Positions 1 to 63,328 are shown, counted from the first letter of the whole stretch. The stretch is 63,328 bases of DNA, filler included, from Bonamia ostreae (GCA_040357525.1; 20 parts of 20 records of this genome joined end to end with filler, not necessarily neighbours in it), one strand, 5' to 3'. Notes: generated from the sequence alone by a model not told the origin. Program-made: numbers and translations.

Positions 1-122
1 TAAAAAATATTCATAATATGAGAAACCAGAAAAAAAAATGTTCGATATAAAAAATGTCAATATTCGATAATATTTGTCGAGTACAATCCGTTGCACTTTG
101 TTGTACTCGTTTCCTTATGGAA

Positions 123-198
123 ATTAATAAAAAATCCTGAAAAAATGTCTATTTTAACATTCTCTATTATTCATTTCAATAACTTGATTTTTCTACAT
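123..198 (-). pseudogene. Inverted degenerate copy of an intron/exon junction of the adjacent ABCG gene
   Basis: Minus strand reads ...TTATTGAAATGAATAATAGAGAATGTTAAAATAGACATTTTTTCAGGATTTTTTATTAAT. It aligns with 2400-2483 (...TTATTGAAATGAATAACAGAAAATGTTAAAATAGACCTGCAATGCTTTTTTCAGGATTCTTCATTAAT), apart from an 8-nt deletion in the exon part. Confidence 0.7.
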
Positions 199-479
199 GT
201 TTATTTTTTCAAAATAAGGTTTGATCCTATTGTATTCTAACCTTCTATAAATATATCAAAAATGGCCATCCAAGGCTATTAAATTTAAGAATATGAAGGG
301 GTACTTAACTTGACTTTAACCAAGTTTAGTTTATAAACACTCCAAACGAAGATTTAATTTTTATTGCGATAAAATGTTTCCGTTTTTGATAAAGTATACA
401 TTTCCTTAATTGTTTCAATAAAAAATTCAAATTAAAAAATTGTTATAAAATACAAAATAACCCCTTCTCAATTTGTTTT

Positions 480-2878
480 ATGGAGTCTTCGAATAATAGC
501 AATAAAAGTGAAATAGAACATTCGTCAAATCAGATAAGACTTAAATTCGAGAATATTAATGTAATTATAAAAACCTTTGATAAAAGTATTCTCTTAAAAA
601 GGGCAATAAACGCCAAGTTTTAAAAAATTGCAGCGGAGTTGCTTTGCCTGGTCGGCTGTTGACCATTATCGGAACATGTTTTTTTATTTTCTTGAACATT
701 TTCATCGTTACAATTTTTAAAAAAAAAAACTTTTCCAGCTGGCGCTGGAAAAAGCAGTTTAATGAATATTCTTTCGGGAAGACTTCGAACTAATCGAAAT
801 GTCGAAGTGACTGGAGATATAAAACTTAATGGATCGTCAAAATATAGTTCTGAAGCCTTCAAACAAAACACAGCTTATGTTTTACAAGAAGACCTTGTCT
901 TTGAAACGCTCAGTGTGGCGTTTTTGTAACTAATATTTTAAGAGAAACATTTGATTTGTCTGCAACTTTGAGATTGCCGTCTGATATGAGCGCGGAAAGA
1001 AAGAAAAGAAGAATTGAATCAATAATAAGCAATCTTGGATTAGAGAGATGTCGTAATTCGATGGTCGGTGGAAAAGAGATCAGAGGTGTCTCTGGAGGAG
1101 AAAGAAAACGCGTTTGTATAGGAAATGAACTTATAATCAATCCAAGTCTTTTCTTTTTAGACGGTTTTTAAAATTGCAAAATCTTTATTCAGCAAAATAT
1201 TGTAAAAATATTGCAAAATCGATACCGATTCCGATATTTGCTATGATGAGCACCCTATCTCTGTCACTGTCTCGTTAAGAGACGGTAAATAAAATATAAA
1301 ATTTTGACATGAAAAATTGTTGTGTAACAATAGAGCCCACTTCAGGATTGGACAGTTATACAGCTCTAAAAATCGTAAAATTGCTTGTAAATCTTGCAAG
1401 AACGGGGAGAACGATAATAGTAACTTTGCATCAACCGAGTTCAGAAATGTTTGCAAATTTTGACGATTTGTTGGTCATGTCAGCGGGAAGAGTTGTTTAC
1501 AATGGTTCAGCTCAAAGGTCAATGGCTGTTTTTGCAAAACTTGGATCCCAAGTTCCTGTAAACAGTAATCCTTGTTTGCTTTCATTGTTACATTTTTACA
1601 GCTGACCATTATTTGTCGGTTGTTCAAGTTGAAAAAGATAAAGATTTGGAAAAAATCGACTATTTTGCAGATAACTATTTGGGTTATTTAAAGGAAGAAA
1701 TAGATAACGACGAGGATGGACAACGAAAATCCTTGTTGGAAAAACCTCTTACAGCGGAGAAAATAAAGAAACCTGGATTGATGGCTCAGATCTATTATTT
1801 GACGATTAAGAGAGCAGTGAAAAATTATATTCGTACTCCAAGTTTAACGTATCTCAGGGCAATCACGACATGTTTTGTTATCAAACATAAAGTATTCTTT
1901 TCAATAATCTGTGGGATTTTGTTTTACAAACTGGAATTTGATCAAGCAGGAACGAATGCAAGATTGGGATCTATATTCTTTATCTTGGTTAATCTTTTAC
2001 TTAATTCTGTTTTGAACGTTGTGCTTCAATGTTTTTTGTGATAATTTTATAGTTCCTTTGGAGAAAAAGGTCGTATTAAATGAGGTGTCAAATGGAATGT
2101 ACACGATTTTGCCTTATTTTATATCAAAATTTTTAGTTGAACTGCCGATAAACGTTTTTCGTGAAAATAATTAATAAGATTATTGTTGCTTTGGTCTACC
2201 AATTAATAGTTTATTTTATGATCGGATTTGAAAATACAGTTAAACAGTTTTTTATCATGTTTTTGGTACTTATCCTTTGGATGCAGATTGGATATTTTAT
2301 TGGGATGCTTATAGGTGTTGTGGCGCCGACTTCTGAATTGGCCGTTCCGCTAGTTTCGCTGACTTTTACGTTATTATTTATTTAAAGAGTAATTTAAAAA
2401 TGTCGAAAAAATAAATTATTGAAATGAATAACAGAAAATGTTAAAATAGACCTGCAATGCTTTTTTCAGGATTCTTCATTAATGCAAGTCAGATAAAAAT
2501 CTGGTTGAGATGGGCCACATTTGTGAACTATTTCAGATATATCTTGGATATGCTTTTCTACAACGAATTAAATAACAACATTCGAAAATATAAAGTCTGC
2601 ATTTTAAACGAGTGCAGATTTTTAACAGGAAAAGAAGTTCTGTCTACAATCGATAGAGACGATGTTTTACAACTAATTTTTTTAATCAACTTTTGTTGAA
2701 TCAAAAATTACAAAAGATCAAATTTTGGTTATGGTTCGGAATCGGTGTGATTTTTATGTTATTTTTTGCGATAATAACATACGTTATTTTGCTTTTTAAA
2801 ACCAACGTGAACTTTGGGAAGCCGTTATACTATCATAAATCTTCTATTCCAACTGAGGAAAAGAAAGAAGAAGTATAA
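480..2878 (+). CDS. ABCG (White-family) half transporter, multi-exon, apparently complete
   Basis: Spliced model gives Walker A GTSGAGKSS, AYVLQED, signature VSGGERKRVCIG, Walker B LFFLDEPTSGLD, H-loop TLHQP and a C-terminal ABC2 membrane domain (LFSGFFIN..W). Introns include 561-586 (26 nt) and 920-942 (23 nt). Confidence 0.95.
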
Positions 2879-3108
2879 TATTAAAAAACTGATAACATTT
2901 TGTGCACATCTCCAATATTTTATATTTAAGTGTTAATGGTACCATACAAATATCTCATGTTTCTATATTACCCATTCGTCCGCGCTGTACAAATACAAAG
3001 CAGACATTTTCAATTTTCAGTGCCATTACCCCATTCCGGGCGAGATTAACATGTGTCAAGCTAGAAATCTGTGTTATCACAAACATTTTATCAAATAATT
3101 TGTTGGAA

Positions 3109-3208
3109 NNNNNNNNNNNNNNNNNNNNNNNNNNNNNNNNNNNNNNNNNNNNTTAATTAATTAANNNNNNNNNNNNNNNNNNNNNNNNNNNNNNNNNNNN
3201 NNNNNNNN
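3109..3208. other. Artificial contig-joining linker (first of 19 identical linkers)
   Basis: 44 N + TTAATTAATTAA (stops in all six frames) + 44 N recurs about every 3.15 kb. Contig lengths fall from 3108 to 3044 bp. Confidence 0.98.
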
Positions 3209-4978
3209 CGATTTGTTTTGATTGATTTTGCAATTTCGAGGATTTCCAAACGATGAATCGACGATCGGCGAAATTGGAGAAATGGGAGACATTGGCGAAA
3301 TGGGCGGATTGGTCATTGCACTGTCAAAATGATTTAAATATTCGTTGCTTCGCAATTGGTTCTGTTGCATCATTTTTACGGATTGAAGCATTTTCAGTTG
3401 TTGCTCGCTCAAACTCTTTTCTTTAGACATTTTTTGCGTTTCTGCTTTGTTGTCTTTTTTATCAACGTTAAACATTTTTTAGAAAAGTGAAATTTGTTAT
3501 AAAATATTGCTCGAATCGTTTAAAAAGACAAAATTTTTCGTTTTACAAAAATAAACCGTTCGGAAGATAATAATCCATCTGCGATCCATATTGCGCCGAC
3601 GCGGAATTGGGACTGGGCGCAAAATCGAACGAAGAATAGCCCATTATCCCATTAAAGTGATCACTTTGCGCCGAAGGCGACAAATAACCTTGTTGTTCGC
3701 CATTCTGCGCCGAATAAGAAATCCCATTGCCCATAAAAGAACTCGGCGGCCACGACGCCCCGTTCTCGTGTAAAGAAAATCGCCCGTCGCCGAAATCTGC
3801 TCGGATCCGACCATTTTCGCTATAATCATATTGCCCCATTCCGTTGAAACCAAAGTTTTTGAGGAGAGAGTCTGTGCCGTTAACGCCGATGTGAAGGGCG
3901 CTGTCGCTTATGGGAGAAGTGGGGTTTGTGGTATTTATAAGGACATTGTTGCTGTTTATGATGTTGCTGCCAAGATTAGAAACGGGGTTTGGGCTGTTTG
4001 CCATGTTTTGTGGTTTTTTGGGAGGATCTAAAGGCAATTCCAGATCTAATCCCGTTGTTGATTTCTTTTAATTGCAATTTTTTGAATATTTTTAATTGCA
4101 ATTTTTTGAAAATTTTTGCAATATTTTCACGCAACAAATCAAATTAACAAAATTTTGGGGTAAAAAATTTATCGAATTTTTTAGAAAAATTTTTTAGGTG
4201 AAAATTTTTGCGATTTTTTTTAAATTTATCGAATTTTTAGAAAATCAAATTTTAAAAATTTTACGATTTGATATTACGATCTAAAAAACTGAAACATTTT
4301 GCGGTTGTCGCATTTCGGGAAATTTTAAAAATAATGTGAACACGTACGACTTATTAATAATTTTTGTACGGGCGAATTTACTGTTTTTAATAACTTGTTT
4401 TTGATAAAAAAAATTGGTTTTTTCGGCTTTTTAGATTACAAAATTGCGCTTTTGTTTTAATTTTGCGGTTTTTTTGTTAATTTTCGGTTTTTATGTACCA
4501 AAATGGCGTTTTTTAGCCGTTTGTTATTTTAGATTTTGCAGTTTATTTGCAAAAATGGACGTTTTTTAAAAAACTTTTTCGTCTGTGCTCTCGTTATTGG
4601 CATTATCGGAAACGGAGTCGAATCCGTTTCGATTTGCATCATTTTCTTCGTTTCCGTCGTCCGTTTTCTTGACATCGTCTTTTCGGCTGTTCGTTTCGCT
4701 TTTCTTCGAATCTTCGGTTTTGGATTGGAAGACGTTGTACTTCAAATCGAACGAACTGTTTTGTTCTGAAAACAAATCGTCAAATTTTTCTTGGTTGAAA
4801 TTAGAAAATGAAAAGTCTTCCGCTTTTTCGGTGTTCCCAAAAAATCCCGAATTTTCCGATTTTTCTTCGGTACAACCGATTTCTGACCAAATCTCCCTCT
4901 TTTTATAAAAAACAAAACGAATTTAAAGCTTTAAAAGAGACTAAAATTAACTTGTTTAGGAAGCCCTTTTTGGTTCAT
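3209..4978 (-). CDS. Hypothetical low-complexity S/N/G/Q-rich protein, 3' partial
   Basis: ORFs 4566-4775, 3543-4037 and 3209-3475 lie on the same strand, separated by AT-rich intron-like gaps. ATG at 4978. Joining them into one gene is uncertain. Confidence 0.5.
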
Positions 4979-5283
4979 GTTTATTTTGATATATAATTGT
5001 GTGTTTTTTTATAATGTGGCAATAAAAATAAAAGTTTACAAATGTTAGATCTCCGCGGTAAAAAAAATTAATATTTAGCAATTCGGACTTTATATATTAT
5101 GTAAAAATAAATTTTTTGTAATTGATTTTTTTGCTGATAACTTTCTGATAAGACAAATTTAAAGCTTTCAGCTGAACAAAAGAATTTTTATGTTAATTTG
5201 CAAAATTTTGTAATACAAAAAATCAGTTTAAATAATTTAATAAACGAATTTAAATTACAAGTTTTCGGACTTACGAAATAATT

Positions 5284-6000
5284 ATGTCGGTTTCGGTGAA
5301 CAAACTAATTGACAAAATAAACAAAAAAATTGTTTTTCACAAAAAAGTGGAAAAGCACTCGAAAAGAATTGCTACTGCGATTTTTAATCCAAAGAAAAGC
5401 GACATCGATTTTGATTATTTGTTTAATGGCGATTTCGACGTTTGCAAATATTTTTAACAACAAAAAACAAAGAACGGCAAAAAGGGAATTATAGAATTTG
5501 TCTTTGAAACGACAAAGTCGAATAAAAAATCAAAAAATATTTGTTTAAAATTGGCTGTGATTTTAGTGACGGAAAATGAAAATGCGAAAGAAAGTTTAAA
5601 AAATTGCAATTTAAATTACGAAAAATCGGTGAAATATTTGTTTAATAAAGAAGATGCAGATTTTATATTAAATTTGATAAATTTTAGACAAGATTGTAAA
5701 AGTTTTTATCCAAATTTTAAGAATTAGTCGAATTTGAATTCAAAAAAATGACGATACGAGACGAGATAATATCTGTTTAAATTTACAAAAATTAAGATTG
5801 CAAAGCAAAATCCAAAAATCAAAGAATCGATTTTATATTTTGTAAATTTGATCGAATCTGAAAATACAAAATTTGAAGAATTTGATCAACTTGAGAAATT
5901 GAACAAAAATGCTAAAAATCTGATTTTGCATTTTTTTAAAGAAAATGATTTTTCGATTTTTAATAAAGCTTAGTCGATTTTGATCAAGTTTACATCAAAA
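5284..6000 (+). CDS. Hypothetical multi-exon protein, partial
   Basis: ATG at 5284 (MSVSVNKLIDK...) followed by coding-like segments broken by short GT..AG gaps. No family recognised. Confidence 0.35.
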
Positions 6001-6094
6001 ATTTTCATTTTTTTTTAGATTTTTTATCGTTTAAATTTTATTTTTGCAAAATTTTTATCGAAATTTTTCAATTTCTGACAATTTTATAGTTTCA

Positions 6095-6308
6095 TTTATT
6101 GCAAATTTTTTACAGTTAAAGTTTTATTTTTGAAATTATATTTTCGTTAAAATTTTATTATTGCAAATTTTTTATCGTTAAAGTTCTATTATTGAAATTA
6201 TATTTTCGTTAAAATTTTATTATTGCAAATTTTTTATCGTTAAAGTTCTATTATTGAAATTATATTTTCGTTAAAATTTTATTATTGCAAATTTTTTATC
6301 GTTAAAGT
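6095..6308. repeat. AT-rich tandem repeat, about 62-bp unit, at contig end
   Basis: TTGCAAATTTTTTATCGTTAAAGTTCTATTATTGAAATTATATTTTCGTTAAAATTTTATTA recurs with period 62. Confidence 0.9.
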
Positions 6309-6408
6309 NNNNNNNNNNNNNNNNNNNNNNNNNNNNNNNNNNNNNNNNNNNNTTAATTAATTAANNNNNNNNNNNNNNNNNNNNNNNNNNNNNNNNNNNN
6401 NNNNNNNN

Positions 6409-6996
6409 TTTTTAGAATTTTCTGATTGGCTTTTGCACATTCCTGTTTTAATTAAAATGATTTTTAAAACAAAACCGTTTTGGATGATTTTATTTTGTAT
6501 ATTTTTAAAATTAATGTCATTTCTCTTACTCGAATTAACGTCATTAAAGCTCATTTTGCAATTTTTCAGTTTGTCCTCATAAAATTTTTTACAAAAAATC
6601 CGATGCATTTCGACTTCGACTTTATTTTTAAAGCGTTTTTGGCAATTTTTGCAATCGAAAGAATTAAATTTTGGAGATTTGGATAAATTTTGGTCTGAAT
6701 TTTGCTTTCTTTTAAGAATTGGTATTAAAGTATATCCGTTCAGACTTTTTGTTAACATTTGATAATTTTTATTAAAAATAATTGCTCTCATGAAATTACA
6801 AATTTAAAATTTGTTACCTAAAATTTAAAAATGTTACTAAAATTTAAAAAATAATAGACGAATTTGGTATCCACGTGCTTGGCTGGCACGGATGAACCAT
6901 TAGTGCACAAAAAGACGAATATTTATTTTTGCATAATGTACAATGGATATTCGCCATTTTTTGTTTTCTGACATCTTTGCCATTATTTTTGAGCAT
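6409..6996 (-). CDS. Zinc-finger protein (C2HC/C2H2-like), 3' partial
   Basis: Two motifs in successive exons: CTLCKNKYSSFCALMVHPC and CKNCQKRFKNKVEVEMHRIFC. Confidence 0.55.
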
Positions 6997-7486
6997 TTTT
7001 TCTCTATTTTTAAATTAATTTTGTTACGGAACAAAAAATGAGCACTTTCCGAAAATTAAATTAAAGAGGATAAAATTTGCATGAAATTATTTTAATCCAA
7101 ATTCATTGTTTTCACAAAACTTTAAAACATGAAAAAGCCGGAATTTTTGTCGAAATTCCTCTTTTTTATTTCGGAAAATTTTTTAAATCTTTATTTTGCA
7201 ATTTTAGAAATTAAAAAATTGAAGATTTAACCAAATCTTTTTTCTATAAATTTCTGTTTTTGCGGAAAACGCTTTTTTTGAAGATATAAAAGTGAGTTTG
7301 TCGTAATTGTTGTCAGTTTGGCGACAGAAAGAATAAAAGTGATAAGATATTTAGTTTAAAAACAATATTGTTTTTGTGTTTATTGTTGTTTAGAATTAAC
7401 GAGAAAAAAAATTTTGCAATTTAATTTGAAAAAAATAAAAAATTTTGCAATTTAAAATTTATTAAAAAGAGAAACAATAAAATTTA

Positions 7487-8222
7487 TTATTTTCTCAAAC
7501 GCAACAAATTATCAAATTTAGCAATGTCCATCCAATTTCCTGTTATAAAAACAGACATTTCTTTAATAAACAAATTCGTATTCTCGAACAAAAACGGTTT
7601 CAATTCGATTTCCAATATATTTTCATCAAGTCCGAAGTTTTTTAAATTAGACAAAATAAAGTTTAGCAAAATTTCATTTTCCATTTTGTTTGTCAAAACA
7701 GAAAGTTCTCTTTCGAGCCAAGGCTTCAACCTGTTTAATATATTCTCACTGTTTTTTCTAAAATATTGACGAACTTTAAAATTTTAAGTTTTTTGTTGTT
7801 CCAAAAAAATTTAAAATTGCGAAAATTGGCAAAATTTGGTGAAAAAATTTACCAAAATAATCGATTTTTCTTGATAGCGGAAATGGCTTTGTGTTCTTTC
7901 CTGTCAAATAAATTTCCTTGCGATCGCCAATTATTGTTTCGTTTTCGCTAAAATATTTTTGGGCTAAATTTAGAATGTCTTTGACTTCAAATATCTCAAA
8001 AATATCAAGATTTTCGTCATGTCTAATTATTTGGGAAAATTTTATTTTGCATAACGGACAAGAAACAGTTTCTCTTTCCGGATTTGATAAAGTGAGGACA
8101 ATCCAGTTTTGAATACAATTAAAACAAAATTCGTCTAAATTTCGATTAAAAAAACGATGACAATTCTTCACGGCAATCGCGTTTTTGATGGATTCTAAGC
8201 ATATCGAACATTTTTCCGCCAT
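7487..8222 (-). CDS. Topors-like RING E3 ubiquitin ligase
   Basis: C3HC4 RING CSICLESI..NCHHEFCFNC..W..CPLCK after removing 21-nt intron 8135-8155. The C-terminal LKPWLERELSVL...LKPFLFENTNLFIKEM resembles the conserved Topors region. Confidence 0.8.
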
Positions 8223-8665
8223 TTTTGAAAAAAATATTGTTTCTCTATATATTTTCATTATAAACATTTTTTAATTTTTAAATAAATTTCAAGTTGAATC
8301 TTTGAGTTCAATTTATAAGAAACTGAACCATTCGATAACATTTCAAACAAAAACTTAAACAAAATCCTATAAAACTCAAAATCCTAAAAAGCTTTGACAA
8401 GGATGACTTCAGAAAAAAGCTCAAACAACCCCAAAAGTTTGTTTGACAATTTTTTAAAAATACGGCGTCAACAGAAGAATCGCCAGAAAAAGACCTCATT
8501 CCAATAGACGACATAAACAAAATTTTAACAACAAACAAACATTTTGAAGAAAAGAATGAATTCCACACCGCTCCACTCTTCGAAAAATCGGATTTTTCCC
8601 AAAATGGAAAAACTGATTTTGACCAAAAAAGTAATTAACAAAATATCTAAAATTAAGCAAAAATT

Positions 8666-9336
8666 TTGCAAAACAATTTTATTGTCGATGAACCCATTTT
8701 TTCGATCGACGATAACAACGACGAAATCAAAATTGAAACCGACGAAGCTTCTGACTACGAAACTGATAATTTTGTCAGATTTGGTAACAATGAGACAGAA
8801 AATAACAAAATCGATTCCAAACTTCAAAACAATAACGAAAATTCTAAAAACGAGCTTAAAAATGAAAATGAAATCAAAGTTGAAAAAAATGAACTTCAAA
8901 ATGAAAATGAGCTTAAACCGGAATATGAATGGGCGACAGAAGAAAAACTAAAACCAAATCATCCAGATTTCGACAGAATAGAACCGAAAGCGATGAAATT
9001 TCCGTTTGAATTGGACGATTTCCAGAAACAAGCGATTGTTCATTTAAACAAAAACGAGAGCGTTTTTGTGTCGGCGCACACATCTGCAGGGAAAACGGTG
9101 ATCGCGGAATATGCGATTGCAATGGCGATCTCTCATTTGACGAGAGCTGTTTATACGTCTCCGATAAAAACTTTGAGCAACCAAAAATTTCGCGATTTTA
9201 AAGTTTTTTGGAGAAAGTTAATTTAAATAGAAAGCGTTTGGAGATGTTGGAATAGTGACAGGAGACGTGTCGATAAATCCGGAAGCAAGCTGTCTGATTT
9301 TGACGACAGAAATTTTCCGTTCGATTCTTTATAAAG
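8666..9336 (+). CDS. SKI2: Ski2-family RNA helicase, partial (start uncertain, 3' truncated)
   Basis: [50 protein letters not shown], then [32 protein letters not shown] after a short intron. Confidence 0.9.
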
Positions 9337-9624
9337 TTTAAACAAATTTTAAATTGAATTCAAAACAAAATTTGATTAAATTGCAAAATATTTAATTGAA
9401 AAATGTGAAAACAAATTTAATCGAAAATAACAATAAAAATTTAATTTAATTTAAAATTTCAATAATAAACAATTTAATTGAAATTCCAAAAATATTAATT
9501 TAAAATTTNNNNNNNNNNNNNNNNNNNNNNNNNNNNNNNNNNNNNNNNNNNNTTAATTAATTAANNNNNNNNNNNNNNNNNNNNNNNNNNNNNNNNNNNN
9601 NNNNNNNNCCTTTTTTGTTTTGTG

Positions 9625-10050
9625 TTATAACTATAATAACTTTTTTAGTGTTGTAACAATAATTACTTTATTTATGTTGTAACAATATTAATTATTTTTC
9701 TGTTGTAACAATAATAACTTTTTTTTCTGTTGTAACAATAATTACTTTATTTGTGTTGTAACAATAATAACATTTTTCTGTTGTAACAATAATAACTTTT
9801 TTTATTTTGTAACAATAATAACATTTTTCTGTTGTATCAATACCAACTTTTTTTTTATGTTGTAACAATAATTAGTTTATTTATGTTGTGCAATAATTAC
9901 TTTTTTTCTGTTGTAACAATAATTACTTTTTTATGTTGTAACAATAATAACATTTTTCTGTTGTAACAATAATTACTTTATTTATGTTGTGCAATATTAA
10001 TTATTTTTCTGTTGTAGCAATAATTACTTTTTTATGTTGTAACAATAACA
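9625..10050. repeat. Minisatellite, about 25-26-bp unit (core TGTTGTAACAAT), probably intronic in the HECT gene
   Basis: Many consecutive degenerate copies directly downstream (minus strand) of the last visible HECT exon. Confidence 0.9.
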
Positions 10051-10087
10051 TTTAAAATTAAATTTGTTATTGTTGCAAATGATGAAC

Positions 10088-12708
10088 CTGCGTCTTGTCC
10101 ACCCTCTCCAACATACTCGACCATCAAAGGATGGCGATAGCTCCGAAGAGCGGAGGGAGACAAAAAATTTGCTTGTCTGTAAATCTGTCCAAAAACACTT
10201 TTCTTTCCATCATTTTCTCCGCGTTCTTTCGCCTTTTTATTTTTAACATTTTTAAAATTTCCAAAACAAAAAATGATTTCGAACCTTTAGAGCTTGTAGT
10301 CTATTCACTTGAACTTTAACTCTCGAAAAGCTTTTTGTCGCGTCAAGTAATCGCGTGAAAATTCTGTTTTTAGTGAGCGAGAAAATGAAATTTCTAGATT
10401 CGATTAATCTCTCGGCCAAACTCCCTTTTTCGGAAACTTGAGAGAAATCGACCAAATGAAAGATTTGGTTCAATCTGTTGTTCAGAATTCTTATTTGGAC
10501 GAGTCTTTCGAGAATTGTTTTACAGTCCATTTTAGCTTTATTTTTACAAAAATTTTTATCGTTCAATAAAAAATTTTCTCTTTCGCAATTTAAAATTAAC
10601 GAACAAAAATTTTCGTAAAATTGTTTTTTGTCTTTCTCAATTTAAAATTATCAAAGATAAAATCACTTAATTTGACAATATCATTATCAACCTAAAAGCG
10701 GATACTTCCTCTCCAGTCCTTCAAAAGAAACTCTTCCGACGTCGAAGAAAATAGCTTGTTCAGTGTTGAGCGGATAAATCTGTATTTGCCCGTTCGAATC
10801 CTCCGAATCTTCGTACTCCGATAAATATTCCTCGTCGTCGTCTTCCATCTCTTCGTCGATCAAAATGTCAAAATCCGCCATTTGCTCTCTTCTCTCGCTC
10901 CGGTTACTCTGGTACAAAATGTTCAATCCAACGTTGCCGAAAACATTTGCTCTGTTCGAAGAGAATCTGTACATCGGACGAACAATGTCTGTTTCCGAAT
11001 GCGATCTTTGTTCTTCTCTGTTTCTATTCGTCTCATTGTTCTCGCCGCCATTATCATTGTCGATATTTGTCTCATTGTTATTATTGTCGATATTTGTCTC
11101 ATTGTTATTGTCACCGTTATTACTGGAGCGCACAACGTTAAAATTGGAATCGTCGTTGCTGTTTGTTTCGATCAGAGAACTTCTTGGAACGACATAAAAA
11201 CGTCTTTCCGTGGAATGATCTGTTCGGCGTTGGGCCAAAAGTTCGATATTTCTTTCGAGACGAGGTTGATCCGGGCGCTGTTCGGGTTGAAGGTTGCTTT
11301 CGTTTCTGCTCGAATGGTATCGCCACTGAATTTCGGGCATTTCGCTGTTGTTTCGCGAAGACCTTTTTCTTTTTTGTAGCTCGTTTGCGTAAAATTTGAT
11401 CAGTTGTTCGTCCGATTCTTTCGTCCATTTTTCCGTTTTTGACTTTTCGTTTTGATTTTTCTTTGAAAATTTTGTGGTTGTTTCGATTTTTATGTCTTCT
11501 GCGTTAATTGGTTTTGTTTCTTCGACGATTTTTCTTTTTTGTTTTTAATGAAAATTTTTATTTTTGCGTCTTTTACAAAATTTTTGTTCGAAACGGCAAT
11601 TTGCAAACTAACTTGATTTCTTCGATTTTGATCGGATTGGTGTAGCAGCGCATATCGGCGAGCCCGATTTGCTCTTTTAGAACGATTGCGTCCGCGTTGT
11701 TGGCAACGAAGGGCGGGATGTTTCCGACAAAGATCAAATCGTTCGAAGGCTCGCAAACGCCTAAAATTGTTTTCTGTCCAACGGCTTCGCCGTCGATGGC
11801 CATTTCCATTTTCTCGGCGTTGCAGTTTATAGCAAAATGAGTCCATTTTTTCGCAGGGAGACTTTTGTTGCTGTGCAAAGTAGTGCTTGATCCTCTTAGA
11901 TAAATTTCTGCGAAAATTCTGTTCTTTTTCTAGATTGTTTAAATTTGCCAAAAATCGAGAAAATGACTAAAAACGTCCCAATTTGTTAAAATGAATGCGC
12001 AAAATTAGCTGAAAATATATAACTAGCCAAAAAAACAAGAAAAATTAACTATAAATCGCAAAAAAAAAACAAGAAAAAATAACTAAAAATGCCAAAAATC
12101 ATCAAAAATGCACAAAATAACATAAATTATTAAAATGGCCAAAAATCATCAATATTTTTACATTAAAAACAGTCAAAGCGATAAGAGGGAAAACTGAAGA
12201 ATTCGTCTGGCCAAACCCTTTAACGAATATAATTTGATGCGATTTTCTTTCTTCCTCTGTCAGATAAATCCAAAACATGATGCAGAAAGTATCAACCTTG
12301 TAGCCAGTGTTCGCGAAAGGGTCCTCCCGCACATAATATTCTTTACCCGCCATCGGAAAAATCAATTTTTCCGCAATTTGATAATAATTCTCTTTTTTAC
12401 ATTAAATTATTTTTTACAAAAGCGAAAATTTATTTTCCGTTTGCGAATTGACAAATTTAAAACTTTAAAACAAAACCTGTAACTTCAACAATGTTCCTCG
12501 AAACTAACAATGTTTGGCCAATTCGGTCCATTCCATTCATCGTCATCTCTGATATTTCCTCCAATTTATCCAACAAACTTGGCTCTTTTAAATTGCAATT
12601 TTGTCGTTTTCAATTGCAAAATTTAATCGTTTTCAAATGCAAATTTAATTTGCAAAATTTGTATAAATAACCAGCTTTGACAACAACCATTCGATTTTTC
12701 TTGCTACA
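10088..12708 (-). CDS. HECT E3 ubiquitin ligase with LamG/ConA-like domain, internal fragment
   Basis: HECT start ...PSALRSYRHPLMVEYVGEGGQDAG and LQIRILNNRL..FHLVDFS..IFSLTKN. LamG-like TFCIMFWIYL and KWTHFAINC..MEMAIDG, separated by an N/D/E-rich linker. Confidence 0.75.
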
Positions 12709-12949
12709 NNNNNNNNNNNNNNNNNNNNNNNNNNNNNNNNNNNNNNNNNNNNTTAATTAATTAANNNNNNNNNNNNNNNNNNNNNNNNNNNNNNNNNNNN
12801 NNNNNNNNTAAATTTAGCGCTGAATTTTCATGCAACAATTTTTCAAAATTAAACAGTAATATGACAAAAAAAACTATTTTTTTATATTCGTGGTATATTG
12901 ATTACAAGTTGTAATCAAAAACAACAGTATTGTTTTTTTTTAATTTCTA

Positions 12950-13870
12950 TTTTTACAAGTTGTTTTCTTTTTTTTCCTTTGATTTTGAATGACATTCTGA
13001 ATACTCAGTCTTTTTCTACGAGTTTTTCTTCTTTTTTTCTGATTTTTTGGAGTCGAATAACCAAACATTTCTTGAGGTAATTGAATTTTGTCATCGAAAA
13101 AACACTTGAATTTTTGCATTTTCTAGGTTTACAAATCTGTCTTTGATTTTGTCAATTTTTTTTGTAGCAATGAAGGACGGGCATTTTTTGTCATCGTAAT
13201 CCTCCCGAACATTTTTAAATATTCTTTTTTTCTCAGCATTCTGTTTTTCTGTTCCAGGAGGAGCATAATCTGGAAAAAACCTCCTTTTTGCAAGTTCTTG
13301 CAGTATGGTCGAAACCATAGCATCTACTGAGTTACTTGATATTTTTCTTTCTTCACAGCTTCTATAAAATAATTGTTCTTTTTTCTCTTTGATCTCTAAA
13401 TCAAAAATTTTGCATACATTGAATCGATGTTTTGTAAATCAAGTTATAGACTAAACAAACTCTCCTTTTGTAATCCTTTTGAATGTAGAAAAAGGGATTT
13501 TGCATTCTGGACAGTATGAAACGAAAGAATTCGCTTTAAAAAGGCAAAGAGGCTGTAACCGAGTGATCAATATTCATATGAACACGTAAATAATGTGCGA
13601 AAATATAGATATTGCATTTATACTTTATATGAACACTTCTTTTTCTGTTCCTTTTATAAACTCTACGTGGCTGTCAGGCCATTTCGTGTGGATCACGGCC
13701 CTCAGGTTATCTCCCACTTGAGCCAAATTGTATCCGTGATCAAAATAAATCTTCAGCTCAGATAGTTTCCCGCTGTTTTTGCCGGGCAACTTCATTCCGT
13801 TATAATGCCACAGTTCTGCTGTTTTCAAAGGCTCTTTATTTGAGCTTTCTTTGTTATCCCTTTTTATATA
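12950..13870 (-). CDS. Hypothetical multi-exon protein with a CxxC motif
   Basis: Exons join via GT-AG introns to give ...EFIKGTEKE/PLCLFKANSFVSYCPECKIPF... and VSTILQELAKRRFFPDY. Boundaries approximate. Confidence 0.45.
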
Positions 13871-14035
13871 TCGAATTTAAGCTGGAAATATTATTTTGGT
13901 AATGAATATTCGAATAAAATTATTTCATCATTTTGAATATTCAAAGCGGATTTATAAATTGATTTTTATTTCCCTAAACCAGAAAACAAATTAATTGTCA
14001 ATAAATTTCATTAAGAGCTAAAACAGAAGCCAAAA

Positions 14036-15612
14036 TCACCTTTCGAAAACAGACGATTCTTTCTCTGTTTGACAGGTTTGACATCGGCTGTCTTCGTTGG
14101 AATTCGCAAAAGAGCATTTTGGACAACTCCAAAATTCTTTAATTGAATCCATGGCGGCATTGATCAACTGCTGCAGCAGAAACACTTCAGAATCTTTATT
14201 TTTTATCAACTGCGATTCCACGAAAGCTGTCTGTACTTTATTCAGACGCAGCTTTTGCAACAGTTCAGGCAAACTCTTGTAATCCAGATATCCCGTTTCA
14301 AACTGTTTTTATTATATTTTGAAAATTTTTGGGTTTTATCAAATCAATTTTTGGGTTTTATCGTTAAAGCCTAAATTTTTTACGGACTAAAAACTCCGCA
14401 AATTATAAACGGTGAAAAATAACTTGATCGAATGAATTAAAAATTCTCCTTATTCCCAATTCGAGTTCTTCGTCTTTGCTCAACAAAACGAGTTTGTCTT
14501 CCGTCGAGAACAAGACCGTGTAGTGGTCATTGCTCCCTACAACCCAAATCGGGTATTTTGGCGTTTTGTAGTACTCCCCAACCTTAGTGTACCCTTGAGC
14601 TTCTAGAATGGTCAAAAATCCGATGTCGGTTCTTTCCGGAATGCCCGTCAAAACATATTCGTCATTGCCGTTATCTCCCAGCCTTTTCTCGCCGTCGAAG
14701 ACGTTTGAAGCCGCGCGGCCTGAAATTAGAAGATTGACTAGTTCTTGTGTGCAATAACACTCTCTTCTAATCAAAAAGTCGTTTGGGTCGTCCATGTCTT
14801 TCTTGACGTTGTCTATTCCTCGGCCCAAAATGGCACTGCAAACCAAGGCCAAAATTCCGGGGCCGTTTCTAAATGAATCGAGCTCACTTTTGATTTGCGA
14901 TTTCAGGATTTCCTTCGTTTTCAGTTTTGTCAAAATCAAATGGTTTCTTATGTTTTCGCCGTTCAATGGCTTTATAACGTTTTACAGATATTGTTAAAAT
15001 GGCTTAAAGTTTTTATAAATTTGTGATTTACTTTTTTGTGTTTAAATAAGATTTTCAGAGTGATTTTTTTATGATTTTGGCTTTTTGAGGGCGAGACAAA
15101 TCGTCTTCGAAGATTTTGTCTTTTTAGCGTTTTTGCCCATTAACGATAAAATTAGTGATTTTGCAATTTACAAAAATATTGTTTTTCGATGGAAAGACGA
15201 TATAAATTTTGCAAGAATAAAATTACTTGACCGTCAAAAGATTTGGGAATCACTAAATTGTATTCTTTGGCATTTTCCCCGTGGCAGATAACGATAATGT
15301 CTGTCAAAGCATTTGCAAAGCAATCGTAAATTTTTCCAATCGTTAAATTTTGCAAATTTTTTGTGCCGTTTTCTCCAAAAATCATGTGTTTGAGCAAAAA
15401 CGCCTAAATTTCAAAATTTTGCAAACTTGTACAGCGACTAGAACACCACAAACACCTCCTTGTGTTTGCAAAAGGGTGAACGGAGTGATTTCAGAAAATC
15501 GGAAAGCGCTGTTGTGCCAAACATGTAAATTCTTTTTTTCAGAATTTTCCGCCCCAAATAGAACTTTGTTTATTCTGGAATACAGATCATTTTCTATAAA
15601 ATTTTCCAGCAT
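14036..15612 (-). CDS. MINDY-3/4 family deubiquitinase with C-terminal RanBP2/NZF zinc finger
   Basis: Catalytic Cys motif LLQTQGGVCGVLVAVQ, CTQELVNLLISGRAASNVFDG, IGFLT..KVGEYYKTPKYPIWVVGSNDHYTVLFS, and WSCPKCSFAN....RCQTCQ. Confidence 0.9.
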
Positions 15613-16003
15613 TTTTAGATTTTTTGGTTTATGATTAAATTATAAAATCTAATGTAACTAGAAATTAAGAAAAACGAAATGGCTTTTTAATTATTGTTTA
15701 TTATACTTGGATTTCTTTAGTTTTTTGTATTGATTATTGAAATAAACTTTATATGTTTATATTTATACATTTTTTTTATTTTATTTGTATTGTTGTTTTT
15801 TTTCAGAAGTCTTCTTTCAGGTAGTTATTTCCATTTTGAGAGTAGTGTTTTGGTCATTATATATTTCTTTGGTTTCTTTATTCTGAATTTCATTTTTACT
15901 GTANNNNNNNNNNNNNNNNNNNNNNNNNNNNNNNNNNNNNNNNNNNNTTAATTAATTAANNNNNNNNNNNNNNNNNNNNNNNNNNNNNNNNNNNNNNNNN
16001 NNN

Positions 16004-18847
16004 TATTTCTTATTTTGTCAAAATTTATTTATCGCTTTTTATGCTAACATTTAGTAGTAAATTAAAAAAAAATCACAAATTTGCAAAAAGAAAACATTTC
16101 ATATGATGTCTTTTTCAGAGACGAAGATTCTGCAAATTTATTATTTTGCAAAAAGGCTTTCTGTTACCAAAACAAATTTTTTTCCTTACGATCGGCAACT
16201 GTGGCACACAACAGCAAATACAACAAATATAACAACGAGTGGAAACTTATTTTACCAAAACAAATGAATGAAAAAGTTGATAAATTTTAGTATTTCCGCA
16301 AATTAAAAATTTCAGAAAAAATAATATTTTTGCTGAATGTTGGCTAAAAATAATAATAATAGACGCACTTGTTATTCAGAATGTTTGAAGTCAAGAAAAA
16401 GAGCAAAAATAATTTGAAAGAATTAATTGGATTTGCTTTTTTGCGTTTAGTAAATAAAGAAGAAAATACAATGTTTAAATTAAGTCATTTGGATAAATTT
16501 AAGAAATTTCATCGGCGATGGAATTTATGAATTGACGTTTTTTAATGAAAAACTGACTAAAGATTATTTGAACAAAACAAAAACAAAACCTGTTTTTAAA
16601 CGAAAAATTACAATTTTATCGAAAATTTTGACTTTTGAAATTTTAAATAATAGAAATTCGATATGTTCTCTATGCATTCGTCTAAAAATACAATGTCAGT
16701 TCGCATTAAATTACAAAGTTCAATTTTGTCTAACGACAAAAATTTAAATGCTTTGTTTTCCGAGAATAACAATTTTTCTTTAAACGACCGACTGAAAAAG
16801 TTTGAAATTTGGCAAAATTTATTTTTATAAAATCGATATTTAAATTTGACAAATAATTTAAATGTTGAATAAAGTTAAATATTCGCTAAATTTTTATAAA
16901 AGCGTTCGAAAAATGAAACATTCCAATTTAGTTCGATTTTTGGCGCCTCTTTTGAAATTGCACATTTCCTATTTGGCGAACAGCGAAAAAAGAACAAAAG
17001 TAACCGGATTAAAATTTGTCACCCAAATGCTCAAAAAGTTTTAATTAGAAAAAATATAATTAAAAAACAAATGTTTGTTTAAAACAACAATTCCGAACAA
17101 AATTTTTAAAGATTGGGCGAAAACAATTCGAATCTAAAATATAACGACGAAGAATTACGAAAGATTTGGATTTATTTTTATTTTAAAAATTTTGATGACG
17201 AACCATATTATTTTCATATTATTAGCGCTGGAAATTATTTATTTGAAGTTTTTTTCAACTTCAAAATTCCAGATTTTGATTAAAAAAATTATTTGTTCCA
17301 AATCGATATCAAATTTTGATTATAAAATTATTTGTTCCAAATAGATATTGTTGTTCCAAATCGCTAAACATTTTTTTATTTAAACGCAATAATTTTCAAA
17401 TTTAAAGCGCTAAATTTAAAAATAGATAAATAGAAAAATTGATGTTGAAGCTACGAGCATGAGCAATCTATCAAGATTTTCAAATGTCGATAAAATTGAT
17501 GAAGCAACTTTGCTCTTTTTGGAAACCTTATGTTTTTGGTTTGACTGTACACTGAAATCATTGCAACTTGAGTATAATGAAAATAAACGTTTATATTTAA
17601 CCAAAAAGATAAATATATTTTAATTTTTAAAATGTTCAAATCAAAATTTTTGGAATTTAAATCCAAATTAAAAAATCAAAATTTTTACTTTTTTAAAGAA
17701 ATAAGAAAAAAAGAAATATTTTTATCAGAATTTAAGGTAAAATAACTTTTAAAAAATAGCTTTTTGTGAACAATCTATTTGAAGAGTTTATAAAATATTC
17801 TTCTGCTTCAACAATTGCACTTTTTAAAACGATAGTCAAAAAGGTTGTTCAATTTACTATCGGCTGTTACGCTATGTTTTCCATCGACGAAATTTTCGAC
17901 ATCGTTTATATTAAAAAAATTCAAAAATTTTGTAAATATTTTTTAGCAAATACGATAAAGAAATTCAAAACAATTCAAAAATTTATAATTTATTGTCGTA
18001 AAAAATTGACATTAAAAACTTGTTTGAACATATCAAAACAAAAATAAAAAATTTAACAAAAAGAAAAAATCTAAAAATTTTAAAAAGGTAAAAATGAGTG
18101 TAGAAAAACTCAGCAGCGAAGACGAAATAAACATAATAGAACTCAAAAAAGAGTTTTTATTCCATTTTTACGACAATGACTTTTTTCCACAAATCATTTT
18201 GTCCGAACAAAATTTTGCAAACATTGACCAAATCGAACAAATCTACCCTTTAAACGCTTTATTGATCAACCATTGCATCGCCAATCTTCTCCAGAAACCG
18301 CCTCATTACTATTTCATAAGTGTTCTGACCGCCTTGTTTACAAAACACGATTTTGATAATCGACTCGTCGGTAACCATGAAAACATGGCAAAAGTGGCAA
18401 ATTCTTATTTGCCGTTGGTATTCAAATTGTGCTCGCAGCCAATGCAATTCGAGAAAAACAATTCTGCCGAAAGGGATGTTTTGGTCTGTTTTCTCTGGGT
18501 TCTAAAGAACTGCGACCGAAAATTATTAAAGGAGTGGTGGAGCAAAAGCGATAATTCGGTTGTCGCCAACTTTTTGGCTGTTTTGAAGGAATCTCTGTAC
18601 AAATTTCGCTATATCGGCAAAGACAGAGAGAATAGCGATTTTAAGAGTTTTCTGAGCCAAGAGACGACGAAGAATTTCAACGTCGGAAAGAAAGAAGGAG
18701 AAAGTGAGATAAAATCCAATTTGGAATCAATGGTGAACACAAAGTATTCAAGCGTGGAGAACATTGACGATGAAAAGTCTAAAAATGGAAAAGAGTTGAT
18801 TCGAAAAAACCATTCATCTCCTAAAAATAAAATTTTGAATCCGCCGG
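16004..18847 (+). CDS. DOCK-family (DOCK-C/D-like) guanine nucleotide exchange factor, internal fragment
   Basis: DOCK C2-like HNSK..YNNEWKLILP..HLLF..LIGFAFLRL. Later KHDFDNR..KVANSYLPLV, RDVLVCFLWVLKN.DRKLLKEWW and KFRYIGK, typical of DOCK6-11. Confidence 0.8.
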
Positions 18848-18869
18848 TTTTGTTTATAATAATATTGTT

Positions 18870-19093
18870 TTATATGATTTTGATGTTATTGCAATTTTGA
18901 TGAAATTTTGATATTATTATTATTGCGATTTTTTGATTCAATTTTGATGTTATGTCAATTTTTGATGAAATTTTGATATTATTATTGCGATTTTTTGATT
19001 CAATTTTGATGTTATGTCAATTTTTGATGAAATTTTGATATTATTATTGCGATTTTTTGATTCAATTTTGATGTTATGTCAATTTTTGATGAA
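18870..19093. repeat. Intronic tandem repeat, about 62-bp unit
   Basis: GATGAAATTTTGATATTATTATTGCGATTTTTTGATTCAATTTTGATGTTATGTCAATTTTT repeated about 3.5 times up to the contig end. Confidence 0.9.
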
Positions 19094-21711
19094 NNNNNNN
19101 NNNNNNNNNNNNNNNNNNNNNNNNNNNNNNNNNNNNNTTAATTAATTAANNNNNNNNNNNNNNNNNNNNNNNNNNNNNNNNNNNNNNNNNNNNTTCGTTA
19201 TCTTCACCTTGCATACAATGAAAAGTGAAAAAAAAATCAAACTACTGAAAGGGTGGAAGGACTGCTCAAAGAATATGATTATTTATTTAGTACTTTCAGA
19301 ATACAAATTGTTTTAAAATGAAAAATAGTAACTTCATCCATAATATATACAGTGTAATGACAACAATTGTAATAATTTCAGGAAGCAAAGTTAGATGACC
19401 TTGTCATGTCTAAAGTTGTACATTTTATTTTCATGTATTAAAATTATTCTGAGTAAGCAGAAGAAATAAATAAAACGTTTTCAATGTGATATTTATTTTG
19501 CTTATTAAATCTTACAGCATTGCATTGCAATGAAAATGGAATGAGAGAACAGGTACTTTCAAAAGCTGGACAGGCAAGATACGACATAGTTTATCTAAAT
19601 TCAAAAAAGATAATGCGCAGGATGAGGAGTTAAAATTGGTTATACCTACGTTATGAATTTTATATGCGTGAATGTAAAATATGACTGGGATAGAGTTTTT
19701 TAAATATACAAATATTTTATGATCTATTTTTTAGATTATGCACATCAGCTCAGAGAAATAGTTTTTGCTAGCCAAGGAGTTGAAGCTTTGTCAAGGGGAA
19801 GGTAACGATGAAGTCCAGACACCACCTCTACTCTGCAGCTCCTTTGCTATACGCGTTGAGGCGCTGCCAATTCAATAGTTGATATCACGCTACAAGGTCA
19901 ATTAGAGCGATCAAGGCACAATGTACAATGACGACTGCTCTTAATCTGCTTCCTTGAACCCCACATAGTCATTAATGTGTATCTCATCTTCATCACAGCT
20001 CGTGGTGGGCGTGTCACCTTTACATACTTACCCAAGAATCCCCACGGCCATCTTACTAATTGCTTGTATTTTGTGCATCTGTATCGCCTGAAAATAGTGT
20101 GAAATGAAGGATGTTATTCCAACACTTTAGAAAAGCTGTGTTTATATTTCATATCACAATGTATATATGGCTGTTTAAGGAATAAAACGTACAAGATAGT
20201 GTTTTCACGATATGTACATGTAATAATTTCCTGTCTGTGATTGTTGTTTCAAGAATTATCTAAAGCATAATTTTATGAAGCACTCTATTTTTTTCAGATC
20301 TTCATATGTGTTAAACATATGCACAACTGACATAACTAATATAATAAACATATGCACATACTCTGGTAGATTTTAAATATGGTTACCATACTGTTGCTTG
20401 TACTAATTTTTTGCAGTGTCCAAAACATATATGTTCAAGCAAACTGGTTCAAATACAGAATGATTAGTTATGCACGTACATGTAGTTGGCCCCCTGGTGA
20501 CATTACATTTGCTATTCGTGGTATTACTCTGCGGCAGGCAGATTCACTAGCCGATGACAAAACATGCCAGTGTTTACATTTGCACCTGGTAATAGAGAAC
20601 AACATTTATATTCTAAAATTGCACATGGAAGTAGGAAGCAATAAAACGCAATTCGTAGAACTCGTAAAGCATACTCATCAGGAATAAATTACAAATTACT
20701 TATTTGTCATTTTTTCTATAGTTATTTGTCACAAGGGAAAGCAAACTGATTTTTTTTTAAACACTATAGAGTCTTCAAAGTATGTTATCTTTACACTACC
20801 TTTTGTTGTTATTTAGTCGGTTATCGTCAGAATCCCTTTGATCTTCACTCTCTCTTGCTCTTCTTCATTACATGACAAATACGGTTCAGATTGATAGAGA
20901 GGTATTGCCAAAGTGTGTAATGATGTTTCTGATATATTGAATTATTCCTCGACACTTGATGTTTCCCGCTGGCAGTGATATCAACAACTTGGTGTAAGAA
21001 TCAGAATCGTTACAAGATTCGGCAGCCATATCGTTTTCCCCAACACATATTTGTAACGACACGATTGGAAAACCACTAATACCGAAAGTGAGATTTGACC
21101 GATTATTGATTATTTAGGCAGGTGTAACAGCATCAATTAAGTAGGCTATATATGGGTTATTACAGCAGAGTTTGAAAATAACCGTACTCATCGGACTGGC
21201 TCTTTAATTTAGCATTTTATCATATTTTATTTCACCGCAGCGTAGCGTTTTATCTTTACATCTATTTTTATATCTACGGTTGATTTTGCATCTGCAATCA
21301 TGGTAAAACTTGTCTGTACATTTTTATTAATATTTATTTTAATAACATTTGAAAAAAATTCCCACCCCCACGTCATGTGAATCATGGAAGCTGACACGTT
21401 CAAAACCACACGGTGTATAGTGAGTGACGTTTACAATAAATGTTATTTAAAAAATTCCAATTAAGTCTGTCAATATATAAGATAGTATAAAATCAAATAT
21501 TTGGGACTTGACATTTTGAAGGTTTGCATTTTATCCATGATGATTGTGTCATTGACTACAAATAACCTTAATATTTTAGACATGCAGCATTTGATACATA
21601 TTGGTACTTTAGCTTTACGAGATGCGAGTCGAGTACTTATAATGTTTATCTTTTTAACAATGTATAACCTGCGTCTTGTAGCTATAAACACTGTAATGTA
21701 TATGTGAGTAC

Positions 21712-21771
21712 CTTGACAAGGTGTAAATCCGGTGCTTGATGACTGTCCTGCCGGACATGGAGATTCTTCTC
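21712..21771 (-). CDS. Isolated 60-nt phase-1/1 exon encoding a Cys-rich GCC2-GCC3/ephrin-receptor-like repeat (metazoan-style gene)
   Basis: TTTCGTAG|...ESPCPAGQSSSTGFTPCQ|GTACTC with long flanking introns. A probable upstream exon lies at 22224-22276. Confidence 0.6.
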
Positions 21772-22376
21772 CTACGAAAAGCATGATTTATCTACAACTA
21801 TCAGTATTTCATTAAGACGTAACTAAATGATAAAGTCTAGATTTTATTTCATCTTGCGACTACTAACAAACAAGTTCTGAAACACACAGGAATACCTCCC
21901 GACCCGGGTACATAAATGATAATCTTGAAAGAATACAACATTCCTGATTAATCCCTAAGTCTGTAATTGCATTTTTGAAATCATGTATAACAAGCAAAAC
22001 AGCTATAGGAAATTTACAAGCAAAGTACATGGATCGAGAATATTGATTTGTAATAATGCATAGTGAATGACGAAAAAATCACAAAGTTTAAGTCAAGGGG
22101 CTGATACAAAATGCTTTTTCTAAAATCAAACAAGTATCATTTAAATATTTCAATAACATTTGCCGTGACACCGAATCCGCAAAATTAAATCTACCCCTAG
22201 CCATTCTTGAATCGCTACGTTACCTATGCAGTAGCCAGTGGAGGTTTGAGAAGGCGGCACACGATAATACACTCTGNNNNNNNNNNNNNNNNNNNNNNNN
22301 NNNNNNNNNNNNNNNNNNNNTTAATTAATTAANNNNNNNNNNNNNNNNNNNNNNNNNNNNNNNNNNNNNNNNNNNN

Positions 22377-22422
22377 TGACGCGATTTAAGGTAACGATTT
22401 TAGAGCGCTTCGAAATGGGCAT
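22377..22422 (-). CDS. MRT4: Ribosome assembly factor Mrt4, N-terminal fragment
   Basis: MPISKRSKIVTLNRV resembles the conserved Mrt4 N-terminus MPxSKRxKxVxL. Only 15 codons are visible. Confidence 0.6.
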
Positions 22423-22534
22423 TTAGAAAATTTTGAATATTTAGACTGAAAACAATATAATATTTAGACTGAAAACATTTTATGTTTATTAAATATATTA
22501 AAGCCTTTAGACTTTGCAGAAAATTTCGTAGTCA

Positions 22535-23854
22535 ATGTCGAAATACAAATGGTTTCCGGGACATATGACAAAATATCTCGTTTATATTTCTAATCTTAGC
22601 GAGAAATAAATCAATCTCAAATTAAAAAATCTCACGTCATTTTGTATTTGCGAGATTCAAGAGTTTCCATATTAAAAAAAATTATTTTTACACAAAAATT
22701 TTTATTTGAAAAAAATTTACAAATTTGAAAAAAATTAATTTTAAAAATTTGAATTTTAAAATTGGACATAAAATTTTTTACAAATCAAGTTAATGGAAAC
22801 TTCACGAAATAAAGTATTAGAAAACGTAATAAAAGACAAGAAAATTTTAAATATTTTCACAAAATCGGATTTGATTAATTTAAGATCAAAAGATGTCCCC
22901 GAAGATTCGTATTTTTATTCGCGATTGTTCAATTTTTAATATAAAGCGAGGACAACAAAAATTTGATAGATTTTATCAAAAAGTACAGCGACGAAAAATT
23001 CATATCGACGTTTACAGGTTTTTACAAGATTTTTGTAGTTATGACAATTATTGGTCTTCCGAACGTCGGAAAATCAACAATAATAAACTCGTTAAAAACG
23101 AGGCACAATTTTTACAACAAGGCGAAAACGTCAGATGTGCCTTGTTTCACCCAGAACATAGATCCGTACGTTGTTTCGAGAGACCCGAATATCGTTCTTT
23201 ACGACACGCCTGGAATATTCCCGCCTGTTGAACAAGATTTTCTGTCTGCTTTGAAATTTAGTTTAGTTGGCACGATCGACAACAAAAACATTTTTTTTGA
23301 CGATTTGTCGCTAGCTCGAGCAATTTTCCTTATTCTAAATACAGTAAATTGCATCAAACCGCTTGAAAACACAATCGCCTCCAAATTGAATTGGAGCAAT
23401 TTTGAGCATGTTTTCACGTTACAACAATTATCGTTTTGTACCATGTATAATTGGGCATTAAAAATCGCTTCGGCATTTAAAAGTAGCTTAATCTTTATTA
23501 ATTAGCAATTGTTCCATATATTTAAACTTTTGCAATTTCGGGTCGCATCGCTACTAATTTTTGCGTGCAAGGCCAACTGATTGATTGCAGACAAACTTTT
23601 TTCGCTCTGAAAAACTTTATTACTTTATGATCGTCTCACATATTTCTACTTTTGTAGAAATAAAATGTCTTTTTTAATGAACTAAATTTATAAAGTTCAT
23701 GCGTAGATTGCAAAGACGACGAAATCTCAATAAAGAAAGAGCGATTATTTGGTTAATAGGCAAATACAGAAAAGGGGCGATCGGGAAATTTGCGCTCGAC
23801 AACCCAAAACTGGATTCAGCCCTTCTAGAAAACAAAAATTTCATTTTGAGCTAA
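22535..23854 (+). CDS. MTG1: Mitochondrial ribosome-associated GTPase (RbgA/YlqF family)
   Basis: KWFPGHM, LRDSR, TKSDL, IIGLPNVGKSTIINSL, YDTPGI and C-terminal YRKGAIGKFALD. Multi-exon. Confidence 0.88.
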
Positions 23855-23885
23855 ATAAAACATCGAATTTTTTTTATTAGTCAAA

Positions 23886-24605
23886 ATGTCTTTACCTAAA
23901 AAATCTGCCAAAATCGACGAAAACCACAAATCCCTTTTTGAAGAAAAATTTGTAAATAAAAGTACAAATCCCTTTTTAAAATGCAGCAGCAATGTTGCAA
24001 ACGGCCAAAGTAAAAAATCGGGCCAACTTTTGGAAAACGATAAAAAGAACGAAATCGTTTTCGAAGTCGAAAAGTTAATTGGCCAGTTTATTGACAACAA
24101 CAAACAGTTAGAAAGGCCATCAAAATACAATGACGCCGACAATGCCGATAAAAACTTTACAAAAAATCGCAAAATAGCTAAAAACGAAAATTTTTTGCAA
24201 AAAATGAACGATTTGTGCATTACGAAAATACAAAATCTAAAAAAAGTCGAAGAACATTTTAAAACACAAAAGATAAACGAAGACGTTAATAGGGAAAATG
24301 GATTCCAAAAAGAGCCGAAAGAAGGAGAAAGCAGCGATTCGTTCGACGAAACGGTGCGCAAACAAAAAGGAAAAGTGATTTGGTTTTGCCCCAGAAAAGG
24401 ATATGGATTTATAAGAACAAAAGGGCGAGATCTGTTTGTCCACCATTCTGGCATTTTAGGACTTGGTTTTAAAATACTGAAATATGGCGAAAATGTCGAA
24501 TTCGAGGTTGTTACCGATCGTGATGGTAAAAAAAGAGCGATCAATGTTACCGGCCCCGACGGCATTGAACTGGACGGTTTTACTACTTTTATTATAAAGC
24601 TTTAA
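23886..24605 (+). CDS. Cold-shock domain protein (C-terminal CSD)
   Basis: GKVIWFCPRKGYGFI..DLFVHHSGI..GFKILKYGENVEFEV...AINVTGPDG (RNP1/RNP2 motifs). Confidence 0.9.
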   Translation: MSLPKKSAKIDENHKSLFEEKFVNKSTNPFLKCSSNVANGQSKKSGQLLENDKKNEIVFEVEKLIGQFIDNNKQLERPSKYNDADNADKNFTKNRKIAKNENFLQKMNDLCITKIQNLKKVEEHFKTQKINEDVNRENGFQKEPKEGESSDSFDETVRKQKGKVIWFCPRKGYGFIRTKGRDLFVHHSGILGLGFKILKYGENVEFEVVTDRDGKKRAINVTGPDGIELDGFTTFIIKL

Positions 24606-24987
24606 ATTATATGGAATTTTATAAATTTGGCAGTTTTTAAAGCTGTACAATAATATATGATAAATGTTAAATAACAAAATGATGGTAAATTAATAATGTC
24701 GATATGAATTTCAGTCATAAACAGCGACTTAAACTTATCAAATTTTGTAAAAATAAAGAAAGCTCTAATTTTCCGAGACGAATCGAAATGTTTTTCAAAT
24801 CACAGTTGAGCAAAAAAACAACCGCGATAAAATGACATCACTGCTTCAATTAAATTAGCCTTATTATCTGTATACGTAAAAATGTTAATCTAGACATTTT
24901 AGCCAAACAATTATAAAACAATACATTCACTTTCTCTAACAAAATTTGACAAACTAAATTTTACTAAATTTTATATTCCAAACCTCG

Positions 24988-25232
24988 ATGGTTTTTTTTA
25001 TCTATTCTGCGCATTAAAACAATAGGAAGACACAGGCGAAGTCACTGCTAAACACGCAAAAGTAGTAAAAGTTTTGCGAAGGGCCGCCGGAACCGGTTTG
25101 GTCTCGCAAGTGAGAGCTGAACTACAAGACGGCTCAAACAGATCAATTATTCGCAATGTGAAAGGACCTGTTAGAGAAGGAGACATCCTCAGCTTGTTAG
25201 AATCCGAGCGAGAAGCCAGACGAATAAGATAA
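24988..25232 (+). CDS. RPS28: 40S ribosomal protein eS28
   Basis: ATG, 35-nt intron (24991-25025), then ...AKVVKVL...[38 protein letters not shown]. Confidence 0.95.
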
Positions 25233-25559
25233 TAAATGCTCATTCCAATTTATTAAACGTCATATTTTTCGTTTCCAAATAACCTCGATTTTCTTTTGCA
25301 TAATAATGTTGTCAACACTATCGCCATAACAGTCACTCCTGACAATGTTCCCAAGACGATTATCAACGTGATATCTCTTTTCTCTTTTTTTTTAATTTTG
25401 GAAAAACTAACTTTTTTAAAAAACAATTTTTATTTTGCGGCGAAAAAGAGTTTTTACAANNNNNNNNNNNNNNNNNNNNNNNNNNNNNNNNNNNNNNNNN
25501 NNNTTAATTAATTAANNNNNNNNNNNNNNNNNNNNNNNNNNNNNNNNNNNNNNNNNNNN

Positions 25560-26221
25560 CATCGCAACAAACAACAACTCCTTTTTCTAAAAGTATTATA
25601 GAAAACTGATTGTTCTTTAAAACCATTAGATTCTCGGTATTGTTTAAGTTTGCGACAAAGGACTGAATTCGCATCAACATTCTGTGCTACTAAACCTTTT
25701 GATTTTGATTCACACGCAATAACAAGATTTGAAACTATTGTTTGCAATTCTTTAACATCGAATTTCTTGTTTTCCAAATCTGACAAGCAATTTTGTATCG
25801 ATTTAAATTTAGCTAATTCTGTTGTTGTTTGGATTTCAACATCGTTTGGATCACTAACTGTTGTTTGGACATCGTTTGGATCACTACCTCTTGTTTGGTT
25901 TTCCGCATATTTTCAATATTAATCTGTTGTTTCGGTTTCATCATCGTTTGTAGAATGATCTGTTGTTTCAATTTCAATCAATAAATCGCAAATTTGTTGC
26001 TTCAAGTAAATGGGGCATTTTTCACCAATATTAAAGACTTTTTGTTCCAAAAGATGTCCCAGACTTTCCCTGACTCCATCACCCGAAAGGGTTCTTGCAT
26101 TTAAATTACGCAGTTCTTCTCTAATTTCCAAATCCTGTATTTTATCCAATTCAGTTTTAAGTGTAGTAGTATTTTCACCGACTGACAATGTTTCAAGTAT
26201 GTTAAGAATTAGAACCAACAA
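25560..26221 (-). pseudogene. Unknown reading frame interrupted by two in-frame stops
   Basis: ORFs 25919-26221 and 25560-25786 share one frame, broken by TAA-TAT-TGA at 25913-25921 with no GT-AG intron. Contains an internal SDPNDV duplication. Confidence 0.4.
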
Positions 26222-26595
26222 TCCTGAATAATTTTTCTGATGAGATTAAATGTATCTGTTGGGGAATATATCGGATGAGAATAATTTCTACGTGCCAAAA
26301 AAATTATTTCTAAAGTTTTACATGCCATATAAATAATATTCACTAATATAATAAATAAGTAAATATTCAATAATATAATAAATAAGTAAATATTCAATAA
26401 TAAATATTCAAGAAAATTAATAATATTCAATAATAAATAATATTTAATTATTATAAACAATAATAAATTATAATATTAATTATAAATAATATTAAAATAA
26501 TAAATAATTTTCGGAGACATTGCCTTTATTATGAATAATATTTTTATGAATGACATTTTGCGATAACATAAAGAATGAAAGAAGAGCATATCAAT

Positions 26596-28635
26596 TTATA
26601 AACGACCACGCTGATGCAACCCTCTTACCCCTCTTATTATCTTTCGAGATTTCTTCTCTCCATTCGTGTTACTGAAACTAGACTCAAAATCGTCTCCTAT
26701 TGTCACCGAAGGCTTAAATGCGTCGATCTCTTCTTCTTTTTTGCTGTTGCCAAACATTTTGTTTCCTCCAAATTTGTCGCTGTTGACTGCTTTTAATTAT
26801 TTTTAGAATTACCAAAGATATTTCTTTTGTCGCCAATGTTGGAAGCACTTTTATTAAAATTCGACCCGAAAATGTCGTTTTCTGTGTTGTTCGCGCTGAT
26901 GTTATTGTTGTTTCCAGTGCTATTGCTTGTACCAAAAGGATTGTGATCGCCAAAATTTCCGAAACTGCTTTGATTGAAATTTGGTTTGTTGTTTCCTAAA
27001 TTGCCAAAAAGACTTTTGTTCTCACCGCTCTTAAAAGCGTTTCCAAAAGTACTCTCATTTTTGTTAATTCCGAAAGTAATTTCATTTTTGTTATTTCCGA
27101 AAGTAATCTCATTTTTGTTGTTACCGAAAGTGCTTTCATTTTTATTGTTATCGAAAGCACTTCCAGAACTAAAAGTACTATCGTTTTTGTTGTTTCCGAA
27201 AGTGCTTCCTGAACCAAAAATACTTTCATTTTTATTGTTTCCGAAAGTACTTTCATTTTTATTGTTTCCAAAAGCACTTTCAATTTTGTTGTTCCCGAAG
27301 GTACTTCCAGAACCAAAAGCATTTTCATTTTTGTTGTTACCGAAAGTATTTGAAAAAATTTGGTTATTGCTACCAACTCCAAAACTATTTTTTGTCTTCT
27401 TATTGTTATCAGTTCCAAAAGTACTTTCCATTTTATTGTTACCGGTGTCAAAAGTATTTCCGAAAAGTTTGTTATTTTTGTCGATTCCAATAGTACTTTC
27501 CATTTTATTATTTTTATCGATCCCAAAAGTACTTTCTGTTTTGTTGTTATTAGAAAACAATCCAAAATTTTGATTATTGTTTCCAATTCCAAAAGTGCTT
27601 TCCGTTTTACTATTGCCATCGCCAAATAATAATTTGTTGTTCCTGTTTTTTAAATTAGGAAAAATTTAGTCAAAAAATATTTACAAATTTTAAACTTTTT
27701 ATGGGTATCCTCGTCTGTGGTGCCAAAAAAATCTGCCGCTGATTTGTCGCTCTTCTTTTTTTCTCCAAAAATGTCTAAATTTTAAATTTCAAAAAACTAT
27801 TTGAACTTGAAGCTTCATTTTTGGTATTCCCAAAAATGTCTAAATTTTTATTTTGACTAATTTCGTTTTTAGCTTTTTCTTCTTTTTTAGTTTTCAATCC
27901 ACCAAAAATATCAATTTCACCTTTTTTGGAATCAAAAATTTTATTCGTTTCGGCTAAATTTTTGGAATCACCAAAGACAAATGGAGCATTCTGCAGTGAA
28001 CTGTTTGATTTAGAGTCGTCGTCCATTATACTAATTTCGTTCGTTTCAGAATCTTTTTTGGCTAAATTTTCGTCATTTTTTTGTTTCGTCAAATTTTCAT
28101 CATTTTTTGGTTTTGCTAAATTTTCATTAATATTTGATTTGACCGATTTTTCGTCATTTTTTGGTTTGGCCAAATTTTCATCATTTTTTGGTTTGGCTAA
28201 ATTTTCATTAATATTTGTTTTAATTTCATTCCCAAATAAATCACGGGTCGTTTCTGCTTTGCTGAAATTAAATTTGGCTAAATTTTGGGAACTCAAATTT
28301 TCTGAAAACAAAATATTTTTAGAATTCGTTTCTTCGTTTTTTGTAAGTTTATTGCTAAAATCGAAAATCGAATTTTCCGTTTTGTTTTCGGTTTTTGGCG
28401 ATTTTCCTAAATTTTCGGCTAAATTTTTATATTGAAATAACGATTTTTGTTCTTTTTATTTTTAATCTTCTTTTTTGACTTTTTGTCTTTTTTAAGAGGT
28501 TTTCCTTTTGTTGTTTTTCCTTTATTTGTCTCTAAAATTTAGTTTTTACAAACTTTTGTTTTTGACTTTTTGCGGCTCTGTCGATGAACTTTCGATCGAA
28601 GATGATGTTTCTATAGATTTGAGGAGATCTATAAT
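26596..28635 (-). CDS. FG-repeat nucleoporin, Nup153/Nup1-like, 5' partial
   Basis: Many (S/I)TFGNNKNE repeats. After a 23-nt intron it ends in a basic tail SRKIIRGVRGLHQRGRL*, like the RKI..VR tails of Nup153/Nup1. Confidence 0.7.
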
Positions 28636-28735
28636 NNNNNNNNNNNNNNNNNNNNNNNNNNNNNNNNNNNNNNNNNNNNTTAATTAATTAANNNNNNNNN
28701 NNNNNNNNNNNNNNNNNNNNNNNNNNNNNNNNNNN

Positions 28736-28920
28736 TGAAAATTTAATAAAAATATTTGTTTCAAAATTGAAAATTTAATAAAAATATTTGCGCAAAATTG
28801 AAAATTTAATAAAAATATTTGTTTCAAAATTGAAAATTTAATAAAAAAATTTGTTTCAAAATTGAAAATTTAATAAAAATATTTGTTTCAAAATTGAAAA
28901 ACTAATATAAAAAATTTGTT
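28736..28920. repeat. Intronic tandem repeat, about 32-bp unit
   Basis: AAAATTGAAAATTTAATAAAAATATTTGTTTC repeated about 6 times. Confidence 0.9.
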
Positions 28921-28926
28921 CGAAAG

Positions 28927-29104
28927 GAACATATGTTTATCTGAGAGATGCCTTTTACAGACCATCCGAAACACCTCTTCCATATCCGACTTTTTTTCAA
29001 GATCCTTAGTTTAATTAAATTATAAAATTAGTGAAGTTCACCCGGCGACACAAGATTCTGATTTGTGCAAAGAAAACCCTCTTCTAAAATACAATGATAA
29101 ATAA
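28927..29104 (+). CDS. MRPL3: Mitochondrial ribosomal protein uL3m, C-terminal exons
   Basis: GTYVYLRDAFYRPSETPLPYPTFF resembles the uL3m C-terminus (V.I.DA....LPFPTF). A 23-nt intron precedes the last exon and stop. Confidence 0.6.
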
Positions 29105-29567
29105 CAATTCCATTTTTCACACAATTATAAAAATTGACATTCCAATCTTTACAAAAACTAATTTTTCCGCGTTATAAAATTTTCTTCAAGTTGTTTATTC
29201 TATTATCTAAACACAATCGTCAATTTCTCGATCAAAATGATTGAAATATTTATGATTTTTAAATTATTCCGCGACGATTTTTAAAAACAAAATTTTATAA
29301 AAACAAAGAATTCTTGTAATTTTTCCAATTTTCGATTAAATAAAATTTTTATTACATTTTTTGATTTTAAATTATTTAAAATTTTTCAATTAAATTACAT
29401 TTTTGGAGCACAAATTTTATAACAAAGTTCAATGATGTTTTTCATTGATTCGTATTATTGTGCCAAGCCATTTTTGAAACTCAATAATTAAAAAAATTCA
29501 GTTATAAAAAATCTGTCATTTTTGTTGTAAATATTAATAAAAATTATACAAAAATGTAACAAAGATT

Positions 29568-31678
29568 TCAAAAGTTGTGCCGTGGCTTCAAAGATTCTTT
29601 GAACAGCTTCGAAAGATCCGTCCTCAAAATCCTTTTTTCGTTTTTCTTTCTTACCGGCGGCGGCAACATCGCATGATCTTCGCTGTGCAAAGCGACATTG
29701 TATTCAAATCCTTGGAACCGTTGTTGAGCTCCGCTATCTAAAAACCCGCTATTTCCTCTTTTCTGGTTATCTTTGTGAAAAATGTTTTTGTCGACCATTG
29801 TGGTCCCGCGTTTTTCTTCCCGGGGCACAAAAGGAGGTTTTAATTTGCGGGATCGAATAGATTCCCAATCGATTGAGCGTAACCAAGGATGCTCTTTTAA
29901 TTCTTTTACGCCATTTGGACCACAACCGATTCGGTTTTTAGGTCTAAACTGCAACATCTTAAATTGTCGAAAATTTTAATTTTGAAAAAATGTTTTTTGG
30001 TAAATCAAGCAAACTCGATTTAAGAGATTTCTGACAGAATCAGAAGAAGGAATGAAATCGGGAAAATTAAGTTCGATATTTTTTTGATGGCAGTTTATCA
30101 TATTTTCGTCTGATTTATAAGGGCGCTTTTGATAAGAATTTTAAAGATTTTGGCCCAATTTGCGAAAAATTTAATGTTTTAAAATTAGAAAATTAGAAAA
30201 TTAGGAAAATGGAAAACAAAAAATTTTTAAAAATTTGAACTTTTCTAAATATCATTTCGAATAAACAGACGCCCATGCTCCAAATATCAACAGAAAAACG
30301 ATAAGTTTGTTTGTTGATCATTTCCGGGGCTTTTTAGTTAAATTTGCCAAACCGTTATAAGAATCAGTTCCGGCTACGTTTTTCAAGACTTCATTCTCTT
30401 TTTTAAATTGATAAGACAATCCAAAATCGCAAAGTCTCATGTTCCCATCTGCGTCTAATAACATGTTTCTGGGCTATTTTCATCATTAAAATAAAGTTTT
30501 TATTATCAGAAATTAAGTTTTTACTTGTTATTTTTGTAAATTAATGAATTTTCATTTTTTGTAAATTAGGTTTTTCGTTTTTAACGCAATTTATTGCTTT
30601 TATTGTTTTTGTAGTTTTTTTTTCGTTTTTTATTTGGAAGATATTTTTTATTTTTTCGACATACCGACAAAGATGAAATGGAAAGTGAAGAGATTTGATA
30701 ATATCTTTGTTGACTAAAAAAATCAAATCTCTCCACTTTATATTTCTACCTTTTTCGGTATGTCGACGTTTAGTTTTCGAAGATATGTCTTTTTAGCAAT
30801 TAGAAGATAAAATTGAAAGTGGTAAAATTGGAATTTTGTTTTAACGCAATGATTAAAAATTTTTGTGATTTTTCGAAACGAATTTTCATTTTTTTTTGTG
30901 TTTTTATAGTTTTGCTATTAATATTGTTTGTAACAATATTTTGTTGTTATTTTACAAATTATTTTAAAGATGATAATTTAGTTTATAAAGAATGAACCTT
31001 AATATCCTTTTTTATTAATAAAATTAAAAAATTGAAAATTACTCTGTGGACAATGTTTTTTTCGTGAAGACATTCAACTGCCAGATATAACTGCGCAAAA
31101 TAAAATCTAACTTGGCTTTCGCTTAAATAATAATGGGATCTTGAATAATGTGTTATATCACTGCCTTTACATTTTTTTGTCAAATTGGATTTATTTTTAG
31201 AAATAATAATTTTGTTAATTTGCAAGAACAAAAAATGACAAACAGATTAAACATTAAAAAATAAATTGTGCAAACCTGGCATAAAAGGAACGACCATGTA
31301 ACATTCATAAAATGTTTGGAAAGAACAAATTAAAGGCAACAAAAAATCATTTTTCGTAGAACACATAATATCCCTCTCCGTCCAAACAGATTTACTAAAT
31401 GTTTTTGATTTTGCTATCTACAAAAATTATAAAATATTAAAGTTTTGGAGGTTTTAAAACTCTTGTTTTGTCCATTACTTTAATGGCCACGACATCACCA
31501 GTAATCCTATTCACAGCTTGAAAAACTTTTGCAAATCCTCCCGATCCAATAATTGCAACTAATTTGAAATGTGACAAATCGACTATTTTTAGACAAGAAA
31601 ACCTTGATACGGATTTATTTGTTTAGAGCATATCCAAAATTCATTTTTCTTAGTATAAAATGGTTGGCAATTCCCCAT
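29568..31678 (-). CDS. AGC-group Ser/Thr protein kinase (STK32/YANK-like), possibly N-myristoylated
   Basis: MGNC start, IGSGGFAKV, VAIKVM, HR/DIK/PRNMLLD (split across a microexon), CDFGLS, APEM, DIWSMG and AGC tail LKEHPWLRSIDW...KPPFVP...FQGFEY. Confidence 0.9.
30656..30766 (-). other. Long imperfect inverted repeat (hairpin) inside kinase intron 30474-30997
   Basis: Arms TCGACATACCGACAAAGATGAAATGGAAAGTGAAGAGATTTGAT and ATCAAATCTCTCCACTTTATATTTCTACCTTTTTCGGTATGTCGA pair over about 45 bp around a loop of about 21 nt. Confidence 0.85.
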
Positions 31679-32621
31679 TAGCATAAGCTGCTATCTGATT
31701 AAAATTTAGCTTTTGTCTTCAATTTTAAAGCTTGTATTAATGTTGTATTATATGTAAAAAGATTATAATTTTTTTTTGTTTTTGTTATAGATTTTAANNN
31801 NNNNNNNNNNNNNNNNNNNNNNNNNNNNNNNNNNNNNNNNNTTAATTAATTAANNNNNNNNNNNNNNNNNNNNNNNNNNNNNNNNNNNNNNNNNNNNTTT
31901 GTTAAATTTTGTTGTTTTGCCATATTTTACTACAATTTAAACTTCGACAAATCTAAAATAACATCAAATAATCGTCGGATTGCATATTTAGAACATAAGT
32001 TTCCTTAAAATCGCCCGAAAACCATATTTCTGTCGTAGAAGGACTTTTATTCTCTTCTCGATAAAGATTATTTTTATTTGAGTAATCTTAAATCTTTAAA
32101 AAAAACTTTCAAATTCTAATTTCTTTAAATTTTATATAAAAAACAAAGTGTCGATAGAAACTATCTTTTATCGACTGTGAGACAGTCTTCCGATTTCCTA
32201 GAACATTATTTCTAATATCTTTATTGTTTACATAAAGTCCTGTGTGCACATAGTTCGGTATTCTTAACAAATTGTAAATTTCATCAACAAAGAAAACTAA
32301 AGTTCCGAAGATCTTTAAATGTAAAAATTAGCAAACCAAACACGACAAAAACATTATTTTTATATAAGAAGCCATTTTGGATAAATATTAAAAAAATCGT
32401 TTTTTAAAGCCGTTCATATATTTTTAAGTCCGTTTTCAGTTTGTTTTGCTATTTATATTAAACCATTCGGATAAAAAATTTGGAGTTGCTTACCCTCTCA
32501 ACGGACTTTTCCCGTTAAGTAATTTATGAAAATTGCAAAAATAAACGATAAAATTTTAAAAATTGCAAAAATAAATCGCAAATTTAACAATAATTTTAAA
32601 ATTTGCCGAAAGATTGCTTAA

Positions 32622-34610
32622 ATGGACAAAAAATGGGATCTTTTAAAAAATCTTTCAAAAGATTTGCAAAAAGACAAAACAAAATTTGGAAATTTAGTTC
32701 AAAACCAAAATTCGATTTGGGATGGCAAAAACTTTGCAAAACATTGCGATGTTTTGATGTTGTTCATAAAAGGTTGCAACATTAACAAATTAGAAAATTT
32801 TGAAAATTATAACAAAATTTACTTTCTCATTGTTTTGTTAAAAATTGTTCGAAAATTGCAAAAAAATATCGAAAAATCATCAAAAATCACAAAAAAAGAA
32901 GAAAAATCGACAAAAATAAAAATTGACGATTTTTTATATAAAGTTAAAACAAAATTGTTTAAAGACGAATTGGAAAAATTTTTTGTCTTCAAAAATTATA
33001 AAATTGGCCATTCATTCGAAGATTTATTAAAAATTTTATCCGCTTGCGACAATTCATTTTTTGATCATTCAATTTTTATAAAATCTTTTGACAATTACAA
33101 AACCGATTTTGTTTTTAAAAAAGGTTTTGGTCATTTTTATTCTGAAATTTTAAAACAAAAAAATTCTGAAAGAAATATATGAAATTATCGAAGAAATAAT
33201 TTGTAACCAATTTTCAAACATTTTTTCGACGAACAAAACGCTAAATTTTAGCCAAATTTTAGAAAAATCGACAAAATTTGTTAAAATTTGCAATTTTAAA
33301 AATAGATTGAATATTTTGATAACTTTTGTTTGAACGCAAACAATGAAATTTTTATAGAAAAATTATCGAAAAGTTTTCTAAAAAAGATTTTAAATTGGTT
33401 CCAATTTTGCTTTTGCCCAAAAACGTTAAAATTTGGCCAAATTTCCAAAATTGTTTTATGGATTGAGCTTAATATTATTAATAAAAAATTTTGTCAAAAA
33501 AAAATTAATTTTGAAGCGATTATTTTTTATCAGAAAAATCTTTTTTTAGCTTTTTTGGATAAATTTAAAGTTTTTTGGCTAATTTTTTGTTTCAGTTAAA
33601 TTTTTGTTCTCGTCAATTTTTTTACAAATTTTGTCAAGTTTGAAACTGTAAAAACTATAAAAACGAATATGAAACAATTTGAAGAAAAAAAATTAAACTT
33701 TTTCTTTGTGCTAATAAACAAAGTTTTTTATATTTAAAATAGTGTGAAAAATTGGAAAAGCTAAAATTTATCAAAATTTATTCGAACTATAAAAACGAAA
33801 TAAATAATTTGTTAATTTTCGTATTTAACGCTTTTTTGCAATTTTACGACGAAAAGTTTTTTTTATAAAAATTAGTCAACTTAAAAATTCAGCCAAAATT
33901 AATCTCCGAAGATTAAATTTTTTATATGAAATTTATTGTTCTCTTGACGATCTCGCCATTCAAATACGAAAAAAATGTCAATTTGGAAATTTTAGTTTAG
34001 AAATAATGTTTTTCAAAAATTTTCAAAAATTCAATTTTAAAATTATTAGAAAAAAATTAAAAATTATAAAAATTTAAATTTGGACAAAAGTGAAACGAAT
34101 TTGCTTAAAACAATGAAAAATTTGGTCAAATTAATCGCAGAGCAAATAGCTCAAAATTTTGAAAGAAATTTTAAAAATTCGAAAAAAATATTCAAAAAAA
34201 ATGGACAAATTCCAAAAATTAGTTCCCGCTTATTTTAGCGACAAATTGGTTTTTTACTAATTTTTGCAAATTAAAAATTTTAAAAAAGAAAAAATATGTC
34301 GTTTTTGAAATATTGGATTTGATGATATTAAATGCTCTAAAATTTAGCTCAAACAGATCTTTAGAAGATTATAATAAATTGATTAGCAAAATTCCGAAAG
34401 ATTTGATTGATATTTTTCACTGTCAAAAAAATCGAAAAATCGAATTTAAATGTGAAAAAATCAAATATTTTCTGTTTTTAAATTAATATTTTGAAAATTA
34501 GTAATTTGGGGGAAAGAGACAACGAAAAAGAACTAAAACTTCTTTTCGAATCAAAACACAAAATATTTAAAAACAAAATCGATATTTTAATCCAAAAATT
34601 GAAAAATTAA
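32622..34610 (+). CDS. Hypothetical K/N/F-rich multi-exon protein
   Basis: ORFs 32622-33182 and 33330-33599 plus later coding-like segments separated by short introns. No motif recognised; end approximate. Confidence 0.35.
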
Positions 34611-34639
34611 AATTTTTTATAATTTGAAATTGAATGATA

Positions 34640-34932
34640 TTATTTAGTTCTGTCCAAATTAAATTTAGCCACAGAAATTAAAGCGTCTCTAAATTCAGAA
34701 AGCGGAAATCTCAAAGCGTTTTCAACAGCTTTTAACGCAAAAGATTTGGCCAAATCTCTTGATTGGCTGATCGCTTTTCCATTTTTTAGATTTTCTGCAA
34801 CTTTTTCGATATCGCCGTTGAGAGAAAAGTTTCTTCGCGCTATTTCCCTTATTTCTTTAAATTCGTTTGCCGCGTAAAGAACTGGCGCAGTTAACAGTCC
34901 TCCCTTTAAATCTGCGTTTTTAGGTTTTCCTG
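34640..34932 (-). CDS. COQ1: Trans-polyprenyl diphosphate synthase (COQ1/PDSS1-like), last exon
   Basis: GKPKNADLKGGLLTAPVLYA...SRDLAKSFALKAVE...SEFRDALISVAKFNLDRTK*. Confidence 0.8.
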
Positions 34933-36724
34933 TTTTTATTAAATTTTTATTTTCGACCNNNNNNNNNNNNNNNNNNNNNNNNNNNNNNNNNNNNNNNNNN
35001 NNTTAATTAATTAANNNNNNNNNNNNNNNNNNNNNNNNNNNNNNNNNNNNNNNNNNNNTTATAAGAAGCCCTGTAATTAGAAATATTGTACCATTACATT
35101 TTTTATATTTTTTTACTGACTATTTCTGAAAATGCAAAAATATTGAGGAATGCTCGATCCGACTTAGAAAAAGAACAGTAATACTTTTTAAAAAGCCATT
35201 GTACTCCTTTTATCAATATAAAAAAATTTAAAATGCAATTTTTGTTGCTAAGCAGAATTTCTGGTGCTTTTTAGAGGCAGTTCTAAATTTAAGTCTGAGT
35301 TGAGGTGGTCTTTTTCTAGAGGTGTTCTTAAATCATGAGGTTCTACAATATTTGCTGAATAATCGTTTTCTTTGCTTTGGAAAGATTATGTTTATTTTTT
35401 GAATGTCGTTAAATCTTACAGATAATAAAAATTCAAAAATTATTAACTTTGACAAAATTTAACGAATTTTAAGAAATTTGGGAAATCGCTAATTTTGGAA
35501 TCTTGTAAATTTAAATATTAGACTAAAAAATCTTTAACACAGTGATTTTTTTTTATATTTTAAGAGTTGAGTTCTAAAGACGCGAAGATTGTATTTTTAA
35601 AATTAAAATTTTTATAAAATCATAACTTTTCTCTCACTCGATTAAAGTCTTTGCGATCCCAATCAATCAGAATTTAACTCTGCAAACTCCAAGTAGCAAA
35701 ACAGGATAGTTTTCTGTCACACTACAAACCCTGTTCTACGAAAACGCGGAAACGATCGTTAAAATCGCATATATAGCAAGGCATCTTTAAAGGTTCAATA
35801 TTTATATCCCATCTTAAGAAAACATATAAACGATCTTAAGAACTAATAAAAACGATCTAAAAAAGCTAGAAGAAAACAAGTATTTTAACACAAAAGAGGA
35901 ACTGATCAGTTGCATCAAAAATGTTTTGATGAGAATTCTTCAAATGCAGATAACAAAGCTAATTGAATTAATTAAAACAAAGGCAAAACATTCTTCGACG
36001 GTTATTGATATTTTTAAAACTATAAAAGAGTTTGAGCGGAATTACTCTGAAGCTGGTTTGATTTCACTTTTGGTTGAAGAGCCATTTGTCAGCGAGAGAA
36101 GACCGCTTGAAGGATTTATTTGTATTGTTTTTATTTTAAATATTTAAATTATTTGTTTTCGTAGACCAATTATAATATCTGTTGGATATTTTGCTTGATC
36201 GATTTTTTTTTGTTATTAAACATGTTTGGATATTTAGGAAATATTTTTAATTTTTAACGTCCGTTAGATATAAAAAGCAAACAGAAAAATATAAAAAGCA
36301 AAATCTAAAAAAATATAAATGCAAAAAATATCAAAAATTGCTTTTAAATCTAAAAAAGCGGAGCTAACTAAAATCAGTTTGCTGTTTAAAAAATTTGTAA
36401 AAGCAATTAAAGGATTTACCTATGAATTAATTATAATGAAAAATTGATTTTATAGAGAAGTTACTTTATGAGAATTTGAGAGACTAGATTTTCAAATCAA
36501 CAGGGATTTTAACAATTTGTCCATTTCACGATTTATCTTTTGGGGTCGAGACAACGTTATGTTTTCAAAGATTTTCCTTTTCTTATTTCGTATCCAATAC
36601 AAAAAACGAAACTCTATCTTTATAATCATATCAATATAAGCTGGAATAAAGTTAGAAATTATAGAATTATGACATTTATTCAAAATAACACATTAAAATA
36701 CGAATATAAAAATTTTAAATAAAA

Positions 36725-36852
36725 ATGTCTCGACATGGGGCAGAAGTCTTCCCAATGCAGTGACTAATTGCACGGGTGAGGATCGAACTGACGAATTTTA
36801 TACTTACATGAGGCAAACTAAAGCGACTACCATCTGAGCCATGTCGAGACAT
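36725..36852 (-). ncRNA. Candidate Pol III small RNA or tRNA-derived element with terminal fold-back stem
   Basis: Perfect 14-bp terminal IR (ATGTCTCGACATGG/CCATGTCGAGACAT). On the minus strand: A-box TGGCTCAGATGG (36830-36841), B-box GTTCGATCC (36780-36788) and TTTTT at the 3' end of the stem. Confidence 0.55.
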
Positions 36853-37009
36853 CTAATCTGAAAATTTTTAAAATAAATGAATTTATTTAATCATGAATAT
36901 TTTGTATTGGAAACAGAGATAAATATTGTTATCACATGATTTTGTTATTATATCGTTACCAATTGTCACAATATCTAACATATAAATCTTATTAAAGGAA
37001 AAAAACTGG

Positions 37010-37896
37010 TTAACAATTTAAAATTTTAAATCTTATTCTTTTCTCATTTAGTATCTCCTCTAATTCAAAAATCCTTTTAAATTCGTTGTAACAATTTAAA
37101 ATAAACTTTGAGCAATTTCTTTTATTCAAAAGCGAAAATTCTACTTCTTCTAAAGATTTATTTATTTTTAAAGATGATACAAGCGAATCCAACAAACCGT
37201 CAAAATCCTTTATAAAGATCCACAATTGTAGCCATTTTAATGTATCTGATTCCTTGATTAATCTGAAAATATTCTTTTATTTGATTAAATATGAATAATT
37301 TATTTTAAAGGTAAAATCAAAAAACTGCTGAATTTAATCATCATAGATTTTGCAAAATAATATTTTAATCACAAAAGTTAAGTCAAAAATACAAATTTTT
37401 ATATTTTAAATAAAACCTTCCACCCCTCTAAACCAATACTTCTATCCTTATGAATTCTTAATTTCTCAAGTTTCAATTTTTTTAAATGAAAGAATATTTT
37501 TTCCGTTCCTTCAAAACCAATTTTGGTTCTTAAAAGTTCGAAACATTCCAAATTTGTGAAAATTTTAAAAAATTTGTCCCAATTTGTAAAGTTGTTAACT
37601 GTGATTATTGTAACCTTTCTGATCAATTTTAAAAAAGGTTTTTTGTCACAATTTTCATATTCATCCAAAAATTTTTTCATTGAGTTTTCTGATGAAAAAA
37701 TAAGTCTGTCTTCAACTCCTTTCATACTATCATTAGAACATCTTTCTTTTATAATCGACTTTATTATTAAAATTTTTATTACCAATAGTCTTTTGTCACT
37801 CCAAGTTATCCACCCCTTTGCCAATTTTGGATGATCAATATTTTCAAAATTTTTGTAAATTTGTTTTATCTCACTCAAAATATTCTTCTCTAACAC
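37010..37896 (-). CDS. RNI-like leucine-rich repeat protein, partial
   Basis: NLECFELLRTKIGFEGTEKIFFHLKKLKLEKLRI..SIGLEGWK and SLKINKSLEEVEFS fit the RI-like LRR pattern. Confidence 0.55.
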
Positions 37897-38949
37897 TGAG
37901 AATATCGATTCATTTATAAATATTTTGTTTTTTTCGAATACTTTCTTAATTAACCTGATCTTTATATTGATGATGATATGTAGATTATTTAAAAATGTAA
38001 AAATGCAATTAAAAAACTCTGTTTAAAAAAATTGCTTTTGTATCTTCGATCCATTCCTTTTCCGTGTCAATATTTTTTTTAATCTGGTTAAAACAATTTT
38101 TGTCGACCATTTTTTCNNNNNNNNNNNNNNNNNNNNNNNNNNNNNNNNNNNNNNNNNNNNTTAATTAATTAANNNNNNNNNNNNNNNNNNNNNNNNNNNN
38201 NNNNNNNNNNNNNNNNAAAGTCGTAAATCATCTAAGCAAAATACATCCATTATCTGTACAAAAAAGAGAAGATTAGTGATACAGTTAATTTGCGATTTTG
38301 TTTACTATATAATTCCAGAAGAGTTAATCAATGCTGGACATCATCGCAAATGATTAACACATCTAATGCACGACCCTTATGAAGGCAATGTTTAGTAAGT
38401 AAGCAAATTCAAGTTTTAAACACCAGTCCCGGATTGTTTTAAAGCTTGTTTAATATTCACAATTCCCAAAATCAACAAAGAAATTCGTGAGTACTAATTT
38501 TTGTAAGATAGACATGTTTTCTGATTACAAAATAACAATATATCAACTAATCAAATACCCGAATTCTCAAAGACAATGGTTTCTTCATGGTGAAAAAAAA
38601 TCATTCTATTTTTGAACTATAGAAGAGTGTTTTACACAACACATAAAGCTGAGAACACAGTTAATGCAAGATACTGTATTTTTTGGTAATTCATATTTTT
38701 TTCTGAAGACCCCCCCCCCCCAATCGTCTAGACGCACAGCACATCCTGATGACCGTTTTAAATTGATCAGTTTCAGCGCGTTTATCACATACATCCTAAA
38801 CAAAATGCTCTCAATGGCTCAATTTATTCTTAAATATAATGTGACTATAGTTTTGATTCCAATCGATGAAACTACATAAAGTATAATCGACTTCGGTCCA
38901 AATGTGACACTGATCAATATGGCAGTGATGCTGAAGCACCCTCTAAAAC

Positions 38950-40260
38950 TTCTTGCATCAAGTAAACATGACACATTGGAGGATACATATACTTTATTGT
39001 AAAGCTGTAGGACGGATTGAGGCCACTGGATGGGGAATCAACTTAGTATTGTTGTGGATCGCTATGTGTCAACAGCGAAAATCACGCTTCTACACACATA
39101 ATTTCAAGATGGCAATGGACCATTTATTAAGGAATACTAGTATATCTTGCATTGCTTATATTAATGAAATCTTGATATTCGTGGCCAAATGGAGAATTCT
39201 ATCTTTATAAATGGAGGAATCTCTGAAGAAGAAAACTGTTTGCTATACTTTAAGTCCCGTGAGTCCCTGTCTACTTATCAAGCCATACGAGTACTTATAT
39301 TTAATTTCTGAAAGCCAATGCAGTTGAAGACTCTTCGTTGATGAAAGAAATAAACTACCGAACAGTTTTGAATCGGCAAGACATCTGTGGAGAGGAACCA
39401 ATAGTGAATGTCAGGAAAGTTATGATTTGGAATCCATAATAGCATACACATCAAACAATAGTGATATCTTTGGATGGTAAAACAGGCTAGACTGATATTG
39501 AACTGTGTGCGTCCTTACCATTTTATGGCAATGAAGTGGTGAAAGCCTGTGTTGAGGGAGGAGACATTAGTGGTGAACCACTTACAATGCAGTTGAAGAG
39601 TGTCAAAAAGGACAGAAGATGAAGATATACGTCACCATCGCCTGTTGCTTTGATAGCATTTCAACAGAACCGGACATCCTGTTTGCAAAAGAACATAGTG
39701 CCATTTTATCTGGAGTTGCACTCTGTTCCGTACGGAATATCTGTAAACAATGGAACTCTGGACTCGGCTATATATGAAATTTTCCACGAATAATTGATGT
39801 CTCCCGGGAAGACCTTGTTCCCAGAACCACTTATACCTGCGAAGTACAAGCTGCCAAAGAGGGAGATGTTTTCCTAATATGACAGCAACACATAAAGGAG
39901 TGCTTCGTTTCTCGGAAGTGCCAAGTCAGTTGCCTTTAAGTCACAGTATTTAATGCAAGTGAAAAGAAAGCCAAATCAATTCAGCATCAGCCACATATTT
40001 GCTACACTGGCCTTATGACTCTATTTAGGATGAGCGGCGATCTATTCGTTGCCTTATTAAACAAAGTCAGCTTCACAAGAACATTATTCCTGCAGTACTC
40101 TTCCTTTTCACCAGTGGATTGTTTAAACCTATTGGACCTCGGAAATAAATTGAAACTTGTACTTTCTCCATAACGATCATCTTGAAAGGTTGGAAAATAG
40201 AGGGTGGCGAAGTCCCCTACTTACACGATCAAAATAACCAAGGTAATGAGACCAGAGGTT
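38950..40260 (+). mobile_element. Highly degenerate Ty3/Gypsy-like pol relic (probable metazoan contig)
   Basis: FKMAMDHLLRNTSISCIAYINEILIF resembles the RT core FQRxMDxxL...xYLDDILIF. The downstream frame is full of stops. Confidence 0.5.
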
Positions 40261-40974
40261 AGCTATATAAATACTCTCATCTACACGGCCCTGACTGCTA
40301 TTGCTGTTTCGAAGGGAAAAAACTCCCAGGAAAGTGTGTTATGTGGGTCCCTGGGGCGTTCCAGGACACATAGCTCATCCAGCGGCTCTCTGAACATAAC
40401 ATGACCAAAGAGACTCAATTACTAAGCACGTGACTTTTACAGTATTAGCACTGCTTGCTTGTATAGTATGGTGTTTCTTACTTAACCAAAGAACAATTAA
40501 CGATTCCTAGAATACTGCAACATAGATATGGGACGTATTTACACTCCCTGTTATTTTTATATACAAAGTCCTTATCTTCTACACGCAATTTTTAATTGAT
40601 TGGCTGTTCCCTCCCCTATTTTTAAATAAATAGTGAAAGGTAGTTTATGTGTGAAGTGCTAAATTGAAGGATATGTGTAGTGAATCTACGATTGCGCCCC
40701 CCCCCCCTCCTACGATTTATAGGAGTTTTGCATTTGGGGAGAAGTACTCCAAATTCATTTTTTTTTTCTTCCTTGTCAAAACGTTAAGTCAATTATGAAA
40801 TAATTCTGCTGCCCCTCTCCAACTTTAAAAAACGCCGATGCTACTTGCCTGTTTCTGTCAATAGTTACAATTAGAATATCTTGAAATGCAATAGCCTTTT
40901 TTGATTTAGAAATTGATATTTTATTTCACTGCATCTGTTTAATAGATTTGAGTATACAACTGTCATATACTTAC

Positions 40975-41046
40975 AGTTTATGTAGCTTAGAAAGACCTTC
41001 GAAGTTGATATTCTCTATCGTTGTCAATTGATTAGAACCCAGAGAT
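40975..41046 (-). CDS. Isolated 72-nt LRR exon (metazoan extracellular LRR gene)
   Basis: TTAG|...SLGSNQLTTIENINFEGLSKLHKL|GTAAGT: exactly one 24-aa LRR per 72-nt exon. Confidence 0.75.
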
Positions 41047-41372
41047 CTAAATTTAAAAAATATTAACTGCAAGTCCTTTACTTATTCTTCCTTTTATTCC
41101 TCGGAGCTTTATAATACTTAGCATCACGAACAAGTAATATTTCATGCAAACAAATTATTAATTGAATCAAAAGGGATTTGAACTTCTTGAATTATCATAA
41201 ATGAGCATAAAACAGTTACCATCTGCAATGAAATGAGAAATACAGTCATAATACGATACATTATTACCAGATNNNNNNNNNNNNNNNNNNNNNNNNNNNN
41301 NNNNNNNNNNNNNNNNTTAATTAATTAANNNNNNNNNNNNNNNNNNNNNNNNNNNNNNNNNNNNNNNNNNNN

Positions 41373-43823
41373 CAATTGAATCATTCAAAAACGACATTGA
41401 AACAACGATTTCATTTATTTTGGGTTTATTTGGAAATGATACCATCCAAGCGCTGCTTTGCTGGTTCGTTTTTTCGCTCGTTTTGATTTCTTTTGCGATG
41501 ATGTTTCTACCTTTTGGGTTTGGAGCACCCTCTTGGATAACAAGAAACGCTGTAGATATTAGTAGAAGAATGAGCCAGGTTTTTGTTAAGATAAAGAACT
41601 TTCTCCCCACTACGAGAAAACTTAGACGGTACTCAGAAAAACTGTATAGATCTTCAAAAGATGTGTCAAATATGGTTGTTGCCTACAACTCAATCTTCAC
41701 GCTCGGAAGAATAAAAAAGTTGCAAAACGCATTTGTATTGGTTTCTGTAGTGATCGGCGTTTTTGCTTTTTCTTTTTTGGTTATAGAGCGCAAATCATTG
41801 TTGCCATCTTCGGTAGTTTTTGGGATTTGGGTTGTTTGTTTGGCGCCGATACTTTCTTGTTTGTTGGGGGTTTTGTTGTTCGATTGGATGTTCCAGATTA
41901 AAATAAATCTTATTTTGGTAGTGCTCACGTTTCCGCGACAATGGGGTCTCATTTTTCTTGAAATCGCTTATATTGTTGGGACCTTAGGGGTCGTTTTCAT
42001 TTTGCTATCGTTCATATGTTCGAAATCTAAAGGAAATGGTAATATTATTAAATTTTAACATTGAAGAGGATACAAAGTTTATGAGTTTTTTTGATAAGTT
42101 TTTAAGAGAACACTTGTTTCCGAAATTGTAAATTGAAAAATTGCTTTGATTGCAAATCGGATAAAAACATAATACTGGACCCAGAAAAATATGGATTATT
42201 TTACACTTGTAAAAAACAATGTTGTCCATGTTGTCTTTCTGAAGACATTAACAAATTTAACTTACAAAAAAATGTAATCAGCGAACAAATATCTCAGAGT
42301 ACCAATAAAATGATGTCATTTAAGCAATTTGTGAATGAATACGACATTAGCATTTGTGGTCTAATAGCCACTAAATTTTGTTACTGTTGCGATCTTGAAA
42401 TAGATACTAGTGGTTTTTATAGTGATTTATCAAAGAATCGTATCAGAGATTATGTTCGATTTGTTTCTTTAAGTGTTTAGATTGCAGTTGTTCGAGTTTA
42501 TATAAAATTAACCAATATAGAATACGATTCGATTGATGCTAGACCATTATGTCCTTATTGCTGCACGGACGGATTTCAAGTTTGTCACCCAGACGGTTTA
42601 CTTTATTAAAAATATTGCACGAATAAAAAAGAATATAAAATCGATTGTTGCACAAAAAACGAACCATGTAACTGTTTGTGTTTTGAATTTGAGTGTGACA
42701 CAACTGAAGAAACATCACTTTCTAAATGTTTTAATCCGCTCAATATTGGCACTTTTTTCACGTTTCTGATACCGATTTCATTCAGTTTAATTTCTCTCTA
42801 TTTTTCGATTAAATCGCTAAAATACGATTGGATATCGATTGAAGTTGAACCTGGAGTATTGTTCCAGGTTTTGGCATTGAATATATTATTATTGTTACAA
42901 CTTTATACAATTTTAGAAAATAACAGAAGATAAATCGGCAACGACGGGAATGTATGGATTGAACGAGCAACAAACTGAGAATAGTTTTTGTTGTCCTATT
43001 ATCGACATCATCGGTTTTACTCTAGACGCTGTTTTTGGATTCATAGGACTCATTTTCAAGAGTTTTATTATTATTATTCTATGTAAATAATAACGATACT
43101 TTCTCTTTATTGTTACAGTTTGCAAAGATTTATGTCATTTTTTGTAAAATTAATGTTTTTAATTGCAATTACAAAATAATAATGTCATTTTCAAGTTACA
43201 AATGTATTGGCATAAAATGTCGATTTTGATAAATGAAAATATTTTTGTGTTTAAAAAAAGGTCTGTTTGATTTATTGGAACAAATAGAAATTTTAGACAA
43301 CGCAATCGACCAAATAAAGGAAATAACATCTTTTATAGCAACAAGTTTCCCGAAAATTGTACTTCTAATAGGTTCTGTGACAGCAAGCAGCTTTATTATA
43401 AGCATGTCCTTTGTTGCTTCATTCTCTAGATACATTCCAAGACCAATTACATTAGGTACATCTACTTTATTTGCTTCATTTGGAGTCATATTACTAATAG
43501 TTGTACCCGAACTAATAGTTTCAACATTAGCTTTTGTACCCTTTTTCGATTTTTTCATAAATTTGCTCGAAGGGTATAACTATGCGATGTTGAGTTATTT
43601 GTTTGTAGGGATAAGTATCGTTACCTTAGCTGTTGATACAGTTGCTGAGCCTATATCTCCAAACAAGCCTTATTTGTTTGAAACAATGGTGAATGAAGTC
43701 GAAAAAGATCATGTCGACCCTATTCATATGAATGAATATATTAATAGAGGAACTGAGTACATTGCATCGCGTATTCTCAGCTCGGAGTCAAACGATTTGA
43801 ATGATTATTATAAAATGTATTGA
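41373..43823 (+). CDS. Multi-pass membrane protein with Cys-rich segments, 5' partial
   Basis: Several hydrophobic helices in 41420-42050, 42740-43080 and 43233-43640 flank CCPCC, CYCC, CCTDG and DCCTK motifs. Short introns link the exons. Confidence 0.6.
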
Positions 43824-44074
43824 TACAACGTTTGTAAGTTGATACACAATTTTGCAATTTAATACCTTTATAAGGTCGATCATTACGAAACTTTTAATTG
43901 AAAACATTTTATTAAAAGTCATTTTTGAATTTATGAACATTGAATTAGAATAATTTGAGAGACATTTTTTGTGATTTGACAAAAAATTGCAATTTGATTG
44001 GTTTAACCAAATTTTAATGTTGATTCAATTTGATTCAATCAAACAAATCCAAATCCGAATAGCCAAAATTTTAA

Positions 44075-44428
44075 ATGTTTAACAATTTTCCTTGCGGTTT
44101 CCCTCAAAACTTCCAAAACTACCAAATGCCCTTCTGTCCCCCTTTTGGCAACAACCGAAACAATTTTTCAAACGACTATTCAAATTCTTGCTATCCGCCA
44201 AGAGGACCACCCGGACCCCCTGGATGCCCAGGAATGCCCGGTTTCAACCTTGTTGGACCTGTAGGCAGACCAGGCTGCGTTGGTCCAATTGGACCAAAAG
44301 GACCTCAGGGATTTAGCGGATGCCACGGAATGCCAGGATACCCGGGAATGGCGGGCTTAAACGGAAGAAGAGGCAAAAAAGGGCCCAAAGGTGTACCAGG
44401 AAAACGTGGATATTGTGGCCCGCGGGGG
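44075..44428 (+). CDS. Collagen-like (Gly-X-Y) protein, 3' partial
   Basis: About 24 Gly-X-Y triplets with one interruption ([12 protein letters not shown] ... GKR GYC GPR) after a P/N/F/C-rich N-terminus. Confidence 0.85.
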
Positions 44429-44528
44429 NNNNNNNNNNNNNNNNNNNNNNNNNNNNNNNNNNNNNNNNNNNNTTAATTAATTAANNNNNNNNNNNNNNNN
44501 NNNNNNNNNNNNNNNNNNNNNNNNNNNN

Positions 44529-46815
44529 AACTAGCGACATTTTTTCATGTATCGCCACCGAATCGAATCCCAATTTTTTCAAAAACGCATTCACTTTTGC
44601 AACATTTTGCGGAAAAGCACAAAATATCAACGTTTTTTCCTAATTTTTTTCAGCAAATTTTTTTTAAAAAACATTGCAAAATTTCCGATCCAAATTTCGT
44701 TCTAATATTTTCGATTCTGTAAAATTGATCAATTTTTTATTATACAATTTTTCCAAATTTATTTCGTTGCAATTCTCGTTATCACCAAAATTACTATTGA
44801 CGCCAAGCGCTTTTAATAAAGAGATTTGGTGGTCAATCTCGCCTTTAACTAGTTTCCAAGAAGTTTCGAGCTGAGGAAGGACATGATGCAACATTGGCGA
44901 CTGAATCCAAACGGAATTTTTAAATAACGAATTGAGCGGATTAAGTCGATTCGTCTGTTTTTGGGTCATTTCCGTTTTGTGCAAAAATTTCTGCACAATT
45001 TTTTTGCCCAATGTCGCACCGCAAAAAATATATTTTAGTTTGGACTTTTCAAGTCCGATAAAGCTTTTTAAGGGGCTTAAAAGGTCTTTTTTCGTTTCTC
45101 GCAAATCGCCTTTTTTCGAGTTTACAATATTATTTTCATCGTTATTTTTTCCGGATTTCGTTGCAATTTTATCGCCGGACTTTGATTGGTCGATTATATG
45201 GAAATTTTGTGTTTGATCAGTTTCTTTTTCGATCATTTTGAAAACGGCCAAAATCGATTTCAAATATGTCCAACGTTCGTTAAATGGCTCTAGAAGAAAA
45301 TCGGCTTCGTCGAAAATGATGAAATTTAGTCCGATGGCCAAATCGGGCGTTATCTTCGTCGCCAATGTTTTCGGAGTGCAAACAAGAACGTCCGGAAACC
45401 ATTTTGGATTTTCCGATTTTTCCAAATTTTCGTTTTTTTTGATTTGCAAAATTTCTTTTTGTTGAGCTTTAACAGCTTTTTTTCGGATGTTTTCTGTTTG
45501 GACAAAAAGATGATTTGAGAATTTTTGTTTGTCGCGATGTTCAATTTGCGGGAAAGTTTGGGATTCACGGAAATGTTGAATTGCGATTTTGGAGTTTTCT
45601 GCGATTTGAATTGCGACGTTTTTGATCTTTTGAATTTTGGGTTTTGAAACTTGGTTGCAAAGTTCCTCGGTGGCGCCGATCACGATGGCTCTTGGGAGTC
45701 TGGCCAGATTTTTGTTGTGGTCGTAACCTTCTAATCGGCGTTGATCGGGTGTTAGCAGTTTGTCGATTGTCGGTGTCAAATAAGCGATCGTTTTGCCGCT
45801 GCCCGTCTTTTTTAAGTTTTAATTTTATTATTTTATTTCAAAAATTTGTTATTTCGAAAATTTTATTATTTTATTTCAAAAATTTGTTATTTCGAAAATT
45901 TTATTATCTTATTTCAAAAATTTGTTATTTCGAAAATTTTATTATTTAATTTAAAAAATTTGATATTTCGAAAATTTTATTATTTTATTTCAAAAATTTG
46001 TTATTTCGAAAATTTTATTATTTTAAAAAATTTTGTTATTTCGAAAATTTTGTCATTTTAAAATCTTTGTCATTTTAAAAAATTTTATAATTTAATTTCA
46101 AAAATTTGTTATTTCGATAATTTTATTATTTTAAAAAATTTTGTTATTTCGAAAATTTTGTTATTTTATTTCAAAAATTTGCCATTTTAAAAAATTTTAT
46201 TATTTTATTTCAAAAGTTTGTTATTTTAAAATTTTGATATTTCAAAATAAAACTTCAGCGCCCAAAACAATTGTTTTTTTGTTAACAGCGTTTTTGATAA
46301 CGGGAAAAGCGAGATTTTGTATAAAAGTGGGATATTTAAAGCCATTTTTGTAAAGATTTTTGAGAATTTTCGGGGACTGAATATAATGTTCAAAGTTTGA
46401 ATTTGTGTTTATGAACGGCGCTGGAGTTGCTGCTTTTCTTAATTTTTATTTAAAAATTAGCCTTCTTCGATTAAAAATTGTTAGTCGAAAAAATCAATTT
46501 CTTTTTTTAACAAAATTGCGATTAAACATTATTTTAATAAACAAAACTCAAAATTATCAAGTTTTTTCGGACTTTTGTTTTTAGTCAAATTATTATTGAA
46601 ATGGCTGTTTTTGTTCGGAATCGCTTTATTAAAAAAGTTTTCGTTCTGGAGAGTATCGAAATCTTTCTAAAATTTTTAAAATTGACCATTATTTCGTTAA
46701 CGGATATTTTAGTTTTGTCGATATTCAATTTTGTTTTCGGTTTTCGTAAATCGCCGCTTTTTCGCATTTTCGGTTTCACAGCGTTCTTGGTTTTTGCCAA
46801 GATTTTGTTCATCAT
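44529..46815 (-). CDS. DEAD-box RNA helicase (DDX28/Mrh4-like), partial
   Basis: Q motif PTFIQNLAFPVI, GAE/TGSGKTIAYL, PRAIVIGATEELCNQ, VLVCTP, IIFDEAD and motif III variant CGATL. Start uncertain. Confidence 0.8.
45820..46250. repeat. Intronic tandem repeat, about 38-bp unit
   Basis: TTTCGAAAATTTTATTATTTTATTTCAAAAATTTGTTA repeated about 11 times, filling the intron between the Q motif and Walker A exons. Confidence 0.9.
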
Positions 46816-47286
46816 TTTAAAGCTTTAAAATGTTATCTTTTATTCATATATTTTGTTATTTTTTTAAGCTTCTTCACTTTTTTTAATTTCGGAATAACGA
46901 TTTTTTCTCTTTTTGAATATGAAGCAATTTTGTCGTTCAAAACGGAAAATTTTATGACATTTAATTCATTTGTTAATTCAAACAAAAATAATTTTTTGGT
47001 CGCTTCGTTTTCGATGATAAAAAATATTTTTTTGGCAATTTATCCATTTCGAGATAAGATTTATCGGAAGTTTTTAGCACTTTGACATTTTTAGGAAATT
47101 TATAATAACGAACAATTTATAAAAGATTGATAATTTTATATAAAAATGGCGATTTAAGAGGGAGAGAAGTAACTTAGATTTTACCAAAACGACTTTTAAA
47201 TTGTGCTTTATAAACCATTTTATTTTAACCGAAAACACGTAAAAGCGTTTTGTGTTAAATAATTTAGACAAAAATATTATTTTGTG

Positions 47287-47366
47287 ATGCCGTGCAATCT
47301 AAGCGTTATAGGAAGCGGTTTTATAAATTTAATGATTTAAGGAAATTGGGGCAGTGTCGTGGCAAA
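47287..47366 (+). CDS. GPD1: NAD-dependent glycerol-3-phosphate dehydrogenase, N-terminal fragment
   Basis: MPCNLSVIGSGNWGSVVAK after removing 24-nt intron 47318-47341. GSGNWGS is the characteristic GPD1 Rossmann motif. Confidence 0.7.
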
Positions 47367-48226
47367 GTTTTATTTCTTGAACAGCAAATTTAAATCGTAT
47401 TAACAAAATGTTTTGGGTTCGTAAATAATTTGATCTTCGGCAAAAATGAAATAATTTTTAAATAAAATAGTCTTTAACAAAATATAAAATCAATATTTTT
47501 AAATTTATCACAAAAATTGACTATTTTGTGATAAATTTTTAATCCCGAAAAAATATAAAAATTAAAATTTTATTAAAAAATTGNNNNNNNNNNNNNNNNN
47601 NNNNNNNNNNNNNNNNNNNNNNNNNNNTTAATTAATTAANNNNNNNNNNNNNNNNNNNNNNNNNNNNNNNNNNNNNNNNNNNNCAACTAAACTAAAAATA
47701 ACAGAAGTTAATTTACAATATATAATTTAAATATTATTTACTGTTAAAATTATGAAAAAAATCGAAAAAAAATCTTATCTTCATTTAATATAAAAAAAAA
47801 TCAGCCATAAAATTATATTTAAAAAATGATAATAAATATAAAATAAAAAACAAAATAAATATAACATAAAAGAAAAAACAAAACAAAAAAAATTTAAAAC
47901 ATTAAAAAAAATAAGTAAATAAATAAATATTAAAAAACTTATAAAATAAAATATTACATAAAAAAATTTTTAAACTTATAAAAAAAGGGTAGTAAGGTCG
48001 GGGGACCTGAAAACCATAAAAAAATTACATTAAAGGAAAAAAAATTGCAAAATAAATAACTGACGATATTTAAAAATAAATATAAATGGTGAGAGAGAAA
48101 ATGTGAATAAGCGTGTTGATGTAAAGTAAAGTTGAAAACGCTAAAAGCTTTGAAGAGCCATGGCGAGAATGATTGAAACGTGAAGGCTACAATTCTTGAG
48201 TTGATTAAATCATTTTGTTATAAAAA

Positions 48227-48246
48227 AACCCTAACCCTAACCCTAA
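48227..48246 (+). repeat. Interstitial telomere-like repeat AA(CCCTAA)3
   Basis: AACCCTAACCCTAACCCTAA, i.e. (TTAGGG)n on the minus strand. Confidence 0.85.
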
Positions 48247-48573
48247 AATGCGTATCACATAAATGGTTACGAAAGTTATTGTATTTTGCGAAGCCACAAC
48301 AGAGTAGGTGGTGGTCTCGTAATCTACATAAAAAATAATATAAAATTTACAAGAATTAATCTAAGACATTTGTCATTAGATGATAATTCTGGATATGAAA
48401 TACAAGGTATAAATGTAAAAACTGATGATAAAACAATCAGTATTTACAATTTGTACATAATACCATCAAAAAAGACAAATTTTGATGAACTATTCCAAGA
48501 CATTAATTTTGATGAACTATTCCAAAGACAATCTAAATCAAATAAAAGAAAGAAATTGAAAGAAATGAAATGA
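48247..48573 (+). mobile_element. Non-LTR retrotransposon (LINE) APE endonuclease fragment
   Basis: INGYESYCILRSHNRVGGGLVIYIKNNIKF...YEIQGINV..KTISIYNLYIIP matches the APE motifs R..GGGV.IYI and I.N.Y.PP. It degenerates after a duplicated NFDELFQ. Confidence 0.75.
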
Positions 48574-48664
48574 GAGGTTATGTATGGCTGCAAATATACT
48601 GCAAATAATGAGAGGTTATCAAATTTGAGACAACAAAAATATTACAAATTTTTAACATGGCGTA

Positions 48665-50737
48665 TCAAAGAAGCAACAACACCAGTTCTACCAATCCATA
48701 TCGAATCAGTGCTTTTCCCCCAAAATCACTCTCCATCAACACGGTCGACACTTTTTCGACCGGTTTTTCTCTGGTTGAACAAATAACAGGCGTCCAAGTC
48801 GAAGCCGATCTTTTCGTGAAACCGCTTATAAACGACAAAAGCGATTTCTGGCTCGAAAATGGCGATATGCGTCCGGGGCTGCAGCTGTAAACACAAACGG
48901 TTTCGCCGTTCGAATCCACAACGCAGTTGTCCCAATCGACTTCAAAAACAACCTGTGCGCCGTAACTTGTCTCCCGCGATTCCAGAGAATGCTTGTCTTT
49001 CTCGACAACGAAGGAATGATCGGCGCAGAGCGGCCGAACCCATTCTCCGTTCTGACTCCAGATCGCTCCTTCGAATTTGTTGTGTCGACGGCGGTCGTAC
49101 GGCATCGCAAACAAATCTCGGTCGCAGACAAATCTGCAAACAGCTCCTTCCGATTTTTCGCATTTCGAAGAAACGTATTTCCCGTTTTTGATAAAAGGCA
49201 AATCTTCGTTTTCCCGTTCGACATCGGAAGAGCAGACGAGCGATTGCAGCACGACTTCCGCTGGGAAAAACCCTCCCTCTTCGATCGAAGAGAAGTACCA
49301 GTCGCCTTCAAAGCAAGTTAGCAGAATTTGCGATGTCTTCGAAGTCTGGAATTTCCCAGAATTGCAAATGAGACGACAAAGCGTTCCGGCGGATTTGATA
49401 TAGTTGGCGTCGTTGCAGTTTTGCGACAAGAGATAACCGCTTCCGCTATTTTGGAAGATCGACGAGTCGCAAGAATCGCGAGAAGCTCTGTCTGCGTTAT
49501 CGTTTCCACCGCCGATGCCAGAATCATCTACACAGCTATTGTCATCGTAGCAGCCGACATCGTCGTCAGCCGTGTTCTCGTTTGTTTTGACATTGCAATA
49601 AAAGTCGCTTTTGCTGAAGAATGCTTTGTTCGTGTAACGCCAATTTCCGTTGTAGCAAATCAGATTTCTCGAGACGTGCAAAAATTGTCTGCTCGGGAAA
49701 AGTCCAGTTTTGCACTTCAAAGAACAAAACTGGTTGTGGCCGTAGAAATGGCTAAAACTGCAATTTCCAGTTGTCGTCGACGAATATAAATCGCCTGAAA
49801 AACAGTTTTGTAAAATAGGATTTCTTGTTCCGATTGATCTGTCGCCATTTTCAAAGCCTCCGTTTTCATTGTCGATAGTATTTTCGGTGGAATCGTCATT
49901 ACCGTTTTTATTTTCATCGTCATCCCCACCCGCAATGTCGCCATCACCGCCGTCATTATCGTCACCAGTGCCAATAACAGTCATTTTATCGCAAAGAATC
50001 ATTTCTCTGCCGTATTCAATATTTTTATAATTGTAAAATTTGCCCAAAATACAACTAAATTCTTTGTTTTCCTCCAAAATATTGTCGACATAGCCATCAA
50101 CACATTGAACCGTGCAAATACTACCTTCTTTTACATCCGACTTGCTTTGGCAGCTTCCTTCAGTTATCGGCAGGTACAGCAAATCAGTTTTGCATCCGTA
50201 AAAATGACATTCGACATACCCGGAGTAGCCATAATTGTTCAAATGAAGCCATTCGTCTTCGTAACAAATATATCTGCCTCGATTGGAATAGCCGTTTCTG
50301 CAACTGACAACGCATATTTTGGCATAATAAGTGCCATCTTGAAAGCAATCGAGGATATGCGTCTCGTTGTTTTTTATTAATAGATTGTCGTCGCAAGTCG
50401 GAATTATCTTCCTGCAGCGCCACTCTGTTTTTTCCCAATAAAATAGTCCTCTCTCGTTAAAGAATCTTTGATCTTCGTTGCAAATGAACGGAATTTCCAG
50501 TTTATTTATTGGATATATATCGCTGTGCAGAATGGAATCGTTTTTGCAGCCGACCAAGCAAAGTTCTTTCACAAAAACATGATTTTTTCTGTTCTTTTCG
50601 CATCTGAAATGAATGTCTTTGATTAAAAATTGCGACAGGTCGCATGTTTTGATGTTGCTCTCTTTGTCATCTTCTTCAATGTCTTTGCCTTCATTTTCAT
50701 CTTTATCTTCGTTTATATTCTCCTCTTTGTCATCGTT
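48665..50737 (-). CDS. Cys-rich sushi/CCP-like repeat surface protein, intronless here, 5' partial
   Basis: Frame is open to the contig edge. Repeated CxxxCxxG modules, mostly followed by C..G.W (CVVSCRNGY..CYEDEW; CSLKCKTGL..CYNGNW; CRLICNSGK..CFEGDW; CTVQCVDGY; CRFVCDRDL; CVYSCSPGR), with D/G/N-rich linkers and a hydrophobic C-terminus. Confidence 0.75.
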   Translation of the reverse strand, partial: NDDKEENINEDKDENEGKDIEEDDKESNIKTCDLSQFLIKDIHFRCEKNRKNHVFVKELCLVGCKNDSILHSDIYPINKLEIPFICNEDQRFFNERGLFYWEKTEWRCRKIIPTCDDNLLIKNNETHILDCFQDGTYYAKICVVSCRNGYSNRGRYICYEDEWLHLNNYGYSGYVECHFYGCKTDLLYLPITEGSCQSKSDVKEGSICTVQCVDGYVDNILEENKEFSCILGKFYNYKNIEYGREMILCDKMTVIGTGDDNDGGDGDIAGGDDDENKNGNDDSTENTIDNENGGFENGDRSIGTRNPILQNCFSGDLYSSTTTGNCSFSHFYGHNQFCSLKCKTGLFPSRQFLHVSRNLICYNGNWRYTNKAFFSKSDFYCNVKTNENTADDDVGCYDDNSCVDDSGIGGGNDNADRASRDSCDSSIFQNSGSGYLLSQNCNDANYIKSAGTLCRLICNSGKFQTSKTSQILLTCFEGDWYFSSIEEGGFFPAEVVLQSLVCSSDVERENEDLPFIKNGKYVSSKCEKSEGAVCRFVCDRDLFAMPYDRRRHNKFEGAIWSQNGEWVRPLCADHSFVVEKDKHSLESRETSYGAQVVFEVDWDNCVVDSNGETVCVYSCSPGRISPFSSQKSLLSFISGFTKRSASTWTPVICSTREKPVEKVSTVLMESDFGGKALIRYGLVELVLLLL

Positions 50738-50837
50738 NNNNNNNNNNNNNNNNNNNNNNNNNNNNNNNNNNNNNNNNNNNNTTAATTAATTAANNNNNNN
50801 NNNNNNNNNNNNNNNNNNNNNNNNNNNNNNNNNNNNN

Positions 50838-51155
50838 AAACAAAACCACAAAGTCTCCGAATTCTCGGGAGACCGAGGGCTTGAAATTAACTCTTTTCGT
50901 GCCAAGAATGAAGAAATCTTTCGTCATTCTTTCGACGAAGAACTGGAAGAATCCCTACAACAATTGGACGAAATCGATGTGGACATCGAAGAAATTGGGC
51001 CAGATAAAAAATTGACGAAAGATTCAAAAACGAATGAAAAGAACGTTTTTTAACTTTAAAAAAAGTCAATTTCGAAAGCATTTCTTTTCTCCTTAAACGC
51101 GATGTTGATTGCAGCGCTGGCAGCAGCTGCTTTCGGTAGAAGCAAACACAAATAG
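50838..51155 (+). CDS. C-terminus of a tail-anchored membrane protein
   Basis: Acidic frame (FDEELEESLQQLDEID), 21-nt intron, then AFLFSLNAMLIAALAAAAFGRSKHK*. Confidence 0.55.
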
Positions 51156-51390
51156 TAAATTTATCGTGCCGATGCCATTTTTAATTATACAATTTTAGCC
51201 ATTGGACTAAAGCTTTATTTTTAAGCTTCGTTTTTGTAATTTTCATATTTCGTTTCTTCTAATTTTTGTTATCAGCAAAGATTCTTCTAATGATTCTAGT
51301 TAATTAGATTTATCGAACATTTCAAATACGATATTTAAAGCTTATTTTAATATATGTAGTTAAAGCTTTGTCCATATATTTGTTTGAAAA

Positions 51391-52480
51391 ATGTTGGAAA
51401 TTTCATATTTAAAAAACCGTCCGTTGAACAGTTTTTCGACGATTGAAGACGTTGTAAAAATTCTGCGGCGGTCAGAAAAAATCTCATCGTTTGAAGAATT
51501 GGATCTAGAACATGTTCTAAGCCAATTTCCGTACCAAACTGTAAACCTTTTGACTCTGATGGATTCCTCTGATTGGCAACAAATCGATTTGCCTCTTATT
51601 TGCAAACTCCTTTTGAAGAAAATAATGAAACAGTGCGGTTTCAAAATTAACGTAATAGCTCCTCTCAAAAAACTTTTCTGCATCGAATCGGAATTTAATG
51701 GCGGGAGAAAAATAAATCTGTACCCTTTAAACAGACCAATAGAATACTTTGTTTCAATGGGATATGACCGATTTGAAGCTCTAAAAGCTCTCGTCGCGAC
51801 TAATCTTGAATCGAAGGAAACCGCTCTAAAATATCTTTCGACAAAAAAAGAGTCTATCGAGTTACAAAAAGTTTCGTTTTATCACAAAAACAGAACTTTC
51901 TCGAAAACTGCTCAAAACACTATTCGCTCAGAAACAGATTATTCTCCAGCGCAAACACAAACAAACAAACGGACACGATAACTTTAGAGCAAAACATTTT
52001 TTTGCTCAAAAAGCGACTTTTGCTAGAAATCAGAAACAGCGAAGGAATCGAAGAAAAAATTTTTCGGCAAGTTCAATTTTTCAAAAAAAGACGAGAGAAA
52101 ATGAAATCGATGTTTATTGCGCGTTCCTAGAAGGGATTATTAGCGCCAGCAATTTGAACGTCGAGTTTCTGGGAAGAATCGACAAATATCGACGCGATCG
52201 AAATATCAACAAAGAAGTGCACTACAAATCTCTTAAGAAACTTGGAACTACAGAGGAAGCTCTAAAGAACATGACGAAGTGCGAAGATGAAGCGGAAATA
52301 GCCAATAATTGTTCAATATGTTTTGAAGGGCCAAAAACTCATCTCATTTTGGGCAAAAAAATGTGCATGCACCTTTGTTTATGCGGAAAGTGCTCCAAAG
52401 CTGTCCTAAACACCGAAAATCCACGTTGTCCGGTCTGTTTTGACGATATCGTGAGAATTCAAATGGTGAAATTTGAATAA
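51391..52480 (+). CDS. SAM-like + UBA + C-terminal RING-HC E3 ligase
   Basis: UBA FVSMGYDRFEALKALVATN..ETALKYL; RING CSICFE..HLCLCGKCS....RCPVC; SAM-like LLTLMDSSDWQQIDLPL. Confidence 0.8.
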
Positions 52481-52710
52481 ATAGTAATTTTCGAACATTT
52501 TGATCAATAAAAATTTATTCATTTATTCTATTCGAATACTTTTACAGAATTTTGTTCTAAAACGATTTATGGCTGTAATATTAAAGTGTCCATTATTTTA
52601 TTTTCTGTGATTTATTTAGCCAAATAATTATACTAATTGTCAATAAACCAAACGACACACTTTTAATATTGCTATTTTAGTGATTTTAGTAAAACTAATT
52701 ATTGCTTTTG

Positions 52711-53891
52711 ATGCCGATCAAATACAATCGCTATTTAGATATCAATCCTAATGACACTTTACAAAGAGCAAACGAATTTATAAAACTGAACGAAAATATC
52801 GTTTTTAATCAAACAACTAAAGTCCGCCTTCGAAACAATCGACAATTTTCTCAATCAACGCAAAATAAGTCGCGCAACATTTGTGGATGGCTTTGAAACG
52901 ATGATCGAAAGCTATCTTGGACTTTGCTTCGATTTGCGATTTTCGCCTAAAGATGGTCTGCGTCGCTATAGAATTGTTTGTTTTCAGTCTTCTACTCCGA
53001 ATATTTATCTAAGAAGAGTTTACGAGAGCCTTTTGACTCGTCTTAGCAATTTTGGAATTGAAGCAGTTCGTAATCTCAAAATAAAATTTAAATCCGTTTT
53101 TATCCATTTTTATAAATAAGTTTTCGATGATTTTTTTTCAATTTTTCGACAATTTTTTTGGCATTTTGTTAATTTTTTGCAGTTTTTGATCATTTTCCGA
53201 AATTTTTTTTGCGAAATTTTTACATTTTTTATTAATTTTTTTTGTTAAATTTTTAATTTTTTGCAATTTTTTTTATCATTTTATGCAATTTTTTTATATT
53301 TTTTATTAATTTTTTGCGAAATTTTTACATTTTTTTGATAATTTTTTTTGTTAAATTTTTAATTTTTTGCAATTTTTTTTATCATTTTTTGCATTTTTTT
53401 TAACATTTTTTGATAATTTTTTGTGAAATTTTTTACATTTTTTCGAATTTTAAAAATTGAAAAAAAGAATTTTGTGTCGAAACAATATTATTCCGAAAAA
53501 CTTTCATTCCAATGGGATTGCTATCTTTCAGTTCTCGACAACATAAAATTTATTCCAGATTTAATAACACTCTATAGCGAAACTACAGAAGAAGCAATCG
53601 ATTTCTGCAGGTTAAAATCTAAAAGCAAAACTTCAAAAATTTTGTTTGAAAAAAGAAATCTAAATTCTAAAAAAAAGAGTTCTTCGACGACCTCATGAAC
53701 TTCAAAAACTTCATGGAACGATAAACGCTCATTTTTTGTCATTTCTTCGATACCAAGGGAAAAAAGATTCAATTGATATTGGGGATCAAAAAACATTAAA
53801 AATTTTCATTTCTCTCAGATTCAAAATTTTAAGCGCGTTTTCAGAATGTGGCGAATTTAGAGAAGTTTTTAGCTATTTTTAATTTCACTAC
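52711..53891 (+). CDS. Hypothetical multi-exon protein
   Basis: ORFs 52711-52896, 52883-53119 and 53423-53698 are linked by short introns and a T-rich repeat intron (about 53130-53440). Confidence 0.4.
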
Positions 53892-53991
53892 NNNNNNNNN
53901 NNNNNNNNNNNNNNNNNNNNNNNNNNNNNNNNNNNTTAATTAATTAANNNNNNNNNNNNNNNNNNNNNNNNNNNNNNNNNNNNNNNNNNNN

Positions 53992-54807
53992 TATTTTTCA
54001 ATTTGAAATATTAATTTTTTATTGCGAATTTAAAATTAGAAAGATAACAAAAATTAAATTTTGCTATAATTTTCATAAAAATGTTAAATACCAATTCCAT
54101 TTCCTCCGTGAAAATTGTTTTGGGGCATGTACAAATGCATTGAACCCCCCTTTCCTTTCGAGGTACCCGTTTTTTTGCCGAGCATTTCGGCTAAAATTCC
54201 TCTTACACTATCTCCTCTTAAAAGCTGTTGAGCATGACAACGATAAGCAGTTATTAAGTGATCGGAAGGTTTTATCCCCGCTTCAATTCCCACTGCTACA
54301 GCTTCCTTGTAATATGTTAAAATTAATTTTAACTTTATTATTTAAAAATTCACGAAATTTTGAGTTTATCTGAATTTTAGCAAAATTTTTCCAAATTTTT
54401 ATCGAAAAAATATTTCTTTTTGCAATTTTTTATTAAATTTAAAGTTTTTGTAATTTTTGGTTAAAATTTTGCATTTTTTGTCGTTAAATATTTTAAACAA
54501 ATGAAAATTTTGCAACTAAAATTAGACCTGTCCATCATATAAATGGCAAAATCCGCGGATTAAGCCCGATTTGTAAATCGAGTCAGTTTTAATTTCCATT
54601 TTGCGAATCAAATTCATATTTTCAAAATATTGGAGGAGCTCGTTTTTATGAACCATTATCGTCGATTTTGGATGAAGACATTTATGCGCTTTTGTCGGCG
54701 ACTAATAAACAAAAAATGTCAAAAAGTTAAAAAAAATGAAAATGTTAAACGCATTTCAGCATCGCCGAAGTACCAAATCGACGAAGCGATACACTTTTCG
54801 AAAACAT
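53992..54807 (-). CDS. PDHA1: Pyruvate dehydrogenase E1 alpha, 3' partial
   Basis: Presequence-like [11 protein letters not shown], then [43 protein letters not shown]. Confidence 0.95.
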
Positions 54808-55063
54808 TGGACTTTTTTATTATACACAATTTTTAAGCTTTAAGAATAAACGAAACAATTATTAATGTTTTATGCTAAATCGGCTAATTGTTATGAAAAA
54901 GTCTAATGTCTGTGATTTAGCCGTAATAAAAACAAATTACAAATAAAAAATAGTTTAACTTTTTTAATGAAAAATTGCCAAAATTTTCCAAAATTGTTTT
55001 TTGAACAGAAAAAAGACGACGGATTTGGATTTAATCGAAAATTAGAAAAAAATAAATTGTAAT

Positions 55064-56476
55064 TTAAATCAATTTTTGAAAAATCGCATCATTTTCGATA
55101 AAACTTTCAAGTTCAGATCTTTTTAGTCGTAATTTTATTTTATTTTTTCCGCTGATTTGCACCAAACCGGTTGAAACAAGCAGATCCAAGTACATGTTAA
55201 AGTTATTGCCTGTAAACTTGGGCAATTCTTTTTTGTTGTTGTAAAACTTTTGAAACTTTATTTGCAAATTTAAAACGTTTGTTATCGTAAAACTTAGTTT
55301 TTCTTGTTCCAAAAAAGCGCAAATCGCCGAAAAAAGTATTTTTTGGCGAGAAGGCAAAGCGTTTATTTGAGAATTCAACGTATTTTCGTTTTCTTTGATG
55401 TAATTGTTTATAAAAGAAATGCTTATTTTATCAATTTTTTGTTTCGGACTTTCGTTTTGTTTTTTTATTATAGCGTTTCTTTCGTTTTTTGTAACAAAAC
55501 CTGCAAACTTCAAAAGCTTGTCTGATATCTCCACTTTTTGCAGCAATCTTAAACATTTTAATAAATTGTCGTAAAAGATTTCAAAATAGACAAATTTAAA
55601 ATTTCAAAAAATCGCAAATTTTACTTTTTTGGAGATAAATTTTAAGGCCATCGGCAAAAATAAATTTTCGTTTTTTAGTCGTTCATTCAGAATTCGCAAA
55701 ATCTGCGAATCGCTGTACGGCTCGAAAATGATATTTTCAAAATCATTTCTTATGTTTATCGCATCATTAAAATCGTTTTTATATTTTTCGACATCGATCA
55801 AATTCGAAATTCCTAAATTTTGAGCAAAAACAACCAATTAAACTAATTCTGTTTTTCAAATCAAAATTTTGCTCGCACCACTTAAAAACGTTTTTCCGAG
55901 AATTTCCAAAACTCAAATTAACTTTTTTGAGAAGATGGTCAATTTCGTCGATTATGACCACACTTAAATTTTTTTAAAAACTTTGTTTCGTTTTTGTGTA
56001 TTTTCGATTCGATCTTTTTAGACAAAACAGCAAATTTTGGGATTTTGATCGCATTTAAAAAAATGACCTTTATTCAAAATTTTCAAACGTTTACAAATTT
56101 TGCTGTTTTTGCGATGACTTTTTGGATAACAGCAGTTTTGCCTGTGCCAGGCGGACCGCAAATCAAAATAGTTTTTCCTTTTCCGGATTCGTCAATTTTT
56201 TCTTAATTTGACAAAAATTAACTAATGATTTTGGTCAAATCGGTAATAGACTTTTCTCTCGTGACAAGTTTTTGTGGGATAATCGTCGAATTTAGTTTTT
56301 CTAAAATGTTATTTCTTACGAAGAATTTCTTTTTGTTGACTATTTTATGGAAATTAATAACGTTTTTGAGCATTCGGACTTTTTTCTAAAATGGCTTTTG
56401 GATTGTTATTTAAGTTTCCACTTCTTAATATTCTTCTTCTGTTTTGTTTATTAACAGATTTTTTAATTTTCGTCAT
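55064..56476 (-). CDS. CDC6: Cell division control protein 6 (AAA+ with winged helix)
   Basis: [40 protein letters not shown] and C-terminal LPSRQKIL...LDLLVSTGLV. Start approximate. Confidence 0.85.
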
Positions 56477-56650
56477 TATTAACAAAAGCTTGCTATTATA
56501 TGTGAAATCGCTATTATTATAATAAATTTCTTTTTGTTCTTATAAACAACAAAAACGATTCATTTTAAATATTCTCTTAATTCATTTTATTAGTCGATTA
56601 AAATATAATGACATATATTACAAAGCTTAAAAATTCAAAAAAAGCCGTAA

Positions 56651-56965
56651 ATGTTCAGAAATTTTTTTAGTTATAAAAAAAGATGGATCCACAGATCAGG
56701 ACGACTGAAAGGGCCAAAAAGCTACGACCCATTTAGACAAAGATTCAAAAAATTGGGGCGCAGAAAAAATAATCCGCTCACAACAAAAACAGCGCCTCGA
56801 ATTTTCCAAAAAGGCAACAGAGATTGGAAGATGGGCAAAAGAGTAGACAAAAAATATGTTGCATTCGACTTCGAACGACAACAACAGATCTTAAATTTCA
56901 ACATTCCCGATTTGTCCAAATTTAAGTTGAAACCTTACGTTTCTGTGGCAAAACTGGATAAATAA
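56651..56965 (+). CDS. MRPL41: Mitochondrial ribosomal protein mL41
   Basis: PLTTKTAPRIFQKG...FNIPDLSKFKLKPYVS is the mL41 signature. Confidence 0.85.
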   Translation: MFRNFFSYKKRWIHRSGRLKGPKSYDPFRQRFKKLGRRKNNPLTTKTAPRIFQKGNRDWKMGKRVDKKYVAFDFERQQQILNFNIPDLSKFKLKPYVSVAKLDK

Positions 56966-57139
56966 CATTTCAAATTCATTTCAAATACATTTTATTTAAA
57001 TTCGATTAAAAATAATAAAAAATATCGAAATTTCAAAAANNNNNNNNNNNNNNNNNNNNNNNNNNNNNNNNNNNNNNNNNNNNTTAATTAATTAANNNNN
57101 NNNNNNNNNNNNNNNNNNNNNNNNNNNNNNNNNNNNNNN

Positions 57140-57940
57140 AATTTGCTCAAACTTGAAAAAAATGTCGACTCCAAAAACCAGCAAATTTTATAACTGGCAA
57201 ATTGGAAAAACCCCAAAACACATAAAATAAAAAATTTGCAAAAATGTCGATCTCGTTTATCAGTTTTGACACTTTTACTTCTCTTCCTAACATTACTCTT
57301 TCCTTTTTCTCGTTCTTTCCTCCGCCGCGCCATTCTTTCAAAATCTTCTTCACGACTCAAGTAATTCTTTTTGCTCCTTAAACGCTCTTCCGCCGTTCTT
57401 TTAAGCTTTTCTTCGTCCCGCTTTTGTTTAAGCTCGGCGAAATGAAAAGCTTCACCCGTCTTGTGATCTTTGTTTATCTTTAAAGCGCTTCTAAGTCGTT
57501 CATTCCGTTTTTGTTGAGCTTTAAGTTTGGCGTGAGTTTCTACGGCGTTGTCTTCCAAATCTTCCAACGACGAATTTTTATGTTTTTGGCGCAAGTCATT
57601 TTCTTTCAAAGCGATTTCAGCTTCGGGTTTGCCTTGTTTTTCGAGTTTTTGGCGTAATTGGGCACACAGAACTTCGATTCTTCTTTTGCGTTTGTGCTCG
57701 AGAATGATTTTGTTCGGTTTTCTGACGGGCAAAGTTTTTAGTTTTAAAAAAGGCGATTTTTTTCTCAGATGGAATCCCGTTTTTTTGAGTTCCGCCTAAT
57801 TTTTTGAATTTTTTTGACTAATTTTTTTTTTAAAATTATCGTTTTTGCTAAATTTTAATTGATATAACGAGATTGCGCTGGACGTATCCGCTAGTTCCCG
57901 AACCTCTTGGCGTTACTAAACCTATTCCGTTATACGACAT
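57140..57940 (-). CDS. CWC21: Splicing factor Cwc21/SRRM2-like
   Basis: [44 protein letters not shown] and RLRSALKI...GEAF. Confidence 0.92.
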
Positions 57941-58214
57941 TAAATCTAAATATAATTATATGATAATATCCAAACAATTTAAAGCTTTTAATTTACATTT
58001 TTTCGTATTTTAATGGCTAAATTATTTAATGACAATGTACAAATTTTATTATTGACAATTCCGTGTTAATATGGTCACTCGCGATGTCGCCATAAATTAA
58101 AAAATGTAGAAATTTGATCATTCAGAAAAAATAATTTTTAACTATTTAATTTTTAAACCAATTTAGCTTTTCCAAACTTTTTAAAATTTTGCAAGATGAA
58201 AAATTTTACAAAAT

Positions 58215-59324
58215 TTAATAATGGTGTTTATTTTCAAGCAATCTTTGTTTCTGTTTCTTATTGTTTCTTTTGAATATTAAAATTAAGATTCCGAATGATG
58301 TTAGTACTATAAAAATGGATAATGTCGCAACGATAATAGTTGTTTTATCCTTTTCTTTTCTTTTATCAACTAGCTGATTGTTTTCATCATTTTTATCCAA
58401 ATTTTGATCATTCTCTCGTCTTTTTCTAAATTTTTGATCGTTTTCGTCATTTTTATTGTTTTTGTTAACTTTTGTTAAGTGTCAAATTTTAAAACCTTCC
58501 TTTATTTCATCGTTAATTTTACTCAAATTTTTGAATGATAACAACGAAAGTTTGTTTTCAAATTCCAGTTCTAACATTAATGAAAATTTTGAATTGCAGA
58601 TAATTTCAATATTTTCATCTGACATCTTAATATGAATTCCCATTTTTTTGTTTTTGGTAAACGAAGTGCTCATTAAATAGTTTTTATCTTTGTTGTTATA
58701 ACTCGCTTCTAGATTTTTTGCGATCTAATTAAAAATTAAAAACTGAACAAAATAATTAATTATTATTTTTAGCTAATTTAACGGTTTGAGGAATAATCTT
58801 TTCATCTTTTTCGGTTGATTGAATAACGTTAATATAAATATCATTTATTTTATATCTCAAAACGTTATTTTTTGACACATAGCATTTTGTAATTAAAAAG
58901 ACAAATTTTTTGTGATTTTCTTTTTCAAGATGATAATATAGCGAAGATAATTTCCCTGATAGGCCAAATTCATCAATTGAACAAGGATTGGCACAACTTA
59001 AAAATTTCCAAATTTACAAAAATTAATAAACATGAACAAATTAAAATTTAACTTTTCGTTGAAAGAATTTTCACTGAGATAAAAGTGGTTGAAATCAAAA
59101 TAAATTCCAAAATAACTCAAAAATAATTCGTTCGTCTTAAACATTGTTCTTCTCGTTTTTTCTTCAATTTCTGATTTTTCTAAGCCGTTATGGTAACAAA
59201 AAGTGTAAATAAATTTCAACGGGACAACCAAAACGTCGCCATTGTTGGCACAACTTCCTTTCGATCGACATATCTTTATAGATAGCAACAATATCAAAAT
59301 AAATATATTTGGAATGTTTTTCAT
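58215..59324 (-). CDS. Predicted type I membrane protein of unknown function
   Basis: Signal-peptide-like MKNIPNIFILILLLSIKICRS and a C-terminal TM IIVATLSIFIVLTSFGILILIF followed by basic KRNNKK. Confidence 0.55.
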
Positions 59325-59552
59325 TAAAATACTTGTTTCGTTTTAGTATAAAAATTTAGCAAATTTTATTAAATAATTCGTTTTCGATTTTTTGTTATTT
59401 GAACAATTTTACTCTCTGTAATTAAGTTAAGGTTTCTAAAATTCATAAAACAATACAGAAATTTAGAAAACTTGTTTTCAGCAATTTTTGTTGATACAAA
59501 AAGATAAATAAATGCCATTTCAGAATAATTGTTTAAACTGAAAAATGTAAAA

Positions 59553-60176
59553 TTATTTATTTTGCTCAAAAGACCAAGCCACAAACCACCGGCTCTGGCG
59601 CCCTTTTCTTAAAACGGCTGTTTTTATGATCAAATTTGACTCTTTTTTGACTAATTTTAGTTTTTCTAAAATTTGCTTAAAAGTCTTCAATCTTCCGACC
59701 ATTGTCGTAAACCATCTATTATGTTGTAACAAAATTTTATTCAATTAAATATGATCTAAAATTTGTCAAATCGCTTATAAGAACCTAATTTTATTTTGTA
59801 TTTTCAAGCTTTGTTTTATCATTTTTGTAATAAAAGCTAATTCCCCGCCAGAACAAACAAGTTCTTTTTGCGTCGCTTTTGTTATCTTTTTATAAAACTT
59901 AAAAACTCTTTTTTTGTTGTTTCCGACTTGTTTCATGTCCTCGAAGAAAGGGGGATTACACATACTGAAATCAAATTTTTTCGAGCATGTCTTTAGAAAA
60001 TTAAAAATTTTTCGAGATTTTTCTATTTTTATGACTTTTATCCATTTGTCGAGTTTGTTTGTCATTATGTTTTTGTTTGCCCATTTTATCGAATTTGAGT
60101 CGATTTCGGTGGCGATAAATTTCCAACCAAACTTTTTGTGTCCCAATAAAGGGAAAATGCAGGACGCGCCTGTTCC
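59553..60176 (-). CDS. METTL16: METTL16/RlmF-family m6A RNA methyltransferase, 5' partial
   Basis: GTGASCIFPLLG..WKFIATEID, FDFSMCNPPFF, GGELAFI, WFTTMVG and GRQSRWFVAWSF. Confidence 0.9.
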
Positions 60177-60650
60177 TCTTTTATNNNNNNNNNNNNNNNN
60201 NNNNNNNNNNNNNNNNNNNNNNNNNNNNTTAATTAATTAANNNNNNNNNNNNNNNNNNNNNNNNNNNNNNNNNNNNNNNNNNNNTAAATCTTGAAAGACA
60301 TTGTTTCCTAATAAATACAATTTTAATATACGATTATAGTCTCTATTCAAAATAGCGGCAATTTTAGAAATCAGCAATTTAATAATAGATAAAATTTCTG
60401 CGATCTGGTATATACATAATTTGACAATAATCCTGGAAATACCTGATTGGAAATAAAACGAAGCGGAACAAACCGAAAACATACGATTGTCAACGAGAAG
60501 GAGAATGGCCATTGTAGGCAAAAAGATGATCAATAATCTTAAAGAGTAGATCCCAGGCACTTCTACTCACAAATCAAAAAGCAGATTGTTCCTTAGTCCT
60601 CACAAATTAAACGAGCAGAAACGCAACAACACAAAAACTAACACGCGTCT

Positions 60651-61442
60651 TTACTCTTCCCCAAAGTCGTAGCTTTTCTCAGCTCTCAGAGCGAGATTTC
60701 TCACCTCGTCAGGGCCTAAGACAGTCCACTTGACATCGTTCTCCGCGTTCTTGCAGATTTGCCCTATTTCGACCTTGTCGAGAGGCGTTTCGGTGACGTC
60801 CAACGCGCGGCACAACGCCCGGAGAGCCAATTCTTTTGCTTTTTCGAGAGAGAACTCGGCGTTGAAATGCTTTTTGAGAACGCCGGTGGCCGCGGCAGAG
60901 TTGGAGCCGATCGCCACAGCTTTCCACCCGGCGTAATTTCCGGACGGGTCAGTTTCGTATAACTGGAAGCCGTGTTGTTGGTCGTACCCGCCCACTAAAA
61001 ACGACGCGCCGAATGGGCGGTAACCGCCGAATTGGGTGTAGCTGTGCTTCAAGTCACAGACTCGTTTGACGAGGTGTTCCACTGGCGTGTCGTCTTGATA
61101 AGTGTAGCGATAGTTCTGGGACGCTCTTCGGGCGAAGTCGATTAGAGTGTTGGCATCCGCTTGGAGGCCAGCTACAAGGCAACTTTAAGTAAATAGTCAG
61201 AAACGTGATGTGTTTGTCGAGGCGATACATTTTCTCTGATTCGGTTTTGAAGTCGATCAGTTTTGACGTGATCCGCCGTTCGGCGGCAAAGACCACGCCG
61301 TCCTTGGTCAAAATTGCGACTCCGGCTCCTCCTTTGGAAATAGCTTCCATCGCGTTTTCGAGCTGGTGAATTCTTCCTTCGGGCGAGAATTCTGTGGTTC
61401 TTCTATCGAATCTTCTGGACTTTAATTAACTTATAAAACCAT
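60651..61442 (-). CDS. PSMA4: 20S proteasome subunit alpha3
   Basis: M/SRRFDRRTTEFSPEGRIHQLE..YTQFGGYRPFGASFL..LYETDPSGNYAGWKA. Introns 61420-61439 (20 nt) and 61183-61204 (22 nt). Confidence 0.95.
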
Positions 61443-62082
61443 TATCTAAATTTAAAAAATGTCTAAATAGTCACAGCTTTATATTGCAGTTCGTTAATAA
61501 GGGGTTGGCCATTTTTAGTTAAAAAAGCGATTTTTAAAAATTTTTGCTGCGACTCCATTTTGGAATTGGAAAACAAGGAAAAATAGCTTTTTGGGGAAAA
61601 CTATAGCTTCGTTACGTCACATCTCCCTCGTGGCCACGCCATTCCAATTAGTTTGACAACCTCGTCCAATTTGCTGAATCTTATAAATATCTCTTTTTCC
61701 GAAAGAACAATTAAAGAAAACCTTCCATTAAAAAATAATTTGTTATCTACCAAAAATCTTTTTTCAAACAATGTCCTTTTTAGATGCACAAAAAATTAGA
61801 TTTTGGAAACATAAAAAGATTAACAAAAATCAATTGAAAATGTCGAAAGTGAAAGGTTCCTAATCTCTCTAACTAAAAGATTTGTTATCATTTGCTTTTA
61901 TTTACATTGCGCTGGCCACGCACACCTTTGAAGTCTGAATTAAGGTGCAAACCGCTCGGACGCTCGAGGCGTTGGGGAGAATTTAATCAGTAGCCCCATT
62001 AAAATCATGGATTTCGCTCATTGACCAGTTTCCTAAGTCGACTAAATTAAAAACTTTATCCGAAAAGATAAAACAGCATAAA

Positions 62083-63328
62083 ATGTCTAACATAGCAGTG
62101 CGCCCTATTTGCGAAGAAAGCCATTTGTTCGCGAAAAAAAGCCTCTTGTTGAAAGAAGGAATCTCGATCATTGGAACCCCTTCTCCAAAGACGAACAGCG
62201 CTTTTCTCGGCGGAGTGCACAAAGAAACCATGCTCAAACAAGTCAATGTGCGCAGAGAATATATCGCGGCGGAATGCCTCAACCTTCGACGCGAAATGTC
62301 CAATGCCACAGAGGAAGTGAAGCGGATCCAGTCGGTGCCGTTGGCCGTAGGGCAGTTCGGCGAAATGATCGACTCGGAACGAGCCCTTATTCACGCGAAT
62401 TCCGGACAAACCTATTTGAGCCGAGTTCTGAGCACCATTCCGCGCGAGAGACTGAAGACAAACGCCCCGGTTGCGCTGCACCGCCATTCCAGCGCAGTCG
62501 TCAAAGTTCTGGAGCCGCACGTCGACGCGGCCGTCTCTGCGGTCACCATCACCAAACGCCCCGAGGTGACGTTTGCCGACGTGGGCGGCCTCGACGCGCA
62601 GAAGCAGGAGGTCCGCGAAGCCGTCGAGTTGCCGCTCACACACGCAGAGCTGTACCGGTCTGTGGGGATCGAGGCTCCGCGCGGCGTTTTGCTGTACGGC
62701 CCGCCAGGGACGGGGAAGACGATGATGGCGAAAGCAGTGGCCAACTCGGCGAAAGCGACCTTCATTAGCGTGGTCGGCTCGGAGTTTGTACAGAAATATA
62801 TCGGGGAGGGCGCCCGGATGGTGCGCAGCGTCTTCCAGATGGCCAAAGAAAACAGCGAAAACGGCGCGATTATCTTCATCGAGTTTCCAACTTAATAAAA
62901 GTGAAATCGACGCGATCGGGATGGCGCGGAGCGACGCCTCCGTCTCTTCGGATAAGGAGGTCCAGCGGATCCTGCTGGAACTGCTCAACCAGATGGACGG
63001 GTTCGACCAGACCACCAACGTGAAGGTCATAATGGCTACGAACCGCCCAGACACTCTCGACCCGGCTCTGATGCGGCCGGGACGACTAGACAGAAAAATC
63101 GAGTTTCCGCTTCCAGACAGACGACAGCGAAGACTCGTTTATGCGGCGGTGACAGCGAAGATGAGCCTCGCGGACGACGTCGACTTGGAGACTTTTGTGC
63201 GGCGCCCGCAAAGGGTCAGTTCCGCGGACATTGCGGCGATATGCGCTGAGGCGGGAATGCGGGCGATAAGGAGCAATCGCTACGAAGTATCCGAATCTGA
63301 TTTTGAAAGCGCTTTCGAGTCGGTGGTC
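62083..63328 (+). CDS. PSMC4: 26S proteasome ATPase Rpt3, 3' partial (start uncertain)
   Basis: [50 protein letters not shown] (19-nt intron 62883-62901) and [16 protein letters not shown]. Confidence 0.95.

Follow-up and report, generated by a model that had tools for sequence, protein, structure and literature searches.

A single-copy, tRNA-derived fold-back element of Bonamia ostreae that is not a tRNA gene

Bonamia ostreae is a haplosporidian (Rhizaria) that parasitises flat oysters, and one of its draft contigs carries a fold-back whose minus strand bears tRNA-like A and B boxes. The initial annotation of this locus had proposed either an undescribed RNA polymerase III (Pol III) transcript or a tRNA-headed SINE/MITE hybrid, and this raises the question of what such an element is: an odd tRNA gene, a mobile element, a small RNA gene of another kind, or what is left of a tRNA gene. 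We found that it is a real, tRNA-derived, single-copy fold-back, and not a tRNA. Among known kinds, a tRNA-gene relic or a tRNA-derived Pol III unit fits it; its mirrored 5' end is unusual.

The window, by which we mean the whole stretch of 63,328 bases that was analysed, is a chain of separate, unrelated draft contigs of ~3.1 kb. Its 20 blocks are sorted by falling length, from 3,108 down to 3,044 nt, and the linker between them is always the same 100 nt (44 N, TTAATTAATTAA, 44 N). Arguments from neighbourhood are therefore void outside 35059-38116, the element's own contig of 3,058 nt. This contig has a GC content of 0.256 and a tetranucleotide correlation of 0.967 with the remaining blocks, and its composition is like that of most of them. 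In a different block, the open reading frame (ORF) 44664-45779 has 98% identity to the NCBI entry "RNA helicase, partial [Bonamia ostreae]".

All the features that had been listed for the element (the GC-richer island, the inverted repeat, the A box, the T-arm, CTCAT, the extra hairpin and the T5 run) were present where they had been placed, and their coordinates are given in Table 1. The GC content of the element is 0.465, versus 0.23 and 0.207 in its 300-nt flanks. Its inverted repeat, described as a perfect 14 bp, or about 20 bp with two mismatches, was measured at 14 perfect base pairs and at 18 of 20 positions when the four pairs of the extension are included, and is the longest in the window, linker artefacts aside. 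The first 20 nt of the element, which comprise the leader, the acceptor 5' strand and the start of the A box, are mirrored ~40 nt past the T-arm, and the spacing from A box to B box is 41 nt. The minus strand has no run of four T between 36726 and 36860, and the T5 run follows immediately after the stem; of the 2,728 intervals without T4 in the window, 221 extend over at least 113 nt. Because runs of four or more T occur ~24 times per kb on either strand of the element's contig, the T5 run, correctly noted as present, is a weaker terminator signal than had been implied.

Table 1. Parts of the fold-back element, numbered from the first base of the window and read on the minus strand
Feature	Coordinates	Strand	Remarks
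Whole fold-back unit	36725..36852	-	5' end at 36852, 3' end at 36725; 128 nt
Inverted repeat (perfect, 14 bp), 5' arm	36839..36852	-	ATGTCTCGACATGG; acceptor-like 5' strand and beginning of the A box
Inverted repeat (perfect, 14 bp), 3' arm	36725..36738	-	Ends in a T that also opens the T5 run
Panhandle extension	36833..36836	-	CAGA of the A box pairs with TCTG (36744-36741) past a 2x2 mismatch, in the MFE structure
A box / D-loop block	36830..36841	-	TGGCTCAGATGG; the 14-mer GGCTCAGATGGTAG is identical to real tRNA D-arms
Decayed D-stem 3' strand and anticodon/variable region	36793..36826	-	Exceeds that of class I tRNAs by 8 nt; CTCAT at 36812-36808; anticodon arm ambiguous
T-arm-like hairpin	36776..36792	-	4 of 5 stem pairs, one mismatch; B box GTTCGATCC at 36788-36780
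Extra hairpin	36751..36776	-	Directly 3' of the T-arm, within the 40-41-nt segment before the acceptor-like 3' strand
T5 run	36721..36725	-	Possible Pol III terminator, weak evidence alone; begins at the last base of the panhandle

We addressed the origin of the boxes by searching for exact copies of them in other sequences. A loose A-box plus B-box expression matched the window twice, where 300 Markov simulations gave an expectation of 0.08; this excess is thin by itself for a scan of many windows. We then scanned 241 million metagenome records and 596 Gb of prokaryote genomes for the exact blocks (GGCTCAGATGGTAG, followed by GTTCGATCC after a gap of 25-50 nt). The pattern occurred at six places in the metagenome collection, five of which are tRNAs according to ARAGORN (Pro, Thr, Ile, Asn and Arg), and at three places in the prokaryote genomes, all of them tRNA-Pro by the same program, so that eight of the nine places at which the D-loop 14-mer and the T-loop 9-mer were found together are tRNA genes. 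Judged by these matches, the combination of blocks is practically restricted to tRNA genes and the element is tRNA-derived, as the initial annotation had suggested. Since the matches have several different identities, the blocks do not point to any one parent tRNA. Alignment to real tRNAs placed 8 extra nucleotides between the D-arm and the T-arm of the element and showed that the 3' strand of its D stem is altered. An exact 24-mer, made up of the T-arm and the next 7 nt, had no match in the metagenome scan, and blastn against phages gave only three matches at chance level (E 1-5), one of which lay under a tRNA-Ile T-arm.

The element has the skeleton of a tRNA with decayed stems, and its acceptor-like 3' strand lies 40-41 nt too far away. 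ARAGORN reported no tRNA gene in the whole window at its default threshold, with or without introns in the anticodon loop, and Rfam gave no match in the window at the gathering score; at E values up to 10 neither tRNA nor tRNA-Sec nor Vault matched, in 601 nt around the element or in 146 nt alone. These results bear out the earlier view that this is not a normal tRNA and that its 5' end pairs with a sequence about 40 nt further on. The acceptor strand finds its partner not in the bases right after the T-arm but beyond this interval, the D stem has only 2-3 pairs where an intact one would be needed, and the ambiguous anticodon arm does not resolve into a 5-bp stem with a 7-nt loop. The T-arm, with the conserved T-loop of the GTTCGATCC block and 4 of 5 stem pairs, does agree with a tRNA.

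We then removed segments of 1-90 nt from the minus strand at any start, and none of the 8,235 resulting variants passed the default threshold of ARAGORN, with or without introns. At 95% of the threshold two variants passed, both of which lacked 40-41 nt behind the T-arm. Variants that had been circularised, as for a permuted tRNA, passed neither at the default nor at 95% (0 of 2,116), and five of six real tRNA loci were detected as a control for the deletion and circularisation tests. Among double deletions, 130 of 197,722 passed the default threshold. These carried seven different anticodons and all shared the 40-41-nt deletion, and the best of them still had a D stem of 2-3 bp, an acceptor stem of 8 bp and the mismatch in the T stem. 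As this deletion after the T-arm is common to all near-tRNA solutions, the far 3' strand acts as the acceptor partner. The reading of the element as a working tRNA is refuted as far as tools of the ARAGORN and Rfam type reach.

Several other candidates were set aside. The nearest approach to a selenocysteine tRNA was a 75-nt 'SeC(tca)' drawing, obtained at 80% of the ARAGORN threshold, with 4 of 7 acceptor pairs. The only Rfam match of the 146 nt alone, of the plus strand to snoR122, reached 15.5 bits at E 1.8, and the C and D boxes were unmatched in the alignment. A hammerhead, a C/D snoRNA and a MALAT1-type 3'-end tRNA-like structure were considered by eye only and had no Rfam support.

The copy number of the element was evaluated with DNA contigs from two different studies. 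A contig of run X1 (36461-36996) spans both borders of the element unbroken at a depth of 9.27, and the adjacent unique contigs have depths of 9.33 and 7.45; a 3,433-nt contig of run X2, which matches 35407-38115, likewise crosses both borders unbroken, at a depth of 8.47. Unbroken contigs at the depth of their flanks in both runs indicate that there is no second copy with the same 31-mers, and that the fold-back is not an artefact of assembly or amplification. The element is therefore single copy at the 31-mer level, a level at which copies diverged below ~85% would escape. The initial annotation had listed a single copy, if neither expressed nor conserved, among the outcomes that would argue against its proposal, and a single copy is what X1 and X2 gave. 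No second copy was found elsewhere in the window (61 kb), and no direct repeat abuts either end as a target-site duplication would; the AT-rich look-alikes near the two ends belong to a motif that is common throughout this sequence. Between X2 and the window there were 13 differences in 2,709 nt, among them 36633, 36654, 36680, 36701 and 36891 in the flanks. The element itself is identical in X1 and X2, but this is uninformative, as 0.6 differences would be expected in 128 nt and none was seen.

Extra depth was also seen at the edges of the element, where high-depth contigs agree with AT-rich flanking sequence alone, reaching 36725 on one side and matching 36850-36887, with 5 mismatches, on the other. 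Such contigs occur in run X5 as well, which has little of the parasite contig, and we read them as host or unrelated DNA and not as further copies.

The stability of the fold comes wholly from the terminal repeat. The minus strand folds at -41.5 kcal/mol (z -3.98; none of 200 shuffles was as stable), and the 88-nt interior has a z of +0.51, with 134 of 200 shuffles folding equally well or better. As the interior folds no better than shuffles, there is no sign of selected RNA structure beyond the inverted repeat. Of the two strands, the plus strand has the more stable fold (-46.5, z -5.55), which counts against reading the element as the source of a minus-strand relic RNA. In a sliding scan of the window, the plus-strand position fell below the GC-adjusted mean by 3.18 sd (row six of the list, third distinct locus), and the minus-strand position was absent from the 15 most extreme.

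The neighbourhood of the element was examined within its own contig. Run X4 contains spliced RNA, as its contigs skip 36377-36455 (GT..AG, plus strand) and 35785-35853 whereas DNA contigs continue through both intervals. The X4 contigs cover 35606-36587, so that the plus-strand transcript extends to at least 36587; they stop short of the element and are uninformative on short, non-polyadenylated RNA. A 151-nt contig of X5, of which the kind (RNA or DNA) is unrecorded, covers 36472-36622. In the spliced plus strand a single frame is open across the joint and meets a stop soon after, near 36485 by our reading. On the minus strand, two open frames (207 and 88 codons) terminate at 37010. No homologue was found for ORF 37399-38022, and the flanking ORFs matched no Pfam family at E values up to 0.001, giving chance-level matches only. 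The element is thus flanked by two genes that are apparently convergent, the one on the minus strand being proposed from open frames only, and it lies midway in the ~525 bp that separate them.

Taken together, these observations suggest that the element is probably a remodelled tRNA-gene relic: it is of tRNA descent, has kept its A and B boxes and has lost the function of a tRNA. We tentatively go further and favour, at somewhat less than even chances, a single-copy nuclear relic whose retained type-2 Pol III promoter still recruits TFIIIC and Pol III. In such a model TFIIIC would bind both retained boxes, and Pol III would transcribe the minus strand from a start a few bases before 36852 to a stop in the T-run 36725-36721. 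The product would possibly be a non-decoding, minus-strand panhandle RNA of ~125-130 nt, its ends being those predicted from the boxes and the T-run. The bound complex would occupy the gap between the convergent protein-coding genes, where it might act as a barrier to Pol II read-through, as in yeast. A relic with a retained promoter is favoured because the stems are broken while the A and B blocks and the terminal helix are intact, a combination that is paralleled by relics in yeast. The damage (a D stem of 2-3 pairs, an ambiguous anticodon arm, one mismatch in the T stem, 8 extra nucleotides) lies outside the boxes. The putative constraint on the boxes is read from few positions of this one sequence, and the 61 kb contain no bona fide tRNA gene from which a consensus of Bonamia A and B boxes could be drawn.

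The main rival to this reading, which we consider somewhat unlikely, is that the element is inert debris. A dead tRNA pseudogene would have undergone an inverted duplication, by fold-back repair or template switch, that copied its first 20 nt past the T-arm; nothing would be bound or transcribed, and the boxes would be intact only because the event is young. The arms differ by one adjacent dinucleotide only, as in a recent duplication, and the single copy, the interior without excess structure, the lack of an Rfam family match and the lack of an RNA contig on the element among those of X4 are all consistent with such debris. However, damage is heavy in the stems of the tRNA body and absent from both promoter blocks and from the 14-bp helix, which is uneven for neutral decay, even if it concerns few positions.

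That a tRNA gene was recycled here into a lineage-specific Pol III RNA, a panhandle of ~125 nt, is in our view unlikely. If this were true, the RNA would be the first known non-tRNA Pol III small RNA in Haplosporidia/Ascetosporea, and might be either of the vault type, in a supergroup in which no vaults have been found, or a regulatory RNA like RUF6.

We considered it distinctly unlikely that the element is a low-copy fold-back or MITE-like mobile element carrying a tRNA fragment. It has terminal inverted repeats, and a near-perfect 111-nt hairpin of similar size at 30656-30766 has the same outer heptamer (TCGACAT...ATGTCGA). However, this hairpin resembles the element in the heptamer only, and the heptamer is over-represented generally (22 seen versus 12.7 +/- 3.5 expected). 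The contigs of X1 and X2, unbroken at flank depth, the absence of another copy in the 61 kb and the absence of target-site duplications argue against mobility, and the SINE/MITE option of the initial annotation was not supported; neither many dispersed copies nor target-site duplications, as such elements would have, were found in these data.

A further possibility, which we regard as highly unlikely, is that the hairpin marks or enforces the 3' ends of the mRNAs of the convergent Pol II genes, on either strand, and that its tRNA-like motifs are mere ancestry. The element lies ~240 nt past the likely plus-strand stop and 158 nt past the end of the minus-strand ORF, and it folds on both strands, the plus strand being the better. 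Against this, it is the sole intergenic hairpin of its kind among the 20 contigs, and hence not a general signal, and the RNA contigs end ~100-140 nt short of it, so that a link is neither shown nor excluded.

That the element is a true vault RNA, the RNA component of a vault particle, seems very improbable. Vault RNAs are described as 88-143 nt long, with a type-2 Pol III promoter of A and B boxes, a panhandle formed by the 5' and 3' ends and a variable central domain (PMC9179338), and the boxes, panhandle and length of our element agree with this description, as the initial annotation had observed of the general layout. Like vault RNAs, the element has its A box in the terminal stem, its B box 41 nt downstream and a T-run right after the stem; unlike them, its A and B blocks are plainly those of a tRNA and its T-arm is still recognisable, and the curated Vault covariance model, like the rest of Rfam, gave no match at E values up to 10. 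A survey of 2013 (PMC3762200) retrieved no sequence like the major vault protein (MVP) from the few rhizarian genomes available at that time. The Bonamia transcriptome paper (PMC9329632) does not use the word 'vault' in its main text, and neither there nor in the other literature we found did anything on tRNA genes or Pol III RNAs of Bonamia appear. The likeness to vault RNAs is purely architectural.

Finally, it is barely credible that the element is a functional tRNA gene that is processed in an unusual way (through a non-canonical intron, by permutation or as the selenocysteine type), as the 75-nt 'SeC(tca)' drawing and the 130 double-deletion variants that would speak for it stand against the absence of any default call with or without introns, the failure of every single-deletion and circularised variant in tests whose controls were mostly detected, and the seven anticodons, short D stem and 8-bp acceptor of those 130 solutions.

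If the relic is bound or transcribed, tRNA-gene relics would be reused as sites for Pol III and TFIIIC far beyond fungi and animals, and the element would provide the first handle on Pol III promoters in Bonamia, which belongs to a little-studied group of shellfish parasites. An inert element would be another tRNA pseudogene, with an unusual local inverted duplication.

Among the systems with which the element can be compared, the RUF6 ncRNA genes of Plasmodium falciparum, a parasite with an AT-rich genome, are Pol III genes whose A and B boxes are conserved; according to passages of PMC11208047 they form a family of 15 members tied to var genes, with Pol III transcription shown, and the title of PMC6974570 terms them 'GC-rich'. 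Unlike RUF6, our element is single copy, is not part of a multigene family beside variant antigen genes, and has orphan ORFs as neighbours, without link to an antigen gene family. Like SINEs it has a tRNA-derived head with A and B boxes and like MITEs it has terminal inverted repeats; unlike both it is single copy at the 31-mer level, without target-site duplication and without a tail. With a canonical nuclear tRNA gene it shares identical D-loop and T-loop blocks, an acceptor-like helix of at least 7 bp and a discriminator-like A followed by a T-run, whereas its acceptor partner lies 40-41 nt past the T-arm, neither its D stem nor its anticodon stem is intact, and it is called by no detector.

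The closest parallels are in yeast. ZOD1 is an old tRNA-Ile gene that is weakly transcribed and carries the Pol III machinery; YGR033C, a relic of a tRNA-Arg gene, is likewise still occupied by it, as described in parts of PMC5356446. In passages of PMC4228148, the Pol III complex on a convergent tDNA blocks Pol II read-through and limits the 3' extension of the PCL5 mRNA, and mutations in the B box of ZOD1 alter the transcripts of the neighbouring RPM2. Like ZOD1 and YGR033C/ETC9, so far as these sources describe them, our element is a single-copy remnant of a tRNA gene that is unable to make a tRNA. Unlike them, it carries a panhandle made by its mirrored 5' end, for which those passages describe no counterpart in the yeast relics, and the occupancy by TFIIIC and Pol III that they report for ZOD1/ETC9 in a fungus is, for this element of a rhizarian parasite, what its retained boxes would predict.

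The window comprises 20 separate contigs, ordered by size from 3,108 to 3,044 nt. Because these blocks are separate contigs, features that lie in different blocks are not genomic neighbours. Analysis of tetranucleotide usage showed that three contigs differed from the remaining 17, namely 19194-22276 (r = 0.80), 38217-41272 (r = 0.78) and 60285-63328 (r = 0.72; GC 0.476). These three contigs may have originated from the host or from another organism of the sample.

The contig that carries the tRNA-derived fold-back under study contains two short introns, at 35785-35853 (69 nt) and 36377-36455 (79 nt), both of which were absent from the RNA contigs of the public sequencing run X4. The second of these is bordered by GT..AG on the plus strand. 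In the first the plus-strand borders read CT..AC, yet a plus-strand frame is open over the joint. This arrangement implies one of three situations: a pair of genes that lie on opposite strands, a transcript that is antisense, or an intron of non-canonical type.

The coordinates of repeats, open frames and linkers are collected in the table below. The 38-nt tandem array lies close above the 45779 end of the minus-strand RNA helicase ORF, which is the 5' side of this ORF, and pieces of the array motif are present in many intergenic spacers, among them the sequences on either side of the studied element. The predicted product of the 635-codon frame has low-complexity stretches of acidic character, and its C-terminal tail is hydrophobic; it had no match in Pfam and could be a parasite surface protein.

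Repeats, open frames and linkers located in the window
Feature	Position	Strand	Description
Tandem array, AT-rich 38-nt unit	45821-46242		11.3 copies, 83% matches
Heptamer TCGACAT/ATGTCGA	e.g. 2400, 17896, 55788, 57162		window-wide
Collagen-like Gly-X-Y repeats	44189-44428	+	GC-rich open frame, reaches contig end
Cysteine-rich protein	48665-50572	-	635-codon open frame
Linker between contigs	e.g. 34959-35058, 38117-38216		N44-TTAATTAATTAA-N44

The heptamer was commoner over the whole window than expected under an order-3 Markov model (22 observed versus 12.7 +/- 3.5). It frequently takes the form AAAATGTCGAAA, for which a common Met-Ser start context may be the source.

A second fold-back, a near-perfect 111-nt hairpin, was observed at 30656-30766, and its folding (-46.2 kcal/mol, z -8.17) is much stronger than that of the studied element. 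As the ORFs that flank this hairpin resemble exons of a protein kinase gene on the minus strand, it is probably intronic in that gene. Direct comparison of the hairpin with the studied element found no similarity outside the heptamer, and it is this outer heptamer, TCGACAT...ATGTCGA, that the two fold-backs have in common.
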